From an uncultured Thermoplasmata archaeon (GTDB taxonomy: Archaea; Thermoplasmatota; Thermoplasmata; Lutacidiplasmatales; UBA184), in contig OY970259.1 of NCBI GenBank assembly GCA_963715645.1, positions 815,889-879,888 on the forward strand: a stretch of 64,000 nt of DNA. Direction: 5' to 3'. Below are positions 1 through 64,000 of the stretch, piece by piece. The stretch's first letter is position 1; each line of letters starts with the position of its first letter. The notes below the pieces were generated by a model. It was not told the DNA's origin, searched no databases, and worked only from the letters and a program-made list of their open reading frames with translations. The position numbers were made by a program, and so were the translations under genes.

Positions 1-159
1 CACCGCAGGCGCGCCGGCGTCGGGGGCAGCCCCCACGCCCGCCGTGGAGGCCGCTGCCCCCCCAGTCTCGAACCCGTGGGGGGTCGAAGTGGTCGTCTCC
101 CCCTCGTACCTCCCCGCCCCTTCGGGAGTTCTTGGACATGACGGCGGCCGGGCATCGGG

Positions 160-513
160 GTGTGGCGATGGTCACGGGAGTCGCCCGAGCGACTTCGGAC
201 CCACATCGGCCCGCGCCCTGCGGAGGTATACTGGCTCACCAACCTCGGCCGCGGCCTCACGATCAAGCCCAACGACCTACCGGCCTACGGTGCATTTCTC
301 GAGGCTTCGGTGGAACGGGACCGGGTCACCGCGTTCTTCCTGGAGGGGATCGAGTACCTCGTGCGACTCCATGGGATCGACCGGATGGTCGAACTCCTTG
401 CGGCGTTCCATCGGCAGGCCGTGGCCCACGAGGCTCGGGTATGGGTCTGCGTGCACCCGAACCTGATGGCCCCCGCCGACGTGGAGCGGCTCGTCGGAGC
501 ATTCGCCCATTAG
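160..513 (+). CDS. DUF835-like domain protein, probably a C-terminal fragment
   Basis: Translation WLTNLGRGLTIKPNDLP...FFLEGIEYLVRLHGIDRMVELLAAF...VHPNLMAPADVERL fits the DUF835 pattern as I recall it (WLT, LEGIEYL). In-frame stop at 131-133. N-terminal part probably lies upstream of the window or in another frame. Confidence 0.45.
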   Translation: MWRWSRESPERLRTHIGPRPAEVYWLTNLGRGLTIKPNDLPAYGAFLEASVERDRVTAFFLEGIEYLVRLHGIDRMVELLAAFHRQAVAHEARVWVCVHPNLMAPADVERLVGAFAH

Positions 514-999
514 CTGGGCCGCCGGGGAGACCGCCCCAGCTCGTGGAAGGGGGCGGAAAGGGTTGCCGGTCGAAGACGGGGAACGACGCCACGGGTAACT
601 TCCCACGACTGCCACTTCCGGCGGATCGCGACCACGAGGTTGCGCAGCATCGTGCCTCCCGAGGGCGCCCGAGGCCGGGGGCTCCTCGAAGGCGATTGCC
701 GAGGCGGGCGCGGTTCCTCGGGTCTCCGCAACGACGGTGACCGCCATGATCGACCGGGGCTGGGGGTCGCGGGCACCGGGTGGAATCGGAGCCCGCGCAC
801 AGGGTTCGCGCCGCGGCCCCGGATCAGCCGCCGGCGGCTGGTCGCCCTTCCGGGGGGGTCCTCCGCCCCGGGGGGAACGCGAGTCCGCAGGTTGAAGTCC
901 TCCGGCGGGGATGCTGCGCACATCGTGGTGGCCTCCGGCGAGCCTCCAATCCCGGGACCCGCCGCCTCCCCCCCTGGGGCCCGGACGACCGGTGTTGTC

Positions 1000-2118
1000 G
1001 CGGGCTTTCTCGGGTTTCTGCGGCGTCATCCGATTGTTTGCCTCGCCCTCCTGACCCCTGGGATCGTCGAGTATCTTTCCACCTCTAGCTCGATTCTGCT
1101 CCTCGTGGAATCCCCTCCGTTCTTCCTCCTCTTCCTCGCGGTGAACGTGGGCCAGTACACTGGGGGGGCGCTGCTCATTCGGGAGGCGATGATCCGATGG
1201 GGCAAGGGGTGGGCGAGCGTGGGCCTGCTCGGGCTCGCCTACGGGATCACCGAGGAAGGTTTGGGGGACAACACGTTGTTCCGCAACACCCAGCATGCCG
1301 ACGGCGTGCTCGGCTGGTACGGTCACTTCGTGGGGGTGAACTGGGTCTGGTCGGTCGGTGTTCTCTCCCTCCACGTGATCGTCTCCATCGCCCTGCCCAT
1401 CCTCCTCCTCGCTCTCGCCCTGCCCAAGACCCGCGGCCGCTCGTTGCTCGGGCCCCGGGGGGTCGTCCTCGCGTTCCTTTCGCTGGCCGGGGCGACCGTG
1501 TTCGAGACGTTCGTAGTGTTCCGACTCTATCACTTCTGGATGGGGTCAGCGCTGCTCGTCGGAAGCCTGGTGGCGATCGCTGCGCTCGTGGTCGCCGCGT
1601 ACCGTCTCCCATCCGATCTGGGGGCTCCGGACCGTCCCGCCCCCGCCGCAGGAGCCTCCGAGATGTTTGCCGTCGGATTCGTGTTCTTCGGGATCGCCCT
1701 CGTCCTCGAGTACGGCTCCGCCGCCTACGGGGTCCCGCCCGCCCTCGCGATCGCGGTCGAACTCGTCCTGCTCGCCAGCCTGGCCGCGTGGACGCGCCGG
1801 CGGATTGGGCGCACACGCAACGAGTACCTGCTCGTGAACCTCGCCTTCGGGTTCGTGATGTGGGAGGGTGCCTTCGGCGTACTGATCACGCTTGGGCTCC
1901 CGGTACACCCTCCCCTTGGTTGCGCTCGCGATCGTCTTCTTCTTGCGACTCCGACGCCAGTATCTTCCCTCTCCCGCAGAGGTCGCACCGCCTCCCCCCG
2001 GCGCGAGGGGCGAGCGAGGCTCGGTCGGCCAACCAGGGTGGGCGTCGAACCCACCGGTGTGAGACGCGAGCAGCCGAGCGAGCCGATTCGGCCGTCGGCA
2101 CCTTGGCCGGGCTTCTAG
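1000..2118 (+). CDS. polytopic integral membrane protein, function unknown
   Basis: Long ORF. From about nt 1000 the translation shows repeated hydrophobic helices (LLFLAVNVGQY..., VLSLHVIVSIALPILLLALAL, FAVGFVFFGIALVLEY). No ATG; start uncertain, probably GTG/TTG. The upstream 640-1000 part of the ORF looks like a spurious GC-rich extension. Confidence 0.4.
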   Translation, partial: AGFLGFLRRHPIVCLALLTPGIVEYLSTSSSILLLVESPPFFLLFLAVNVGQYTGGALLIREAMIRWGKGWASVGLLGLAYGITEEGLGDNTLFRNTQHADGVLGWYGHFVGVNWVWSVGVLSLHVIVSIALPILLLALALPKTRGRSLLGPRGVVLAFLSLAGATVFETFVVFRLYHFWMGSALLVGSLVAIAALVVAAYRLPSDLGAPDRPAPAAGASEMFAVGFVFFGIALVLEYGSAAYGVPPALAIAVELVLLASLAAWTRRRIGRTRNEYLLVNLAFGFVMWEGAFGVLITLGLPVHPPLGCARDRLLLATPTPVSSLSRRGRTASPRREGRARLGRPTRVGVEPTGVRREQPSEPIRPSAPWPGF

Positions 2119-2229
2119 GATGGCCTGCGTGCCGGGACTCCGGTACGAGCCTGCTTCCGGCCCAGGGTGAGGGAAGCCGGGCGCAGCAGCCCTCGCTCAT
2201 CGGCCGAATGCGGGGACTTCTCAGCGAGC

Positions 2230-4342
2230 TCAGGGCACGATTGGTTCGGGCACTCGCCCGTCCGGAAGGAGGGGAAGCGACCGCAGGCGACAGCCGGTGG
2301 CATCGAAGATCGCATTGGCCACCGCCGGCGCCACGGCGATGACTGGTGTCTCTCCCGCCCCGGCCGGGGGCAGGTCATTCCGGTCGACCAGCTCCACCTC
2401 CAAGGTCGGCAGATCGGAGAATCGCGGTACGCGGTACTCCGACAGCCGTGGGTTTTGGACGACCCCCGCGTCGAACCGGACCGCTTCGAAGAGCGCTCCC
2501 CCGAGCGCCATCATCGCGGCGCCCTCCACCTGGCTGCGGAGGTTGTCGGGGTTTACCACGGCCCCCGCCTCGAACGCCGTCACCAGGCGGTCGACGTGCA
2601 GCCGACGATCGTCCTCGACGCTGACCTCGGCGATGGTGGCGACGCGGCTCCCCTTCTCGAAGCCCACGGCGAGGCCGAACCCCGTACCGGGCCGGGGCGT
2701 CCGGGAGGCCCAGCCGGCCCGGAGGGCCGCCCGGCGCAGCACCACCTTGAGACGCTCGTCCTCGAGGTTCAGCTCCCGGAGGGCCAGGGGATCCAGGCCG
2801 ACCCTGTGGGCGAGTTCGTCCATGACAGATTCGCGAGCAAAGTTGTTGGCGGTCGCTGCGAGCGCCCGGTAGGGGCCCTGGGGGAGCGGAGAGCGAGAGA
2901 GCTCGTTGTCGACCCGTTGGTGGGCGACCCGGTACGGTGGCAGCAACGCCGCGGCTCCGCCATTCACGTTGTGGAAGACCCAGGCCTCGAGCTGGCCGTC
3001 CGCCGCAGCGCCCAACCGCACGTCGATGACCGACATGGGCCGGAGATAGGCGTAGCGGAACTCTTCTTCTCGGGTGAACGCGACCCGAACCGGCCGTCCG
3101 GCCGCGCGGGCCAGGCGGGCAGCGGCCGAGGAGATCTCCCCGCCATGTTTTCCCCCGAATCCGGCCCCGGTCGGGGGGACGATCACGCGAATGTCCTCCA
3201 CCGGCACGTGGAGGTCCTCGGCGACTTGGTCGCGGGTCCGAAACGGAGTCTGGGTCCCCACCCACACGGTGAGACGAGAGGCCTCCCATTCGGCGAGCGC
3301 GCAGTGAGGCTCGAGGGGGATGTGGGCGATGTAGGCGGTTCGGAAGGTGGCTTCCAAGGACACGCATGCATGGGAGAGGGCCGCGTCGGCGTCCCCCACG
3401 ATGCTCTCGTCGGTGTCCCACGCGTCTCCCTCGAGCGGGTGGGATTGCAGGTATCCCTCGATCTCCTTCTCGGCCGGCTGGGGAACGGGCATCCACTTCG
3501 CCAGGACCTCTGCGAGGGCCGCCCGTGCCTCGGGCGCGCTGGCGGCGGCGACGCCGACGAAGTCGCCCTCGTGCACGACCGTTACTCCCGGTCGGTCCCG
3601 GGCCGCTTCGAGGTCGACGTCGACGAGGCGGGCCCCGTAGGTCGGCGGCCAGAGGACCACTCCGTGAAGCATGTTCGGGCGGCGGAGGTCCGAAACGTAG
3701 ACCCGCCGACCCGTGACGACATCCGGGGCCCCGAGGTCCCCCGTGGCGCGCCCGGAGCGTTCCCATCGGGATGCCAGCATGGTCGGGGTCTCGGGGTCCA
3801 CCATCTCGAGCCGGTTGCGGTCTCGTACGAGCTCGGAGTAGCTCACTCCCCGGGGAGCGCCGCGCACGCGGACCGTGCCGTCGATCGCTTCCAGCTCGTC
3901 CCGCGGTCGACGGCTCTGCTGGCTGGCGAGAGAGATGAGGCATTCGCGGGCGCCGGCGGCCGCCCGTGCGAGCGCAGGAAAAGCATCGGGCATCGAGCGG
4001 CTGCCGAAGGTCCCCATGTCCCACGGACAAAGGTCGGTGTCGGCCATCACCAGGTCGACCCGCGGGACCGGAAACGCGCAGCTCCTCCGCGACGACCAGG
4101 GTGAGGGCAGTGCGGGTACCTTGGCCGACTTCCGCCTTTCCGGTGAACGCGCGGATCCCCCCGTCCGCCCCGACGTGGACCCAGGCCCCACCGGTCGGAG
4201 GACGCCACTCCGACGCACCAGGAGTTCGGGGGGTTCGAGGGAGGAGCACGGCGACGAGGCCCGGACCAAGGATGTCGAAATACTCGCGGTCCGCGACCGC
4301 CGTCTTGTCCCACGGAAGACGCGGGCGGCGGAGCTCGGTCAT
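2230..4342 (-). CDS. molybdopterin-binding large subunit of a xanthine dehydrogenase/CO dehydrogenase-family enzyme (IorB/CoxL-like); frameshifted
   Basis: N-terminal segment in one frame (MTELRRPRLPWDK...GIRAFTGKAEVGQGTRTALTLVVAEELRV). The rest is in another frame (VMADTDLCPWDMGTFGSRS...GFGGKHGG...ETPVIAVAPAVANAIFDATG). +1 shift at an AAA/TTT run near 4062-4064. ATG at 4342..4340 overlaps the stop of the upstream small subunit (ATGA). Confidence 0.8.
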
Positions 4343-4827
4343 GCTTCCCCCCCCTTCCCTCGTGTAAGCTCCGCCGCGCGCTGGACGGCGGCAAGGATAC
4401 GGGCGTACCCCCCACACCGACAGACGTTCCCTTCCAGCGCGGCACAGACCTCTTGCCGCAAGGGAGCAGGGCGGCTCCGGAGCAAGGCGGTCGCAGCGAC
4501 GACCATGCCGGGGGTGCAGTACCCGCACTGGAAGGCCCCCAGATCGACGAACGCCTGCTGGACTGGGTTCAGCACACCGTCCGTCTCGAGACCCTCGACG
4601 GTCGTGACCTCGCGAGGCCCGACCTCTCGCACCCGCACTTGGCAGGCGCGAACCGGTGCGCCGTCGAGGAGGACCGTGCACGAACCGCACTCGCCCTCCC
4701 CGCACCCGTACTTGGTCCCCGTCAGCCCGAGCTCGTTGCGAAGCACCACGAGGAGAGGGCGGTCGGGGTCGCGGGGCACGGCCCGGAGGCTCCCGTTGAC
4801 CTTCAACCGGATATTCGAAGGGGTCAT
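4339..4827 (-). CDS. [2Fe-2S]-binding small subunit of the molybdoenzyme (CoxS/IorA-like)
   Basis: CGEGECGSCTV and QCGYCTPGM iron-sulfur motifs. 162 aa. Confidence 0.85.
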   Translation of the reverse strand: MTPSNIRLKVNGSLRAVPRDPDRPLLVVLRNELGLTGTKYGCGEGECGSCTVLLDGAPVRACQVRVREVGPREVTTVEGLETDGVLNPVQQAFVDLGAFQCGYCTPGMVVAATALLRSRPAPLRQEVCAALEGNVCRCGGYARILAAVQRAAELTRGKGGEA

Positions 4828-5028
4828 GCCGGAACCACCCGCCCGAGCGCCCGTTGGACCTCAGGCCACAGATGCGGGCGTCTCACGACCGGAGGCATGG
4901 GCTTCGCGGGCGGGGTCTCGGAGCCTTCAACCGCTCATATCCTGCGCCCCGAAGGCGGGTCGCACTCCCCTCTGCTCCGGGCGAGAGCGGGTGCGCCGCG
5001 TCCTCTCGACGCGGTCCCCCCAACGACC

Positions 5029-7042
5029 CTAGCCCGGGAGCGGAAGGGGGGTGCCTCCCAGGCTAGCCAGGAGGGCATCCGCTGTCCGCCACGCGAGCGC
5101 CAGGATCGACATCATGGGGTTCGCTCCCGGCGCGGAGGGGAGCAGGCTCCCGTCACCGATCCAGAGCCCCTCCACCCCATGGACCTCACCCGTCGGCCGG
5201 GCCGCCGAGCGGCGAAGGTCGGTACCCGCTCTCGCAGAACCCATCGGGTGCGCCGAGAAGAGCGCCACCGAGTTCTCTCGTATCCCCCGCGCTTGCAGTT
5301 CCGCGATGAACGCGTCCAGTCCCGCGGACGAAACCGGCTGCGTGCCGTCCCCCGCCTCGATCTGGGGAGTGTGGAGCGACGTGATCCGGACGGCGCCGGC
5401 CGCCCGAAGAATCCGGGCGGTCTCGACCATCCCGCGGACGAGGTTCTGCCGGTCCCGGCGTGTCAGGGCGTAGTGGAAGGCCGGCCGTCCGTCCCGGTCG
5501 ATCGTCACGCACCCCTCGCCGACGTCCCGCACGAGGACGATTGGCGTCGAGACCCGCTCGATCCGCTCCAGCTGGTGTCGATAGGCGTCCGCCCCCTCCC
5601 AGGGAAGGGCGATGGCGGCGAGGCCCGGATGCGACGGGGCCACCTCGATCCAGGGACCGTGGGCGCCTTCGTCCGTCGGTCTGGAACCGGTAGACGCCTA
5701 CCGTCTGGTGCGGTCCCTCCCAGGTGCGCACCGAGAACGGAAACTCGCCGGCGAGCGCGGTCGTCGGGTCGAGGCGCAACCCGACCCCGACCCCGGGGAA
5801 TCGGATCCCCGAGCGGAGCAACAGCGCCGGGGTCTGCAGCGCTCCTCCCGCCACGACCACCGCCCGCGCCCGCACGTGAACCCGGTGCCTTCGCATCCCG
5901 TCATGGTAGGTCGCATGCACCCCGCGGACCCGACCCTCTTCGACCTCGATACCCTCCGCCCGGGTGGACGCGTAGAGTCTCGCTCCCTGAGCGAGAGCAT
6001 CGGCGAGGAACGTCGTGAGCGTCGACTGCCGGGCCGCGTAGGGGCAGCCGAAGGTGCAGAAGCCGCAGCGAGAACGGCAGCCTACGGCGTTGCGCGCGAG
6101 GATGTCCCAATCGACCCCTTTCTGGTAACCCAGGGCCAGGCAGCCCCGTCGAAGGACATCGTTCGAGACGTTGACGTCGCTCTCCAGCGTGGAGACCCGG
6201 AGGCGGTCGGAGACCTGACGGAACGCCCGATTCGAAATCGGGTCCATCGACCCCGACCATCCCGCCGTCCCCCGCCCACTCAGCGCGGGCTTCGGGGCGG
6301 GGAGGCAAACAGGTCATCCAGTTGATCGCGGTGCCGCCTCCGACCGTCTCCCCGGCGAGGATCCCTATCGAGTGTTCCGTGTTCGTGATGATCCCCCGCC
6401 CCACGAAGAGTCGGTCGTGGGCCTCGCGTTCTATCCGGGGATAGCCCAGCCGGGGGACCCACTCCCCCGCCTCAAGCACCACCACCCGATAGCCCCCCGC
6501 GGCGGCGCGGGCCGCCACTACGCTCCCGCCGGCTCCGCTGCCGACCACGCAGACGTCCGCGACATCCTCGGTGTCAGCCTCGGGTCGAACGGGACGGACT
6601 CCCGCGAGCGGGTCCGGGGGGTCTTCCGGCAGCGGAGGAGGCTGGTAGTGGAGACGCTCCCACAGGGGGTGCGACGTGCCCGCCGTGGGTCGAGAGAAGT
6701 AGATCCCCCCGCTAGGCGTTTGACTGCGTGGAATCCCTTACGTTTGACCCCGAGTCGACTGCGGGACCACGCCCGCAGATACCTTTCTCGTTCGGCGGGC
6801 TCCAGCCGCGTGAAGCGGACCGGACGACCCGAGAGCAAGAAGTTAATCGCCCGACTCTCCACCGCCCCGAGCAGGGTATCGAATTCGGCGCGTTCGGCCC
6901 CGGGTAGTCCCTCCACCATCTCGGCGACGTCCCGGTCCACACCTACCGTGCTGGCCGCAGGATAGTCACTGGCGCCGTTCTGGGCGCTTGCCCGGGGGAG
7001 GAGCGTATCGACCAAGGCCGTGAGCGCCGGTGCAATCGGCAC
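5029..7042 (-). CDS. GMC-family FAD oxidoreductase with N-terminal gluconate 2-dehydrogenase subunit-3-like domain; three frameshifts
   Basis: Four consecutive minus-strand ORF pieces (6518-7042, 5901-6548, 5186-6247, 5029-5643) tile one protein. N-terminal TLL..AERE.YLRAWS..RLGV.RKGF domain; GSGAGG FAD motif; GMC C-terminal HPMGSARAG...GVEGLWIGDGSLLPSAPGANP. Confidence 0.75.
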
Positions 7043-7179
7043 GACCGGCCCGAGGTCCAGGTCCTATTTCGGCCCCTCGGTCCTCCGTCCCAGGCGGCGC
7101 AGACGGAGTCTCACCCGCGAACCGGGGCCCCGGGCGGCGGTCGTCGAGCGAGGAGGGTCGAGACAGAGGCATTTAGGGA

Positions 7180-8887
7180 GTGGCGTCCCCTGATATTCCC
7201 GAACCTCCGATGTCCGTCCGACGTTTCGACCTCCGCGCCCCCGCCTGGTTCCGACGAGTCGTCTTCTACGAGCTTCCCGTCCGCACCTTCCGCGACAGCA
7301 ACGGGGACGGGATTGGCGACCTGCCCGGGGTTGTGGAGAAGCTCGACTACCTTCGCGATCTCGGGATCGGGGCGATCTGGCTCCTTCCGTTCTATCAGTC
7401 ACCCTGGCGGGACGACGGGTACGACATCAGCGATCATTACACGGTCGACCCCCGCCTCGGGACGGTCGAGGACCTCAACGTGCTGGTCGAGGGAGCCCAC
7501 GCCCGGGGGATGCGGGTGATCGGGGACCTCGTCTCGAATCACGTGTCCGACCAGCATCCGTGGTTCCAGGAAGCCCGGCGGGACCGAAGCTCTCCTCGTC
7601 GCGCCTGGTTCCTCTGGTCCGACACCGGGAAGGAGTTCTCACGGGCCCGCAACATGTTCCCGGGGGCTGTCGCGTCGAATTGGACCTGGGACGACCTCGC
7701 CGGCCAGGTACTATTTCCACCGATTCTTCTCGTGGCAGCCTGACCTCAATTACGACGCCCCGGCCGTGCGCGCGGAGATCGTCAATGTGGCTCGCTTTTG
7801 GCTCGCGCGCGGGCTCGACGGCTTCCGGTGCGACGCCGTGCCGTATCTCGTAAAACGGGAGGGTACAGCGTGCCAGAGTCTCCCCGAGGTGCACCACTTC
7901 TTCCAGGAGATTCGGGCGATGATGGACGCCGAGTTTCCGGGCACCGTCCTCGTCGCCGAGGCGAACCAGTCGGTTCCCGAGACGGTCGCCTACTTCGACC
8001 AGGGGCGGGAGTTCCACATGGCGATGCATTTTCCGATGATGCCGAACTTCTTCCTCGCCCTCGCGGAGAACAACCCCCGTCGCGTCCTCGACGTCCTTCG
8101 GGCCACCCTTCCCGGGGTCCCCCCGGAATGCGGCTGGGCGTACTTCCTGAGGAACCATGACGAGCTCACGCTCGACCGGGTGAGCGAGGAGGAGCGCGCG
8201 CTCTTCCTGCGCTTCTACGATCCGGGGCGCGGCTGGGAAATCTACGCGGGTCTCCGCCGGCGACTCGCTCCGCTCGTCGGCGGGGACGACGAATCGGTCC
8301 TCCTGCTTACGGCGCTCATCCTCGCGCTGCCCGGGTCCCCCTATCTCTACTACGGCGACGAGATTGGCATGGGCGATCGCCTGGACCTGCCCGACCGCGA
8401 TCCGGTCCGCACCCCGATGCAGTGGACCGATGGTCCCACCGCCGGATTCTCGGACGGCCTCCCGGAGACCCTGACCCGGCCGCTCGTGAACGACCCCGCG
8501 TTCGCGCCGGCCGCTCGGAACGTCGCGGAGCAGGAAGGTCGCATCGGCTCGCTGCTCGCGCGGATGCGGATGTTGCTCCGCGAACGAGGCGCCCACGCGA
8601 CCATCTTTGGTTTGGAGCGCTTCACGGGGATCGACCTCGGGAGGTCTCCGGTCCTCGGCTTCTGGAGACCGGGCGGCGAGTACCAGGTTCTCTGCCTCTA
8701 CAATTTTTCCGAGGAGCCCACCTCCGGGGAGATCCCCCTCCCTCCCTCGGTGTGGGCATCTCCGGTCGAGCTCATCCGAGGGGGTTCGATGTCCACGCTC
8801 GATGACGAAGTGTACCGTTTCCGTCTCGCCCGTCGCGGGTTCTCCTGGACGCTATTCCCCGTCCGGTCTACGCCAGTCCCTGCGTGA
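7180..8887 (+). CDS. treS: trehalose synthase / maltose alpha-D-glucosyltransferase (GH13); frameshifted
   Basis: WFRRVVFYELPVRTFRDSNGDGIGD...AIWLLPFYQSPWRDDGYDISD...HPWFQE. After a 1-nt insertion near 7707-7710 it continues FWLARGLDGFRCDAVPYL...VLVAEANQ...YLYYGDEIGMGD. Confidence 0.8.
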
Positions 8888-8959
8888 CCCCGCCCTCGGA
8901 GCGCGAATCGTCGCAGGTCGACCGGACGTACCCTCAGGTCGGACCGAGGGGAGGACCGG

Positions 8960-9712
8960 TTAGAGTGGGACGCGCCCCAAGATCTTGGAGCCGTTCTCGT
9001 AGCCGAGGACCTCGAACCCATAACCGGTCCCGGCGAGCGAAGGGTTGGTGACGAGGGTCAGGATGGAGCCGTTCTGGATCCCAATATTCCACGAGGTATT
9101 GGTGACGGACTTCCACAGCTGGGCGTAGGTATACGTGACGAGATTGGTGCCGTTCGGGTCGGCGAGAACTGCGTACCAACGTGCCGATGTGCTTGGGGCG
9201 GCCCCGGCGCACAGGTCGGAAGGGGTCGCGCTCGGGACTACGCCAGCGTCGCCGACGACGTCCCCGTCCCCGATCTGATAGACGCTCACATCTACGTCCG
9301 CCGTGGTGACCGGGAGCGTGGAACTCGACCAGGGGATGCGTTCGGCGTACGCAGTTCCGCCACCCCCGCACGCGAGCGAGGTCACCGTCGGGGTGCCAAA
9401 ACTGACAGAGATGGGCGGGCCGTACGCCTGGCCCGGGGGCGCCGAGCTCGCTGGGGGCGTCGGTCGAGCGGTCGCGATCACGTAGACCGCCAGGAGGAGG
9501 ACCGCGACCGCGATGGCCTCCACGACCAGGTCCGTTCGGGCCTTCCGTCGCTCGGCACGGTCCCGCCGGAGCGCGCTCGCGCGACCGCGCGACGAGGCCG
9601 ACCGGGTCGATGCGGCCGGCCGTGACACGCCGGCGGAACCGTCGGGATCCTTCCCCGGGAGCGAACCGGCAGCTCGTGATCCGGGTGGCTGAGGTCCCGC
9701 CGGCTCCGTCAT
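8960..9712 (-). CDS. hypothetical membrane-anchored extracytoplasmic protein (last gene of the ABC-2 transporter operon)
   Basis: ATG at 9712 overlaps the ABC ATPase stop (ATGA). Hydrophilic N-terminus, one TM helix (LVVEAIAVAVLLLAVYVIATA), then an S/T/N-rich extracellular domain. Confidence 0.55.
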   Translation of the reverse strand: MTEPAGPQPPGSRAAGSLPGKDPDGSAGVSRPAASTRSASSRGRASALRRDRAERRKARTDLVVEAIAVAVLLLAVYVIATARPTPPASSAPPGQAYGPPISVSFGTPTVTSLACGGGGTAYAERIPWSSSTLPVTTADVDVSVYQIGDGDVVGDAGVVPSATPSDLCAGAAPSTSARWYAVLADPNGTNLVTYTYAQLWKSVTNTSWNIGIQNGSILTLVTNPSLAGTGYGFEVLGYENGSKILGRVPL

Positions 9713-10638
9713 GAGGCATCGGCGGTGTTCGGGAACAGCTCGAGGTACGCCTCCTCGAGCACCAGGGAGGTGCTGGCGAACTGGAGCACCGGGGCGACCC
9801 CCTGGCATAACTGGAGGAGGCGGCTTCGGGTTTCCTCGCTCCCGTCGAACGAGAGCCGCCAGCGGGTCCCGGAGATCACGGTTACGTCGGTTGCGGGAGG
9901 GCGGAGCCTGGCCGTGGCGTCGGGCGCGACGGGTCGGGCGAATTCGACGTCCACCTGTCGGGAGCGGATCCTGCCGGCAACGCGGTCGACCCGGTCCCTG
10001 AGAAGGACCTTGCCCTCGTGGAGGAAGACCAGCTCGTCGCACACCTCCGTGACCTCGAGCATCTGGTGGGAGCTCATGAGGATAAGGTGGTCTCGCTTGA
10101 GCCGGTTCAGCAGGCCCCGCACGGTAACGCGCTCGGCAGGGTCTAGGCCGCTGGTCGGCTCATCGAGCAGCAGCACCGAGGGGTCCCCCATCAGCGCGGA
10201 GGCGATGGCGACGCGCTGCCGTTGACCCTTGGAGAGCCAACCGATCCGGTGATCAAGGGGCGGCAGGTCGAGGAGCTCGTGGCAGCGGTCCACCTCTCGG
10301 TCCACGTCCTCGGTGGAAAGGCCTCGGGAACGCCCGACGGTGTCCAGGGCCTCATGGACATTGAGGGTGGGGTACGGCTCGGGCGTTTCGATCAGCGCCC
10401 CCACGTCCCACAGCGCTCCTTTCCGGTCGACCATCGGGTCGATCTCGTTCAGGAAGGCATGTCCTCGGGTCGGTCGAAGGAGACCGACGAGGAGCTTCAG
10501 CGTCGTGGTCTTCCCCGCGCCGTTCGGACCGAGGCATCCGATGGCCCCCGCGTCGTCGTAACGGAACGTGAGGTCGGTCAGGATCGGCGCACCGGCCCGG
10601 AACGACTTCGACAGCGCGGAGACCTCGAAGGAGCTCAT
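9709..10638 (-). CDS. ABC transporter ATP-binding protein (ABC-2 exporter type)
   Basis: Walker A GPNGAGKTT, signature LSKGQRQRV, Walker B LLLDEPTSGLD. Confidence 0.9.
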   Translation of the reverse strand: MSSFEVSALSKSFRAGAPILTDLTFRYDDAGAIGCLGPNGAGKTTTLKLLVGLLRPTRGHAFLNEIDPMVDRKGALWDVGALIETPEPYPTLNVHEALDTVGRSRGLSTEDVDREVDRCHELLDLPPLDHRIGWLSKGQRQRVAIASALMGDPSVLLLDEPTSGLDPAERVTVRGLLNRLKRDHLILMSSHQMLEVTEVCDELVFLHEGKVLLRDRVDRVAGRIRSRQVDVEFARPVAPDATARLRPPATDVTVISGTRWRLSFDGSEETRSRLLQLCQGVAPVLQFASTSLVLEEAYLELFPNTADAS

Positions 10639-10639
10639 G

Positions 10640-11532
10640 GATCAGCCGCTGGACTCCTTGCGTTGGTAGAGGAACGCGGTCAGGGGCAAGAAGATGGCCA
10701 TGTAGCCGACCATGATGGCGAGGCCTTCGGTCACCGAGGCGCTCCAGAGGGTGTAGTATTGATCCTCCCCGAGCGGGATGGTCTGGAAGTGGATGAAGTC
10801 GGTATCGAGGATCGCGGCCATCGCTCCCCCAGCGTACGTTAGCGAGAACCACGGCTCGAATCCCCGCTAGCTCGACCACTCCCTGCAAGGTCGTGAACCC
10901 CACGTAGAGGGCAAGTACGGTGATGAGAACGCCTGCAGCGGGCGAGCGGACGAAGGCGCTCACGCAAAAGGCGACGCTGAGGGCGGCGAGAGCGAAGACC
11001 GCGGCCAGCCCGAGGGAGGTCGCCAGCAGGTTCCACGGAACCGCATTGACCCCGAAGAAGTAGACGGCCCCCACGGTCCCGAAGACGTAGTACACTCGCG
11101 ACGACCGAGAGCGTGACCAGGGTCGCGGCGGTGTAGCGGCCGGCGAGGAGCACCGACCGCCGAACGGGGAGGACGAGGATGTAGTGCCCCTGCGCCGGTC
11201 GAGAAGTCGACGCTCAACGCATCCCCCCCGAAGAACGCCGCCGCCAGGATGACCCAGAGCCCCGTGTACGCGAGGAAGTTACTGAGGTACTCGGAACTGC
11301 GATAGAGCTGCTGAACGCGGACCGCGGCGACCCCGGCATCGATCTGGAAGACGAGCGAAAGCGTCGAGATCAGGACGACGAAGCCCAACAGGCCGAGGAA
11401 TCGGTTGGTTCGCAAGTAGTTCTGAAGCTGGTGAACCGTGAGGATGCGCCAATGCTCGAAATCCGACACCTGATGGCGCGAAACCGGTCCGACCGCCTCG
11501 GTGCCGGTCGAGTCGGATTCAGCAACGCTCAC
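10640..11532 (-). CDS. ABC-2 family transporter permease; fragmented by frameshifts
   Basis: Hydrophobic pieces in three frames (FLGLLGFVVLISTLSLVF..., YVVFGTVGAVYFFGVNAVPWNLLATSLGLAAVFALAAL..., LLAGRYTAATLVTLSVVAS). Directly upstream of the ATPase. 3' end approximate. Confidence 0.6.
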
Positions 11533-11944
11533 GCTGGCCCCCGTCCGCTCACCCGAGCGCTCTGTGCCAGCTCTCTACAACGAGCGCGGGCGAGTCGCGC
11601 ACGGCACGGTGGCCCTGCGAACAGACGGTAAAACAGCCGCGGCCCCGCACTTAAATCTTGTGCCGCATCGAGGTGGAAAACGGGTCGCGAGATGCTTTCC
11701 TCGGACGACGAGCGCGGGGAGAGATCCGAGTGCCGGCCGCCTCCGTGGGTCCCGCCAGGGACCGCGTGGCTGGGGCCCGAGCGTCGCGCGCACCGGCCCC
11801 GGATCCGCGCGGTACTTCGTCACGCCGGCTTCGGCTGTACCACAAGGTTGATAGTCCTCGGGCCGGATGCAGGAGCGAACGACACATCTCGACGGCGGCG
11901 GCGCCAGCACCTGCGGGCCGTCTCCGATCGATCGCGGAACTGGA

Positions 11945-12631
11945 ATGAGCGGGCGTAATTCTCTCGGCCGCGTGGCGGTGCTCGCGATCGCGGTTCTCGT
12001 GATGGGCGGAGCCGCGGCGACCCCTCTCACCCCAGCGCATGAGCCTGGCCCGAGCGCGATCCGGTCCACGGGGACGTATTCGATCAATGTGACGGCGGTC
12101 GTCGACTATGGCTACCAACCAGATACTCTCGAGCAGGTTCCGACCAACGCAACCATCGTGGTGACGTTCATCGACGCGGACACTCTCCCCCACTCGTTCA
12201 CCATCTGGTCCCGAGCGGGGGTGGTGATCCCTGTGACGGACACGCCGAGTCAGCTGACGCAGCTGCTCACAACCTACCCCCCACTCTTCTCCGACCTCCT
12301 GAACGGCTCGGGCGAGCACTTCACCGGCACGTTCCGGTCGCCCGTGGCGCCAGGCTGGTACGAGTTCGTGTGCAACGTCTCTGGCCACTTCCAGAACGGC
12401 ATGTACGGTTTCATTGCCTTCGGCGAGAACCTCCCCTCGAACCTGACGACGCCCTCTCGCACCGGCGTGGGGGTGGCGAGCAGCAACCCGGGCCTCGTGG
12501 TGGCGATCGGGGTGCTGGTAGTCATCGCGCTCGCTTTTGGGTACGTCGTCTGGCGCCAGCGCCGCGCGGCCTACCGGATGCCACCCCCGCATCCTAAGAA
12601 TCCGCCCCGAACGGACCGACCGAGAGGCTAG
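11945..12631 (+). CDS. cupredoxin (type-1 blue copper) domain protein with signal peptide and C-terminal membrane anchor
   Basis: Signal-like N-terminus. T1 copper ligand pattern: H (HSFTI), C-x3-H (CNVSGHF), M (NGMYGF). C-terminal TM LVVAIGVLVVIALAFGYVVW. Confidence 0.7.
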   Translation: MSGRNSLGRVAVLAIAVLVMGGAAATPLTPAHEPGPSAIRSTGTYSINVTAVVDYGYQPDTLEQVPTNATIVVTFIDADTLPHSFTIWSRAGVVIPVTDTPSQLTQLLTTYPPLFSDLLNGSGEHFTGTFRSPVAPGWYEFVCNVSGHFQNGMYGFIAFGENLPSNLTTPSRTGVGVASSNPGLVVAIGVLVVIALAFGYVVWRQRRAAYRMPPPHPKNPPRTDRPRG

Positions 12632-12677
12632 CGGTCGTAGCGACGCAGACCCAGGGGGTTGACGGGGCGGAGGAGTT

Positions 12678-12974
12678 CTAGGCCCGGGCGCGGTAAATCT
12701 CCCCGTCGCGTCGTACGGTCACCGCGGCACCCAGCGGGGGCAGCGACCCATCGACAATCGTGAGGACCCGGACCCCATCCGCGAGCTCGACGAACGCGAG
12801 AAGGTGGGGGCTCTCCCATCCGGCCGCCGGATGGACCAGTTCGGTTGCGGCGAGGACCGTGCCGAGCGCCGGTGCGCTATACCCGCGACAATCGGGGGAC
12901 CCGCACCGAGGGCAGGGACCGTCGGTCGGCAAGAATCGAGCCTCACAGGAGCCGCACCGGGCGAGCTCGATCAT
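12678..12974 (-). CDS. DUF35 Zn-ribbon/OB-fold protein (thiolase/HMG-CoA synthase partner family)
   Basis: CGSC...CPRCGS zinc ribbon followed by an OB-fold-like segment. Lies immediately downstream of the thiolase gene. Confidence 0.6.
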   Translation of the reverse strand: MIELARCGSCEARFLPTDGPCPRCGSPDCRGYSAPALGTVLAATELVHPAAGWESPHLLAFVELADGVRVLTIVDGSLPPLGAAVTVRRDGEIYRARA

Positions 12975-12988
12975 CCCCGCAGGGTCGC

Positions 12989-14122
12989 TCACGGAGCCTC
13001 CCGGCCGAGGATTGTCACGAAGTTGTGCGAGGCCATCCCGCTCATCGCCTGGGCGAGGCCGACCTTGGGAGGTCGTGCAATCGCCCGTCGTCCGGCTTCG
13101 CCGCGCAGCTGCAACGCGACCTCGCCCACCTCGGCGAGCCCCGACGCCGCGACCGGATGGCCCCGGCCGATCACCCCACCGCTCGGGTTCACCGGAACTC
13201 GGCCATCGGGCAGGACCCATCCCTTCTCGAACCACGTCGCAGCCTCTCCCGGACCGCACAGTCCGAGGTCCTCCATGTGGATCAGGGAGAACGGGGAGAA
13301 GGCATCGTGCACCTCCACGAACTCGACCTCCTTGCGGGTAAGATGGGCCGACTCGTAGGCGCGTTTGGCCGCCACCCGGGTCGCGGTGAACGAGGCGAGG
13401 TCGGCGCGGTCCGCAATCCGTAACGCATCGAACCCCTGCCCGAGGCCGAGGACGGTCGCCGGCCCCTTCCCCCGTTCGAGCACGAGCGCGGTCGCACCGT
13501 CGGAGATAGGCGAGCAATGAAGGAGGCGAAGGGGCAGCGCGACCGGACGGCTCGCCGCGACCTCCGCAGCGGTCACCGGTTTCTGGAAGTGCGCGTTCGG
13601 GTTCCGGGCGGCCATGGCGCGGGCGTGGACCGAGGCAAGGTCGCACGCGTCGGTGGTGAGGTTGTGCCGCGCGAGGTAGCGCTGCGTGACGAGCGCGGCG
13701 AGCGCGGGCATGGTGGCGCCGGCGGCGACCTCGCTCGTGTGGAGGGATGCCGCAAGCTCCCGGGTGATGACCGCGGTCGACCGGTCGGTCATCTTCTCAG
13801 CCCCCACGACGAGCGCTCGCTCGAAGCGACCCGACTCGAGGAGGAGGGCGGCGGCCTGGAACGCCATGCCGCCGGTACCGCTGGCCGAGTCGACTCGGAA
13901 CCCCGAGGCCGACTCGAGGCTCAGACGGCTTGCGAGTCGCGGTAGGAACGTTTCGGTGCCGAAGGGTCCATGGGCCAGCATGGTGCCGGCAATCAGAAGG
14001 TCGATGGGCTTCCGCCCGATCCCCTCCAGGGCGAGCTTGGCGGCCTCGACGGCCAGGTCGATGAGGCCCTCCGGCCGTTTTCCGTAACGACCTGGCCCGA
14101 CCGAAGCGACGTGGACGCTCAC
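12989..14122 (-). CDS. thiolase-domain protein (acetyl-CoA C-acetyltransferase-like)
   Basis: 377 aa. Thiolase fold features: active Cys region, HCSPISDG, PSGGVIGRGHPVAASGL. Confidence 0.8.
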   Translation of the reverse strand: MSVHVASVGPGRYGKRPEGLIDLAVEAAKLALEGIGRKPIDLLIAGTMLAHGPFGTETFLPRLASRLSLESASGFRVDSASGTGGMAFQAAALLLESGRFERALVVGAEKMTDRSTAVITRELAASLHTSEVAAGATMPALAALVTQRYLARHNLTTDACDLASVHARAMAARNPNAHFQKPVTAAEVAASRPVALPLRLLHCSPISDGATALVLERGKGPATVLGLGQGFDALRIADRADLASFTATRVAAKRAYESAHLTRKEVEFVEVHDAFSPFSLIHMEDLGLCGPGEAATWFEKGWVLPDGRVPVNPSGGVIGRGHPVAASGLAEVGEVALQLRGEAGRRAIARPPKVGLAQAMSGMASHNFVTILGREAP

Positions 14123-14369
14123 AAACTAGCTCCCATCGATGGTTCGAGGAGTGTCCACGCGCGAGCGTGGAATGCCACGAGCTCCCAGCCGTTGCGCAGG
14201 AGCCCTCGAGCGACCATGTCGCTCCCTCCGGAGAGGGAGGGAGTATAAGCCGGTCGCGGCCGCCGATGGGGGGCGGATGGCTCCGGCGCCTGTCGATATT
14301 CCCACGGTCGATGGGCCCGCCGTCAACCGACGATCGCGGGCGCTGGGCGGACTGAAGGCGTCGAGACGG

Positions 14370-16265
14370 TCAGGGAGGTGGCGGCGGGGGGGGAGGCGGG
14401 GGAGGGAAGCCCCCCGATCCGGGCGGGGGCGGTGGCACCCCGGCTGTGCCCCCAGGCCCTTTGGGACCGCGATGCCCTCGAAGATAGAGGACGGATCCCG
14501 CGATGCCCGCCACGACAACGATCGCGATTCCCCCAAGAAGGTAGTACCCATCATCGCCCGATAGACCGAGGAAGGACGATGTCGACCCGCCTCCGCCCCC
14601 AGCTCCGGACCCAGAGCACGAAAAAGGCATGGGGACGGTCTGGGCAGCCCCACTGAAGTTGACCCATCCCGCCTGGGTCAAGGATCCCGTGAAGTCGCAC
14701 TTGCTCATGTCAGCCCAGGGGCCTACCCTCCAGGGATGACTGCCGTTGTGGACGGCATTGAAGACGATCGACGGAGCAGTTCCGTTGAGGGTCGTTCCGT
14801 CGAGTTCCACGTTCCACCACGCGCCCGACGGGAGGCCGGTTTCGGCGAAAGTGACGGGGTAGGTGCCGGGGCCGGTGACGTGGTTGACGGGGCCAGCCCC
14901 GATGACGCTCAAGTTGTTGCTAATGAAGTTGGGAACGTACAGCTCGTCGTTGGTGCTGTCGAAAACTGGGACTACCGGGGTCGTGCCCACTCCGATGGTG
15001 GCGACAACCTGCCCAGTCGTCGCGTTGAGGGCCGTCACGACGCCGAAATTATCCGAGGGGACCTGGCAGGCGACATACATCTCGTTGTTAGCCGGGTCAT
15101 ACACGGGGGTCTCGGGACTCTCGCCCACGGTGACCTCGGTCACGGTGTTCGAGGTGACGTTCAGTATCGAGACCGTGTCATTCGGGGTGCCGAAGGAGCT
15201 GGTGTTGACGAACGCGATGGGCACGAAGAGGTTGCCGGTCACCGGATCGACCGCAGGGGTTTGGGGGCCGGCGCCCACCGTGAAATTCCTCACGAACGAC
15301 GTTCCCTTGATCTCGGTCAGCGTCTCGTTTCCCGTGTTGGGCTGGTAGACTGCCTTCGTGACCGGGTCATAGACTGGAGACTCGGTAAGGAGGTCCTCCT
15401 GGGTGATCGTGCCGCTGGCGAAAGTGATCGGGATCGACCCGACGACCGTGTCCGTCGAGCCGTTGATGATGCTGAGATTGTTCGAGAACTGCGTGTTCGG
15501 TACGTAGATGTCGCCGTCCGCGGGGTCGTACGCCGGGGTGCTCGGGAAACCCCCCACCGGGATCGTCGCCGCAACGGTGTTGGTTGCCGTGTCGATCACC
15601 GTGACGTGGGATTTGAGGCCGGTTCCCATGGCTGGGATGTAGAGGTAGCCGTTCGCGGGGTCATACACCCCGGTCGTCGGATACGAGTTCCCGCCCGTCG
15701 ACACGTACTTGACGATCAGGCCAGTCGAGCCCGAGATTACCGTCACGTTGTCTGGGGGTGGGTCGGTCGAGATCACCGGGGTGTAGAGGTCGTTGACGGG
15801 GCCACCTACGTAGTTCGGCGTGGGCGGGTTGGCGTACAGGCCCAGGTAGATTTGGGCGGCAACCAAGTTCGATGCCCCGTCGATCGCCGTGAGGTTGGTC
15901 CCGTTCGACCCGAAGTAGACGTACCCGTTCGTCGGGTCAAACGTGGCGGATAGGCTCGTAACGCCCCCACTCACGTTGACCGTCGCGATCACCGTGTTCG
16001 TCGCACCTGAAGATGGGGTAACCACCCCAAGAGCCTGGGTCCCCGAAATCGGCGACTCCGGCCGTCCAACCACAGGGGAAGCCGAGAGGGCGGTTTCCTT
16101 AACGGATGGCCCCCCCGTCACTGCCCCTCCCACGCCCCAGCTGAGCAAGAGGAGGCAGACCAGCCCCAGTACCAGTAGCGCGGCCCGAGCCCTCCAGAAA
16201 GACCCGACCCGTACCTTCACTCGAACTCGCAGCAGGATGTGGATGAAATACATTTTGATAGGCAC
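14370..16265 (-). CDS. YVTN-family beta-propeller repeat surface protein with C-terminal TM anchor and poly-proline tail
   Basis: Signal/TM-like N-terminus. Many ~40-aa repeats with YDP.NG.LYV.N motifs. C-terminal LLGGIAIVVVAGIAGSVLYL, then GPGG...PPPPPPPPPPP. Confidence 0.7.
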   Translation of the reverse strand: MPIKMYFIHILLRVRVKVRVGSFWRARAALLVLGLVCLLLLSWGVGGAVTGGPSVKETALSASPVVGRPESPISGTQALGVVTPSSGATNTVIATVNVSGGVTSLSATFDPTNGYVYFGSNGTNLTAIDGASNLVAAQIYLGLYANPPTPNYVGGPVNDLYTPVISTDPPPDNVTVISGSTGLIVKYVSTGGNSYPTTGVYDPANGYLYIPAMGTGLKSHVTVIDTATNTVAATIPVGGFPSTPAYDPADGDIYVPNTQFSNNLSIINGSTDTVVGSIPITFASGTITQEDLLTESPVYDPVTKAVYQPNTGNETLTEIKGTSFVRNFTVGAGPQTPAVDPVTGNLFVPIAFVNTSSFGTPNDTVSILNVTSNTVTEVTVGESPETPVYDPANNEMYVACQVPSDNFGVVTALNATTGQVVATIGVGTTPVVPVFDSTNDELYVPNFISNNLSVIGAGPVNHVTGPGTYPVTFAETGLPSGAWWNVELDGTTLNGTAPSIVFNAVHNGSHPWRVGPWADMSKCDFTGSLTQAGWVNFSGAAQTVPMPFSCSGSGAGGGGGSTSSFLGLSGDDGYYLLGGIAIVVVAGIAGSVLYLRGHRGPKGPGGTAGVPPPPPGSGGFPPPPPPPPPPP

Positions 16266-17072
16266 TCTGCCACGGATCGGGGAACTTCTGCCAAGCCCCG
16301 AGCGAGCCCCAGCACCGGGCGGCGAGTCTGGGTAAGAGGCGATCGTTCACCCGCTCGCGACGAGACCCACCCGCCGAGGTGGTGTTAGCCGGCCTTCTCA
16401 ACCGCGGAGTCTGCCTTCCCAACCCCAGTCCCGGGCTAGATCGGGATTATGGCCAGGGAGGGGTGGTCCGGTCCGGTGCTATTCTGCCCTTGTGAGAGGG
16501 CGTTATGCGCAGGATTCGTGACCGTCCGTCTAGGTGGCGTGTTCCGATGGGCCGTTCAATACAGTCGCCATGCCCAATTTCGATGGTCGAAGAGACTCAC
16601 CCGGGTGACCCCAGGCAACTTCGCGCTGACGAAGCTTCGAAAGCGTTGGTGGGTCTTTCCGGACCTGAGTCCAAGCCGGAATCCCGCAGGCTTGAGTGGT
16701 GCGACGCAGACCGTTAGGCCCGGCGACCCCCCGGGACCGGGCCCCCGGGCGGGCGGGCTCACGGTGGGCTGCGGAATATGAGCCGGCTCGGGAGTGATCC
16801 GACGGCCGACCTCCCGGGTCCGTGAGCAGGAGTCCGGCTCCTTTGTCGGCATCGACTTCCACATGCGGGAGGGCGCCCCCGCCCTACCGAGCTGGTCCCC
16901 GTGCCCGCGCAGGAGGCCGGGGGGCGGGGTGGCACCGACCTGATGGCGCCGGGGGCGCGGGGTGGTGCTGCGGCGGGGGGCGGCTCCGATCGTTCGACTC
17001 GGAGGGTCGGGCGAGGGTTGAGGGCGCATCCCGTTGCCGTCCTCCCCGGGGTCCTCCCGATGCGGGATGGGA

Positions 17073-17825
17073 TCACCCAAAGCGGCCCGTGACGTAGTTC
17101 TCGGTGAGTCGCTCTTTCGGAGAGTTGAACACCTGCTCGGTTCGGTCGAGCTCTACGAGCTTGCCGAGGTAGAAGAACGCGGTCCAATCCGAGACGCGGT
17201 CGGCTTGGGAGAGGTTGTGGGTGACGATCACGACCGTGTACTTCGTCTTCAGGTGCTCGATCAGCGTCTCGATCTTGTTGGTCGCGATCGGGTCCAGGGA
17301 GGAGCACGGTTCGTCCATCAAGAGGACCTCCGGCTGAACGGCGAGCGCTCGCGCGATGCAGAGGCGCTGCTGTTGACCCCCCGAGAGGCTGACCCCGGGG
17401 GCGTCGACGTTGTCCTCCACTTCTTCCCAGAGGCCCGCGAGCTGGAGCGCCTCCACGACCCCTTCGTCCAGCTCCGCGCGCCGGCGGACCCCGAGGAGCC
17501 GGAGTCCCGCCGCCACGTTGTCGTAGATCGACATGTTCGGGAAGGGGCTCGGTCGCTGGAACACCATCCCCACCCGGAACCGGACCAGGACCGGGTTCGC
17601 CCTCCCGAGGTCCTCCCCATCGAGTCGGATCGTCCCAGTCGTCTTGGTCCCTGGGATCTCTTCGTGCAACCGGTTGAGGCAGCGGAGGAACGTTGACTTC
17701 CCACACCCCGAGGGCCCGATGATGGCCGTGACCTGGCCCTCGGGGATCTCGAGCGAGATGTCGTAGAGGGCCTGCCGGCGCCCGTACCAAGCGTTGAGCG
17801 AGACCGTCTCCATCTTCGCCGTCAT
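17073..17825 (-). CDS. pstB: phosphate ABC transporter ATP-binding protein
   Basis: Walker [25 protein letters not shown], Walker [12 protein letters not shown]. Typical PstB length. Confidence 0.9.
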
Positions 17826-17827
17826 GG

Positions 17828-18770
17828 GCTCACCCCGCCTCCGGGGAATCCGAAGGGGTGTGCACGAGGAGGCGGGTCCCGACGCTGATGAGCAGCATCA
17901 TCCCGAGGAGCACGAGGGCCGCGCCCCAGGCATCGGTCCTCAGGTTGCTGTACCGATGAGCCGAAGTTGGCGAAGATGAACGGGGTGATGGCCGCGGTCT
18001 GCGTGTTCAGGTTCGTGAACCAGAAGTTGCTGCCCCCCGCGGTCAGCAGAGATCGCCGCGGTATCCCCAGCCGCCCGGGACGCGGCGAGGAGCACGCCGG
18101 TCACGAGCGCACCGCGGGCGGTGCCGAGGACGACCCGGAGGGTCACCCAGTGCTTCGGGAAGCCGAGCGCGAGGGCCGCCTCCCGAACCCCATTCGGGAC
18201 TGCGCGCAACGCCTCTTCAGAGGCGCGGGTCACGATCGGGATCATGAGAATGCCGAGCGCGACGCCCGCCGACAAGGCGCTCAACGCGGAGTCGTGGTCG
18301 AGGTAGAGGAACACCACGAAGACGAACACCCCCAGGATGATGGTGGGGATCCCGGTCATGACGTCCGCACAAAAGCTGACGACCCGTCCGACCCGGCCGC
18401 GCCCGTACTCCGAGAGGTAGATGCCGGCCAAGAGGCCCACCGGGATCGCGATCGCTCCCCCGAGGGCGAGCATGATCAGCGTACCCTGGATCTCGGGGCC
18501 GATCCCCCCGAGCGAGCAGCTCGCCGCCGGAGAGGGGTTGCACCCCAACGGCGGAAGGGAAGCGTAGAAGGACGGTTGCACCACCGCCGGCCCTCCGTAG
18601 TGGACGGCCGTTAGGACCACGCTGACGAGCGGAGCGATCGCGAGCACGAGGCAGAGCACAGTGAGACCCAGCATCGCTGCGTAAACCCCTTGCCGCCGGA
18701 CGAACCTTCCGCGGGCTCCGGCGGCCAATCGGGCCCGCCACGGGAGCGGTGGGAGCGCGGCCGGCGACGA
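17828..18770 (-). CDS. pstA: phosphate ABC transporter permease PstA; C-terminus frameshifted twice; no stop separating it from pstC in this assembly
   Basis: Permease motifs [17 protein letters not shown]...GDTA. The true C-terminus ([17 protein letters not shown]...*) is in another frame and ends at 17828-17830, overlapping the pstB ATG. 5' boundary approximate. Confidence 0.65.
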
Positions 18771-19808
18771 CCCGGGGGGGGCAAGGGCCGTGAGCTTCCG
18801 GGCGTGGAGGCGGCGACCTCCCGGGGGCTCCCGACGGTCGGAGGGGATGTCGTCCCCATTGACCGACCGCCCGGCGATTCGCCACAGCATCACCCGAGCG
18901 ACCACGTTCACCGCGACCGTGATGGCGAGAAGTATGAGGGCGAGCTCGAGGAGGGACTGCATCTCGAGCCCGGGACCCACCTCGCTGAAGTTGTTGACGA
19001 TCCAGGTCGCGAGGGTGGCTCCCGGGGCGAACAGCGTGCCCGGAAGGATGTAGATGTTGCCGATGACCATCGTCACGGCGATCGTCTCCCCGATTGCGCG
19101 CCCGAGGCCGAGCACGACCCCCGCCGCGATCCCGGACCGGGCGGGGCCCAGGACGGCCATTCGCGTGGCCTCCCAACGGGTCGCCCCGAGGCTCCATGCC
19201 GATTCGCGATTGATTCGAGGGACCGCCCGCAGGGCCTCCCGAGAGAGGGCCGCGATGGTCGGGATGATCATGACCGCGAGTACGACCGTCGAAGTAAGGA
19301 TGTCGAGGCCGGTCGGCTGGGAGGAGAAGGGGAACCCCCCTCCGGTGAGCGCCCCGAGTCCCGGCTCGACGCTGGAGCGCATGATGGGCACCAGCACGAT
19401 GAACGCCCAGAACCCGTAGACGACCGAGGGGATCGCGGCAGAGAGGTCGACGACGTAGACGAGCGGGCGGCGGAGCCAGGGGGGCGCCATCTCGGAGAGG
19501 AAGATCGCCACTCCCAGCGCGATCGGAACGGCGAAGAGCAGGGCGAGGAGGCTCGTAAGCAGCGTTCCGACGATAGCCGGCCCGGCGCCGTAGATGTTGT
19601 GGACCCCGTCCCAGTCGAACCCGGTCAAGAAGCCGGGCCCGAAATGCACGATCGATGGCCACGAGCCCCAGAGCAGGAACGCGGCTAAGAGGGCGATGAG
19701 GAGCGCGACGGCGAGCGCGAAGAGCGCCGTCACCCCGTGGAAGAGCTGCCCGAGCCTCCGCAGGAGGCGAACGCGTTGGGTGAGGCCGGCACCCGGTGGG
19801 ACGGCCAT
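18770..19808 (-). CDS. pstC: phosphate ABC transporter permease PstC
   Basis: PstC-like TM core with GLGRAIGETIAVTMVIGN. Start probably the internal Met (MAVPPGAG), because the ORF's first ATG overlaps pstS. 3' boundary approximate because it runs in-frame into pstA. Confidence 0.65.
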
Positions 19809-19842
19809 CGGCGGACCAGATGGTGGGGCGATGGGCTTTCCC

Positions 19843-21084
19843 TCAACCGCAGGAGGGAATCGCCGCCTCATTATAGGTCATGGACGCGATCCCGGCCCGG
19901 TCGACGGTGATAATCGAGGCCGGCAGGGCCGCATAGTAGAGGTTCGGCCCCGACGCCGTCCCCTGTCCTGTCGAGAGGGTCCAGTCGAGCCACTGCACGA
20001 GGATTTCGGCCTTCTCCAGGCTCGGGGAATATCCCTGGTCGGTCGCCTGGTAGACGAACATGTAGGCGAAGGTGGCGAGGGGGTAGTCCCGGCTCCCGTT
20101 GGCGTTGACCATGCTAAGGTTGTACCAGTCCCCGGCCGAGCCCGGGACGCGGACGAGACTCGCCGTCTTGTCGGCAATCGCGCTTGCGGTGTTCGCTAGC
20201 GTGGGCGCGATGAACTGGTTGGAGGGGTTCTCGATCGCCGCGTACCCGAGGACCGAGCTGTCGAGGGTTAGCACATCGGTCAGGTCGCTATACCCGATCG
20301 AATCGGCGGTCGAGTTCACCGTGGTGAGGAGGCCCGAATTGGAGGAGGACGCGGTCTGGGCCGGGGCCCTTGGCCAGCTCACCGAGATTCCCTTACCGAC
20401 CTGCGATGCCCAGCTTCGATTCTCCTGGGAGAGGAAGTCCGAGAGGACGTACATAGTTCCGGCCGACCCGGACCGGTGGACCGTCTCGATCGTCGCCACG
20501 GGAAGGCTCACGTGAGGGTTGATGGACGCGATCGCCGCATCATCCCAAGCTGAGATCGTCCCCAAATAGATCCCGGCAAGGATCGGCCCGGTCAGGTTCA
20601 CATGGACCGACGGCCCCAGGCCCGGCAGGTTGTAAACGATGGCCAGGGCGCCCCCGATGACGGGGATCGTGAGGGGGGCCGAGGGCATGGCGCCGCGCTC
20701 CGATGCCGAGAGCGGGTCATCGGTGACCGCGAAGTCGATCAGCGGCGGGCTCTCTGAGAAGTGGGTCAGCCCGGTGCCCGAACCGGAGGCGGGGTAGTTC
20801 ACCTGGTTCCCGGTCTGGGCATTGTACTGCTGGGCCCAGGCGGCGAGGAGCGGGGCCACGAACTGCGCGCCGTCCCCCTGGAGCGTCAACGGGCCGCATT
20901 TTCCGGCATTGCCGGAGCTGCCGAACCAGTGCTCCTCGTAGCCCAGGGTGAGACCCGCCACCGCGATGACCACGACCACGACTACAATCCCAGCATTGAG
21001 GGCGAACCTGGAGGACTTCCGCCGTACCCGCGGAATCGATCTCGGCGACGGTGACGCTCCGGCCCGGGGGGCGGGGGCGCTCAT
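19843..21084 (-). CDS. pstS: phosphate ABC transporter substrate-binding protein
   Basis: PBP-like sequence with an N-terminal TM/signal region (IVVVVVVIAVAGL). First gene of the pstSCAB operon. Confidence 0.8.
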   Translation of the reverse strand: MSAPAPRAGASPSPRSIPRVRRKSSRFALNAGIVVVVVVIAVAGLTLGYEEHWFGSSGNAGKCGPLTLQGDGAQFVAPLLAAWAQQYNAQTGNQVNYPASGSGTGLTHFSESPPLIDFAVTDDPLSASERGAMPSAPLTIPVIGGALAIVYNLPGLGPSVHVNLTGPILAGIYLGTISAWDDAAIASINPHVSLPVATIETVHRSGSAGTMYVLSDFLSQENRSWASQVGKGISVSWPRAPAQTASSSNSGLLTTVNSTADSIGYSDLTDVLTLDSSVLGYAAIENPSNQFIAPTLANTASAIADKTASLVRVPGSAGDWYNLSMVNANGSRDYPLATFAYMFVYQATDQGYSPSLEKAEILVQWLDWTLSTGQGTASGPNLYYAALPASIITVDRAGIASMTYNEAAIPSCG

Positions 21085-21447
21085 CGTAGGCGCTCCGTGG
21101 CGAACCCAGCAACCTCCTCGCTCGGTCCTGGGATCCGCCCGTGAACCGTTATGTCAGACACGGTCCAGCCGACTTGACTCGGTGTTCATAGCGGGTTCGG
21201 AGGGCGCATTATCGACGGACGGTCGCGCGGTTTTCGCATATCAGTCGACCGTATCCCTCCCCACGGCGCAGGCTTCGTCCGTGCTGAGCTACCCATACAG
21301 TACGTCCCTCCGGCGACCTCTATCAACCCGACCGCGTAGTTGCTAGGCAGCCCTGCGCTCCTCGAGCCCGCAGGACCCGGCGCTCGGGGCCTGCAGGGCC
21401 GTCCACCAAACGTATTTGCCTTCGCCCGCCCGTCGGGGGACGAAGGG

Positions 21448-22008
21448 CGCATGAAGGAGTCTGGCGAGCACGAGGGCTTTGTGGTCTGGATGGAGGGCCT
21501 CCCGGGTGCGGGCAAGACCACGCTCTCGCGCGCGACAGCGGCGAGGATCCGAGGGATGGGTTGGAAGGCGGAGGTGCTCGATGGGGACGAAGTGCGCCAC
21601 ATGTTTTCCCCGGAGCTCGGCTTCTCTCGCAAGGACCGGGAATTCCATGCCCGTCGGGTGAGCTACGTGGCCCAGCTTCTCGCGCGGAACGGAGTAGCCG
21701 TGATCGTGGCGATGATCACGCCCTACGAGACCTCCCGTCAGGCAGCGCGTTCGGTCGAGGGGAGGAGATTCACCGAGGTGTGGCTGCGCTGCCCGATCGA
21801 CGTATGCCGTCAGCGGGACCCGAAGGGGATGTACCGCCGTGCGATGGAGGGCACAGTCCATGGCATGACCGGGGTTGAGGCTCCGTTCGAGGAGCCCCTG
21901 AACCCCGACCTGATCGTGAACACTGCCGATGCCGCGGTCGAGGAGTGCACGGACCGGATCCTGACCCACCTGCGAGAAAAGGACCTCCTCGGCGGCGGGA
22001 CAAGGTAG
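21448..22008 (+). CDS. cysC: adenylyl-sulfate (APS) kinase-like P-loop kinase
   Basis: GFVVWMEGLPGAGKTTLS P-loop; LDGDEVRHMFSPELGFSRKDREFHARRV; RDPKGMYRRA. Start at internal Met (MKESGEHEG). Confidence 0.75.
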   Translation, partial: RMKESGEHEGFVVWMEGLPGAGKTTLSRATAARIRGMGWKAEVLDGDEVRHMFSPELGFSRKDREFHARRVSYVAQLLARNGVAVIVAMITPYETSRQAARSVEGRRFTEVWLRCPIDVCRQRDPKGMYRRAMEGTVHGMTGVEAPFEEPLNPDLIVNTADAAVEECTDRILTHLREKDLLGGGTR

Positions 22009-22753
22009 GGCCCATCGCTTTCCCCGGCACTTTCCCCCGGTCGACTCCCTGTCCGGTCGGTGCGCCCGTCCCAGGTGTTTGACGAACGGGGGCGGGCATG
22101 TCATCCCACCACCCGTACCCTCCCGGGAGAGACGGGGTCATCACGAGAGAGTGGCTTGGCCCCGCCAAGCGACCCCTCGTCCGCTCAGGACCCAGACTCG
22201 CCCTCAAGGTCCCTGGCTGCCACCTCGTCCTGACCCGGGCCCGGACTCCACTCCGCACGTGGGCCCCCGCAAGTTCGGTATCGACCTCGTAACCCTCGAC
22301 CGCATCGGCGGGGTCGCGACGAACCTCGCGCTCCGTTGGCTCGCGGAGGAGGGAGCCTAGCTCTCCTCGCTTGACTTCAACCTGCGGCCCATCCTGACTA
22401 CGCAGCCTGATGGCCCCGCGCTCTCCTTCGGCGATCGGAGCGGATGCGCGCGTACCTCTACCCCGAACGAAATTTGAACGCGGCGAGGTCCTTCATGCTC
22501 GCAAAGGTTTCCCTGAGCCGAGCTCTAATAGAACGCCTCAACCTTCCAGCGACGGGTGTTTCGCCGGCCCGCGTTGAACGGGTAGCATGTCGTGGCGCCT
22601 TCTAACCGCAGAGGGTCGAGCAGGATACGGGCGAACGAGGCACCCACTCACAGGAGCAAAGGGAAGAAGGGAAACGGTTGGTACGGAGCACTCCACCTCT
22701 CAGGGGTGAGGCGGCCTTCGGGGTCGGTCCGACGGCCGCCCGCGGGGGATGGA

Positions 22754-24019
22754 TTACCAGCCCTGGCTGCCCTTGCTCCCCCAGCCGCCCTCGCTGGACT
22801 TGGCGCCGTTCTTGCCATCGCACCCCTTGCCCCCGTGGTGCCCGTGGTGATGGTGTCCGCCGTTCCCGTGCGAAGAGCCGTGGCCGAAACACTGGACGAA
22901 GGCGATCTGCTCCAAGTGCATCGTGTGCGACGCGAGGGAGGTCGTGGCACCCGCCGATGTGAACGAGCCGATGCCCCCGTTGGTCTCCCCGTCGACGAAG
23001 CCGAGCCCCTTGAGGGTCGTGAAGTAGCTCGCCGGGAACGCCTCGATGGTACCCGCGGTCACGTTCGCAACGAAGAAGATCGCCGGAGTGGTCCCGAACC
23101 CGCAGTCACAGTTCGAGGGGAACGCGACCGACTCGGCGTAGGGCCACGTGACGGCGGGCGTGACCGTGCCAGTCGGGCTAATCGCGTACACGGTGTCCCC
23201 GCCTTGGTGGGGGACGAGGATATCTCCCCCGTACGCGCCAAAGGACCACGGCGCCACCGCAGGGCCCTCGACGAAGAGGTCGAGGTTTGCGATGAGCGTT
23301 ACGACACCGGTCTGGTTGACGGTATAGACGGCGCCGGCCCCGGTCGTCACGATCAGGTCGTGACCGAAGGAGCCCACGGAGTCGTAGGTGAGCCCCAGGT
23401 TGATGGGTGCATAGGGGAAGGAAGCGAACGGCGTTACTGTGCTCCCGCCGTTACTGATCTCGAACAGCTTGCCTTCCTGGGCGTCCCAGAGCGTCTCCGG
23501 TGCGGACTGCTTGCCGTTGCATCCGCACTGCCCCTGCGACTGGTGATTGTCTCCCCAGCTGCCTCCGGACCCCTGGCCGTTCCACGAAACTCCCGACGTG
23601 CTGGTCGCGCTCACATAGCTGCCCCCGCCGGAGGAAGTTGCCGCCCAGCTAGGCGGCGCAAGGGCAACGGAGCCCTCCCCGCAGCCAGCCGGAAGGCTCG
23701 GGAGCACCGCGTAAACGCTTACGACGCCGGAGGGGCTCACGGACAGGACCTGCAGGCAGTCGATCGAATTCGTCGCGAACATCTGTATCGGAGACACGGC
23801 GATCGACTGGATGCCCGGCACGCTCGCGAGGGTGTAATCGCCTCCGGATAAGTCCACCTTGCCGGAGTGCCCGGAGGTCACTGGCGAGGCCGCCGCCCCG
23901 CCCGATACCAGCATACACAAGGCGAACACGAACGCCCCGGTCGCCGTGAGCGTGCGACCCGGCGTCCAGAAGGTGCGTCCCCGGTGGTCCGACGTTCTCT
24001 TGCGCTGCGTGTTCTTCAT
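22754..24019 (-). CDS. secreted hypothetical protein with histidine-rich C-terminus
   Basis: Signal peptide after MKNTQRKRTS... (AFVFALCMLVSGGAAAS). G/S/T-rich body. C-terminus HGSSHGNGGHHHHGHHGGKGCDGKNG. Confidence 0.6.
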   Translation of the reverse strand: MKNTQRKRTSDHRGRTFWTPGRTLTATGAFVFALCMLVSGGAAASPVTSGHSGKVDLSGGDYTLASVPGIQSIAVSPIQMFATNSIDCLQVLSVSPSGVVSVYAVLPSLPAGCGEGSVALAPPSWAATSSGGGSYVSATSTSGVSWNGQGSGGSWGDNHQSQGQCGCNGKQSAPETLWDAQEGKLFEISNGGSTVTPFASFPYAPINLGLTYDSVGSFGHDLIVTTGAGAVYTVNQTGVVTLIANLDLFVEGPAVAPWSFGAYGGDILVPHQGGDTVYAISPTGTVTPAVTWPYAESVAFPSNCDCGFGTTPAIFFVANVTAGTIEAFPASYFTTLKGLGFVDGETNGGIGSFTSAGATTSLASHTMHLEQIAFVQCFGHGSSHGNGGHHHHGHHGGKGCDGKNGAKSSEGGWGSKGSQGW

Positions 24020-24409
24020 CGTTCCGTTCGTTCCTACCCGAACACGCTGTGGCTGTACCCGGGCGTGTTCGGGCGAGGCAGTTGATATCGGGGGAAAAAG
24101 CCTTTCCAAATCTCACACTCCATCGCGCTTTGCGACCCCCTCCGAAGCAGCAGATTTCGACGCCCGGTCTGCCGTCCCACGGAGGCGGCTTCTCACGGTA
24201 CCGCCCTGCCGACCCGTCATCACCGGTGCAGGGCTCGCCCATCCAATCTTCCCCGTCGACCGATTCGGCCGGGCGGTTTGGAACTGGGCGGGACGTCACG
24301 GCGGATCCGTCGGTCGGTGTGAGGGAGGCACTGGCGCAGGAGCCCCATCGGCGGGGCGTTGACCCGCTGGGACGGTCGAGGGATCGGTGGTTGCCGACTG
24401 CCCGCATGT

Positions 24410-24458
24410 GTTTAACAGAAAGTACAAAAGTTTAAGTGTAGGTTAACTTCTGTTAAAC
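24410..24458. promoter_or_regulatory. perfect 11-bp inverted repeat (GTTTAACAGAA ... TTCTGTTAAAC, 27-nt spacer) plus TATA-like TTTAAG; putative operator/promoter of the RHH gene
   Basis: AT-rich island in a 68% GC genome. Arms at 24410-24420 and 24448-24458. The spacer contains a GTTAAC palindrome and AAGTTTAAG about 25 nt upstream of the GTG at 24461 (leaderless-type arrangement). Confidence 0.6.
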
Positions 24459-24460
24459 GC

Positions 24461-24856
24461 GTGCGGAACGCTCGAGCAGCTCCCGCGACGTACTTCCTCG
24501 GGGTGCGCCTCACCACCGAAGAAGCGTCGTCCCTCGAACAGTTCCGAGTAGCGAACGACCTGCCGAATCGCTCCGAAGCGGTTCGTGCGCTCGTCCGCGG
24601 CGCGGGCGGTGCACCCGTGTCCGAGGTCGAGCTCCCGGTGACGCTGAGGGCGGCGCTGGAAGAGATCGTCGAGGAGGGCTACGCCCGAGACCTGGACGGT
24701 GCGATCGCCACCGTCCTCACCCTCGGGTTGGGGGAGTTAGCACGGACCCACACCGAACGGTTGCCGGCGCTGCGCGAACGCGCGCGCTCTGCCTCCGAAC
24801 GGCGCCGGGACCGGAAGCGGGCGGACCGCGAGGGTCGGGGACTCCTCGGGCGCTAG
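24461..24856 (+). CDS. ribbon-helix-helix (CopG/Arc/MetJ-like) DNA-binding protein
   Basis: YFLGVRLTTEEASSLEQFRVANDLPNRSEAVRALVR is a typical RHH N-terminus. GTG start immediately after the palindrome. Confidence 0.6.
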   Translation: MRNARAAPATYFLGVRLTTEEASSLEQFRVANDLPNRSEAVRALVRGAGGAPVSEVELPVTLRAALEEIVEEGYARDLDGAIATVLTLGLGELARTHTERLPALRERARSASERRRDRKRADREGRGLLGR

Positions 24857-24881
24857 TTCCTCGGAAAAGGTTGGTTGCAAC

Positions 24882-25020
24882 ATGGAATCGATCGCCATTG
24901 CGTGGAGCGAGCGGAGCGGGTTCATCTGCCGACTGTGCCGTCAGGACGCCAAGCATAATGAGGTGCTACACATCTCGTATTGCCCCGTCCACGGTCTGAG
25001 TTCCCCACTGGACCAGCTAC
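24882..25020 (+). CDS. possible small zinc-ribbon protein
   Basis: MESIAIAWSERSGFICRLCRQDAKHNEVLHISYCPVHG (CxxC...CPxH). End unclear; the ORF runs into the next gene in another frame. Confidence 0.25.
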
Positions 25021-25021
25021 C

Positions 25022-25597
25022 GTGGCGTCCGGAGGCGAGATCATCCCGCGTCTCTATACCCGTACCGGTGACGACGGCACGACCGGTCTCGCACATGGTG
25101 CGCGCGTAGCCAAGGAATCGCTGCGGATCAACACTTACGGTACCGTCGACGAGCTGGGCGCTCACCTCGGCCGTCTCGAGGCCGGGCTCCCTCCGCCGCT
25201 CGACGAGTTCCGCCAGGTGGTGCGTCGCCTCCAGCATCAGCTGTTCGTCGCCCAGTCCGAGCTGGCGGTTGCGCATGGCGCGAAGCTCCCCGCCCACGTG
25301 ATCCAGGCCCGGCACGTCACTGAGCTCGAGCGGGAGATCGACCGGTTCGACGCCCGACACCCCGAGCTCCGCGCCTTCGTTCTGCCTGGTGGGTCGCCCG
25401 TAGCCGCCGAGTTCCATGTCGCAAGGACCGTGGCGCGACGGGCCGAGCGACAGCTCTGGAGACTGCACCGCGCCGAGCCGGTCCGTCCTGAGCTCCTGCA
25501 ATGGGCCAACCGCCTGAGCGACCTTCTCTTTGCGATGGCGCTCGCGGCGAACGCGGCTCTCGGCGTGCCCGAGACCGCCCCGGACTATTCGATCTGA
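25022..25597 (+). CDS. ATP:cob(I)alamin adenosyltransferase, PduO type
   Basis: IIPRLYTRTGDDGTTGLAHGARVAKESLRINTYGTVDELGAHLG matches the PduO-type N-terminus. GTG start at 25022 inferred. Confidence 0.75.
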   Translation: MASGGEIIPRLYTRTGDDGTTGLAHGARVAKESLRINTYGTVDELGAHLGRLEAGLPPPLDEFRQVVRRLQHQLFVAQSELAVAHGAKLPAHVIQARHVTELEREIDRFDARHPELRAFVLPGGSPVAAEFHVARTVARRAERQLWRLHRAEPVRPELLQWANRLSDLLFAMALAANAALGVPETAPDYSI

Positions 25598-25609
25598 GGG
25601 GGGAGAGCC

Positions 25610-26807
25610 ATCGAAGTCGGGCTCGTCGGCAAACCGAACGTCGGGAAGTCGACCCTCTTCAACGCGCTGACGCTGCTCGACGTGCCGATGGCACCCTACC
25701 CGTTCACGACGATCGAACCGAACCGAGGTGTGGCCGCCGTCCGGGCCCCGTGCCCGCACGTGGAGCGCGGGAGCCCGTGCACCCCGGGGAACGCCAAGTG
25801 CGTCGACGGCACGCGGTGGGTGCCGGTCAAGCTGGTCGACGTCCCCGGCCTCGTTCCCGGAGCCCACGAGGGAAAGGGCCTGGGTCACAAGTTCCTGGAC
25901 GACCTCCGCGCAGCGGATGGGTTCATCCAGGTCGTCGACCTCTCCGGCGGGACGGACCCCGAGGGCCGCCTGGCCCCTCCGGGCAGCCAGGACCCCTCCG
26001 AGGAGGTCCGTTGGCTCGAGGAGGAGCTCGTCGATTGGGTCACCGATATCCTCGGACGAGATTTCGAACGGCAGGCACGCAGCGTGGAACTCGAGGGAAA
26101 GAAAGTCGAGGAGTTCCTCAACCACCGGCTCACGGGCCTGTCGGTTGGCCCCGCCGCGCTCGCCACCGCCCTCCGGGCGTCCCCCGTCGACCGGGCGCAT
26201 CCCAGCCACTGGACCGAGGCGGAGCGGCGAGCGCTCGCGCGAGCCCTGCTTCGGGCTTCGAAGCCCCGCCTGATCGCCGCGAACAAGTGCGACCGTGCGG
26301 ACTCGGCCCGCCTCGAGGCGCTCGCGGGCGCGCTCGAGGAACTGCCAGTCGTACCCTACCGCCGCGGACGCCGAGCTGACCTTGCGGCGGGCCGCTCGAG
26401 CCGGGCTCGTCGACTACCGGCCGGGGGACCCGAACTTTTCGATCCGCGACCCGGCGAGGCTCTCCCCCCCTCAGTCGAAGGCCCTCGAAGCCCTGCGCAC
26501 CGTGATGTCGACCTGGCAAGGGACCGGGGTCCAGGCTTCCCTCGAGCGACTCGTGTTCGACCGACTCCACCAGATCGTGATCTACCCGGTCGAGGACGAG
26601 ACGCATTGGACCGACAGCCGGGGCCGGGTGCTCCCAGATGCCTTGCTGGTGCCGGCCGAGACCCCCGCACGTGCCGTCGCCTATCGCGTGCATACCGACC
26701 TGGGAGAGCACTTCATCCGGGCCATCGACGGGCGAACCCACCGTGCCATCGGAGCCGAGCAGCCGTTGGCACCGAATTCGGTGGTACGGATCGTCTCGCG
26801 CAAGTAA
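25610..26807 (+). CDS. Obg/YchF-like GTPase with C-terminal TGS domain; frameshifted
   Basis: G1 [12 protein letters not shown]; PFTTIEPN; [12 protein letters not shown]. After a 1-nt indel near 26350 it continues IVIYPVEDE...VLPDALLVP...[16 protein letters not shown] (TGS). No canonical start codon after the stop at 25595-25597; a six-G run sits there. Confidence 0.7.
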
Positions 26808-26821
26808 CCGGCAGGCTCGGG

Positions 26822-27799
26822 CTAGGGAGTGGAGACCAGCGAGACGCCCTTGGGAGCCGGTCGCACGACGAACGGAAGGCCCCCCGCCCTCGCCAGCCGT
26901 CGGACGAGCTCGGTTTCCGCCCCGGGGCGCGGGAGCGCTACGATCGATCCCCCGGCCCCTGCGCCGGTCAGTTTCGCTCCTTCCGCGGCGGGCCGGCTCG
27001 CGTCGAGGAGGGCCTCGAGCCGGGGATGGGAGACCCCCACCTCCCGGAGGAGCTCCTGGTTGCGGTTCATCAGTTCCGCGACCGTCCTCCGGTCGCCGCC
27101 GATGACCGCCCGCGTCCCCTCGGTCGCCACCCGCCCGAACTCGGCCAACAGGGCGGGCCCGTCGGGGTGCGCGAGCCGGGCGCCGACCGCGCGGACCGCG
27201 TCCCCCGTAGCCCGCGGGATCCCGCTGTGGGCCACGACCCAGACCCAGCCGGGGTCGGCGACCCGGCGCACCTGCCAGGAGAGGTCCCCGGCGCGGACCG
27301 TCCACAGAGGCTGGCCCTGGCTTGCTCCGTTGACGGTGAGGAAACCGCCCGCCACGGCCGCGCTCGTGTCGCCGGGACTCCCGACCCCCTGCGCCCCTCG
27401 CTCCACATCGAAGCTCCGCTGGGCCAGCGTGGGACGGTCGATGCCCCCGCTAGCCGCCGAGAGCGCGCCGGTGAGGGCGGCCGAGAGCGCCGCGGAGGAC
27501 CCGAGTCCCGCCCCGCGTGGGATGCGCGAGACCGCACGGACATCGACCGGTTGAGCACCTGCCCAGGGGCTTTGGATCACCGAGCGGAAGTAGGGGTGTC
27601 GGTCGCCCGCATCGGGGTCCCCGTTCAGCGACCAGCGGTCGGCGCGGCGAACCACGACCTGGGTCGAGAGGTCGATCGCGAAGAGGAGCTCCGGTGCGCC
27701 GTGGACGACCGCATGCTCGCCAAACACGATGCACTTTCCCGGTGCTTGGGCGGAGAGCGGCAAGCTCCCCGATGGGATCGGGCCCAGCTCGTCGGTCAT
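26822..27799 (-). CDS. mvk: mevalonate kinase (GHMP kinase)
   Basis: APGKCIVFGEHAVVHG and PRGAGLGSSAALSAALTGAL GHMP motifs. Start at MTDELGPIP. Confidence 0.8.
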   Translation of the reverse strand: MTDELGPIPSGSLPLSAQAPGKCIVFGEHAVVHGAPELLFAIDLSTQVVVRRADRWSLNGDPDAGDRHPYFRSVIQSPWAGAQPVDVRAVSRIPRGAGLGSSAALSAALTGALSAASGGIDRPTLAQRSFDVERGAQGVGSPGDTSAAVAGGFLTVNGASQGQPLWTVRAGDLSWQVRRVADPGWVWVVAHSGIPRATGDAVRAVGARLAHPDGPALLAEFGRVATEGTRAVIGGDRRTVAELMNRNQELLREVGVSHPRLEALLDASRPAAEGAKLTGAGAGGSIVALPRPGAETELVRRLARAGGLPFVVRPAPKGVSLVSTP

Positions 27800-28311
27800 T
27801 TCCTCCGCCGCCCTCCCACCACCCGCTTGCCTCGGGCCTGCGGGACGATCGCACGCTTCGCCCCGGGCCACGGGCCCGGGCCGGGGACTCCCAGCAGCTC
27901 CGCGAGGAGGACCGCGACCGCAGCGACCTCGCTGTGCGGCTGATGGCCCACCGCCACGTTGTACGTCGCGAGACGGTACAGGTCGGGGGGCACCTTGGCC
28001 CCGCCCACCACGACGAGGATCCGCGATGCGCGAGCCAGCTTCGGCCGGGCCTTCGCGAGCGGGATCCCGTACATCGTGAGGTGGACGACCGGACCGGGGA
28101 ACTCACGCACTGCCCGCCGCCAGTCGGAGGTCCCGACCACCTCGAAGCTGCCGCCCCATCCCTCCCCGACGGCAGCGAGCCGACGGGCGAGCTCTGGGTC
28201 GGGGGGATGGAGGAGCATCCGCTCCGCCCCGAACGCCCGGGCGGCGAGCGCCAAGTGGGTCGTCAGCCGAGGGTCCCGGCCCGGCCGATGGCCGACCCGC
28301 AGGACCGAGAC
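27796..28311 (-). CDS. tRNA (cytidine56-2'-O)-methyltransferase aTrm56 (SPOUT)
   Basis: VLRVGHRPGRDPRLTTHLALAARAFGA...VVHLTMYG...VGGAKVPPDLYRLATYNVAVGHQPHSEVAAVAV closely matches the aTrm56 family. Start trimmed to a GTG to avoid overlap with the upstream gene. Confidence 0.8.
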   Translation of the reverse strand, partial: VSVLRVGHRPGRDPRLTTHLALAARAFGAERMLLHPPDPELARRLAAVGEGWGGSFEVVGTSDWRRAVREFPGPVVHLTMYGIPLAKARPKLARASRILVVVGGAKVPPDLYRLATYNVAVGHQPHSEVAAVAVLLAELLGVPGPGPWPGAKRAIVPQARGKRVVGGRRRK

Positions 28312-28321
28312 GGCCGCCGGC

Positions 28322-28834
28322 TTACTCCGCGGGCTCCGCCTGGAACCGCTCGATCCGGTGGCCACGGTACTCCAACTTGTCCGAGCGTTTGACGAGTCCC
28401 TTCAGGCGGGTCGGGCTCATTCCGAGCTCTTCCGCGGCGTCGGAGAAGAACCGGCCCTCCGGTCCGACGATGGCGTGGATCTTCTCCTCGAGCTTCGCGT
28501 ACTCTTTCGCGCTCATCATCGCGATGGCGAGCACCTCGGAGATCTCGGCCAGCGGGGAGGTCGTGTTGATGTTGATCGTAGAATAGTAGAAGTGGTAGCT
28601 CTTGTCGGGTTGCTTCCGCCCCTCCCGGGCGACCCATCGCGTGTCGATCAGACGGAGCTTCTCGAAGAAGGCGAGGGTCTTCACGCCCTCGGGGCCGAAC
28701 TCCTTCGCGACGTCCTCGACGGTCAACCAGCTCTCCCCGAGCCGGGTCACGAGCTTGAGCTTGAGCGGCGAGTCCACGGCCCGGAGGATGGGGACGAGGT
28801 CGCTGACGTCGTTGATGACCTTGATGCGGTGCAT
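28322..28834 (-). CDS. predicted transcriptional regulator with two winged-helix-like domains
   Basis: MHRIKVINDVSDLVPILRAVDSPLKLKLVTRLGESWLTVEDVAKEFG... and a second HTH-like segment FSDAAEELGMSPTRLKGLV. No specific family recognised. Confidence 0.45.
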   Translation of the reverse strand: MHRIKVINDVSDLVPILRAVDSPLKLKLVTRLGESWLTVEDVAKEFGPEGVKTLAFFEKLRLIDTRWVAREGRKQPDKSYHFYYSTININTTSPLAEISEVLAIAMMSAKEYAKLEEKIHAIVGPEGRFFSDAAEELGMSPTRLKGLVKRSDKLEYRGHRIERFQAEPAE

Positions 28835-28853
28835 GGTGGCGGACACGAACAGT

Positions 28854-29036
28854 TCACTCGGTTCCCGCCCCGAGGGGCGTCGCATTCCGTAGCATTCGGC
28901 GGTACTTCCCGTAGCGGTCCCCCGGGTCAAAGCGGGCGGGGTGGGGGGTACGGGTGAGGGCGTGGCAATCCGGGCACTCGGCCTTGAAGGTGTAACGGGC
29001 GCAGGCGCGGCAGACCCGCAGGATCGACTCGGTCAT
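28854..29036 (-). CDS. nop10: H/ACA ribonucleoprotein subunit Nop10
   Basis: MTESILRVCRACARYTFKAECPDCHALTRTPHPARFDPGDRYGKYRR. ATG overlaps the aIF2alpha stop (ATGA). Confidence 0.8.
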   Translation of the reverse strand: MTESILRVCRACARYTFKAECPDCHALTRTPHPARFDPGDRYGKYRRMLRNATPLGAGTE

Positions 29037-29810
29037 GTCCGGGTGAAGGAGCCCTCCCCTCCGGCGCTCTTGATCGACTTGATCGCGGCCTCGGTCGCCT
29101 TCTTGAGCGTCTCCTCGGCCGCCTTGTACTGGCTGGCGGCGACGCGGATCCGGTAGCGGGGGGCGCCGACGTACTGAACCTCGATGGACTCCGGGTCGAC
29201 CTTCTCCGCGGCGATCAGGGCCGCCCGGACATGATCGACGCCGTTCGGGCTCGGGTCGGAGATCTCGAGGGTGCCGAGGATCGTGACGTGCGGGGGAACG
29301 ATGTTCTCCGTGGCGACCTTGAGGAACGCACTCTCCCACGGGGACTTCTCGTTCTCCTTCTGGAACCGCTTAGGGTCGGCCGAGGCGACCTCGAAGGCTT
29401 GGAAGAGGGACCCGTACTTCTCGACGAGCCCCGGACCGAACTGGTCGACGGCTTCCTCGGTCTTCACCTTGAGGGCGGAGGCGACCTGTTCGATGAGCCG
29501 CATCGCCCGGATCTCGTTCTTCCACGCCTGGGTCTTCTCTCGGCGCTGGTGGTCGTTGATCCGTTTCAGCGAGAGGTCGATCTGGTTCTTTGCGGGGTCG
29601 ATGCGGAGGACGCGTGCGACGATCTTCTGGCCCTCGCGGATGTGGTCCCGGATGGTACTTGACCCACCCCGTGGCGACCTCAGAGAGGTGGATGAACGCC
29701 TCCCGGCCGTTGTACTCGTCCAGCGTGACAAAGGCGCCGAAGTTCCGGATCGAGGTGACGGTGCCGACGACGAGCTCGCCCTCTTCCGGGTACTCCGCAC
29801 GAAGCGGCAT
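29033..29810 (-). CDS. translation initiation factor 2 alpha subunit (aIF2alpha); frameshifted
   Basis: S1 domain EGELVVGTVTSIRNFGAFVTLDEYNGREAFIHLSEVATGWVK. After a shift near 29650 it continues IRDHIREGQKIVARVLRIDPAKNQIDLSLKRI... Confidence 0.8.
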
Positions 29811-29817
29811 GGTTTGC

Positions 29818-29978
29818 CGCGGACCCGCCTAGCCCGATGCGGGGCGAACGAATTCGCCCCGCAGCTTAGCCTGCCCGCCCGTGGGGGTCGCGAGGGTCGC
29901 CCCACAGACGGTGCAGTTGACGGTGGTCGCCGGTCGGCTGAAGACGGTCTGCTCGGTCGAGCAGTCGGGGCATTTCAC
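29818..29978 (-). CDS. rps27e: ribosomal protein S27e
   Basis: Manual translation of the minus strand gives (FWIV)[38 protein letters not shown]... The C4 zinc ribbon is typical of S27e. Start codon uncertain (GTG). Confidence 0.65.
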
Positions 29979-30016
29979 GATCCAGAAAGGGGACGGGGCG
30001 TGCGTGCCGGACCTCC

Positions 30017-30301
30017 TAGTGGTGCTCCACGAGCTCGAGCTGGCTTGCCCGCCAGCTGGCGGGCTTGACGGTGTACTTGCACTTCTTGCACTTGAACTTC
30101 AGATTGACCCGCCGGACCGCTTTCGCCCGGCCCTCGGGCTTCGGTCGGGGGAAGCCTCCGTAGCCCCGGGTCGCGCGCCGGAACCGCCGCTGCCCCCAGG
30201 CTCAGTTCGGAGGCGGGCCGCTTCTTGTCCTTCTCGACGTCGTGCTCCGTGTGCACCTTGCACTTCGGGCAGTAGGTCGAGATGACCTTGGGGTAGTGCA
30301 T
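30017..30301 (-). CDS. rpl44e: ribosomal protein eL42 (L44e); frameshifted
   Basis: [34 protein letters not shown]. After a 1-nt shift it continues [26 protein letters not shown]...[11 protein letters not shown]...[10 protein letters not shown]. Confidence 0.75.
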
Positions 30302-30473
30302 CGGGCGCCGCCGAGCCGCGTTTGGTATTTAGGTTTGGGGGCGAGTCCGGATCCGGCGCGCTGGGGCCGAACCTCCGCCGTGAATCGGGCGCCCCGGCGC
30401 GCTCGCCGGGGCGCCAAGCCTTAAGTAAGCGGGCTTTCTCGGCGGCGCCGCCCTCTCCGAGGAGGCCACATCG

Positions 30474-31102
30474 ATGCCCGACCGTCCATCTGTAGAGGCC
30501 GTCACCGAAGCCCTTGCGAAGGCGCCGGAACGGAAGTTTCCCGAGACGGTAGAGCTCTCCGTGAACCTGAAGGACCTCGACCTTGCGATTCCCAAGAACC
30601 GGATCGAAGACGACGTCCCGTTGCCCCACGGCCGGGGGAAACCCGTCAAGGTCGCGGTGTTCGGCTCGCCCGAACTCGGCCAGAAGGTGCGGTCCGTCGC
30701 CGACCTGGTCATCACGCCGGCCGACCTCGAAGAGCTCGCCAAGGACCCGAAGGCGGCGAAGCGGCTCGTCGAAGAGGTAGATTTCTTCCTCGCCGAGGCG
30801 CCGATGATGCCCGCGATCGGAAAGCGCCTCGGGATCGTCCTGGGCCCCCGGGGCAAGATGCCCCGACCGGTCCCCCCGGCACCGACCCGACCAACCTCAT
30901 CGGCGCGATGAAGCGGTCCGTCCGCGTCCGCTCGAAGGGGAACCGTACCTTTCACGCCGCCGTCGGGATTCGGTCGATGCCGCCGGACCAGATCGCCCAG
31001 AACATTGACGCGGTCCTGCAGCGGCTCCTGGGGAAGCTCGAGCGCGGCCGGTACGAACATCGAATCCGTCTACGTGAAGACCACGATGGGGCCGGGCCGG
31101 TC
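30474..31102 (+). CDS. rpl1: ribosomal protein L1; two frameshifts near the 3' end
   Basis: ...VNLKDLDLAIPKNRIEDDVPLPHGRGKPVKVAVFG..., then KRSVRVRSKGNRTFHAAVGIRSMPPDQIAQNIDAVL, then ...NIESVYVKTTMGP in three frames. Confidence 0.8.
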
Positions 31103-31125
31103 CGGATCTGGTAGGAGGGACTTCG

Positions 31126-31985
31126 ATGGTCGGACGCGGCCTGTACCCCCCGCGCGGCTCGCTCGAGTCGAGGAGCTCTCCGAGACCATCCTCGCCCGCC
31201 CTCTCACCGCCCTGGTCGGGGTTCGGGGAGTCCCCGCGGCAGCCCTGCAACGGATGCGGCGGGAGCTCCGGCGAAGGGAGAGGCCGATCGTCGTTGCCCC
31301 GAACACTGCGATTCGCCACGCGCTCGAACGTGCCGGGGAGAAGCGCCCGGCGCTCAAGCCCCTGCTCGCGGAGGTCAACGACCAGACCGCGCTCCTCGCT
31401 GCCGAGGGCAACCCGTTCGCCCTCTACCAGGAGTTTTTGAAGACGCGTTCCCCGACCCCCGCGCGCGGGGGAGAGCTCGCCCCCGCCGACATCCGGGTCC
31501 CGGCACAGACGACCAGCTTCAAACCGGGCCCGATCGTCGGGGAGCTCCAGCACGCCGGCTTACCGGCGATGATCGAGAAGGGGAAAGTCGTCCTCAAGAA
31601 GGACACGCTCATCGTCAAGGCCGGCCAGGCGATCTCGCGCGATGTCGCGGGGATGCTGACCCGACTCGAGATCTTCCCGCTCGAGGTGGGGCTTACGCTC
31701 CGCGCGGTCGTCGAAGGGGGGACGTTCTACCCGGCGAGCGTCCTCGCGGTCGACCTCGACGCCCAACGCGCCCAGCTCGGTCGCGCCGCGCAGCTCGCGC
31801 TGGGCCTCGCACTCGAGCTCGGCTACGCCACCCCCGCCACCGTGCCGCTCCTCATTGCAAGGGCGCACCGACGAGCGCTCGCGGTCGCCATCGCGGCCGG
31901 CTATCCCACCCCGGAGACGATCACCCCCCTCTTCGCCCAGGCAGTCCGCGCTGCGGCCGCGCTCGGGAAGATCACAGGTACCTAG
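31126..31985 (+). CDS. rplP0: ribosomal protein uL10 (acidic stalk protein P0); frameshift in the C6 run at 31147-31152
   Basis: ATG at 31126. After the C-run shift: ARLARVEELSETILARPLTALVGVRGVPAAALQRMRRELR...IVVAPNTAIRHAL. The C-terminus as assembled lacks the usual acidic tail. Confidence 0.75.
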
Positions 31986-32018
31986 GATGGTCCCCCCCAG
32001 AATCACGGAGTGAGAACG

Positions 32019-32333
32019 ATGGAGTACGTCTACGGAGCCCTGCTGCTCAACGCCGCCGGAAAGCCGATCGATGAGAAGTCCCTGACCGGGCTCCTGACCG
32101 CCGCGGGCGTCGCGCCCGACGCGGGCCGGGTCAAGACGCTGATGGCATCGCTCGAGGGGGTCAACCTCGCCGAGGTCCTCGCGAAGGCCGAGACGTTCTC
32201 CGCACCCGCCCCGTCGGCCCCCGCGGCCGAGAAGAAGGACGGCAAGGGCGAGAAGAAGGAAGAAGAGAAGAAGGAAGAGAAGGGCGTCTCCGAGGAAGAG
32301 GCGGCCGAAGGACTCTCCGCTCTCTTCGGCTGA
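32019..32333 (+). CDS. rpl12: ribosomal stalk protein P1 (L12e)
   Basis: [26 protein letters not shown]...[27 protein letters not shown] is the typical acidic stalk C-terminus. Confidence 0.85.
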
Positions 32334-32404
32334 GCGCGCCCGCTCCCCTTAAGACCCGTAGCCGAGTAGTGTCGACCGGAGGCCGCTGAGGCCACGGTCG
32401 ACCC

Positions 32405-33811
32405 ATGCCGGCGCGCGAGTTTTGCGGCATCGTGGGGGTCTCTCTCCAAGGAAAGGGGGCGGCCCCGTTCCTGTTCCGGGGCCTCCGGGCCCTGCAACAC
32501 CGCGGGCAGGAGGCGACCGGCATGGCCACCTCGAGCCACGGCATCCTCCACCACCGGAAGGGGAACGGGCTCGTCCACGAGGTCTTCACCCAGGACATCC
32601 TCGACTCCCTTCGGGGCTCGGCGGGCATCGGGCACAATCGGTACCCGACCACCGGCACGACCGACCTCGAGAACGCGCAACCGATCGTTTTCAAGCTGAA
32701 GACCGACGAGGCGGCCCTCGCCGCGAACGGGGACCTGGTGAACTTCGAGCGCGTGCGGCACCGGCTCCAGGCGCAGGGCGTCGACCTGCTCGGCAATGCT
32801 GACACGGAGACGATGGCCCAGATGATTGCGGTCGAGTTCAGTCGCACCCGGGACCTCGAGGGGGCGATCCGCCGCGCCGCGACGGAGCTCGTCGGCGGCT
32901 ACTCCGTCGTGATGCTCGTCGGGAACCGGGTCCTGGCGTTCCGGGACCCGCTCGGGATGCGACCCTTGGTCTTCGGGACGATCGACGGCGGGGTCGCCGT
33001 CGCGAGCGAGTCGGTCGCCCTCGAGCTGATGGGCGGCAAGGTCGTTCGGGACGTCCTCCCCGGTGAGGTCCTCGTGCTGGAGAAGGGGCAGTTGCTCCGC
33101 TCCTCCCGCATTCCGGGGAGCGGAGGTCGGGCCCATTGCATGTTCGAGTGGGTGTACTTCTCGCGCCCCGACTCGATCGTGGAGGGGCAGAGCGTCTACG
33201 ACGCCCGCCACCGCATCGGACTCCGGTTGGCCAGGGACAGCCCTGTCGAGGCGGACCTGGTCGTCCCGGTCCCCGACTCGGCCCGTCCGCAAGCGCTCGG
33301 CTTTTCGGAAGGCTCCGGCATCCCGTACGCCGAGGCGCTGATCAAGAACCGGTTCGTCGAGCGGACGTTCATCATCCCCGACCAGAAGCGTCGGGAGCTC
33401 GAGGTCCGGGTAAAGCTCCACCCTGTCCCGGGGCTGCTGCGCGGCAAACGGGTCGTCCTGGTGGACGACTCCATCGTGCGCGGCACGACACTCCGCGAGA
33501 TTGTCCAGATGGTGCGTCATGCCGGCGCTACCCGGATCGACGTGCGCGTCGGATGCCCTCCCATCGTCGCCCCGTGCTACTTCGGGATCGACATGAAGGA
33601 ACGCAAGGACCTCATCGCGTCCGAGCGCACCGAGGAGCAGATCGCCGCGGAGGTCGGGGCCGATTCGGTTCGCTACCTCTCGGTGCCGGGCCTCGTCGAG
33701 GGGATCGGGATGCCCGGCGATAGCCTCTGTCTCGGCTGCCTGACCGGCCGCTACCCCGTCGAGGTGCCGGAAGAGCGCCATCGCTTCCAGAAATCCCTCG
33801 CGGAGTTCTAG
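32405..33811 (+). CDS. purF: amidophosphoribosyltransferase
   Basis: N-terminal CGIVG nucleophile, glutamine amidotransferase domain, PRTase motif VVLVDDSIVRGTT, CxxC cluster ligands near the C-terminus. Confidence 0.9.
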   Translation: MPAREFCGIVGVSLQGKGAAPFLFRGLRALQHRGQEATGMATSSHGILHHRKGNGLVHEVFTQDILDSLRGSAGIGHNRYPTTGTTDLENAQPIVFKLKTDEAALAANGDLVNFERVRHRLQAQGVDLLGNADTETMAQMIAVEFSRTRDLEGAIRRAATELVGGYSVVMLVGNRVLAFRDPLGMRPLVFGTIDGGVAVASESVALELMGGKVVRDVLPGEVLVLEKGQLLRSSRIPGSGGRAHCMFEWVYFSRPDSIVEGQSVYDARHRIGLRLARDSPVEADLVVPVPDSARPQALGFSEGSGIPYAEALIKNRFVERTFIIPDQKRRELEVRVKLHPVPGLLRGKRVVLVDDSIVRGTTLREIVQMVRHAGATRIDVRVGCPPIVAPCYFGIDMKERKDLIASERTEEQIAAEVGADSVRYLSVPGLVEGIGMPGDSLCLGCLTGRYPVEVPEERHRFQKSLAEF

Positions 33812-33814
33812 GGC

Positions 33815-34739
33815 GTGGGGACCGCCGTCGTCCTGTCCGACGGACCTCGGTTGACCGCGGTCGAACTACCGCCCGGCGGCCCGAGCCCCACGTTCCCCCT
33901 CGGGCCCGCCCCGGTCCCGGCCGCCCATCGGTACCTTGCGCTGGGCGCGGGCGAGTTCCCGGCCCCCTTGCTTCAGGCTTTGCGAGCCCTGCCGCCCACA
34001 ACGCGGGTCGCTGCCGCCGACCCACGCTGGGTCGCGGGTCTCTCCCGCGGGACGGGCCGCGAGGTCCGGCTCGGCCTCCCTGACGGAGCTGCGGAGCGCA
34101 CGAGCCGAGGTCGCCCGCCGCGAGGCTCCGGAGGACCGGGCGTTCCTGCTGGCGGTCGCCCACCAGGAACTGGAGAGGTCGCTGGCCTCGCCGGAGGAGG
34201 TGCTGATCTCGCTGGCGCGCGAGGAGGAACGGGTCGAGCGGGCGCTGGGCCGCGAAGAACGGGCGGCCGACGCATTCGTCACCGTTCAGGGCACGCTGTT
34301 GGAAGAGTACCAGCCGGCTTGGGCCGGTGCACGCGCCTCGCTCGCCCGCCACCACGCGAGCCTCGTCTCCCTTCTCGAACGCGCGGCCCAAGAGGTCGCC
34401 CCGAATCTAGCGGTCATCGTCGGTGAGCGGGTCGCTGGCCGTCTCGTCGCGGCGGCGGGGAGCGTGACGGCCCTGGCCCGGATGAGCGGCTCCCGGATCC
34501 AGCTCCTGGGTTCGCGTCGTCGTCCCTCCCCAGAGCGGGGCCCCCGCTACGGAGTGATCTATCGGGCGGTCCGGATGAACGACCTTCCCATCGCTCGCCG
34601 GGGGGCCTATGCCCGAAGCCTCGCGGCGCTCGCCGCGATCGCCGCCCGCGCGGATGCCACCACGCACGCCGAGGTAGCGACCGGGCTGCTGGCCCGCAGG
34701 GACCGACGGGTCGAAGCGCTCCGACGGAGGACGCGATGA
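33815..34739 (+). CDS. C/D box snoRNP protein Nop5 (Nop56/58 homolog); frameshifted
   Basis: Nop domain: APNLAVIVGERVAGRLVAAAGSVTALARMSGSRIQLLG...RYGVIY...ARRGAYARSLAALAAIAARAD. Immediately precedes fibrillarin. Confidence 0.75.
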
Positions 34740-35506
34740 GAGCGGGCCGGACGTTCCGCCCCTCCCCGGATAGCCCGCGGCTCGTGAGCGTAGGCTCTGC
34801 CGACCGGTTGGAGCTCTGGACCGAGACGGTCGGAGCCGAGCCCGCCGTCTACGGGGAACGGTGGGCCTACTCGGGGAACCGGTCCTACCGCGCGTTCGAA
34901 CCCGCGCGCTCGAAGCTGTCGGCTGGCCTCGTCCGGGATTGGCGGGGCCCCGTGCCGGCCGAGGGGGAACGATGGCTCTACCTCGGGGCGGCCAGCGGGA
35001 CCACGGCGTCCCATGTCGCCGACTTGGTCGGACCTGCCGGCCGCGTCTATGCGGTGGAGCGAAGTCTGAGGCCGTTCCACCGGCTGCTCGCCCTGGCGCT
35101 TCGCTGGCCCAGCCTCGACCCGGTCCTCGCGGACGCGCGGGAACCCCGGGGCTACTCCGGACTGGTTCCCCCGGTCGACGGCGTCTACGTGGACATCGCG
35201 CAGGCGGACCAGGTGGAGATCGCGATGGGGAACGCCGCGTTGTTCCTGCGGGGCGCGGGGGGCAGCCTCGTGATGGCCCTCAAGACCGCGAGCATGGGCC
35301 GGGACGCCTCGGCCCCCCAGCACGTGCGTCGGGCCGAAGAGGAGCTAGGGAGCGCCTTCGACCTCGACCCGAGCGTCCGGCTGGACCCGTTCCATCGGGG
35401 CCACTACCTGGTCGGCGGGAGCGCGCGGCCGGAGCTCTTCGCGGAAGCTCCCCGACCGCGGTCTACGCCGAGACGCGTGCGGACCCCCGAGCGATCACGA
35501 CGGTGA
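34736..35506 (+). CDS. flpA: fibrillarin (rRNA/tRNA 2'-O-methyltransferase)
   Basis: YRAFEPARSKLSAGL...WLYLGAASGTTASHVADLVG..GRVYAVERS...DAREP..Y..LVPPVDGVYVDIAQ. 3' end may be shorter than the ORF. Confidence 0.8.
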   Translation: MRAGRTFRPSPDSPRLVSVGSADRLELWTETVGAEPAVYGERWAYSGNRSYRAFEPARSKLSAGLVRDWRGPVPAEGERWLYLGAASGTTASHVADLVGPAGRVYAVERSLRPFHRLLALALRWPSLDPVLADAREPRGYSGLVPPVDGVYVDIAQADQVEIAMGNAALFLRGAGGSLVMALKTASMGRDASAPQHVRRAEEELGSAFDLDPSVRLDPFHRGHYLVGGSARPELFAEAPRPRSTPRRVRTPERSRR

Positions 35507-36584
35507 CGATGTCCTCGTCCGCGAGGACGTGGTCGCGCCCTACCGTCTGACCGGGGAACCGCGCACTCGGCCCCCAGATCTGGGCGGCCCGGAACGACCG
35601 GGTCAGGTCCGCCGGCAGCCGTGCAAGCAGGGAGTCGACGGAGTCTCCCTGGCGAAGGATCAGCGGCTCCTCCTTGTCGGGCGGTCTCCCGGGGGGCTTC
35701 ACATAGATGCGGATGAAGCGGAGGGAATGTCCGATCCGCTCCACAAGCTCCTCGAGCCCCGCGCGGGTGCGCGCCGAGATGAAGATCGGCACGGTGGGTC
35801 GCAATTCGGCGGCGAGGCGCGTCCGGTCCACGGGGCTGAGGAGCTCCGACTTGTTGACCGCGGCGATGGCGGAGACGTAGACGCGGTTGCCCGCCAATAC
35901 GTCGATCAGCTGGTCGGCCGTGGCGTCCTCTCGGAAGACGATCGAACCGTTGTGGACCCCGAACTCGCGGGCGATCTGGGCCGCGATTCCGCCCGCGAGA
36001 TGGGTCAGCTTCACGGTGCTCGAGACCGTCAGTCCGCCCCGCTCAGAGCGTTGGACGACGATCCGCGGCGGCCGCTGGTTGATCCGGACCGCCGCTCCCT
36101 CGAGCTCGTTCTGCAGCGCCTGGAGGTTGGTGTGATCCGGGTCGATCAGGAAGAGGATCAGGTCGACCGACCGGACCACCCCTAGCACTTCGCGTCCGCG
36201 GCCCCGGCCTTTGGCCGCTCCCGGGACGAGTCCGGGCATGTCGAGGATCTGGATCGATGCCCCGCTCCAGCGAAGCATCCCCGGGATGATGGTGAGGGTC
36301 GTGAAGTCGTAGGCGGCGGTCTCGCTTTCTGCGGCGGTGAGACTATTGAGGAGGGTCGATTTTCCCACCGATGGGTAGCCGACCAGTCCCACCGTCGCGT
36401 GCCCGCTCTTCCGGACCCCGTACCCGACGCCTCCGCCCTTTCCCTTTGCCCGAGTCTCTCGAGCGATCCGGAGAACCGCGAGCTTGGCCTTGAGGCGGCC
36501 GATGTGCAGCTGTGTCGCTTTGTTGTACTTGGTGCGGCGGATCTCGTCCTCCACCTCAGTAATCTGATCTTCAAGGGACGACAT
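35463..36584 (-). CDS. developmentally regulated GTP-binding protein (DRG, Obg superfamily) with C-terminal TGS domain
   Basis: Start at MSSLEDQITEVEDEIRRTKYNKATQLHIGRLKAKLA; G1 GYPSVGKSTLL; FTTLTIIPG; LDMPGLVPGAAKGRGRG. Confidence 0.8.
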   Translation of the reverse strand: MSSLEDQITEVEDEIRRTKYNKATQLHIGRLKAKLAVLRIARETRAKGKGGGVGYGVRKSGHATVGLVGYPSVGKSTLLNSLTAAESETAAYDFTTLTIIPGMLRWSGASIQILDMPGLVPGAAKGRGRGREVLGVVRSVDLILFLIDPDHTNLQALQNELEGAAVRINQRPPRIVVQRSERGGLTVSSTVKLTHLAGGIAAQIAREFGVHNGSIVFREDATADQLIDVLAGNRVYVSAIAAVNKSELLSPVDRTRLAAELRPTVPIFISARTRAGLEELVERIGHSLRFIRIYVKPPGRPPDKEEPLILRQGDSVDSLLARLPADLTRSFRAAQIWGPSARFPGQTVGRDHVLADEDIVTVVIARGSARVSA

Positions 36585-37306
36585 CGCAGACGGATCCGGC
36601 CACTTCTCGGGGGTCGCCCCCGGTACTTGAGTCTGACGTGGAGGCACGGTTCACCCTCCGACGCCTCCGAAAAGTGGGAGCGAGCCTCCCCGAGTGAGGT
36701 TCGTGGCCGGTTCTCACTCCCCTCCTCCGACCGCGGTAGCGGCGTGGGGTTTCGTCCCGCATCCGGATCGGGGAGATCCCCCCCGCGGAGGAGCTCGCGT
36801 TCCGGTCGAACCTCGCGAGTGCGCTCCGCACGGGGCAGGGTCTCGGCGTCGAGATCGGCCTCGGGGTAGGCTCCGGTCCCGACCCCCGACTCTCCGTGTG
36901 GGCGCTCACCCCGGAGTCGGCCCGTTGGATGACCCGGGTCATTGGCCGGGTGTATGGACCTCACCAGTGGGCCCCGGAACCACCCCCCGAACCCGCCCCC
37001 CAGGAGAAATCCCGCAAGCTGACCGCCCGCCGGCTCTTCGGCTGGCCCGAACCCCTCGGGACCTCGGGTCCCTTGACCGCCGTCCTCGACGCTTCCTCAA
37101 TGGTGCTGAGCGCGGTCCCCCGTGGGGCCACCCTCACCTGGTGGTGGAAGTCGGTCCGACTCGCTCGACCCAAGAGCTGGGAAGCACCGCCTCCGCGTCC
37201 CCCCTTCACCCCGCCACCGAATCGAACACCGTTCCCGAGCCGACTCGCGCAACGCGCCGAGCCGGTGGATGTTCCGACGCAGCGTCCACTGTTCGGGCGC
37301 CTCCAG

Positions 37307-38700
37307 ATGACGCTCGAGTTCGAGAGCGGAAGCCCCGCCTTCCGCCAGGCGACCCGGGTGAAGGATGCGCTCGAAGCGGTGGCGAGTTCCGAACGCGGGA
37401 ACCGAATCCTCTTCCGAAGCTCCCCCGAAGTGTTCGGTCGACCCCTCTGGCCGGACGGGGGGATGTTGGTGTCCGTCGAGGAGTGGGAGCGATTCTGGCC
37501 CCGGCCCTGGTGCCCTGCCCTCGGCGGGCGCAACGAGCCGCGCCTCGACGGGTGGGTGCTTCCGCTAGGGAGAACGGCGACCGGTGCCGTGGTCGGCCCG
37601 TGGGTAGAGGTAGCCCAAGGCCGCCATCTCGCGGTGCTGGGCGAGACCGGGATGGGGAAGAGCTCCCTGCCTAGTCGCGGTCGCCCACCGTGCCTTTCGC
37701 CGGGCGGGTGGGGTCGTCTTCGACCCCCTCGGGGAGACGGTCCGTTCCCTGCGAGACGAGCTTCCCCCGGAGGTTCTACGCCGGGTGGTGTGGATCGCTC
37801 CCGAGCCCGGGGCGGTAGGCGTGAACGCCCTGGAAGGAGTAGGAGCCGGGTCGGAGGAGGACCCGATCCGGTCCGAACGCCGGTTGAACGACCTCGTCCA
37901 CGCCCTCCGACGTGTCCGCTCGGGTCGCTACGAGGACTCCTCCTACTGGGGCCCACGCCTCGAGGAAATGGTGACTCGGGCCGTGCGCGCCGCGGCCGCC
38001 CTTCCCCGCGGTACCCTCGTCGACGCGCACACCCTCCTCGCCACGTCGGCGCGTCTCGGCCGGCCGGTCCCGGCTCGGCCGTCGAGGCGGTTCGGGAGCT
38101 AGCCGACCGGATCCGCGACCGACCGGAGGACGCGGATGGAGCCCGACGGTTACTTCACGAGGTAGTACGCAGTCCGGTCCTGGTCCGAATGCTCTGCGAA
38201 CCCGAGCCCCGACGGAGCACCCGTGACCTAGTCGCGCCCGGACGGGTCGTCCTCATCTCGGGAGACGCGGCCGCGGTCGGCGAGCCTACCTCCCGCTACT
38301 TGCTCTCGGTCTACCTCGCCCTCGTCTGGTCCGAGCTCCTCGCCCGAGGGGGGACTCCGAAGACCTTCGTGGTCCTGGACGAGGCCCAGTGGTTCTCCCA
38401 CGAGAGTCTCGGGGAGATGCTCCGCTTGGGCCGGCGGCGGAACGTCCATGTCATCCTAGCGACCCAGGCGGTCGCTTCCCTCTCCCCGGCCGTCGGCGAG
38501 GCGGTGTGGACTAACGTCTCGGACTTTGTCGCCTTCCGGGGTTCCCCCGAGGAGGCGCGGGAGTTTTCCCGCGCGAGCCGGAGCGTCTCGGCCGAGGAAC
38601 TCCTCGCGTTGCCCCGTGGGAGCGCCGCCGTCCTCCTCGGCAAAGGACACGTCGTGCGGTGGGTCCGCACGACCCGGCGCCCGGCTCATTCCGGGGCTTC
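37307..38700 (+). CDS. HerA/FtsK-like (DUF87/AAA_10-type) P-loop ATPase; several frameshifts
   Basis: Walker A LAVLGETGMGKSSL (~37640), then in another frame VVFDPLGE... Walker B TFVVLDEAQWF (~38369), then RLGRRRNVHVILATQAVASLSPAVGEAVWTNVSDFVAFRG (HerA/FtsK arginine-finger/Q region). Both N-terminal limit and C-terminal extent (possibly to 39065) uncertain. Confidence 0.5.
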
Positions 38701-39146
38701 CCCGGCTGCGGACGCCGCGGGGTCGGCAAGTGCCCCGGACCCGCCCTATGACGGAGAGCCCTCCCCAGGGGGGTGTCCGGACCGGACGCCGACGTGCCGA
38801 CCGAGCTGGTGCGTCGGGCGGCAAGCCTACGGCCGCCGGCGAGCCGCTCGTGGTGAGGCTGGACGACCTGCGACGGGACGTGGACCCAGCGGGCTTCGGC
38901 GTGCGCCGGGCGGGCTCCCTCCTAGGACGTCTCGGCCTCCTTGCCCGCGACGACGGAGACGCCGGGGGCCCGCGATGGACCATCGCCCCCGAGCATCTCC
39001 CCGGACTTCGGAGCGCGGCGTCCCCGGCCTCCGCCGAGGCTTCCCGCGCGCCACAACCCTCTTAGGCTCGGGGTGGCTCTTTCCGGTCGATGGAGGCTCC
39101 GCCGGAGACCGCCCCCCAAACCCCTGTGCCCTCGGGCGGGGGCCTG

Positions 39147-39904
39147 ATGGCCCCGGCCACGGTTCTGGGACGGTGCAGCACCGGGATCGAGGGCCTGGAC
39201 AACATCCTGTACGGGGGGGTCCCGCGCGGCAACATGGTCCTCGTTGCCGGGAGCGTCGGGACCGGAAAGACAACGCTCTGCCTCGAATTCCTGGTCCGGG
39301 GGGCGGAACGCGGCGAGCGCTCCCTGTTCATCTCGGTGACCGAGTCCTCGGACAAGTTGATCCAGAACCTCTCGACCTTCGAGTTCTTCCGGACCGAGCT
39401 TGTCACGAACGGCTCGCTTGTCTTCGTCGACCTGCCCGTCGTCTACGACCGGCTCGGGACTGGAGCACGAGGAGCTCACCCCTGACGAGATCGCGATCCT
39501 GATCCGGACGATCCGCGACCTGGTCCGGAACCTCGGCATCAAGCGCCTGGTCCTCGACAGCTTGACCTCCGTGTGCTACCGCATCCGGCGCGACGAGCGG
39601 ATCCGCGACTTCATGCTCCGTCTAGGCCAGGAACTCAGCGATGCCGGATGCACGTCCCTTCTCGTCTCGGAGATCGGGCCGACGCCCGGTCCGCTACTCG
39701 CTCCATGGAGTGGAGGAGGCGATCGTGGACGGGGTCCTCCTGTTGTGGAACGCTCGACGGCAGGGGGACATCCTTCGGGTCCTCCAGGTCATCAAGATGC
39801 GGGGCACGGCGCACTCCCAGGCCCAGTACGTGGTAGAACTGACGCCGATCGGGATGCTCCTCGCCCCCCACCTGAAGGGCGCGCGGGCCGAGGGCGGGAC
39901 GTAG
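39147..39904 (+). CDS. KaiC/RadA-like RecA-superfamily ATPase with intact Walker A; frameshifted
   Basis: STGIEGLDNILYGGVPRGNMVLVAGSVGTGKTTLCLEFL; later RLVLDSLTSV and DGVLLLWNARRQGDILRVLQVIKMRGTAHS in other frames. Confidence 0.65.
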
Positions 39905-39907
39905 CCC

Positions 39908-40489
39908 GTGCCGATCGACATCGGGGAGCGACTGCGAGGACTGCCGGGCGGCAGCGCCGTGACGCTCAAGCTCGACCCGCGCGAGTATGCGGACCACTAC
40001 TTTGCCGTGCTGAACGCGACCCTGCGCGACGTCGGCAGTGAGACGGACGCCCACACGATCTACGTGGCGGTCACGAACCCGGCCTCCTTCGTCTGGAGCC
40101 TGGCGCAGGCGCTCGACGTCCCCGAGGACCGGATCTCGTTCGTCGACGCGATCAGCCACATCATGATGAATTACGGAAACCCCCTCCCCAACGCCACCTA
40201 CATCGAGAGCCCACGGGCCCTGGAGGCGATCATGCTCCGGGTGGAGTACCTCCTGCGGAAGTTCCCGCACCCCCGCTCGATCGTAGTCATCGACAGCGTG
40301 AACTCCCTCGCGATCCACAACCCGCCCGACCTGCTCTCCGAGTTCTTCCACATCCTCATCAACACCCTCAAGACGCGACAGGTTCTGACCGTGGTCCTCG
40401 AGACATCGGACGAGGAAGCGTCGAGCGTGGAGGCGATGCTCAACCTCGTGGTCGACGAGACCATCGACGTGGCCCGGGCGGGAACCTGA
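39908..40489 (+). CDS. KaiC-like RecA-fold domain protein lacking a P-loop (degenerate)
   Basis: GTG one codon after the upstream TAG, same frame. SIVVIDSVNSLAIH...VLTVVLETSDEEASSVEAMLNLVVDETIDV. No GxxGxGK[ST]. Confidence 0.5.
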   Translation: MPIDIGERLRGLPGGSAVTLKLDPREYADHYFAVLNATLRDVGSETDAHTIYVAVTNPASFVWSLAQALDVPEDRISFVDAISHIMMNYGNPLPNATYIESPRALEAIMLRVEYLLRKFPHPRSIVVIDSVNSLAIHNPPDLLSEFFHILINTLKTRQVLTVVLETSDEEASSVEAMLNLVVDETIDVARAGT

Positions 40490-40491
40490 CG

Positions 40492-41300
40492 ATGATCGAC
40501 GCCGACCGGATCTTCGGCATCCCCGAGATCGACTACCCGATCTCCACGGCCCTCCCCCCCGGATGGCTGGCGGTGTTGACCGGGTCCTCGGCCTCCGGGG
40601 CCCCGCTGCTCGCCAAACAGTTCGCCCACGCCGGGCGTCGGGAGCGTCCCGGTCCTGTTCTACACGACCTACGAGCGGACGATGGACGTCAAGAAGGTGT
40701 TCGACGACTTCGGCTGGGACCCTTCGGCGATCCAGGTCGTCAACCTCGCGGACGAGTACGACGAGCGGGTCCTGGTCCGCGGTCTGGAGGTCGCGACGGC
40801 CCGAGAGAAGGGCCTCTCCCTCAGTCAGTTGACGAACGAGTCTCCGGCCGACCGGTCGGGCTCCGCCTTCAGCCTCACCAGCCGGATGCTGAGCGACCTG
40901 GCGGCGATCGACACCCCGTTCCGGCTCGTCCTCGACTCGGTCGACTTCTTCTTCGAGGTGCTGTCTCCGGCGGACGTCACCACGGTGGCCCGCCAGATCC
41001 GGTATCGGTGCCAGTCGATCGGCGGCCACGCGATGCTCGCGGTCCACTCGCGCGCCCACGACCCGCGGATCATCGGGGCGCTCGAGGACCTGGCCGATGT
41101 CGTGGTCGACCTTCGGGCCCTCCCTCGGGGGCGAGGCTACGAGCACACGATCTACGTCGAGAAGGTGCGGAACCGTCCCGACCTCCAGCGGATTGCCCGA
41201 GCGCGGGTGACCGAACAGGGATGGCAGGTCGACGAGTCGGGCGAGCCCCCCTCGGGTACACCCGCCTACGTCCCCGTAACCGCAACCTTATCGCCCTCGT
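40492..41300 (+). CDS. second degenerate KaiC-like RecA-fold domain protein; frameshifted
   Basis: GWLAVLTGSSASGAPLLAKQFAHAG (P-loop-like, no Lys/Thr); FRLVLDSVDFFFE...HAMLAVHSRAHDP...LADVVVDLR. 3' end approximate. Confidence 0.5.
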
Positions 41301-41328
41301 CCGGCTCGACTCGGTACGAGGGAGCATC

Positions 41329-42113
41329 ATGGAGGACGTCGTCATCCGTCAGCTCGAGAAGGTCGAGCTCCGGACCCGGTCCTGGTCGAGGGATTGCCGG
41401 GCGTGGGGAACGTCGGGAAACTCGCGGCCGACTACCTGCGCGACCAGCTGCCCGCAAAGCCGCTCGCGACGATCTTCTCGAAGTTCTTCCCGCCGCAGGT
41501 CTACGTTAACGAGGAGGGGATCATCCGGCTCGTCTCGAACGAGATCTCGTACTGGAAGTCTCCCGCCCCCGGGGCCCGCGACCTCCTCGTGCTGGGCGGA
41601 GATTACCAGGGGATCTCCCCCGAGGGCCAGTACGAGATCACCGAACGCGTGCTCGAGTTCTGCGCGAAGCTGGGCGTCACGGAGGTCTTCACGCTCGCCG
41701 GGTTCGCGCAAGGCAAGGTCGTAGAGTCGCCGCGCGTCCTCGGGGCCGCGACGAGCCCCGAGCGCGTCGAGGCGATGAAGAAGCACGGGGTCGTCTTCTC
41801 CCGGAACGACCCGGGCGGCGGGCTGATCGGCGCCAGCGGGCTCTTCCTCGGTCTCGGGCGGATGTTCCAGATGGAGGGGGTCTGTCTCATGGGCGAGACG
41901 AGCGGGTACTTCGTCGACCCGCGGAGCGCCGAGGCGGTCCTGAAGGTACTCGTCCACGCCCTCCAGATCGACCTCGACTTCACGGCCCTCGAGTCGAAGG
42001 CCCAGGAGATCGACCGGATCGCACACAAGGTTCAGGAGGCCGAGCAGCGCTCCTCCGAAGGGACGCCGAGCGGGTCGACCGCGTCGCGCGACGACCTCGG
42101 CTACATCGGCTGA
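41329..42113 (+). CDS. PAC2 (proteasome assembly chaperone 2)-family protein; frameshift near 41370
   Basis: MEDVVIRQLEKVEL / PDPVLVEGLPGVGNVGKLAADYL ... VCLMGETSGYFVDPRSAEAVLKVLVHAL. Confidence 0.6.
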
Positions 42114-42135
42114 AGCGTCGCCCGGATCCCGGCCC

Positions 42136-43272
42136 ATGGGAAGCCCGTCGCTCTCCGACGACCCTGCGACGACCCGCGCGCTGCTCGACCTCGTCTCCGC
42201 CCGCGCGGAGCCGGATGGGTTCATCCCGTTCGACCGGTACATGGAGACAGCCCTGTACGCGGAGCCCGGTGGGTACTACGCACGCCGGCGCACCCCGCTC
42301 GGCGCCGGCGGGGATTTCTACACAGCCTCCCATGTCACGCCCCTCTTCTCCGCGGCCTTCGCGGAGCGCCTCCTCGCGATCCGCTCGCGGCTGGGCCGCG
42401 GACGCCCGTTCCATCTCGTCGAGCTGGGACCGGGGGACGGCTCGCTGCTGCAAGGGATCGTGGCCAGCCTCGCCCGGTCCCCTGGGGAGGCCGATGGCCT
42501 CGAGCTGGTGCTCGTCGAGCGGTCCTCGTCCCTGCGTGCGCTCTCGCTCGAACGAGTCCGGGCCGCGGCCGAACCCCTCGGGATCCGGGTAAGTGCGCCG
42601 GAGTCACTCTCCTCCCTCGGACCGTTCGAGGGGGTCGTGGTCGCCAACGAGTTCCTGGACGCCCAGCCCGTACGGCGCCTCCGACGGCACGGCGACGGTT
42701 GGCTCGAGCTGGGAATCCGCCTCCGAGGCGGGAGGGCGGAGCCGGCGGAGGCTCCGCTCGCCGCTGCGGTTCCCGGGCCGCCGCTCCCGTCCCCCGTTCC
42801 CGACGGCACCGTCGTCGAGGTGGCTCCGCGAGCCGAGGCACTGGTCCGAGAGGTGGCGGACCACCTCGTCCACGGGGCTCTGCTCGTCGACGACTACGGC
42901 ATGGAGGAGCGCGAGCTGGTCGCGGGCCATCCGCGCGGCACCCTCGACGGGGTGCGGAACCACCGCGCCGGATGGGATCCCCTCCAGGAACCCGGGTCGG
43001 CCGACCTCTCGGCCTTCGTCAACTTCACCCGGGTGCGCTCGGTCGCGGCCGCCGCGGGCCTCGCCCTCCTGTCGGACCGGTCCCAATCGGAGACGCTGGG
43101 GGAGTGGGGGTTCGTCCGTCTCTTCGACGCCGCCCTCCGGGCCGCGTCCGCTGGAGAGGCCGAGGTGCGGCTACGGCTGGCGGTGAAGAATCTGCTGTTC
43201 GGGTTCGACCGATTCCGGATCCTGGAGTTCGTACCGGCCCGCGACCGGGACCTGTGGTCCGCGCCTACGTGA
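42136..43272 (+). CDS. MidA/NDUFAF7-family SAM-dependent methyltransferase (DUF185)
   Basis: FIPFDRYMETALYAEPGGYYARRR...GDFYTASHV..LF...HLVELGPGDGSL...VVANEFLDAQPV. Confidence 0.65.
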   Translation: MGSPSLSDDPATTRALLDLVSARAEPDGFIPFDRYMETALYAEPGGYYARRRTPLGAGGDFYTASHVTPLFSAAFAERLLAIRSRLGRGRPFHLVELGPGDGSLLQGIVASLARSPGEADGLELVLVERSSSLRALSLERVRAAAEPLGIRVSAPESLSSLGPFEGVVVANEFLDAQPVRRLRRHGDGWLELGIRLRGGRAEPAEAPLAAAVPGPPLPSPVPDGTVVEVAPRAEALVREVADHLVHGALLVDDYGMEERELVAGHPRGTLDGVRNHRAGWDPLQEPGSADLSAFVNFTRVRSVAAAAGLALLSDRSQSETLGEWGFVRLFDAALRAASAGEAEVRLRLAVKNLLFGFDRFRILEFVPARDRDLWSAPT

Positions 43273-43936
43273 CCGGTGGGGCATTCGACCCCGGTGCGAT
43301 CGGTTCCGCGACCTTGGCGGCCACCAGGAGCCGCGCCTTGTCCTCCGGGAGAGAGAGGATGTCCTCCGTCCGCAGGTCGATGGTCTCGGCCCCGACCTCG
43401 ATCGGCCGTCCGTCCTTGACCACTCGAACGTAGGCGGTCGGGGGCACGACCGGCGCCCTCGACGGGGATGGGGCCGCCGCCGAGGTCGGGGCGGAGGCGG
43501 GCGCGGGGATGGGTGCCCCAGCGGGAGGGCTGGCGGGGGCCGACGTCGCCGGGGGGGCCTCCAGAAAGGGGGTGATCCGGCGCCGAGAATCGAGCAGGGT
43601 CGCGACAATGCGGTCGTAGATGGCGCGTTCGTCCGGGAGCGCGTTCGGGAGCTCCCGGCTCCCTCCGATGCTGGCCTGGAACGCGGCCGCGAGGACCTTC
43701 TGCGTGCGCCCCTCCACGATGTCCCGCGCGACCTGGCTCGCCCGCTGGTACGTCTGTCGTGCCATGTCCCCCTTGCGGCCCGACGGATTCTCCCGCAGGT
43801 CCGATTCGTAGGAGCGGCGCACGTCGGCGAGGTAGCCCACGGTGACCGAGTAGAAGTCGTGGGGGAGCTTGGCCAGACCTCGGGTCGCTGCCTCACTCCG
43901 TCTCCATTCGAGCAAGAGCGAGAAGTGGTCGGGCAC
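43265..43936 (-). CDS. GINS family DNA replication complex subunit (Gins51/15-like)
   Basis: N-terminal LLLEWRRSEA...LAKLPHDFYSVTVGYLADV fits the archaeal GINS pattern. Divergent from the Toprim gene. Confidence 0.5.
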   Translation of the reverse strand: MPDHFSLLLEWRRSEAATRGLAKLPHDFYSVTVGYLADVRRSYESDLRENPSGRKGDMARQTYQRASQVARDIVEGRTQKVLAAAFQASIGGSRELPNALPDERAIYDRIVATLLDSRRRITPFLEAPPATSAPASPPAGAPIPAPASAPTSAAAPSPSRAPVVPPTAYVRVVKDGRPIEVGAETIDLRTEDILSLPEDKARLLVAAKVAEPIAPGSNAPPVT

Positions 43937-44036
43937 GGATCCTCGAGGGACGCCCCCACCGCCGAAGGACTATAGGAGGTGTGCGGTCTCCGTTCCTGGC
44001 GCCGGAGGTGGGTGGGTCCCCGCTCGCGCCGGAGAG

Positions 44037-44507
44037 CGGATGCGGGAAGGGAACGATACCTCCGCCACCCTGGACCGGTTCGTCGACCTCTGGCAACGGT
44101 TACGGTCGGCGAGCGCCGAGGCTGGGACGGTCGTGCTGGTCGAGGGCGAACGGGACCGTCGCTCGGTCCGACGATTGGGGCTCCCCGGCACTGTCGCCAC
44201 GTTGCACGCGGGACGAACCCTCGCCGAGACCGCCCAGGCCCTGATCCGGCGGGGGAGGCGGGTGGTGATCCTCACCGACTGGGACACGGAGGGCGGCCAT
44301 CTCGCCCACCGGCTCGCGGGATTCCTGACGGCGGAGCGGCTGGAGCTCGACCTCGACACTCGACGCCGGCTCGCCCGGGTCCTCCGCGGCGAGATCGTCC
44401 ACGTCGAGGGCCTCTACGGTTGGGCGCGTCGGCTCGCCGAGAGCGACGGCGCCTCGATCGAGCAGCTCCTAGACGAGGCCGACGGCGAGGAAGCCGCTAC
44501 GGGATGA
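44037..44507 (+). CDS. Toprim domain protein (small primase-like)
   Basis: VVLVEGERDRRSVRRLGLPG...RRVVILTDWDTEGGHLAHRL shows the Toprim E...DxD signature. Confidence 0.55.
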   Translation, partial: RMREGNDTSATLDRFVDLWQRLRSASAEAGTVVLVEGERDRRSVRRLGLPGTVATLHAGRTLAETAQALIRRGRRVVILTDWDTEGGHLAHRLAGFLTAERLELDLDTRRRLARVLRGEIVHVEGLYGWARRLAESDGASIEQLLDEADGEEAATG

Positions 44508-45111
44508 CCTTCATCTGGGTCCGTCGGGTCGGGCGGCGGTTGGCTGCACGCGAAGGTCGGTACCGCTCCGCTCCCTTGCCCTTCCAGCGCAGGCCGCGGC
44601 CTTGCCGGCCCGCGCTCGTGAGCCCACGGTAGGCTCGCCCCTTCTGCGACGGGGCCGCGATCCAGTTGATCTTCGGGTCGGCGAGGATCTCCGGGTGCGA
44701 CGGGTCGACCAGGATGACCTCGTAGAACTTCTGCTTCCCGTCCTCGCCGACCCAGTACCAGTTCAGCACCTCGAGGTTCGGGTAGTGCTTGCCGGCGCGT
44801 TCCTCGGCAATGCGCTTCAGGCTCTTCGCCAGCGTCATGCGGAGGATCCCCTTGTGCTTGGGACGGCGGCCGGCGATGATCGCCCGCTTGCGCTGCCCCC
44901 CTCGGCGGACGCGCACGCGGACGACCAGGTAGCCGCCTTTGGCGCGGAAGCCGACCGCACGGGCACGGTCCAACCGGGTGGGGTGCTCGAGGCGGGTGAC
45001 CGTGTTCTCGCGGCGCCAGGCGAGGAGGCGTTCGTGGCGCCGCTCGGCGCCCTCGTCCCCGAGGGTTTCCCGGAAGGACCCGGCCATGTAGCGATAGACG
45101 GACGTCGTCAT
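44497..45111 (-). CDS. rpl15e: ribosomal protein L15e
   Basis: MTTSVYRYMAGSFRE...WRRENTVTRLEHPTRLDRARAVGFRAKGGYLVVRVRVRRGG is the L15e N-terminus. Confidence 0.85.
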   Translation of the reverse strand: MTTSVYRYMAGSFRETLGDEGAERRHERLLAWRRENTVTRLEHPTRLDRARAVGFRAKGGYLVVRVRVRRGGQRKRAIIAGRRPKHKGILRMTLAKSLKRIAEERAGKHYPNLEVLNWYWVGEDGKQKFYEVILVDPSHPEILADPKINWIAAPSQKGRAYRGLTSAGRQGRGLRWKGKGAERYRPSRAANRRPTRRTQMKVIP

Positions 45112-45139
45112 CGAGCGGGGCGGGGGACCCGGGTGCCGA

Positions 45140-45583
45140 TTATAAAGCTGCCGGCGGCGAACCTGAGTCGGGGAGGTTCCCGGTCGTTGGGTTCGTCCAT
45201 GGGAGGTGGGGGGTCGTGGGGCGGACGACCTTCGCGGTCGCGTGGCTCTCGGTATGGACGGCCCGCTCGAGATGGCTCTCCATCTCCCGGACCAGTCGGT
45301 CCATGCGCGGTCGCTGGTCGGGGGGGACTTCGCGCGGCGCTTCCCACACGATCGCGGCGCCGCCGCTGGTCGGGTACAACCGGAACACTAACGAGTTTGC
45401 CGCCGGGGGCACGGAGGGGCTCATCCGGTCGAGCTGACCCGTGACCCGGGTCCCCGCTGGCTCGGTCGCCTCACTCCGCGCCACGCGGTAGCCGATCGAA
45501 CCGAGATACTCCTCGAGGTATCCCGCGAACCGTTCCCGTCCGATGCCGCGGGCTCGTAGCCAGTCGCCATTCCCTTCAGCCAT
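45140..45583 (-). CDS. hypothetical protein
   Basis: 147-aa ORF between rpl15e and the SpoU-like methyltransferase. No family recognised. Confidence 0.35.
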   Translation of the reverse strand: MAEGNGDWLRARGIGRERFAGYLEEYLGSIGYRVARSEATEPAGTRVTGQLDRMSPSVPPAANSLVFRLYPTSGGAAIVWEAPREVPPDQRPRMDRLVREMESHLERAVHTESHATAKVVRPTTPHLPWTNPTTGNLPDSGSPPAAL

Positions 45584-46313
45584 GGGGTTTCCTGTCCAGT
45601 GCGCGCTCGAAGCTCTTGAAGAGCCCGAGCATCATCCGGTATTCCGCCTCGGTAGGCGTCGACCGGCCCAGTACGCGACGAAACAGGAGGATTAAACTCC
45701 GTCGTTTGTGCGCGGGGTAGCCCGTACGGACCAGCAACTCCCCGACCCGCTCGAGAAACAGCTCCTTTTCGGTGCCGTTCAGCTCGAGCTCCTCCGGCGC
45801 CGGCGTGGTCTCGGGGTCGGTGGTCCCGCGCGCCCGGTGCGTCGCGTACAGGACGATCGCCGCCGCATGGGAGAGGTTCAGCGTCGGGAACTCACGACGG
45901 GCGGGGATGTGGACGAGCAGGTCGCATCGGGCGAGCTCCGTACGGGAGAGGCCGTTGTCCTCGGGGCCGAACACGAGCGCGACGTGCCCGTTCAATGTCC
46001 GCAGCATCTCCCCGAACCGCTCCGGGCTGACCGAGCGGCGGAGGTAGGCATTGGAACGACCGGTCGACATGTCGGTGGTCCCGACCACCAGGTCGGCTCC
46101 GGCCAGTGCCTCGTCGAACGAGCGGAAGGTGGCGGCCTTCTTCAACAACGACAGACCGCCCATCGCGCGACGGTTCGCCTCGGGCCCGACCTTCGCGCGG
46201 GGACTGACGAGGAGGAGCCGGTCCGCGCCGAAGTTCCGGGCCACGCGCGCCACTGCGCCGACGTTGCCGTCCTCCTTCGGCCGGACCAGGACCACGTCGA
46301 GGTGGGCCGTCAC
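45576..46313 (-). CDS. SpoU/TrmH-family (SPOUT) RNA 2'-O-methyltransferase, TrmJ-like
   Basis: VVLVRPKEDGNVGAVARVARNFGA...ALVFGPEDNGLSRTELARCD..VHIP...PTLNLSHAAAIVLY. GTG start inferred at 46313, overlapping the ftsY stop. Confidence 0.65.
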   Translation of the reverse strand: MTAHLDVVLVRPKEDGNVGAVARVARNFGADRLLLVSPRAKVGPEANRRAMGGLSLLKKAATFRSFDEALAGADLVVGTTDMSTGRSNAYLRRSVSPERFGEMLRTLNGHVALVFGPEDNGLSRTELARCDLLVHIPARREFPTLNLSHAAAIVLYATHRARGTTDPETTPAPEELELNGTEKELFLERVGELLVRTGYPAHKRRSLILLFRRVLGRSTPTEAEYRMMLGLFKSFERALDRKPHG

Positions 46314-47353
46314 CCGGCGGTCCCCTCCGTGAACAGCCGCTGGACCATCCAATCCGGGTCGAACGGCACGAGGTCGCCGTACCGCTGGCCGGTGCCGACG
46401 AACAGGATCGGCTTCTTGGTGATGAAGGCGAGGCTCAGCGCCGCGCCCCCCTTCGTGTCGGCGTCCATCTTGGTCACCACGAGTCCGTCGATCCCGAGGG
46501 CCTTGTCGAAGAGGCGTGCCTGCTCGATGACGTCGTGTCCGCTGAGCGCGTCCCCGACGAACAGGGTTAATTGGGGGTTCACGACACGGCGGATCTTCTT
46601 CGCCTCCTCGATGAGATTCTCGTTGGTATGCTGACGGCCGGCGGTGTCCACCAGCACAACGTCTACCCCCTTCGAGCGCGCGTGGTCGACCGCGTCGAAC
46701 GCGACGGCGGCCGGGTCGCTCCCCTCGCGCTGGCGGATCACCCGGACCCCGATCCGCTCGCCGTGGACCAGCAACTGCTCGATCGCACCGGCCCGGAAGG
46801 TATCGCTGGCGGCGATCACGACGGAAAGTCCGTGCGTGCGGAGCCACCCGGCGAGCTTCGCGAGCGTGGTCGTCTTGCCGGTCCCGTTGACGCCGACGAA
46901 GAGGATGATGTACGGTTTCGGGGTCGCTGCGCGGACGTTCGCCGCGAGGTCGATGGGGGGTCGCGCGAGGATCGAACGGACCGTCCCTTGTAGGCAGGTC
47001 TTGATCGCCTCCTCGGCGTCGACTCCGAACCTAAGCTTTCGGCCTGCGAGCTGCTTCCTGAGGTCCCTCCGCATCCGCTCGACGACCGGCAACGCGACGT
47101 CCGACTGGAGCAGGACTACCTCGAGGTCGTCGAAGACCTCGTCCACAGTCGCCTCCTGGAGCCGCTTTCCGAAGAATCCCTCGGCGAAGATCCCCTCGGG
47201 GGCCGGCTCTACGCCCGTCGGGCGGGCCGGTGCGCTGGCGGGGGAGGACGAGGTCGGCGCGGATCCGGGACCAGGCGAGGGGGAGGCGGTCGGGGCCGGG
47301 GGCTGCCCCGGCTCCTCCGGCCGACGAAGACGCGCCTTAAGTGCGGCCCACAT
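46310..47353 (-). CDS. ftsY: signal recognition particle receptor FtsY
   Basis: ILFVGVNGTGKTTTLAKLA; DTAGRQH; LVVTKMDADTKGGAALS. Start at MWAALKARLRR. Confidence 0.9.
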   Translation of the reverse strand: MWAALKARLRRPEEPGQPPAPTASPSPGPGSAPTSSSPASAPARPTGVEPAPEGIFAEGFFGKRLQEATVDEVFDDLEVVLLQSDVALPVVERMRRDLRKQLAGRKLRFGVDAEEAIKTCLQGTVRSILARPPIDLAANVRAATPKPYIILFVGVNGTGKTTTLAKLAGWLRTHGLSVVIAASDTFRAGAIEQLLVHGERIGVRVIRQREGSDPAAVAFDAVDHARSKGVDVVLVDTAGRQHTNENLIEEAKKIRRVVNPQLTLFVGDALSGHDVIEQARLFDKALGIDGLVVTKMDADTKGGAALSLAFITKKPILFVGTGQRYGDLVPFDPDWMVQRLFTEGTAG

Positions 47354-47807
47354 GCGACGCCCCCGCCGCACCGCGGGAGACTGCGTCCAACCGTCGGGAG
47401 AGCAGCTGGATCCGCTCGTCGACCGACGCGGCCTGGCCCTCGAGGTCACGGATCGCCTGCTCAATCTTGCTGGCTCGCTCGCCCAGCAACTCGAGGGCCT
47501 TGGCGCGGTCCATCTCCACGACCACGCCCGAGCCGATCCCGAGCATCACGGGCGCCTCCTTGACGACGGAGCCGCGCACGAACGCCTCACCCCCGAGGGG
47601 GAGAATGAACTCGGTCCCCGGGGCGGCCCGGTCCACGCCCTCGAGGCTCTCTCGGGCCCGGAGGTGCTCGACCCGCGAGCCCGAGAGGATATCGTGCTGC
47701 TGGACAATCGCCTGGAGCTGGTTCCGGTAGGCTTCGAGACGCATCAGGTCCTCTTGGACCTCCTGGTCTTCCCCCTCAGGTCCCGTCGCCGCCCCCCGGT
47801 CCGCCAC
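47337..47807 (-). CDS. pfdA: prefoldin alpha subunit
   Basis: LEAYRNQLQAIVQQHDILSGSRVEHLRARESLE...FILPLGGEAFVRGSVV...VMLGIGSGVVVEM coiled-coil/beta-hairpin pattern. Confidence 0.75.
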   Translation of the reverse strand: MADRGAATGPEGEDQEVQEDLMRLEAYRNQLQAIVQQHDILSGSRVEHLRARESLEGVDRAAPGTEFILPLGGEAFVRGSVVKEAPVMLGIGSGVVVEMDRAKALELLGERASKIEQAIRDLEGQAASVDERIQLLSRRLDAVSRGAAGASHVGRT

Positions 47808-48029
47808 ACCTAGGCGAAGGGCGCCCCGCCTTAACGCTTAGGCATCGCGGGGACTCACTAGGAGCCCAGAGAGAGCGCTTCGGCCGGAGGGCATGTCCCG
47901 GCGTACCCGGCATGGTTTCGGCCACGCAGCCGAGTGTCGCGACGTGGCGGGAAGAGCGCCCTTCACCCCACCGACCTCGAGCACGGACCGGGGAAACGTT
48001 TTTGGGCTCGCGGATGAGGTCGAGGGAGG

Positions 48030-48704
48030 ATGCCCGGAAACGCTTCGGCGGCCCCCTATGGCTTCGTGGTGTGGATCGAGGGGCGCGCTGGCACTGGGAA
48101 GTCGACGATATCGCGAGAGGTCGGCGTCCGGTTGAAGGCCCTCGGGTGGAAGACCGAGATCCTCGACGGCCGGCGGATCCTGCGCCCGTTCCTCCACTCG
48201 TATCGCCCCTCCGCGATCGCACTCGGTCGGGACCAGCCGTATCTCCTGGCGTGGTCCGCCTACGCACTCCTGTGGAACGCGCTCCGCCAGCTGCTCGTCC
48301 CTGAAATCGGCTTCTCGAGAGGCGACCGAGAGTTCCAGGCGCGACGAGTCCGCTACGCCGCGCGGATGCTCTCCCGAAGCGGGATCGCCGTGATCGTTGC
48401 GATGATTACCCCGTACGAGACCTCCCGTCGCGCAGCCCGGTCGGAAGTCGGGTCGCGCTTTGCCGAGGTCCTGCTCACGTCGCCGTTGGAGGTTCGCCGA
48501 CAGCGATACCCGAAGGAGGCCTACCAACGCACCCAGGCCCTCGCGGAGCAGAAGATGAGGGGGATCTACGCCCCGTTCGAGGAGCCGCCGCGGCCTGACC
48601 TCGTCGTAGATACGTCGACGGCCACTGTAGCGGAGTCCGCGGGCATGATCCTCAAGCACCTAGCGAGCGTCGGGCTCGTCGGCCCGCCCCCGGCCTCCCC
48701 GTAG
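48030..48704 (+). CDS. divergent APS-kinase-like P-loop kinase paralog with ~30-aa insertion
   Basis: PYGFVVWIEGRAGTGKSTIS P-loop; LDG then an inserted RRILRPFLHSYRPSAIALGRDQPYLLAWSAYALLWNALRQLLVP before EIGFSRGDREFQARRV...VIVAMITPYETSRRAAR. Paralogous to the gene at 21448. Confidence 0.6.
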   Translation: MPGNASAAPYGFVVWIEGRAGTGKSTISREVGVRLKALGWKTEILDGRRILRPFLHSYRPSAIALGRDQPYLLAWSAYALLWNALRQLLVPEIGFSRGDREFQARRVRYAARMLSRSGIAVIVAMITPYETSRRAARSEVGSRFAEVLLTSPLEVRRQRYPKEAYQRTQALAEQKMRGIYAPFEEPPRPDLVVDTSTATVAESAGMILKHLASVGLVGPPPASP

Positions 48705-48823
48705 CCCCGGGTCTCGCCCGCCGTCAGGTCGGAACCCGGGGGCATTCGCTGGAGGGAAGCATGGTCCTCCTGCCCGCCGAGTCGAGGACCCCCGGTCGCC
48801 CGAAGCGGGTCCCCCCGTCGCGA

Positions 48824-50537
48824 CTAGCGGACCGCAGTTCTGAGCGGCGCGGGGGCCGGGTCGTGGATGAATCGGTTGAGGAACTCTCGAAGCGCCGGTA
48901 ACCGTCGGCCCAGGACCCGTTCGACGCCCTCGAGGAGCACCAGATCGTCGCGGGAGAGGGTTCGGGTCGCCAGGATCGCGACGAGGTAGAGGGCTCCGCC
49001 GAAGAAGAACAACGGGATCACCAGGAACGGTGAATGGTCGAACGTAGTGGCGAGCAGCATGACGGGTCCCCCAATCGCAAGGGTGACTCCGAGCGGCAAC
49101 AGCAGAACCCGTCGGAAGGGAGTGATGTGGCAGAATTCGTAGAGCACGCTCAGGCCTAGGATGGGCAGCATCGCCCGCGCCACTCCCCAGGCGATCGCAG
49201 CCCCGATCAACCCATACTTCGGGATCAGGAGGAGGCTGAGGGTGATGTTGGTGACGGCGGAGGCCATGGAGGTCCACACGAGGACTTTCGCCTTGCCGAC
49301 CCCCGCAAGGGTGGACTGCACCGGACCCAGCATAGAAGCGAGGAAGGAGCTGAAGACCAAGATCTGGAGCGCCGAAGCGCCGGGCTCGTACCGATGCCCC
49401 CAGATCAACTCCATGGACGACTCGGGTGCGAAGGCGAACAGGAGGAAGAACGGGACGGTCACGACGAGGACCCAGCGGCTCGAGGTGATGTACGAGCCTC
49501 CGGACCCCCTCCAGGTCCCCGTCCGCGATCAGGCTGGCTGCGATGGGGAGAAAGATGAACGCGAGGGCCATGGTCCCGAAGAGGAGGATCCGAGCCAGGG
49601 TCATCGCGGCAGAGTAGTAGCCGACCTGTTGCGAGGGCCAGAAGACTCCGAGGATCAGGGTGTCAGCGTACGCGGTGATGAACACCAAGTTGTTCGCCCC
49701 CCAGAACGCGAATGTGTAGGTCCATAGACCGGGTCGCGGACGTCGCTTCGGGGGAGCGTCTCCCCGAAGGTGCTGCGGGAGGTTTCGCCAGGTGTACAGG
49801 GTCAGCAGACCCAAGGCAACTCCGTTTGAGGCCACGTACGCGAGGACGACACCCAGTACGCCGACGTGAAGGTCGATCAGCAGGACCAGGAAGAGGGCGA
49901 ACAGCGCCGCATTCGTCGCGTTGCCGATCAGGGCGTTCGGAACGACGTCCTTGAACCCTTGGAACACCCCCCCGATGGCGGTCGACAGGATGCCGAAGGC
50001 CACCGTGACCGACATTACCTCGAAGACGGGGACGAGGCCGGCGTTGTGGAACAGGTCGGCCAGCAGACCTGCGGAAAGGTAGACGGTCGTGGAGAGCGCG
50101 ACCGCGGAGATCGCCGAGACCCCCAACCCCCACCGGACGATGGCGCGTCGTTCGGCGGGATCCTTCTCGAAGGCGAGCGACCGGGCCATTGCCTGGCTGA
50201 GCCCGAGGAGACCTACCAGCGACAGAAGTCCCGTCACCGAGACCCCGAGGGTGTATTCTCCCCACTGAGGAACCGAAAGGACCCGAACCGCGACGATGTA
50301 GGCTACGAAGGTGAATACGAGCTGAGAGATCGACCCGATAAGGGAAACCACCGAGCCCTTCCCGATCGCACGCAGCGAGTGGTCGAGTTCGTCGGACCCG
50401 GAGACCGGCGGCACACGCGAGGGCTTGCCGTCCACGCCCGGAGGCGGAGCGGCGGGTTCGAGACCTTCCAAGTTCAGGTACCGCCCGAATGACCCGTTCC
50501 GGGGGAGAGAGCCGGTCTCGATGCTGTGAACTTCCAT
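48824..50537 (-). CDS. polysaccharide biosynthesis/oligosaccharide flippase (Wzx/MOP family); frameshifted near 49470
   Basis: About 12 predicted TM helices across two ORF pieces. Typical Wzx N-terminal KGSVVSLIGSISQLVFTFV. Confidence 0.65.
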
Positions 50538-51187
50538 CCCGGTCCCTCACCTAGTCAGGGCGCGATTTGGGGGGGGAATGTTACGACATATAACCTGTAT
50601 GTCCGCCCGGCACTGAGGGGCCGCTGGTACCGTTCACGGACCTCCTTCGAGACGTTCCGGGGGTCCGGCCCACGTCAGTCAGTGTGACGGCGGGTCTCGG
50701 GCACATTTGGGGAGGCCGAATGTCGCACCTTCCAGTCGCGTCTGAGCATTCGCCCGGGGGGGATGCTGGGACCGTGCGCGCGTCGCCCCCGGGCCGTCGC
50801 AGGTTGTGAATGCTCAACACGTGACTGCCTGGGAGCCAGCGCACCCGCACAGATCACCGGATCGAGCTCTCGGGCCGCCCGAAGGGCCAGGACTGGGGTC
50901 CGGCCCTGCGTCACCCTCCGAGGCCCTTCCCGCCGGTTGCTTCGGAGCGAGCTCGGGGAAGGCGGCTGGTTGGAGGGAGCTTCGCAGGCGCCGACGGGAG
51001 GGCGCTGCCGGTCGCCGGTGCGGTGGAGCTCTGAGGAGTCGCTCTGCCCCGGGTCGGCGTGAGCGGGAACTCCAGGGCCGGATGGCAGCCGGACCGAGTT
51101 ATCGAGAACCCATGCGGGTCTTCCCCCAGTCCGAGAAGTACCAAGACGCCTGGGACGGAGCCGAGGCAAAGGTCTCTGGCGTTCCGC

Positions 51188-51370
51188 TTATCCCGCCGTT
51201 TCCTCGGCGACCGTGTCAATGCGGATCAGATGGCGTTTGACCCCGTGACATCCGCCGATCTCCGAGAGCGCCCAATGGAGAGCGTTCTCCATCGTGTCCG
51301 CCTCGTGCTGCTTCATGAACGGCTGCCAGTAGCCGCGCCGTGCGTAGAACGAGCCGTGGACCGTGTACAT
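51188..51370 (-). CDS. small hypothetical protein (possibly a displaced C-terminal piece of the ThiI-like gene)
   Basis: MYTVHGSFYARRGYWQPFMKQHEADTMENALHWALSEIGGCHGVK. No family recognised. Confidence 0.25.
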   Translation of the reverse strand: MYTVHGSFYARRGYWQPFMKQHEADTMENALHWALSEIGGCHGVKRHLIRIDTVAEETAG

Positions 51371-51707
51371 CGGGATGGTAAGCCTCAGCGTCGCGCCCAC
51401 TGGAGACCTCTTCTTAACCCTACCGGGCCGCGACGGACCGGGAGCCTCGGCACGGTAGGCCTCGGCCGTCACTTCTCGGGCGGTGGTGCGGGATCGGAGT
51501 CGCGAACCGCTTCCGCTCGTGCCCGCGCACTCAACCACCGTAACTTCCTCTCCCAAAGTGCGTCACTCGAGGATACGACCGGTGCGTAGGCCCGGGGCGG
51601 GGACGTCTCGGGCGCATCGGGCGGAAGGGGTTCCGGCCCTCCCGAAGGAGGGGACGGAGGAAGCTCCGCCGGAGCCGGGTCGGGGTCGCCGGCGAGCGTG
51701 CGCTGGT

Positions 51708-52607
51708 TCACGACGCCCGCGCGGCGATGCTCTGCCATCGCTCCTCCACCTCGAGCTCCGTGAGTCCCACGGTCGGGGAGAAGATCACCCGGTCGCCCCA
51801 CCGGCCCAGGATGCCGGGGTACTCCTCGACCTTGAGCGGGAGGACGACCCCATCGGCATGGAGCTCGTCCGCGAGCGCCCCGATCGCCGCCGGCCACTCC
51901 TCCGGCAGCGCCGGGGCCGGGGCCAAACGCAGTCGCGGGTCGTACCGGGCGAGCACCTCCCGGGCGAACGGTTCTCCTCCCGGGGCGACGATCAGCCCGA
52001 CCCGGCATCCCCGTTTCATCATCAGCCAGGCCCCGAGGGCCGCTCGGCGGCCGTCGACCAGGGCCACGAGACGGCCGGCGACACCGAGCGGGAGCCCTCC
52101 GGGGCCGGCGACCCGGTCGAAGTAGAGGTAGGTCCGAGGGCCCCGGACCTCCACGAACAGTTCGACCTCGGGATGTTCGAGGTCGACACGAAGGTGGAGG
52201 TCCGCGAAACGGTCCAAGATGTCCCCTCCGAGGTCCCGCGCCAGTTCCTGGCTGGTGAACGGGTGCTGGCCCGTGCGACGCGCGCGCACCGCGAAGCTCG
52301 CCCCCGGCCGAAGGCGCGGTACCGCAAGTTCGAGCAGCCTCGTCGTAATGGCAGCGCGTTCGGTAGGGATCTCGTGGACGACGCTGACCGAGGTAACCCC
52401 GAATACCCGGGCGACGAGTCGGACCGCCGGGTCGCTCTCGTCGGCCTCGACGTACAGGTGGCCGTGGTCCGCACGGACCCGGCCGTCGAGGCCAGCCTCG
52501 ACCAGGTGATCGAGAAGGTTGCGCCGGAGGGCGCCCTCGAACTCGCGGCGGACGGGCGCCGACTTGAGCGCCAGCTCCCCGTACCGAACCAGCAGCAGCG
52601 TCGCCAT
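51708..52607 (-). CDS. ThiI-like THUMP-domain protein with degenerate PP-loop
   Basis: N-terminal MATLLLVRYGELALKSAPVRREFE (ThiI ferredoxin-like/THUMP), VDLEHPEVELFVEVR, then GRLVALVDGRRAALGAWLMMKRG where ThiI has SGGIDSPVAAWLMMKRG. Confidence 0.6.
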   Translation of the reverse strand: MATLLLVRYGELALKSAPVRREFEGALRRNLLDHLVEAGLDGRVRADHGHLYVEADESDPAVRLVARVFGVTSVSVVHEIPTERAAITTRLLELAVPRLRPGASFAVRARRTGQHPFTSQELARDLGGDILDRFADLHLRVDLEHPEVELFVEVRGPRTYLYFDRVAGPGGLPLGVAGRLVALVDGRRAALGAWLMMKRGCRVGLIVAPGGEPFAREVLARYDPRLRLAPAPALPEEWPAAIGALADELHADGVVLPLKVEEYPGILGRWGDRVIFSPTVGLTELEVEERWQSIAARAS

Positions 52608-52661
52608 GGAGAACCATTAAGACGAACGGCCCTGTAAAGCGGTTCCCGGACGGGTCGGCCA

Positions 52662-54450
52662 GTGTCAGCGAGCACCGAACCTCCCGACCCGGACCCTTGG
52701 CGCCCTTTCGAGGCCGATCTGCTCGCCCAGCTCTCGGCTGCGCTCGCGGCCATCGGCGCGCCTACCGAGACCGCGGTGATCCAATCGCTCTTGGACTTCG
52801 ACGGCGGACCCCAGGGGGACGCCGCGCTGCCCGTGCATCGGCTGGCGGCAGGGGCGCACGTGGCTCCCGGCGAGTTCGCGGACCAGGTGCTCGCGGCGAT
52901 CCGACCGAAAGGGAATGTCGAATCCGTCTCCGCCCAGGGTGCCTACCTCAACTTCGTCGCGGACCCCAGCCGGCTCGACCGACCGGACCTTGCGTACGAT
53001 CTTCGCGCTCGGGCCTAGCTACGGGCACCGACCGCCATCGGCCGAGTCCGCGTGCGTGGAGCACACGAGCGCGAACGCCACCGGCCCGTTCCACATCGGG
53101 CGGGTGCGTAACGCACTCATCGGAGACACGTTGGCGCGGTCGCTCCGGGCGGCGGGGACGCCGCTGACGACACAGTATTACGTCGACGACCTGGGACGCC
53201 AGGCCGCGATGATCACCTGGATCTGGGCGAAGCCGCTGGCCGAATGGCCGGACGAGATACGGGCCACGATGGAGGGCGCGTCGCCCGACGAGAAGCCCGA
53301 CCACTATCGAGGACGCCCCTATCCGGCGGTTAGCGCGTACTTGAAGTCGCACCCCGAGGCGGCGCAAGAGGTCGCCGAGCTCGTGCACGGTCTCGAGACG
53401 GGGAAAGCCCCGCCGGAGCATCGGGCGCTGGCCCAGGAGATCCTGGACGGGATGGTGGCCTCCCTCGCTCGGTTGGGCGTCTCGTTCGATGAGTTCGTCT
53501 GGGAGTCGGACCTCGTCCGGAGCGGGGCCGTCGATCATGTGCTCCAACGGCTCCAGCACGCGCCCCACGCCCGCAAAGAGGAGAATGGCGCGTGGGCTAT
53601 CGACACGGCGACGTACGGGCTGCCGAAGGAACAGACGCACGTCGTCTTCCAGCGGGGGAACGGCACCAGCCTCTACATCTCGCGCGATGTCGCCTACCAT
53701 CTCACGAAGTTCGCTCGCTTCGGGTGGGTGATTGACGTGCTGGGCCAGGACCACCAGCTTCACGCTCGCACGCTCGGCGCTCTCCTCGCGGAGATCGGTG
53801 AACCACGTCGCCCGGATTTCATCATCTACCAGGACATCACCGTGCCCGACGGTGGTCGTATGTCGACCCGAGGGGGTTCCGCCGTCTGGCTCGACCAGCT
53901 CCTCGCCGAGGCGGTCGACCGAGCTCGGAAGGAGGTGCTCGCCCGTCGCGAAGGCCTCGCGCCCGAGGAGGTCGAGCACATCGCCGAAGCGGTAGCGACC
54001 GGGGCCGTCCGCTACCACATCTTGCGGGTCGCCCCGGAGAAACCGGTCGTCTTCCGCTGGGAGGACGCGCTTTCCTTCGAGGGGAGGAGCGGTCCGTTCT
54101 GCCAGTACTCCTACGCCCGAGCGTCTAGCGTGCTCCGCAAGCCCGAAGCGGGGAGCCCGCCCTATGCCTTCGACGCGGAGCGGCTCATCGAGCCTGACGA
54201 AGCTGCGCTCGTACGGCTTATCGCACGTCTCCCTCGCACCGTGGAGCAGTCCGCCCGGCGGGCCCACGTCCACGCCATCGCGGGATACGCTCACGACGTG
54301 GCGGACCGGTTCAATCGGTTCTACCACGCGGTTCCCGTGCTTCGCTCGGGCGAGGAGAAGGCGAGCCGCGTCGCCCTCGTCGCCGCCGTCCGGCAGACGC
54401 TGGGGAACTCGCTCGACCTCCTCGGGATCCCCCGGCTCGAGACGATGTAA
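52662..54450 (+). CDS. argS: arginine--tRNA ligase; frameshift near 52990
   Basis: N-terminal Add-1-like domain. Class I HIGH region ATGPFHIGRVRNALIGD. Anticodon-binding C-terminus ending ...GIPRLETM. Confidence 0.85.
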
Positions 54451-54507
54451 GGGGCGAAACGGTAATGGCCAAATAGCCCGCCCGCCTCCGACCTCACGGG
54501 GGAGCAT

Positions 54508-54951
54508 ATGGCAACTGTCAAGGCGGATTTCGTCACATTCATCAGCAAGGGGAATCTGATCCAGCTCGCCGTCGCCTTCGTCATGGGCGCGGCGTTCTCC
54601 GCGCTCGTGAACGCAATGGTCTCGGACATCTTCACGCCGCTGATCGGGATGGCGGGGAAGTTCAGCTTCTCTTCGTGGCAGCTCACCTTCAACGGGAGCT
54701 CGATCATGCAGGGAGCGTTCCTGAACTCGCTGATCAGCTTCATCACGATCGCTCTCGTGGTCTTCTTCGTCATCGCCCTCCCGTACCAGCGGTGGGCCGA
54801 CCGACAGGCCGCAAAGAAGCCGGTGGCCACTCCGACCACCCGACCTTGCCCGGAGTGCTTGTCGCAGATCCCGCTGGCCGCCCGCCGTTGTTCGTTCTGC
54901 ACTTCGGTCCTGACGCCGATGCCGGCTGGTCCCTCGGCGCCGTCGGCCTAG
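54508..54951 (+). CDS. mscL: large-conductance mechanosensitive channel
   Basis: FISKGNLIQLAVAFVMGAAFSALVNAMVSDIFTPLIG is the MscL TM1 signature. Confidence 0.8.
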   Translation: MATVKADFVTFISKGNLIQLAVAFVMGAAFSALVNAMVSDIFTPLIGMAGKFSFSSWQLTFNGSSIMQGAFLNSLISFITIALVVFFVIALPYQRWADRQAAKKPVATPTTRPCPECLSQIPLAARRCSFCTSVLTPMPAGPSAPSA

Positions 54952-55649
54952 CGGAGTCGCAGAAGCGGGTCCGCTACGCCCGCCCCGGCGAATCCGCGCG
55001 CCCGCAAGCGGCACGAATCGCAGGTTCCGCAAGGAGTCCGACCCCCTGCGTAGCAGCTCCAGGTGAGCGACCAGGGGACCCGCAAGCGTTCCCCCCACCG
55101 AACGATGTCGGCCTTCGATTTTCGGAGGAGCGGCGCTCGCACTCGGAGGCGAAGGGTCCCTTCCACGCCCGCCTTCGTCGCCACGCGAGCGAGCCGTTCG
55201 AACGCGCGAAGAAACGCGGGCCGGCAGTCCGGGTAGCCCGAGTAGTCGATGGCGTTGGCCCCGATGACGATCGTGTCGAGCCTATGGCTTTCGGCATATC
55301 CGAGGGCGACCGAGAGCAGGATGGTGTTCCGCGCCGGCACGTACGTGGCGGGGATCTCCCCGCTTCTACCCCGTCTCCTGCGGAGCGGCCTTCCCGGCCG
55401 GGTGAGCGCGGAGTCGAGCAGGGGGCCGACCGGCAGCGTCAGGACCACGTGGCGAGCGACGCGGTAGTGGCGGGCGAGCGCCCGGGCCGAGCGGACCTCT
55501 CGAAGGTGGCGCTGGCCGTAGGCGACCGTGAGCGCGTGCACCGGCCGCCGACCCCGGACCGCGAGGGCAAGGCAAGTGGCCGAGTCCATTCCACCCGAAA
55601 GGAGGACCACGCTGCCGCTGGGGGGTCGGCCCGCGCTCACCCGAGCCAC
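54948..55649 (-). CDS. queC: 7-cyano-7-deazaguanine synthase
   Basis: VVLLSGGMDSATCLALA PP-loop; YGQRH; IPATYVPARNT; C-terminal WSCYAGGRTPCGTCDSCRLR zinc site. Confidence 0.85.
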   Translation of the reverse strand: MARVSAGRPPSGSVVLLSGGMDSATCLALAVRGRRPVHALTVAYGQRHLREVRSARALARHYRVARHVVLTLPVGPLLDSALTRPGRPLRRRRGRSGEIPATYVPARNTILLSVALGYAESHRLDTIVIGANAIDYSGYPDCRPAFLRAFERLARVATKAGVEGTLRLRVRAPLLRKSKADIVRWGERLRVPWSLTWSCYAGGRTPCGTCDSCRLRARGFAGAGVADPLLRLR

Positions 55650-56400
55650 CCCCCGATGGAGAGAAGGCCGGCCGCGATGCCGACGGAGGCGAGCATTGCG
55701 AGGAGGTTCGTCGTCCCTTTCGTCAGATACCCCCGGTTCTCCAGGGTCTCCCCCAGCAACGAATCGACCTGGCAGCCGAGGAAGCCGGCCCCGGTCGCGA
55801 CCGCGACCAAGACCAGAATGGGGACGGTCGGCGTTCCGAACAATCCGAAGAGGAGGGCACTGACGACCCCGGTAGTCAGGGCACCCACGAACGCCCAGGA
55901 GTGACCTCGTAGGGAGACCCCTCCGTTGGTCCCCGGGGGGACCGGTCGGAGCGTGAGGATGCTCCGCGCCCGCCCGGAGAGCACGCCGAGCTCGCTGGCG
56001 AAGGTGTCCGCGGCCCCGAAGGCGAGCGCGCTCGCGTAGAGGACGGTCCCGGGAGGGAAGAAGGGAGGCACGACGAAGATCGCCACGGCGAGGCCCGTCG
56101 GGACGAGGATATGTGCTAGGACGTTCGATACCCCACGCTCTCCGGCGGCCCCCTCCTGAAGGTTCTTCCGGCTCTTCTCCTCGATGCGGAAGCGCGTCGC
56201 GAGCACGCTCGCCACCACGAACAGAATGAGAAGCGCGAGGAACGGGTACCCGGCGGTCAGGACGATCACGATCCCAAAGGCGGCCGCGACCGCCCCGGCG
56301 ACCGCCGTCAGCGCCCGGGCCAGGATGGCCCCGAGGGCAAGGGCGACCGTGACCATCGCCGCGACGAGCCCCGGCAGTAAGGAAGGCAACAAGACGAACC
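55637..56400 (-). CDS. DUF92/TMEM19-family integral membrane protein
   Basis: VSNVLAHILV...FGAADTFASELG...GGVS..G...LLGETLENRG fits DUF92. Start approximate (internal Met). Confidence 0.55.
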
Positions 56401-56454
56401 GCGAGCCCGAGAGGATAGGGCGCTTAACCCTTCCCGAAGGCCCCGCTGCCCCGC

Positions 56455-57036
56455 TCAGCCGCGGGCGAGGACGCGGAGGACGGCCAGGGGGAACCGGCTC
56501 GCCTCGATCGACGGGGCGATCTCCCCCCGAGCCACTTCGGCCCGCATCGGCTCCTCGTGGCCGGGCGGGACCACGAGGGCGGTCAGGAGACCGAGGTGGT
56601 TCCCGGCCCGAACATCGAGCATGCGGTCCCCGACGATGGCGCTCGTCGAGAGCTCGAGGTGGTGGTCGCGCACCGCCCGTTCGAACAGAGCGGTCCGGGG
56701 CTTGCGGCAATCGCAGCCGCTCTCGGGGACGTGCGGGCAGTAGTAGAACGCGTCGATGTGGGCCCGGTGGGGCCGGAGCAGGGCGTTCAACCGAGCGTGG
56801 ATCGCCTCCACGTCGGCGGTGGTGTAGAACCCCCGCTCGATACCGGACTGATTGGTTACGCAAATGATGCGATAGCCGTGGTCGTGCGCGAGGGAGAGCG
56901 CTTCCCCGACCCCGCGGTACAATTCGACCCGTTCGGCCTCGCGCAGATAATGGAGGTCGGGGTTCAGGGTCCCGTCCCGGTCCACAAACAGCGCACGGGC
57001 GGTCCTGGCAAGGGGCTCGCCCGGACCCTCTGGCAT
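56455..57036 (-). CDS. HAD-IIIA phosphatase, GmhB-like (D,D-heptose 1,7-bisphosphate phosphatase family)
   Basis: ALFVDRDGTLN, VTNQSGIERGFYT, YYCPHVPESGCDCRKP and IVGDRMLDVRAGN motifs. Confidence 0.7.
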   Translation of the reverse strand: MPEGPGEPLARTARALFVDRDGTLNPDLHYLREAERVELYRGVGEALSLAHDHGYRIICVTNQSGIERGFYTTADVEAIHARLNALLRPHRAHIDAFYYCPHVPESGCDCRKPRTALFERAVRDHHLELSTSAIVGDRMLDVRAGNHLGLLTALVVPPGHEEPMRAEVARGEIAPSIEASRFPLAVLRVLARG

Positions 57037-57859
57037 GGTTCCGGATACCCGGTCAGTCCTTATGGGGGCATCGGCGCCTGCGCGGTCCGGGCCGGAGACC
57101 GTGGAGCCGACGGAGGAGAGCTGGGGAGCAACGCTCGCCCAGCTGGACGCCCCGTTCGACTCTGCCCTCGCCCGGCTCCCCGACGCGGATCCGGTCGTGG
57201 TCCTCTTCTCCGGCGGGCTCGACTCGGGGGTGCTCGCCTGGGAGCTCCGGGAGCGTGCCGGAACGAAGCTGACGACGTTCGGGCTGACCGAGAGCGCGGA
57301 TGTGGCGGCGGCCCGGCAGGGAGCCGAGCGCATCCAGCTCCCGTGGTTCGCGTCGACCGCCTCGCCGGAGGAGGTGGAGCGGATGTCGCGCATCGTGGAG
57401 GCGTGGGTAGGCCCGCTCACGTCCACCGAGCGCTCGATCGAGACCGCGTTCGCGCTCGCGACCGAGCGAGCGCCTCCCGGGACGCTCGTCTGCGGGCAGG
57501 GAGTCGACGAGCTCTTCTTCGGGTATGCCCACTTTCGAACGCTCGCCGTAGACGATGCAATCCGACGCGGTGAGACCGACCTCGCCTCGCTGTTGGGCCG
57601 GGGGTGGCCGAGGGAGCAGGAGGTCGCCCGACGTCTCGGGCGGTCGGTCCACGCGCCGTTCCTCGACCGCGATTTCCTTCGGGCGGCAAGGTCGATCCCC
57701 TCCGAGGACCGGCTCGCCGGCGATCCGCCCAAGGCGATGTTTCGTGCGTGGGCGCGGCACCGAGGCGTCCCCGAGGAGATCGTGCGGCGCCCGAAGAAAG
57801 CGATCCAGTACGGGAGCGGGGTGGACCGGTTACTCCGGAGACGTTCTCCGAAACCATAA
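57035..57859 (+). CDS. PP-loop ATP pyrophosphatase family protein (asparagine synthetase-like domain)
   Basis: VVVLFSGGLDSGVLAWEL PP-loop. C-terminal RRPKKAIQYGSGV is reminiscent of AsnB-type C-termini. Its start overlaps the divergent gmhB-like start by 2 nt, so one of the two starts is probably wrong. Confidence 0.5.
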   Translation: MVPDTRSVLMGASAPARSGPETVEPTEESWGATLAQLDAPFDSALARLPDADPVVVLFSGGLDSGVLAWELRERAGTKLTTFGLTESADVAAARQGAERIQLPWFASTASPEEVERMSRIVEAWVGPLTSTERSIETAFALATERAPPGTLVCGQGVDELFFGYAHFRTLAVDDAIRRGETDLASLLGRGWPREQEVARRLGRSVHAPFLDRDFLRAARSIPSEDRLAGDPPKAMFRAWARHRGVPEEIVRRPKKAIQYGSGVDRLLRRRSPKP

Positions 57860-57919
57860 GACCACCCCCACCCAGGGCTCCCCGCAAAGGACTATATTCG
57901 CGGTCCCGGCTCCCCGGGC

Positions 57920-59290
57920 GTGACGAGCGACGCTGGCTCGCTGTTCTGCCCGCTCGAGTTCCGATATGGACGAGCGGAGGTCCGGGGACTTTTCTCCCGC
58001 GAGGCCCAGCTGGGCCGCGCCCTCCGGGTGGAGGCCGCCCTCGCGACGACCGAGGCCGAGCTCGGAATGATCCCGCTCGCGGCCGCCCGGGAGGTCGAAG
58101 CGGCGGTCGTGGCCGGGCGGGTCCGGCTCGGAACGCGTCGACGAGCTGGAGCGGACCCTTAAGCACGACGTCATGGCGATCGCCCGCGCCCTCGCGGAGG
58201 TCTCGGGCGAGGGCGGGCGCTGGGTGCACTACGGATGCACGAGCGCCGACATCACCGACTCCGCGCTCGCGCTCGAGCTCCAGGAAAGCGCGCGGGTGCT
58301 TCGGGAGGACCTCACCGGCCTCGTCCGCGGGCTGCTCGTCTTGGCGAAGAAGCACCGGGCCACCCCCGAGGTGGGGCGAACGCACGGCCAGCACGGCGTG
58401 CCGATATCGTTCGGCTACAAGATGGCGGTCGCCGCGGCCGAGGTCATGCGGCACCGCCAGCGGCTGGACGAGCTCCTTCCGCGGCTCGCCGTTGGCAAGA
58501 TGGCGGGCGCAGTCGGCACCGGTGCGGGATTCGGGTCGAAAGCGGCCGAGGTCGAGTCCGGCGTGATGCGACGCTTGGGACTCTCGGCCGACGAGGCACC
58601 GACGCAGATCGTCGGCCGGGATCGTATCGCGGAGTTCACGAACTGGCTCGCCCTGGTCGCCGGTACGGCCGAACGCCTCGCCACCGAGGTGCGCAACCTC
58701 CAGCGGACCGAGATCGCAGAGGTCGCCGAGCCGTTCGACGAGGCGCGGCAGGTCGGGAGCTCGACGATGGCCCAGAAACGGAATCCGATGCTCTCGGAGA
58801 ACGTGACGAGTCTCGCCCGGCTCGTCCGGGCGTTCGCGCTGCCGCCGCTCGAAAACATGGTGCAGTGGCACGAGCGGGATCTCGCGAACTCGGCGAACGA
58901 GCGGGTGGTGCTCCCGCACGCGATCCTGCTCACCGACGACATCCTCACCAAGCTCGATGAGGTGTTCACGGGTCTGCGGGTCGATGTCGACCGCATGGCC
59001 GCGGAGATCGCCCGGTCCGCCGGAGGAGCGATGACCGAGAGCCTGATGCTCGCGCTCACGGCCCGCGGACTGGCTCGGTCGGAGGCTCACGAGCTCCTCC
59101 GACGCCTAACCCGGAACCCGAGCGAGGGCCCCTCTCTCGTCGAACGGGCCAAGGCGGACCCCGAGGTCCGCCGGCTCTTCGAACCGGTCGAGATCGACCG
59201 GTTGGTCGACCCCTCGAGCTACGTTCAGGCTGCGGCCGAGAAGACCGACCGGGTCGTCGCGGCTCTCGACCGGGCCCTTTCCGGATCGAT
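57920..59290 (+). CDS. purB: adenylosuccinate lyase; frameshift near 58150
   Basis: PLEFRYGRAEVRGLFS N-terminus. Fumarate-lyase signature region GSSTMAQKRNPMLSEN. In this assembly it continues without a stop into the pcc1-like segment. Confidence 0.8.
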
Positions 59291-59299
59291 CGAGCCGGA

Positions 59300-59558
59300 T
59301 CCCGCTTGGACGGTGACCATCTCCGTCCGCACACCCACTGCGGAACTCGCGGGCTGGCTCGAACAGGCGCTCCTCCCTGAGGCGTCGCGCGAGGTGCCTA
59401 GGGCCCATGCCGAGGTCCATCGCCCGGCTCCGACCCGGGTCGAGATCAGGATCCGCGCGCGGGACACCGGCTCTGTCCGGGCGGCCCTGAACACCTATCT
59501 AGGCTGGGTCCACCTCGCCCTGGCCGCCGTACCTCGCGCCCGGCCAGGGTCGACGTAG
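59300..59558 (+). CDS. pcc1: KEOPS complex subunit Pcc1-like segment (in-frame with purB as assembled)
   Basis: WTVTISVRTPTAELAGWLEQALLPEASREVPRAHAEVHRPAPTRVEIRIRARDTGSVRAALNTYLGWVHLALAAV matches the Pcc1 beta-alpha pattern (ALxPE...LRAxLNsYLrW). Confidence 0.45.
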
Positions 59559-59603
59559 CCCGCGCATCGAAGCCGTTATCTTCCGCCGAGAGTCGGCGCC
59601 CCC

Positions 59604-59981
59604 GTGGCGATCCCGGCGAAGCTCCAGAACGACATCAAGCAGTTTCAGCGGCTCCAGCAGGAGCTCGGGGCGGTCCAACAGCAACGACTCCAGATCGACC
59701 TCAAGGTTCGGGAGACGGGGCATACGCTGGAAGAGCTCAAGGGAATCCCTGAGGACTCGGTGGTCTACCGCCCGATCGGCGGGCTGTTGGTCAAGGCCAA
59801 GAGCCGGAAGGAGGTCGAGGACCTCCTCACCGAGGAGAAGGAGACCCTGGAGGTTCGCCTGAAGGCGGTCGAGCGCCAGGAGAACCACCTCAAGGAACGG
59901 TACACCTCGATGCAGCAGGAACTGACCCAAGCCCTCCAGGCCCAGGGCCTGGCGCAAGCGACCGACGCGCCGTCCGAATAG
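59604..59981 (+). CDS. pfdB: prefoldin beta subunit
   Basis: 125-aa coiled-coil protein with the central beta-hairpin VVYRPIGGLLVKAKS. Confidence 0.8.
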   Translation: MAIPAKLQNDIKQFQRLQQELGAVQQQRLQIDLKVRETGHTLEELKGIPEDSVVYRPIGGLLVKAKSRKEVEDLLTEEKETLEVRLKAVERQENHLKERYTSMQQELTQALQAQGLAQATDAPSE

Positions 59982-59990
59982 ACCTGGTGC

Positions 59991-61067
59991 CTACGCCCGG
60001 CGGTGGACGAGCCGGTCCGCTACCTCGTGCAGGAGAGGTTTCCCTCGGGACGGGATGGTCCGGCTCGCGTCGAGCCGTCGCAGCGCCCGGGTGGTCAGCG
60101 CGGCAATCCGCGTTTCCGAATACGCGAGACTCCCGGTCGCCCGGAGGACGTCGCGGGCCCGCGCAACATCCTCGGGGGTCGCGTTCGGGTTCCCGAGCAC
60201 GCGCTGGAGCCGGGCCTGGTCGGCGGAGCTCGCATCTCTCCACGCGCGCACCACCAAGAGGGTCCGCTTCCCCTCCACCAGGTCGTTCGAGCTCTTCCCG
60301 GACTCCTCGGCGTCGAACCCCGCGCCGAGCACGTCATCCCGCAGCTGGAAGGCGATCCCGAGGTCCGTGCCGACGGCCTCGAGGTCCTCGAGGCGTTCGG
60401 CTGCGCTCCCTCCCAGCACCGAGCCGATCCGCAGCGGAGAGACCACCGTATAGATCGCCGACTTGAGCCGGTGGACGTCGAGCACGTCCTGCTCCGTAAC
60501 CTGCGAGGGGGGTAGTGTGCCGTTGCGGATGTCGAGCAGCTGTCCGTAAGCCGTGAGCCGGGTCATCCGGACGTACTCGCCTAGCGCGGCGAGTCGAGCA
60601 GCCGGAGGGGCCCGGGTCTTCAGGATCGCGTCGATTGTCTGGGGCTCCTCGAGGTCGCCGAGGGTGATACCGATCCCGACCCCGTAATCCTCGCTCGAAC
60701 CTTCCTGACCCCCCGCGCGGTGGGCGGCGGCCATGGCGCGGTGCACCGTAGGGCCGCCGCGCCGCTCCTCAGAATGGTCGATGATGTCGTCGTGGATGAG
60801 CATCCAGCTCTGGAAGTGCTCGAGCGCAGCGGCCGCGGGGACCGCCGGGCGGGGGTCCCGGCCCGTCGCGATGTGGTAGCCTGTGAGGACCAGGATTGCC
60901 CGGAATCGTTTGCCCCCCCGGAGCGTGAACTCCCGGTTGATCTCCACGAAGGGCCGGACGGCCCGGGGAGCCTCCCGACGGGCCCGGGAGTAGTTCGCCC
61001 GGAGCTCGGTCTCGAGCGCCGGGAGGTATGCATAGAGCCGGGCGAGGTCCACCATCCGGCGGGGCAT
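59991..61067 (-). CDS. idsA: polyprenyl diphosphate synthase (geranylgeranyl diphosphate synthase-like)
   Basis: First Asp-rich motif LIHDDIIDHS; second FQLRDDVLG. 358 aa. Confidence 0.85.
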   Translation of the reverse strand: MPRRMVDLARLYAYLPALETELRANYSRARREAPRAVRPFVEINREFTLRGGKRFRAILVLTGYHIATGRDPRPAVPAAAALEHFQSWMLIHDDIIDHSEERRGGPTVHRAMAAAHRAGGQEGSSEDYGVGIGITLGDLEEPQTIDAILKTRAPPAARLAALGEYVRMTRLTAYGQLLDIRNGTLPPSQVTEQDVLDVHRLKSAIYTVVSPLRIGSVLGGSAAERLEDLEAVGTDLGIAFQLRDDVLGAGFDAEESGKSSNDLVEGKRTLLVVRAWRDASSADQARLQRVLGNPNATPEDVARARDVLRATGSLAYSETRIAALTTRALRRLDASRTIPSRGKPLLHEVADRLVHRRA

Positions 61068-61191
61068 TCGGCCTATTTAACAGGCCCGTCGGCGCCGGCC
61101 GGGATGGGGCGCGTTCGCGACCTCCCGGGCGGGCGACGAGGGTTTCGGGTCCACGATACGGGTATTAAGCGGGGGGGTCGATTCACCGCCG

Positions 61192-62317
61192 ATGGCGTCG
61201 TCCGCCTTCGTCCAGCTCGCGAGCGCCCTGGTCGAGGCGATGGGGCAGAAGCTCGACGCGGCGAAGCCAATCCCCGAGGGGCTGGCCCTCCGGACCGGGG
61301 ATGGCTTCCTGTACGCCTTCTTTGAGGACCCGAACCAAGTTTCCTTCGAAAGCGTCCGTAGGCTCTTCGGCGAGAGCGATGAACTCCCCGTCCACCTGGT
61401 GGTACTCACTCCCGGTCGCCTGCCGTTAGCGATCTCGGGGGAGGTCGCGCGCCGAGGCGGCACGCTCGTCGAGGGAAACCAGTTCCACGAGCTCGCCCGC
61501 CAGCTGGGGCTCGGAACCTTCCTCGGCGAAGAGCCGAGGGCCCCCAGCACTCCTCCCCGTCGACTGCTCCCGAGCGCGCAGCAGCTCGACAACATCATGG
61601 GCCGGGCCCGGACCTGGCTCGACTGGGGAGTCCCGGCCCTTGCTCTACGGTTCTATCGCCAGGCCGCGAACCTCAAACCGGAATTCCTGCCAGCACGGAC
61701 CGGCATCGGTCGTGCCCTGCTCGCGCTCGGGTTGGTCGCGGATGCGGAACGAACCTTCGACGAGGTGCTGGCGACCCGCCCGGACGACGTCGACGCCCGG
61801 CTCGGAAGGGCAGCGACGCTCGGGGCGCAGGCTCGTCCCCACGACGAGAATCGAAGTGTATCGGGCCCTGCTCGCGGAAGACCAAGCCCGGCTCGAGGTG
61901 AGGGCCCACCTAGTCGCAGCCCTGGTCGACCTCGGGGACTGGGCAGGGGCCCGCGTGGAGATCGAGGCCCTCCTCGCCGGAACTCCCGAGGATGCCCAGC
62001 TTCGATTCCTCCACGGGGTCGCGCTCGAGCGCACGGGCGAACCGGTCGATGGGGCCCGGGAGCGAGCGGAAGCCCGCACCCTCGGCCTGCCCCACGAGCG
62101 CGAGACCGCACTCTGCCAGCACCTGGGGCTGCCACCGCCTCCGAAGCCGACCGCGGAGGCCTCCCAAACAATCCCTGCCCCCGTGGCACCCCCTCGGCGG
62201 CGCACGACCGCTCCCCCGGTGGCTGCGAAGCCGGCCCGCAAGCCCGTCGCCCGATCGATCCGAACGAAGGGCGAGAAGGCCCTAGTCCACACCCGGCCCC
62301 CCCGCAAACGTAAGTAG
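61192..62317 (+). CDS. TPR-repeat protein with basic C-terminal tail; frameshift near 61840
   Basis: TPR-like helices (FYRQAANLKPEF..ARTGIGRALLALGL; RAHLVAALVDLGDWAGARVEIEALLAGTPEDAQLRFLHGVALERTGEP). C-terminus KPARKPVARSIRTKGEKALVHTRPPRKRK. Confidence 0.5.
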
Positions 62318-62350
62318 GCGTTCGCCGCGTCGTGCGGGCCTAGGGGTCAG

Positions 62351-63253
62351 ATGCGGGTCGTCTCCGTTCTGCCGAGCGCCTCCGAAATGGTCTTCGCGCT
62401 CGGCCACGGCGAGGAGCTGGTCGGGCGGAGCTCGGAGTGCGACTTCCCGGCCGCGGTCCGGGACCTGCCCGTGGTCATGCGACCGCGTGCCTGGGACGCA
62501 GAAGCCTCGTCCGCCGCGATCGATGCGCGCGTGACGGCGACGCGCGCGACGGGGCAGAGCCTCTACATGCTCGACATCTCCGAGATTGCCCGCTTGCGGC
62601 CGAACATCTTCCTCACCCAGGACCTGTGCGGAGTGTGCTCGGTGACCGACTCCGAGGTGGAGGAGGCATGCGCACGGGCCGGAGTCCGGCCGAGGGTCGT
62701 CTCCCTGACGCCGCGGAGCCTCGAGGAGGTCTGGTCGTCGACGGAGACCGTCGCAGACGCCTTGGGGGATTCGGAGGCAGGCCACCGGCTCGCCGCGACC
62801 CTGCGCGCCCGCGCACGCCGACCGTCCCGCGGTTCGGGTGCGCGCGTCGCGGTCGTCGAATGGCTGGACCCTCCCATACTCGCCGGCCTCTGGGCCCCGG
62901 AGATGGTCCGAGCCGCGGGGGGCGCTCCGGTTGGCACCCGGGCCGGTGAACCGGGCGTGCGGACCACCTGGGAGGCCATCTCGGCGGAAGAGCCGGACCT
63001 GGTTATCCTCGCCCCCTGCAGTTTCGCGGTCGAGCGCACCCGACGGGAGCTCGAGCGACCCTCCCTTCGCGCCGCGCTCGCCGGGGTCGGGGAGCCGCGC
63101 CTCGGGACGTTCCTCGCGGACGAGGCGTACTTCAGTCGTCCCGGTCCCCGCCTCGCGGACGGGATCGACTTGGTCGATCACTTACTCCAGGGGGCGGCGT
63201 GGCGCCCACCGATGCCCGTCCTCCCATGGACCGGGGCCGAGGTCGGCGCATGA
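62351..63253 (+). CDS. periplasmic-binding-protein-type ABC substrate-binding protein (BtuF/siderophore class); no adjacent permease/ATPase
   Basis: MRVVSVLPSASEMVFALG...ELVGRS..CDFP...LPVV... and LVILAPCSF are typical of cluster A-II/PF01497 binding proteins. Confidence 0.6.
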   Translation: MRVVSVLPSASEMVFALGHGEELVGRSSECDFPAAVRDLPVVMRPRAWDAEASSAAIDARVTATRATGQSLYMLDISEIARLRPNIFLTQDLCGVCSVTDSEVEEACARAGVRPRVVSLTPRSLEEVWSSTETVADALGDSEAGHRLAATLRARARRPSRGSGARVAVVEWLDPPILAGLWAPEMVRAAGGAPVGTRAGEPGVRTTWEAISAEEPDLVILAPCSFAVERTRRELERPSLRAALAGVGEPRLGTFLADEAYFSRPGPRLADGIDLVDHLLQGAAWRPPMPVLPWTGAEVGA

Positions 63254-63962
63254 GCGGCCCCTCCCCGTACCCTTACCAGGTACGCTACTCGTACACCGAC
63301 GGGAGCCCCACTGCCGACCCGGATCACCACCTCGCGCGCCGAACTGTTCCAGCTCTCGGTGGCATTCCTCGTGCTCACAGTCGACTTCGCGCTGATCCTA
63401 CGGTTCCGGTTCCTTGCTCCAGAGGGGCTTCGGATATGCCGCCTTCAGCCTGACCGTCGTCGCGGTCTCTGCGCTATCGGCCTTGACGGCGTTCGTCGCG
63501 CACGAGATGGCCCACAAGATCGCGGCCCAGCGCCTCGGCGCGTGGGCCGAGTTCCGGTACTCGCCCCTCATGCTCGTATTCTCCCTCCTGATCTCCTTCG
63601 CGGTCGGCTTCCTGTTCGCGGCGCCGGGCGCCACGGTCGTGAGCGGCATGTCGGACCGGCGAGAATGGGGGCGGACCAGCCTCGCGGGCCCGCTCTCGAA
63701 CATCGGCTTCTCCGCGGTCTTTTACGCCGCGGCGGTCGCCACGTATGCCGTCGGCTCGGCGTTCTTCGTACCCCTCCTGATCCTCGCCTTCTTCAACGGT
63801 TGGTTTGGGACCTTCAACCTGATCCCGTTCGGAGTGCTCGATGGAGCCAAGGTGTTCGCCTGGAGCAAGGCAGCCTGGGTCGGGGCGCTTGTTCCGGCGG
63901 CGATCCTGGCCGGCGTGACCTACGCGGCCCTCTTCTTCGGGACCCCGCTCTTGGTCCGGTGA
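63250..63962 (+). CDS. site-2 protease (peptidase M50)-like membrane metalloprotease; two frameshifts in the 5' region
   Basis: HEMAHK (HExxH) within a TM helix; NLIPFGVLDGAKV (S2P LDG motif). ATG at 63250 overlaps the upstream stop (ATGA). An N-terminal TM helix is visible in another frame. Confidence 0.6.
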
Positions 63963-63965
63963 GAC

Positions 63966-64000
63966 GATGTCACGCCCGGAGGTCCGCGAGCTGGGCGAAG
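63966..64000 (+). CDS. start of an unidentified downstream gene (window edge)
   Basis: ATG 3 nt after the S2P-like stop (MSRPEVRELGE...). Truncated by the window end. Confidence 0.2.

Follow-up and report, generated by a model that had tools for sequence, protein, structure and literature searches.

The ribbon-helix-helix (RHH) proteins Arc, CopG and MetJ are well established to regulate themselves through short repeats at their own promoter. Together with NikR, in which a C-terminal domain separates two RHH dimers, they combine a beta-alpha-alpha module with short, helically phased repeats overlapping the regulator's own promoter. Such autoregulation was described as the rule for RHH proteins, and repression by an RHH protein bound to 9-bp palindromic boxes located between TATA box and start has a precedent (PMC9976878). 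In the Sulfolobales, binding of the cell-cycle repressor aCcr1, a small archaeal RHH factor with its aCcr1-box, blocks the formation of the pre-initiation complex (PMC9976878). Two further systems are relevant here. Family 1 casposons of Nitrosopumilus and Nitrososphaera (e.g., NitAR1-C1) are compact elements that carry Cas1, a protein-primed PolB and three small unknown genes upstream of polB; they have TIRs and a target-site duplication (TSD) of ~15 bp, insert site-specifically and form arrays that are tandem or made up of remnants (PMC9939771, PMC6563490, PMC6614799). At the CRISPR leader-repeat junction, an AT-rich, promoter-containing leader lies beside a short unit, palindromic in part, which each Cas1-mediated insertion duplicates, and successive insertions yield an array with the unit at every junction.

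The locus studied here, within a 64-kb stretch of archaeal DNA (the window), resembles each of these systems in part. With moderate confidence, and from sequence comparison, we read it as the core promoter of a conserved operon, in which three short boxes would form the operator for autorepression by an RHH protein and the first box is also the target of a casposon family. The sequence-only reading had called the regulon unclear. The genes for the RHH protein, a Zn-ribbon protein, PduO and a GTPase form a conserved operon (Table 1), syntenic in 58-61 of 62 loci (58 for PduO), and a block of ribosomal and translation genes joins this fixed arrangement in about 60 species. The operon is of housekeeping type and belongs to soil and peat Thermoplasmata. 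The Zn-ribbon protein is found in 61 of the 62 loci with 85-93% amino acid identity; variability by codon position is 0.03/0.03/0.18 over the first 99 nt of its gene and moves to another frame in the last 78 nt, which indicates protein-level selection on about the first 50 codons. The true start of PduO is probably near 25020. The window copy of the GTPase gene carries ATC where the start codon aligns and is shifted by +1 in frame somewhere from 26355 to 26407; a tblastn search with the intact orthologue of a related contig (L114) was split across frames 2 and 3. The divergent His-rich gene is not part of the system: it has no homologue in the 62 related loci and appears to sit inside a decayed casposon. 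Two intergenic ORFs (24049-24435, plus strand; 23649-24407, minus strand) have neither Pfam matches nor homologues.

Table 1. Positions of the genes, promoter elements and casposon traces in the window
Feature	Position	Strand	Remarks
Older arm-like stretch	22050-22072		Precedes left TSD copy
Left degenerate TSD copy	22073..22087	.	AGGTGTTTGACGAAC; 10/15 identical to 24406-24420
Probable decayed casposon	22088-24405		TIR remnants and Cas1 pseudogene; encloses His-rich gene
Left TIR remnant	22088..22119	.	GGGGGCGGGCATGTCATCCCACCACCCGTACC; begins 4 nt past degenerate heptad, like other junctions
Cas1 (casposase) pseudogene fragment	22265..22417	+	In-frame stop
His-rich secreted-protein gene	22754..24109	-	Between Cas1 fragment and right TIR remnant
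Right TIR remnant	24376..24405	.	TCGAGGGATCGGTGGTTGCCGACTGCCCGC; matches GC-rich arm of 31/57 loci, aligns with left TIR
Casposon target / right-hand TSD	24406..24420	.	ATGTGTTTAACAGAA; 4 nt + box 1 + 4 nt
Box 1 palindrome	24409-24417		9 bp, TGTTTAACA
Box 1	24410..24416	.	GTTTAAC, -51 from start; left repeat arm
BRE-like A-rich stretch	24425-24430		Directly before TATA box
TATA box	24431..24438	+	TTTAAGTG, -30 to -23; aligns with conserved ATAAATAT, equal start distance in relatives
Box 2	24442..24448	.	GTTAACT, 10 nt upstream of box 3
Box 3	24452..24458	.	GTTAAAC, -9 to -3; core of right repeat arm (24448-24458)
RHH-type regulator gene	24461..24856	+	131 aa, GTG start, leaderless (predicted)
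Small Zn-ribbon protein gene	24882..25109	+	CxxC...CxxH; tail overlaps PduO
PduO-type ATP:cob(I)alamin adenosyltransferase gene	24980..25597	+	Pfam PF01923, E 1e-53
YchF/YGR210-like GTPase gene	25610..26807	+	Last operon gene

The sequence-only reading had started from a perfect inverted repeat with the arms GTTTAACAGAA (24410-24420) and TTCTGTTAAAC (24448-24458), a 27-nt spacer holding GTTAAC (24442-24447) and the TATA-like TTTAAG (24431-24436), and a gap of 2 nt to the GTG at 24461; all of these particulars check out. The repeat can be extended to 19-nt arms with 17/19 positions matching, and lies in the most AT-rich stretch of the window (24395-24468; window GC content 69%). Perfect inverted repeats of 11 nt are not rare in the whole window (11 observed, ~4.7 expected); given the composition of the island, such a repeat is rare (3 of 5000 shuffles). 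No further copy of the 11-nt arm with up to one mismatch is present in the 64-kb window. Complementarity at the window locus (17/21 positions) is the maximum among 50 loci (mean 11.5), and within-locus complementarity showed no excess over cross-locus complementarity (11.46/21 vs 11.90/21; permutation p = 0.99). Perfect complementarity is not conserved, and the stronger evidence is the conservation of the layout across loci. The 11-nt palindrome itself was not retained as the operator unit: the conserved unit is three GTWWWAC boxes, and boxes 1 and 3 are inverted in only 13 of 50 loci (direct in 18, neither in 19).

The promoter was compared among 57 related loci, taken from species-level genomes of one Thermoplasmata clade that lives in soil and peat. 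In about 50 of these, the orthologous gene is preceded by three dyad-symmetric boxes (7-9 bp, Y-GTWWWAC-R) at -52, -20 and -9 around the TATA box. Their spacings, 10-11 bp and 42-43 bp (in two species 33 bp), correspond to whole helical turns. Box 1 occurs as GTWWWAC at -52/-53 in 51/57 loci. Box 2, with the sequence GTTAAAT or GTTAACT, was scored in 51 loci and is 10 or 11 nt away from box 3 in 48. Box 3 reads GTTAAAC in 39 loci and has other GTWWWAC variants in 14, always 9-10 nt before the start; box 1 is 43 nt away from it in 40 loci, 42 nt in 8 and 33 nt in 2. This layout is kept in about 50 species although the RHH proteins are only 52-86% identical and the DNA farther upstream cannot be aligned between species. 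Short dyad-symmetric repeats that overlap the regulator's own core promoter and are conserved with its gene, as expected of an operator module, are thus present in about 50 of the 57 loci. GTWWWAC occurs five times in the 64-kb window, twice within the island. Part of the apparent conservation of box 1 might come from recurrent casposon targeting.

An archaeal promoter box at ~26 nt from the start is a signature of leaderless transcripts, which was found in 11 of 11 Thermoplasmata (PMC6028130). The TATA box here is centred ~26-27 nt before the start codon, at an identical position in more than 50 species, and no SD sequence is present, so the promoter is of archaeal type as earlier supposed. 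With the TATA box at -30 to -23, transcription is predicted to begin at the GTG or immediately beside it, and the mRNA would be leaderless. The GTG start itself, also part of the sequence-only reading, agrees with an in-frame stop at 24413 and a conserved MRNARA N-terminus. Likewise, the dyad-symmetric boxes between TATA and start match the geometry of known archaeal RHH repressors. The sigma-70 and terminator scan is irrelevant, the host being an archaeon.

The regulator has >300 homologues of 131-132 aa, among which the start codon and the N-terminus are conserved. In an AF2 model of medium confidence (pLDDT 71.5 overall, 74-88 over the beta-alpha-alpha part), a beta strand (residues 10-17) is followed by helices at 19-31, 37-48 and 60-71 and a long helix at 78-130; the model thus shows the N-terminal beta strand and two helices that define the RHH superfamily, and the motif NRSEAVRALV lies within this part. 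Database matches were weak. The window protein matched no Pfam family at E <= 0.01 and had no significant PDB match; RHH_1 was matched by 2 of 34 homologues (E 0.007) and DUF6290, weakly, by 5 of 34. NikR, the best though weak match in sequence and structure, aligned with the family profile over the NRSEA(I/V)R helix at E 0.18, and the best Foldseek matches were the RHH domains of NikR, MazE9-N, PutA and AtaR, all with E > 1. Many members carry the JGI label 'Arc/MetJ-type RHH'. The CopG family proper (PF01402, RHH_1) is a different matter: its gathering threshold was not reached by the window protein, and in a set of 1.84 billion proteins its family makes up only 36 clusters (50% identity), with nothing that connects them to CopG. 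Of the former designation as a CopG-type RHH protein, therefore, the RHH N-terminal fold is supported by the AF2 model and the CopG membership is not. The protein is clade-specific and would have an RHH-type N-terminal fold, an assignment based on that medium-confidence model and on weak matches. Its beta strand RFLGVRLT is almost invariant, and protein-DNA covariation could therefore not be assessed.

Autorepression of the operon by the RHH protein is the best-supported reading of these features, with RHH binding itself inferred from the arrangement of the sequence. RHH dimers would bind boxes 2 and 3, between TATA and start, and the bound protein would block the recruitment of RNA polymerase or TFB, as in the case of aCcr1. 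With its position four turns farther upstream, on the same face of the DNA, box 1 may make the binding cooperative or bridged, and the long C-terminal helix could be involved in this. The operon would in this way be under negative autoregulation. Compared with aCcr1, the protein differs in having 131 aa rather than 58 aa, with a long C-terminal helical extension, and no sequence relationship is detectable; the box is GTWWWAC, a third box is located upstream of BRE/TATA, and the proposed target is not cdvA but the operon of the regulator itself. The differences from the bacterial RHH repressors are that the protein falls below the Pfam RHH_1 threshold, that its C-terminal part is unrelated to the ACT-like domain of NikR, and that the promoter is of the archaeal TBP/TFB type with a mRNA predicted to be leaderless.

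The boxes could instead be a real operator of another host factor, such as the Zn-ribbon protein or a nearby ArsR-like protein (PF09824), with the RHH protein acting elsewhere. We regard this as unlikely. In its favour, the RHH protein is tied to the boxes by position alone, the Zn-ribbon protein is the more conserved of the two (85-93% identity) and the gene for the PF09824 regulator lies in synteny some genes farther downstream. Neither the window nor 440 kb of related loci contained another promoter with these boxes, and the specificity of the boxes for the RHH protein over another factor therefore rests on linkage. However, autoregulation through short repeats at the own promoter is what RHH proteins do as a rule (PMC9976878), and dyad-symmetric boxes of 7-9 bp spaced by 10-11 bp fit RHH dimers on adjacent sites.

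Box 1 also has a second role. Together with the 4 nt that flank it on either side, it serves a casposon family as the specific target for integration, and these 15 bp are duplicated on insertion. This was observed in one strain (L113), where a 4.7-kb element with genes for Cas1, a protein-primed PolB (pPolB) and three small ORFs, and with perfect 31-nt TIRs at its termini, is inserted exactly at the box 1 target. Comparison of this occupied site with the empty site of the sister contig L114 showed a TSD of 15-16 bp, (C)CGAAGTTTTACAAAC, exactly at that target; the site is uninterrupted in L114 and in five other contigs with an identical RHH protein. The Cas1 of the element belongs to PF01867 (E 1.2e-33; best PDB sequence match 6opm, E 5.6e-28), and its polymerase matches DNA_pol_B_2 (29.1 bits vs a Pfam cutoff of 25.8). 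A Cas1-solo integrase with a family B polymerase, TIRs, a TSD of 14-15 bp and an empty site in a related genome are the hallmarks of casposons (PMC6614799, PMC9939771, PMC6563490), and these were recognised at loci L113, L121 and L043. L043 holds an intact copy with both Cas1 and PolB, and the GC-rich arm is its TIR as in L113. The GC-rich arm to the left of box 1, present in 31/57 loci, is the casposon TIR, and the species-specific 15-mer recurs 0.08-3.7 kb upstream in 11/57 loci, in direct orientation in 10 of the 11. Cas1 fragments were found in L002, L003, L052 and the window, and tandem decayed casposon copies lie upstream of the RHH gene in other species. The element resembles family 1 casposons by layout and differs from them in its Thermoplasmata host, its size of only 4.7 kb and its target, which is a palindromic box in the promoter/operator of the RHH operon and not the 3' end of an ef-2 or tRNA gene.

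A scan of metagenomes for GCCCCC-N3-4-GTTWAAC-N3-4-GGGGGC gave 50 matches, of which 47 were unrelated bacterial terminator hairpins; the remaining three were of Thermoplasmata type and all lay 1.1-2.9 kb from an RHH gene. No integrase or transposase was found among the 26 upstream ORFs scanned, and the RHH and Zn-ribbon proteins have no similarity to the casposon ORFs. Readings of the palindromic elements as integron attC, dif/Xer or IS200/REP-like sites were dropped, the Cas1/PolB element having the same ends.

The left arm of the inverted repeat, which had been taken for an operator half only, is thus a casposon TSD as well, and the window appears to contain the remains of one such insertion (Table 1). 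A tblastn search with the L113 Cas1 found a 51-aa fragment (45% identity over residues 35-85, E 1e-7 against the window), which served as the guide for locating the degenerate left junction. The left TIR remnant can be aligned both to 24366-24405, taken as reverse complement, and to the tip of the L113 TIR, GGGGGCA...CACCACC. An nhmmer model of the arm gave no copy in the window at E <= 1, and no PolB was found in the remnant. The traces of Cas1, TIR and TSD, each weak alone, are mutually consistent in position and would fit a single decayed element. Of the two copies of box 1, the promoter-proximal one keeps the consensus and the distal one has decayed to GTTTGAC, which argues for box 1 being an element of the host promoter that the transposon only exploits.

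This last point bears on the idea that the heptads are not regulatory but casposase motifs, box 1 in the target and boxes 2 and 3 in a 'leader', kept by recurrent casposon activity. Box 1 is indeed central in the 15-bp TSD, arms occur in 31/57 loci, and casposases depend both on an anchor in the target and on a leader motif that lies 9-15 bp away from where they insert (PMC6614799). However, a transposon cannot maintain its own target in the host, and the boxes are intact in armless loci and in one species with a stable, casposon-free upstream region. The decay of the distal TSD in the window next to a proximal copy at consensus, and the fixed phase of boxes 2 and 3 in the interval from TATA to start, also speak against it, and we consider it quite improbable.

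Three other explanations are each very unlikely. The first is an RNA hairpin in a 5' UTR, with 19 bp of which two are G-U pairs, by which the GTG start codon would be sequestered. Both mismatches of the 19-nt arms would be G-U on the plus strand and the predicted fold has -29 kcal/mol (z = -5.2), but the lack of covariation, on which it was rejected, and the mixed orientation of boxes 1 and 3 reported above speak against it; moreover, the TATA box would lie inside the loop, and there is no Rfam match in the window (gathering threshold) or in 24000-25200 (E <= 1). There is similarly little to commend a symmetric bidirectional promoter with a divergent transcript, from a minus-strand ATG at 24407 or for the His-rich gene. 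The TATA box is at the exact centre of the palindrome and that ATG is 2 nt past the left arm, yet the upstream neighbour differs per species and is often co-directional, the minus-strand ORF lacks homologues and Pfam matches and overlaps the His-rich gene, and the DNA left of box 1 is a transposon end. The third, in which the RHH protein is an antitoxin, the Zn-ribbon protein its toxin and the palindrome the operator of the pair, could draw on the weak DUF6290 matches and on Foldseek neighbours, among which are the RHH domains of the antitoxins MazE9, AtaR and TacA. It carries hardly any weight against the fact that the pair is vertically inherited, with fixed synteny in ~60 species, unlike mobile toxin-antitoxin modules; the Zn-ribbon protein matches no toxin family, so that neither the known-family toxin nor the mobile, patchy distribution of type II systems is seen. 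Lastly, a replication-origin unwinding element between ORB-like GC-rich repeats has practically no probability, for although the island is the most AT-rich spot of the window and the G-string-containing arms presumably look like archaeal origin recognition boxes in a superficial way, occupied and empty sites identify the arms as casposon TIRs, which effectively refutes it, the island is only ~60 bp long, and there is neither an orc1/cdc6 gene nearby nor a skew inflection.

If the boxes are the operator for RHH autorepression, the promoter, an AT-rich stretch of ~60 bp, would be a clean and deeply conserved example of archaeal repression geometry, with boxes between TATA and a leaderless start and a phased box upstream, and its regulator would belong to an uncharacterised, clade-specific RHH family of Thermoplasmata that are abundant in soil and peat. 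Of greater value is the overlap with mobile DNA, in that a compact Cas1/pPolB lineage integrates at the 15 bp around box 1. With occupied and empty alleles, perfect TIRs and a decayed tandem series, the locus offers a natural system for studying how Cas1-family integrases choose their targets. The casposons known so far insert chiefly at 3' ends of tRNA or ef-2 genes, and a short palindrome beside an AT-rich promoter is nearer to the CRISPR leader-repeat junction, from which it differs in that the duplicated unit is 15 bp and not 25-40 bp, the inserts are whole transposons, Cas2 and other cas genes are absent, and the 'leader' is an ordinary operon promoter. It is conceivable, though improbable, that the RHH-operator complex is itself a landmark for the casposase, with the RHH protein as a DNA-bending host factor in an IHF-like role, the heptads shared by both, and the remnant arrays proto-CRISPR-like. 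If true, an ordinary operon would have preserved a free-living counterpart to the CRISPR leader-repeat junction and its host factor. For the organisms themselves, casposon targeting upstream of the operon explains the hypervariable upstream island of transporters and secreted proteins.

The inverted repeat that the sequence-only reading had placed before the RHH regulator gene (exact 11-nt arms, a 27-nt spacer and a GTG start at 24461, 2 nt beyond the right arm) was confirmed in all its coordinates, and its arms could be extended to 19 nt with 17 of 19 positions matching. It lies in an island (24395-24468) that is the AT-richest spot of the window, in which GC content is 69%. Perfect 11-nt inverted repeats are not rare window-wide (11 observed, about 4.7 expected); this one is rare given the island's own composition (3 of 5000 shuffles), and no further copy with up to one mismatch was found in the window. 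The motif GTWWWAC occurs five times in the 64 kb, twice in the island, and is no general promoter feature. Another perfect 11-nt inverted repeat, GC-rich (CCCGAACACGC, 15-nt spacer, GCGTGTTCGGG), was seen at 24037-24073 in the 5' region of the His-rich gene. Elsewhere, ARAGORN called a 92-nt tRNA-Arg(CCG) at 59399-59490 with the anticodon at position 32; the call is doubtful, having neither Rfam confirmation nor a promoter-like element in surroundings that are GC-rich and coding-looking.

The host is a Thermoplasmata archaeon, as judged from aTrm56, mevalonate kinase and the taxonomy of the matches. The RHH ORF (24461-24856) has >300 homologues of 131-132 aa. The GTG could be fixed as its start because the N-terminus (MRNARA..ATxFLGVRLT) is conserved, an in-frame stop lies upstream at 24413 and no SD sequence precedes the gene. 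The protein itself matched no Pfam family and no PDB sequence, and it belongs to a small family, with 36 clusters at 50% identity in a set of 1.84 billion proteins. In the AF2 model (pLDDT 71.5) a beta strand (10-17) is followed by helices at 19-31, 37-48 and 60-71 and a long helix at 78-130. Foldseek returned nothing significant with this model, but its list was headed by the RHH domains of NikR, MazE9-N, PutA, AtaR and TCP. The family profile matched NikR weakly (E 0.18) over the NRSEA(V/I)R helix. A few family members also touch RHH_1 and DUF6290 (E about 0.007). Based on the modelled beta-alpha-alpha N-terminus and these matches, the N-terminal domain was accepted as a predicted RHH domain, as had been proposed. 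Membership in the CopG family proper, also proposed, was not accepted. Each of the long proteins P0151, P0152 and P0154 (932-1305 aa) matches profile positions 17-65 four to five times and may consist of arrayed RHH-like repeats.

Scanning GTDB species representatives yielded 62 loci. In these, the Zn-ribbon ORF (61/62) and PduO (58/62) follow the RHH gene, and none of the genes on the upstream side, the His-rich gene among them, is conserved in any locus. Despite this, the 80 nt ahead of the RHH start are strongly conserved, with the elements listed in the table.

Features of the RHH promoter region, the operon and the casposon insertions (window positions unless a locus is named; negative values are relative to the RHH start)
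Feature	Position	Description
Left repeat arm	24410-24420	GTTTAACAGAA
Right repeat arm	24448-24458	reverse complement of left arm
TTTAAG	24431-24436	in 27-nt spacer
GTTAAC	24442-24447	in 27-nt spacer
Box 1	-52	GTWWWAC, conserved
A-rich stretch		ACACAAT, conserved, between box 1 and ATAAATAT
TATA position	-30 to -23	ATAAATAT, conserved
Box 2	-20	GTTAAAT, conserved
Box 3	-9 to -3	GTTAAAC, conserved
Zn-ribbon ORF	24882-25109	75 codons, CxxC...CxxH
YchF/YGR210-like GTPase	25610-26807	alignment begins at ATC codon (GTG in relatives)
Intact casposon	L113:1251-5944	at box 1 of RHH promoter (also L121; L043 ~900-3950)
Empty site	L114	...CCCCGAAGTTTTACAAACttacaaaat...
Occupied site, left junction	L113	...GTTTTACAAAC then GGGGGCACCCCCGCCACACCACCTTTCAAGT...
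Occupied site, right junction	L113	...ACTTGAAAGGTGGTGTGGCGGGGGTGCCCC then CCGAAGTTTTACAAAC then ttac...
Cas1 fragment	22265-22417	51 aa, in-frame stop, 45% identity, E 1e-7 (tblastn, L113 Cas1 query)
Distal 15-mer	22073-22087	AGGTGTTTGACGAAC, ~180 nt left of Cas1 fragment
G-rich stretch	22088-22119	GGGGGCGGGCATGTCATCCCACCACC..., directly after distal 15-mer

Boxes 1 and 3 are spaced by 43 nt in 40 loci, with 42 nt in another 8 and 33 nt in 2; boxes 2 and 3 are spaced by 10 or 11 nt in 48 loci, and box 3 lies 9 or 10 nt from the start. Where spacings vary, they thus do so by whole helical turns. Every box is by itself a small palindrome, YGTWWWACR. The relation of box 1 to box 3, however, varies: only 13 loci have the two inverted, 18 have them direct and 19 show neither, and their regions are no more complementary within a locus (11.46/21) than across loci (11.90/21; p = 0.99), the window (17/21) being the extreme of the distribution. 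Because the inverted relation is not conserved and complementarity shows no within-locus excess, the perfect palindrome of the window is a lucky instance of consensus-level symmetry. Thus, of the "perfect palindromic operator" the operator-like repeats stand and the palindrome as a unit does not. An RNA hairpin, predicted to be stable in the window genome (-29 kcal/mol), was likewise unsupported, as the same excess is missing. The conserved ATAAATAT, the fixed GTG and the missing SD sequence agree with the promoter and leaderless start suggested earlier. Leaderless genes in archaea are recognised by a promoter box that lies about 26 nt from the start codon, and 11 of 11 Thermoplasmata analysed fell into the leaderless class (PMC6028130).

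Boxes 2 and 3 fill the interval between TATA and start, the region in which archaeal repressors prevent the recruitment of polymerase. In Sulfolobales, the RHH protein aCcr1 acts in just this way through 9-bp palindromic boxes (PMC9976878), and the RHH protein of the window would do likewise. Two sites one helical turn apart would fit two RHH dimers on one DNA face, and box 1, four turns off on the same face, could give cooperative or bridging contacts via the long C-terminal helix. RHH-mediated regulation through the boxes is what we infer. The beta strand is invariant, which leaves no variation for protein-DNA covariation.

No second promoter with boxes was found in the window and 440 kb of related loci. 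The regulated unit, earlier called unclear, would be the syntenic operon of RHH, Zn-ribbon protein, PduO and YchF-like GTPase, within which the composition scan of the window found no AT-rich promoter-like stretch and which is bordered by a conserved block of translation-related genes. The Zn-ribbon protein has no Pfam family and is better conserved than any neighbour (85-93% aa identity among the window and its orthologues). By codon-position analysis it is a genuine protein, strongly constrained in roughly the first 50 codons; the final ~26 overlap with the beginning of PduO and are under selection in the PduO frame. In the GTPase gene a +1 frameshift, located between positions 26355 and 26407, is either an assembly error or the mark of a pseudogene.

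A GC-rich arm of 25-30 nt (GGGTYGGWG...TGCCCCC), ending 3-4 nt ahead of box 1, is common to most loci. About a dozen have it again at 1-4 kb ahead of the RHH gene, where the arm and an inverted copy surround a GTWWWAC heptad. In 11 of 57 loci the 15-mer specific to the species (box 1 with 4 nt on either side) is repeated upstream, in direct orientation in 10 of the 11; by a rough estimate, recurrence by chance has a probability of ~1e-3 per locus. The DNA between the copies begins GGGGGCA... and finishes ...TGCCCCC. Synteny and inversion breakpoints between species coincide with these elements; between L052 and L058 an inversion breakpoint falls on the heptad itself. An M29-like aminopeptidase gene (~370 aa) was seen near the operon in about 10 species, with neither orientation nor distance fixed (upstream flanks of L003, L014, L016, L018, L024, L026, L032, L047, L052 and L058).

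Among contigs encoding one identical RHH protein, L113 has a 4.7-kb insertion exactly at box 1, and L114 and five others (L116-L119 among them) have the empty site. The insert has perfect 31-nt TIRs and a 15-16-bp duplication, and encodes Cas1 (PF01867, E 1.2e-33), a protein-primed-type PolB (above the Pfam cutoff) and three small ORFs. The best PDB match of its Cas1 is 6opm (E 5.6e-28), the Methanosarcina mazei casposase. By these sequence features it carries the hallmark gene, TIR and TSD set of a casposon. Its gene content is as described for compact family 1 casposons; for casposons, 14-15-bp TSDs, leader-motif dependence and tandem arrays are documented (PMC6614799, PMC9939771, PMC6563490). 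A second intact copy occupies the same position in genome L043, and Cas1 fragments adjoin arms in L002, L003 and L052. It follows that tandem or decayed insertions meet at the upstream palindromic elements, the promoter arm being the end of the nearest insertion. In L042 (3918-3963) two 15-mer copies are separated only by GGGGGCACCCCCC, which appears to be the abutting tips of two TIRs, the minimal footprint of a deleted casposon. In a metagenome-wide junction scan all three Thermoplasmata-type matches sit 1.1-2.9 kb from an RHH gene, which suggests site specificity.

In the window, the distal 15-mer is identical at 10 of 15 positions to the promoter copy ATGTGTTTAACAGAA (24406-24420), and the G-rich stretch can be aligned both to the L113 TIR tip and, in reverse complement, to the arm at 24376-24405. 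Because the Cas1 fragment, TSD copies and TIR remnants, weak singly, agree in position and order, the window appears to hold a decayed casposon about 2.3 kb long (22088-24405), by which the gene of the His-rich secreted protein is now enclosed. A functional link with this gene, conserved in no related locus, does not hold up. The distal heptad has decayed (GTTTGAC), whereas the promoter-proximal one is still consensus, as expected if the host promoter maintains box 1 and the casposon merely exploits it. The region 22050-22119 forms a degenerate palindromic junction (arm-like CCGGTCGGTGCGCCCGTCCC, then aggtGTTTGACgaac, then GGGGGCGGGCA...); such an arm on the outer side of the left TSD points to a still earlier insertion farther upstream, which may span the APS kinase and PBP-like genes. 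The use of a box of the RHH operator, beside an AT-rich promoter, as a dedicated casposon target would be a more interesting result than the operator itself.

Follow-up and report, generated by a model that had tools for sequence, protein, structure and literature searches.

A three-gene KaiC-like module conserved across Thermoplasmatota and its possible link to type IV pilins

Do six tightly spaced genes in an archaeal genome encode one dedicated system, or is the conserved unit smaller than the gene cluster suggests? The question is raised by a 64,000-nucleotide stretch of DNA from an uncultured Thermoplasmata archaeon (the window), in which six co-directional plus-strand genes occupy positions 36694-43272. 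An initial annotation had read them as a HerA/FtsK-like ATPase, three tandem KaiC-like genes, a PAC2-family protein and a MidA methyltransferase, and had considered the set the best local candidate for an undescribed system. We confirm that the six genes are present, and their domain assignments are backed by Pfam and NCBIfam. The reading that best fits our comparisons takes just the three KaiC-like genes, here called KaiC-A, KaiC-B and KaiC-C, as the functional unit (window 39090-41279). Among the Thermoplasmatota, in which this module occurs, are the Thermoplasmatales, which lack a wall, the Methanomassiliicoccales, which are methanogens, and many lineages seen in environmental metagenomes and not yet cultured.

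The genes were corrected against L003, a short-read contig 99.8% identical to the window that served as the reference for indel calls. Relative to L003, the window has single G/C indels at 36770, 37670, 38069, 38789, 38830, 38833, 39455, 39691, 40633, 41254, 41307 and 41374. All six genes are intact in L003 (789, 270, 193, 261, 261 and 378 aa), and the window frameshifts are therefore assembly errors rather than signs of pseudogenes. Profile searches of the kind that the initial annotation had recommended left the gene identities standing. The first gene (36694-39065, plus strand) encodes a soluble VirB4/TrwB/HerA-class P-loop ATPase, hereafter the big ATPase, of 789 aa once the window indels at 36770, 37670, 38069, 38789, 38830 and 38833 are corrected; its HerA/FtsK-type identity holds, and its start moves from the 36896 first assigned to about 36694. 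It is followed on the same strand by KaiC-A (39090-39904; 270 aa, a KaiC-like ATPase with one domain; indels at 39455 and 39691), KaiC-B (39908-40489; a KaiC/RecA-fold pseudo-ATPase of 193 aa, intact in the window) and KaiC-C (40492-41279; a KaiC-like pseudo-ATPase of 261 aa, with indels at 40633 and 41254). The last two genes, also on the plus strand, encode a PAC2-family proteasome assembly chaperone homologue (41329-42113; 261 aa, indel at 41374), whose boundary with KaiC-C is corrected here, and a MidA/NDUFAF7-type SAM-dependent methyltransferase (Methyltransf_28; 42136-43272; 378 aa, intact). In L003 the successive spacers are 24, 3, 2, 48 and 22 nt. The junctions within the triad are as originally described: KaiC-A stops with TAG and KaiC-B starts with GTG one codon on in the same frame, and the TGA of KaiC-B is followed by CG and then the ATG of KaiC-C.

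To ask which of these genes travel together, we compared 80 distant loci from Thermoplasmatota; KaiC-B relatives occur in at least 587 GTDB species, and the loci come from these. The many species represented by metagenome-assembled genomes are related by descent, and counting loci therefore gives too high a figure for independent events. KaiC-A, -B and -C alone are conserved in the distant loci. Their order is the same in each of the 80, and with few exceptions the spacers within the triad range from -8 to +12 nt, such that the frames overlap or nearly abut. KaiC-C is missing from 25 distant loci (about 22 of these 25 are roomy enough to show pilin genes directly after KaiC-B), and a three-part complex is therefore not universal. 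By tblastn, the PAC2 and MidA genes are near the triad in none of the 80 loci, and outside the window's clade a HerA-like gene was detected within 8 kb of it by neither tblastn nor a family HMM. The conserved neighborhood of a HerA-like gene, three KaiC-like genes and PAC2 that the initial annotation had proposed to look for thus ends at the boundary of this clade.

It is very unlikely, in our view, that the six genes make up one dedicated system for DNA/RNA transactions, stress response or defense, and the recurrence of the triad without the other three genes speaks against it. Short spacers, a common direction and the retention of the six-gene arrangement in all clade members examined (L001-L005 and L090-L092) speak for such a system. 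However, the flanks are equally conserved in the clade, with Nop56, fibrillarin and DRG on one side and GINS-like, Toprim and L15e genes on the other, and because collinearity extends over this entire block, Nop56 through L15e, the adjacency of the six genes reflects inherited synteny and is not independent evidence of function. In the sister clade L087, a 3.3-kb gene for a surface glycoprotein of 1103 aa lies between the big ATPase and KaiC-A, and KaiC genes do not neighbor the distant homologs of this ATPase. The fifth and sixth genes pass the curated thresholds for PbaA/PbaB-type PAC2 and MidA/NDUFAF7 proteins: PAC2 matches Pfam PF09754 (1.4e-52; 179 bits versus 25.8) and the housekeeping proteasome-chaperone family TIGR00162 (266.3 bits versus a cut-off of 200), and MidA matches PF02636 (4e-44; 151.4 bits versus a gathering threshold of 23.3). 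Nothing unusual for the proteasome-chaperone or methyltransferase families was seen in either gene. PAC2, a housekeeping gene, and MidA are ordinary neighbors unrelated to the triad, and neither is part of the conserved module.

The three KaiC-like proteins differ in what they have kept of the ATPase fold. Against Pfam KaiC (PF06745; gathering threshold 26.6 bits), KaiC-A scores 182 bits (1.5e-53), KaiC-C 38.9 bits (7.9e-10) and KaiC-B 26.6 bits (4.6e-6), exactly at the threshold; KaiC-B and KaiC-C lie at the edge of PF06745, DUF7504 and DUF7090. The best PDB sequence matches of KaiC-A are KaiC CI/CII, PH0186 and PH0284 (2.8e-32 for PH0284), and it has a weak PAXNEB/Elp4 Pfam match (8.7e-4). 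Its catalytic motifs are all intact (GSVGTGKTT, TE, LVLDS and KMRGTxHS). Among the 81 orthologs covering these motifs, all 81 keep a Walker A of the form GS[VC]GTGKT[ST], and Walker A, TE, the Walker B Asp and KMRG are 100% conserved. With a GxxxxGK[ST] Walker A, a catalytic Glu, a Walker B Asp and a K-x-R finger, KaiC-A is predicted from its sequence to be an active enzyme. KaiC-B lacks both the P-loop and the C-terminal K-x-R hairpin. Proteins of roughly 190 aa form its family, whose motifs are FVDxIS, Y[VI]ESP(T/R)(M/A)LE, DSxNxLxIHN and LSEF(L/F)HI; KaiC-B itself is 80-97% identical over more than 120 protein clusters. Its AF2 model (pLDDT 89) has PH0284 as the best fold match (TM 0.70-0.75) and also matches Elp456 chains (E 2.8e-6). 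KaiC-C is disabled differently: a P-loop scaffold remains (GSSASGAPL here, G.PG.G.E[LF] elsewhere), and the Walker Lys-Thr is replaced, the lysine being absent, in 56 of the 56 orthologs covering the motif. A Walker-B-like DSxDFF, a TTxER motif and a K-x-R-N-x-P motif are retained, the K of K-x-R being kept by 98% of the orthologs and the R by 91%. The original proposal of one catalytic KaiC-like protein with two degenerate partners is thus borne out, and the pattern is ancient and strictly conserved across these 81 KaiC-A and 56 KaiC-C orthologs.

What the initial annotation overlooked is the real conserved partner of the triad, namely type IV pilin genes. These lie directly 3' of the triad in about 49 of the 72 loci with enough downstream DNA. 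Pfam Pilin_N matches (7e-12 to 1.5e-8) confirm them, as does the annotation precomputed for locus L086. The pilin-linked loci contain no HerA-like, PAC2 or MidA genes. Not every triad has pilins beside it: they are missing at the DHVE2/Aciduliprofundum loci and about 20 more, and in the window's clade there is no pilin within 10 kb of the triad, nor anywhere in the window itself. A scan of the loci for T2SSE-type Walker A motifs found no pilus assembly ATPase near any triad and no platform gene is among the commonest flanking gene clusters; the link to pilins is therefore one of neighborhood alone. An association of KaiC-family arCOGs and inactivated relatives with the type IV pilus loci of archaea has been reported before (PMC4858521), and in this light "undescribed" was too strong a word. 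Additionally, the KaiC-like protein CirA acts in the regulation of pilin-mediated motility (PMC10983859).

Based on these patterns, we lean towards the view that the triad encodes a translationally coupled, hetero-oligomeric KaiC-like complex that probably regulates a pilus or another surface structure. KaiC-A, -B and -C would be made in a fixed ratio and assemble into a single hetero-oligomer, probably a ring like those of KaiC, PH0284 or Elp456. The coupled frames, the complementary loss of motifs and the likeness of fold lend indirect support to such a ring. ATP would be hydrolyzed only at the KaiC-A sites, KaiC-C may supply a trans-acting Lys/Arg finger, and KaiC-B would be a structural or partner-binding subunit. 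Since pilin genes directly follow the module in most lineages, it would most likely serve to regulate a pilus or a similar surface structure in a nucleotide-dependent way, as ArlH does by acting on ArlI, or CirA in the pilin-dependent control of motility. In the window's clade the pilins are gone and the triad sits in a housekeeping block behind the big ATPase, which is specific to the clade and could, but need not, be a new partner.

The big ATPase has weak Pfam matches to DUF87, AAA_16, AAA_22 and TraG-D_C. An N-terminal alpha/beta domain (residues 1-265, approximately) precedes the core (about 290-660), which has a Walker A (GETGMGKSS), a Walker B (VVLDEAQW) and a helical insert at about 390-500. 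A disordered linker then leads to a C-terminal winged-helix-like domain (about 698-775), which in the uncorrected window appears as a separate ORF of 105 aa. The fold is VirB4-like and its neighbors are the DNA-handling motors TrwB, HerA, FtsK and DptH, with 9-18% identity to VirB4, TrwB, HerA and DptH chains in structural alignments. NCBIfam scores are far below the cut-offs (HerA_Thermprot, 14.3 bits versus 800; TrbE, 15.7 versus 1020), and the protein has no hydrophobic or membrane segment. Within 10 kb of the gene we found no membrane channel, pilin or coupling genes; it likewise has no other type IV secretion, conjugation or Dnd genes near it, and nurA, mre11 and rad50 are absent from the annotated loci. 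These results uphold the earlier statement that the locus is not a NurA-HerA-Mre11-Rad50 system. The big ATPase adjoins the triad only in the window's clade, and one of its distant homologs sits beside the Hef helicase.

How the big ATPase and the triad might work together can be envisaged in several ways. In one, they form a module for DNA repair or recombination, with KaiC-A, -B and -C as RadA-paralog-like mediators, comparable to Sulfolobus aRadC/SSO2452 and the Rad51 paralog complexes, and the ATPase as a DNA translocase. This agrees with the fold neighbors and Hef-linked homolog of the ATPase, its FtsK-gamma-like layout of motor, linker and small helical domain, the match of KaiC-A to SSO2452 (2w0m, 8.7e-20) and, more weakly, to RadA, RadB and RAD51 paralogs, and the match of the KaiC-B model to RadA/Sms. 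We nevertheless consider it unlikely: the commonest conserved neighbor of the triad is a pilin gene and not a repair gene, no NurA, Mre11 or Rad50 gene is nearby, the adjacency of ATPase and triad is confined to one clade, and the NCBIfam scores for RadA (25 bits versus 259), RadB (32 versus 172) and HerA lie far under the respective cut-offs. A similarly low probability attaches to the idea that the triad has been re-wired here, a KaiC-like ring docking on a hexameric VirB4-like motor in place of the pilin-linked role. ArlH, which docks on the motor ATPase ArlI (cited in PMC12448462), offers a precedent, the ATPase is present exactly where pilins are absent and on the same strand at a spacing of 24 nt, and the gene inserted in the sister clade, encoding a surface glycoprotein, keeps the surface theme. 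That insertion also indicates that adjacency is dispensable. Moreover, the case is a single evolutionary instance, the ATPase has no membrane component, and it evolves much faster than KaiC-A and KaiC-B, which would be unusual for an obligate partner: within the clade it is only 45-61% identical, versus 79-93% for KaiC-A and 86-95% for KaiC-B, values about as high as for DRG and ribosomal protein L15e.

A broader proposal, to which we give somewhat more credence while still doubting it, is that the phylum possesses an Elp456-like hetero-hexameric KaiC ring with one third of its subunits hydrolytic, re-coupled in this clade to a soluble VirB4-like motor. KaiC-C would lend its Lys/Arg finger to the site of KaiC-A, KaiC-B would be a pure adaptor and the ring a switch for pilins or the surface; the motor, with its DNA-binding-like tail, would be a previously uncharacterized protein newly coupled in this clade. 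The least plausible interpretation is that of an anti-virus defense island, HerA-based or MADS-like. The ATPase core is matched by the PADLOC mad8 model (1.7e-20) and, weakly, by HerA defense models, but the mad profiles used were built from HHpred PDB matches and are thus generic for ATPases (KaiC-A matches the same mad8 model), and the NCBIfam anti-phage HerA model scores 20 bits versus a cut-off of 800. The locus lies in a stable housekeeping block, its genes have no relatives in IMG/VR, and the ribosomal-protein-like conservation of KaiC-A and KaiC-B together with the spread of the triad through the phylum is the reverse of what defense genes show, a patchy distribution and rapid evolution. 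MADS itself was rejected because no other mad components are present and MidA belongs to a different methyltransferase family than the mad N6-methyltransferase.

Regulation of a surface structure by a KaiC-A, -B and -C complex, the reading we prefer, bears on a wider problem. Archaea have many KaiC-like proteins of mostly obscure role, and inactivated copies have been noted whose partners are rarely pinned down. Here, one active and two differently disabled paralogs share an operon in at least 587 species, and two of the three are about as conserved within the clade as a ribosomal protein. The triad thus yields a concrete model, open to testing, in which a pseudo-ATPase serves its active sibling. 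It is also a candidate for the regulation of pili and cell surfaces in Thermoplasmatota, where both are poorly understood. The locus also holds a more general lesson: when genes lie in a syntenic housekeeping block, their close packing in one direction should not be taken as evidence that they share a system.

Comparison with known systems places the module more precisely. The circadian KaiC has two tandem domains (CI and CII) in about 500 aa, and its chains align to KaiC-A twice, once per domain, whereas KaiC-A has one PF06745 domain in 270 aa; no kaiB or kaiA family genes are in the precomputed Pfam annotation of L003 or its relatives, and a bona fide circadian KaiC was rejected on both grounds. 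The big ATPase differs from the VirB4/TrwB (VirD4)/HerA/DptH clade in having its own N-terminal and winged-helix-like C-terminal domains and in its housekeeping setting. The archaellum FlaH/FlaI pair had been discounted in the initial annotation, correctly so: against the ArlH (FlaH) NCBIfam cut-off of 215 bits KaiC-A scores 37.3 and KaiC-C 19, there is no arlI or arlJ nearby, and the T2SSE-type ATPase motif is in no locus scanned. Two KaiC-like proteins, ArlH and the CirA protein of Haloferax volcanii, exert control over type IV filament machines, the latter in the regulation of motility that depends on pilins (PMC10983859), but each does so as a single protein rather than as a set of three paralogs. 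Elp456 and the Rad51-paralog complexes are RecA-fold hetero-oligomers in which some or all subunits are without ATPase motifs; their likeness to the triad is in fold only, without membership of a common sequence family and with no Elp3 or tRNA link nearby, and it bears on the possible architecture of the complex rather than on its function. We found no description, in the literature searched, of an operon of one active and two differently disabled KaiC paralogs. The closest relatives are the archaeal single-domain KaiC-like proteins (PH0284/PH0186 type, PF06745), of which KaiC-A is a typical member, and their inactivated kin (DUF7090, DUF7504, DUF7125 and DUF835); what sets the triad apart from them is the presence of three distinct paralogs, one active and two differently disabled, in one coupled operon across the phylum.

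The plus-strand coding frame shifts repeatedly between 36.7 and 43.3 kb of the window, as seen in a codon-position G+C plot and in three-frame translations. For correction we used L003, a short-read contig from run SRR25213560 that is 99.8% identical to window positions 29900-50493. In these 20.6 kb there are 21 gap openings between the two sequences, every one a single G or C and spread throughout, and all six genes of the cluster are intact in L003 (789, 270, 193, 261, 261, and 378 aa). Because the genes are intact in so similar a contig and the differences are all single G/C indels, we attribute the frameshifts to assembly errors and rule out pseudogenes and programmed frameshifting. The frameshift correction that the initial annotation had recommended before profile searches yields six plus-strand genes: a large ATPase of the VirB4/TrwB/HerA class (36694-39065), KaiC-A (39090-39904), KaiC-B (39908-40489), KaiC-C (40492-41279), a PAC2 gene (41329-42113), and midA (42136-43272). 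A separate 105-aa gene at 38748-39065 is ruled out, as this segment is the C-terminal domain of the large ATPase. The junctions described in that annotation, a TAG and one codon before B and a TGA and two bases before C, are real. In the window's clade A and B share a reading frame (39902-39910), such that read-through would give an A-B fusion; this layout is probably incidental, since the spacing varies from -8 to +12 nt in other lineages. Relative to the short-read assembly of the same organism, single-base G/C indels occur in the window about once per kb, and therefore many genes beyond the six will appear frameshifted (for example, Nop56 through an indel at 34072 and the DRG GTPase through one at 36622).

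Family scans of the corrected proteins identify A as a KaiC-like ATPase with a strong match (1.5e-53), gene 5 as a member of the PAC2 proteasome-chaperone family (266 bits versus a curated cut-off of 200), and gene 6 as a Methyltransf_28 (MidA) protein. B and C give marginal KaiC-like matches together with weak matches to DUF7504, and the large ATPase has only weak matches to DUF87, AAA, and TraG. A structural model of B (pLDDT 89) has a KaiC/RecA fold, with PH0284 as its nearest relative (TM 0.70-0.75) and Elp456 chains also among the matches. P-loop-less KaiC-like domains of the B type are also found at the C-termini of three very large proteins from our protein-library search with B (P0278, P0294, and P0295; 920-1776 aa) that further carry TPR/SNAP repeats and CARDB/Ig-like domains, a placement that suggests an output or adaptor role for the domain in other contexts. 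At about 270-500 on the plus strand, a reading frame ending in ...FFLEGIEYLVRLHGIDRMVELLAAFHRQAVAHEARVWVCVHPNLMAPADVERLVGAFAH and a stop codon fits the DUF835-like (inactivated KaiC-like) gene previously noted at the start of the window.

The six-gene arrangement is kept within the window's clade (L001-L005 and L090-L092). The surrounding block from Nop56 to ribosomal protein L15e is equally kept in these loci, and adjacency at this level is therefore inherited synteny that is uninformative on function. To look outside the clade, we used B as the query against a representative protein library, which returned a family of approximately 190-aa proteins with sharp motifs. A profile built from the distant members of this family was then run against GTDB genomes, one for each species. 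Relatives of B occur in at least 587 GTDB species; the 80 loci listed from these are all from Thermoplasmatota, including Methanomassiliicoccales and DHVE2/Aciduliprofundum. A lies upstream of B on the same strand in 80 of the 80 distant loci and C comes next in 55, counts that represent phylogenetically related rather than independent genomes, and the A-B and B-C spacers are between -8 and +12 nt in nearly every case. The large ATPase was found within 8 kb of the triad in none of the 80 loci (tblastn and a family HMM), and neither PAC2 nor MidA was found near the triad in any of them (tblastn). Of the HerA-like, triple KaiC-like, and PAC2 neighborhood whose conservation was to be checked, only the triad is kept outside the clade, and the proposal that the six genes form a single undescribed system is not supported.

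The large ATPase has a separate history. Its distant homologs, 22-28% identical and encoded on archaeal contigs of 33-49% G+C, stand alone with no KaiC genes near. For instance, an 870-aa homolog in L094 (8272-10884) adjoins genes of lipid and pyrimidine biosynthesis (GGGP synthase, UbiA, PyrD, and PyrK) and converges with the gene for a Hef helicase. For another homolog, in L096 (4180-5406), the N-terminal domain may be a separate upstream gene (2084-2893), as judged from translation alone. In the sister-clade locus L087, whose B is 66% identical to that of the window, a gene at 4852-8163 sits between the large ATPase and A. Its 1103-aa product, a right-handed beta-helix (NosD-like) protein rich in N-glycosylation sequons and anchored to the membrane at its C-terminus, looks like a surface protein. 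Taken with the distant loci, these results split the six genes into three distinct parts: the triad, which is found across the phylum, an ATPase neighbor specific to the clade, and two housekeeping genes. We consider it unlikely that the triad has gained the VirB4-like ATPase as a partner in the window's clade.

Several features flank the cluster. The window is about 69% G+C, and genes for fibrillarin, Nop56/58, the DRG GTPase, and L15e around the cluster mark it as archaeal. In the interval separating the start of the DRG GTPase from the large ATPase, at window positions ~36720-36745 (L003 6715-6745), a short G+C-rich hairpin (e.g., GGGGGTCGCCCCC) precedes the motif CTACTTGAG-N3-TGAC. This element, approximately 40 nt upstream of the divergent DRG gene, is conserved in most of 10 related loci and may be a promoter or shared regulatory element. 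Convergent with midA, a minus-strand gene at 43265-43936 encodes a 223-aa protein that has no Pfam match on record in related loci and, on visual inspection, looks like a GINS-type replication protein of archaea. A small Toprim-domain gene comes after it, and the pair is kept clade-wide. There are no Rfam matches at the gathering threshold anywhere in the window, and its sole tRNA gene, tRNA-Arg(CCG) at 59399-59490 on the plus strand, is probably intron-bearing given its length of 92 nt. A mobile element is rejected: there is no composition shift, no tRNA gene is near the cluster, and no relatives of the large ATPase were found on viral contigs in IMG/VR.

Within the triad, motifs were counted in those orthologs whose sequence spans them. 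A shows no variation (81/81) at four elements: Walker A (GS[VC]GTGKT[ST]), TE, the Walker B aspartate, and KMRGTxHS. In every C ortholog (56/56) the Walker Lys-Thr is replaced; most lineages have G.PG.G.E[LF]FAKQFA, and the window's clade has GAP. C keeps a K-x-R-N-x-P motif, the counterpart of the Lys/Arg that acts in trans in KaiC-type rings, with K present in 98% of sequences and R in 91%. Both the P-loop and the C-terminal hairpin are missing from B. The proposed division into one catalytic and two degenerate KaiC-like copies is thus borne out. Within the clade, B (86-95% identity) and A (79-93%) are conserved to a degree comparable to DRG and L15e, and the large ATPase (45-61%) and MidA (53-61%) have lower identities.

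The neighborhood of the triad identifies pilin genes as its real partner. When flanking ORFs of the distant loci were clustered, one group dominated: proteins of some 150-170 aa beginning ...AVSPVIATILMVAITVVLAAVLY, a class III signal peptide, which match Pfam Pilin_N (7e-12 to 1.5e-8). One complete MAG chromosome carries, in its precomputed annotation, three Pilin_N genes after B and C. By motif scan, pilin genes are directly 3' of C in 27 loci and directly 3' of B in 22 loci without C, or approximately 49 of the ~72 loci having sufficient downstream sequence. The triad lacks adjacent pilins in DHVE2 and some other lineages. For the window's clade, a motif scan covering the window and 12 related loci yielded neither pilin nor pilus genes, and no pilus assembly ATPase was found near any triad. 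In Cuniculiplasma, about 500 kb separate the pilin genes from the pilus machinery (PMC12448462). What the data show for the triad is a gene order that does not vary, reading frames that are coupled, motif losses that complement one another, strong purifying selection, and pilin genes that are often adjacent.

A role in DNA repair has some support, given that A resembles SSO2452 and RadA paralogs and that fold relatives of the large ATPase move DNA, but it leaves the pilin link unexplained and no repair genes are adjacent to the triad. The initial annotation also raised a defense module. There is a PADLOC match to mad8, but this profile is generic, having been built from PDB hits, and the genes are stable, widespread, and slow-evolving; together with the absence of large-ATPase relatives from the viral contigs, this leads us to reject a defense system.

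We propose a single hetero-oligomer of A, B, and C, probably ring-shaped, in which ATP would be turned over at the sites of A only, C may complete these sites in trans, and B would serve as a scaffold or adaptor. The complex would regulate a type IV pilus or a related surface feature. KaiC-like ATPases, their inactivated relatives, and an association with pilus loci are already known in outline. For the fixed triad of one active and two disabled copies with pilin genes across Thermoplasmatota, we found no description in the searchable literature; a 2017 mBio survey of KaiC-like hubs may list the triad by arCOG. ArlH regulates ArlI. CirA, which is KaiC-like, acts in pilin-dependent motility control (PMC10983859), and KaiC-family genes are reported to be associated with archaeal pilus loci (PMC4858521). 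The pilus-regulator role fits all three precedents, and the A-B-C complex may be likened to ArlH, acting on ArlI, and to CirA as a KaiC-like regulator of filament or pilin functions.
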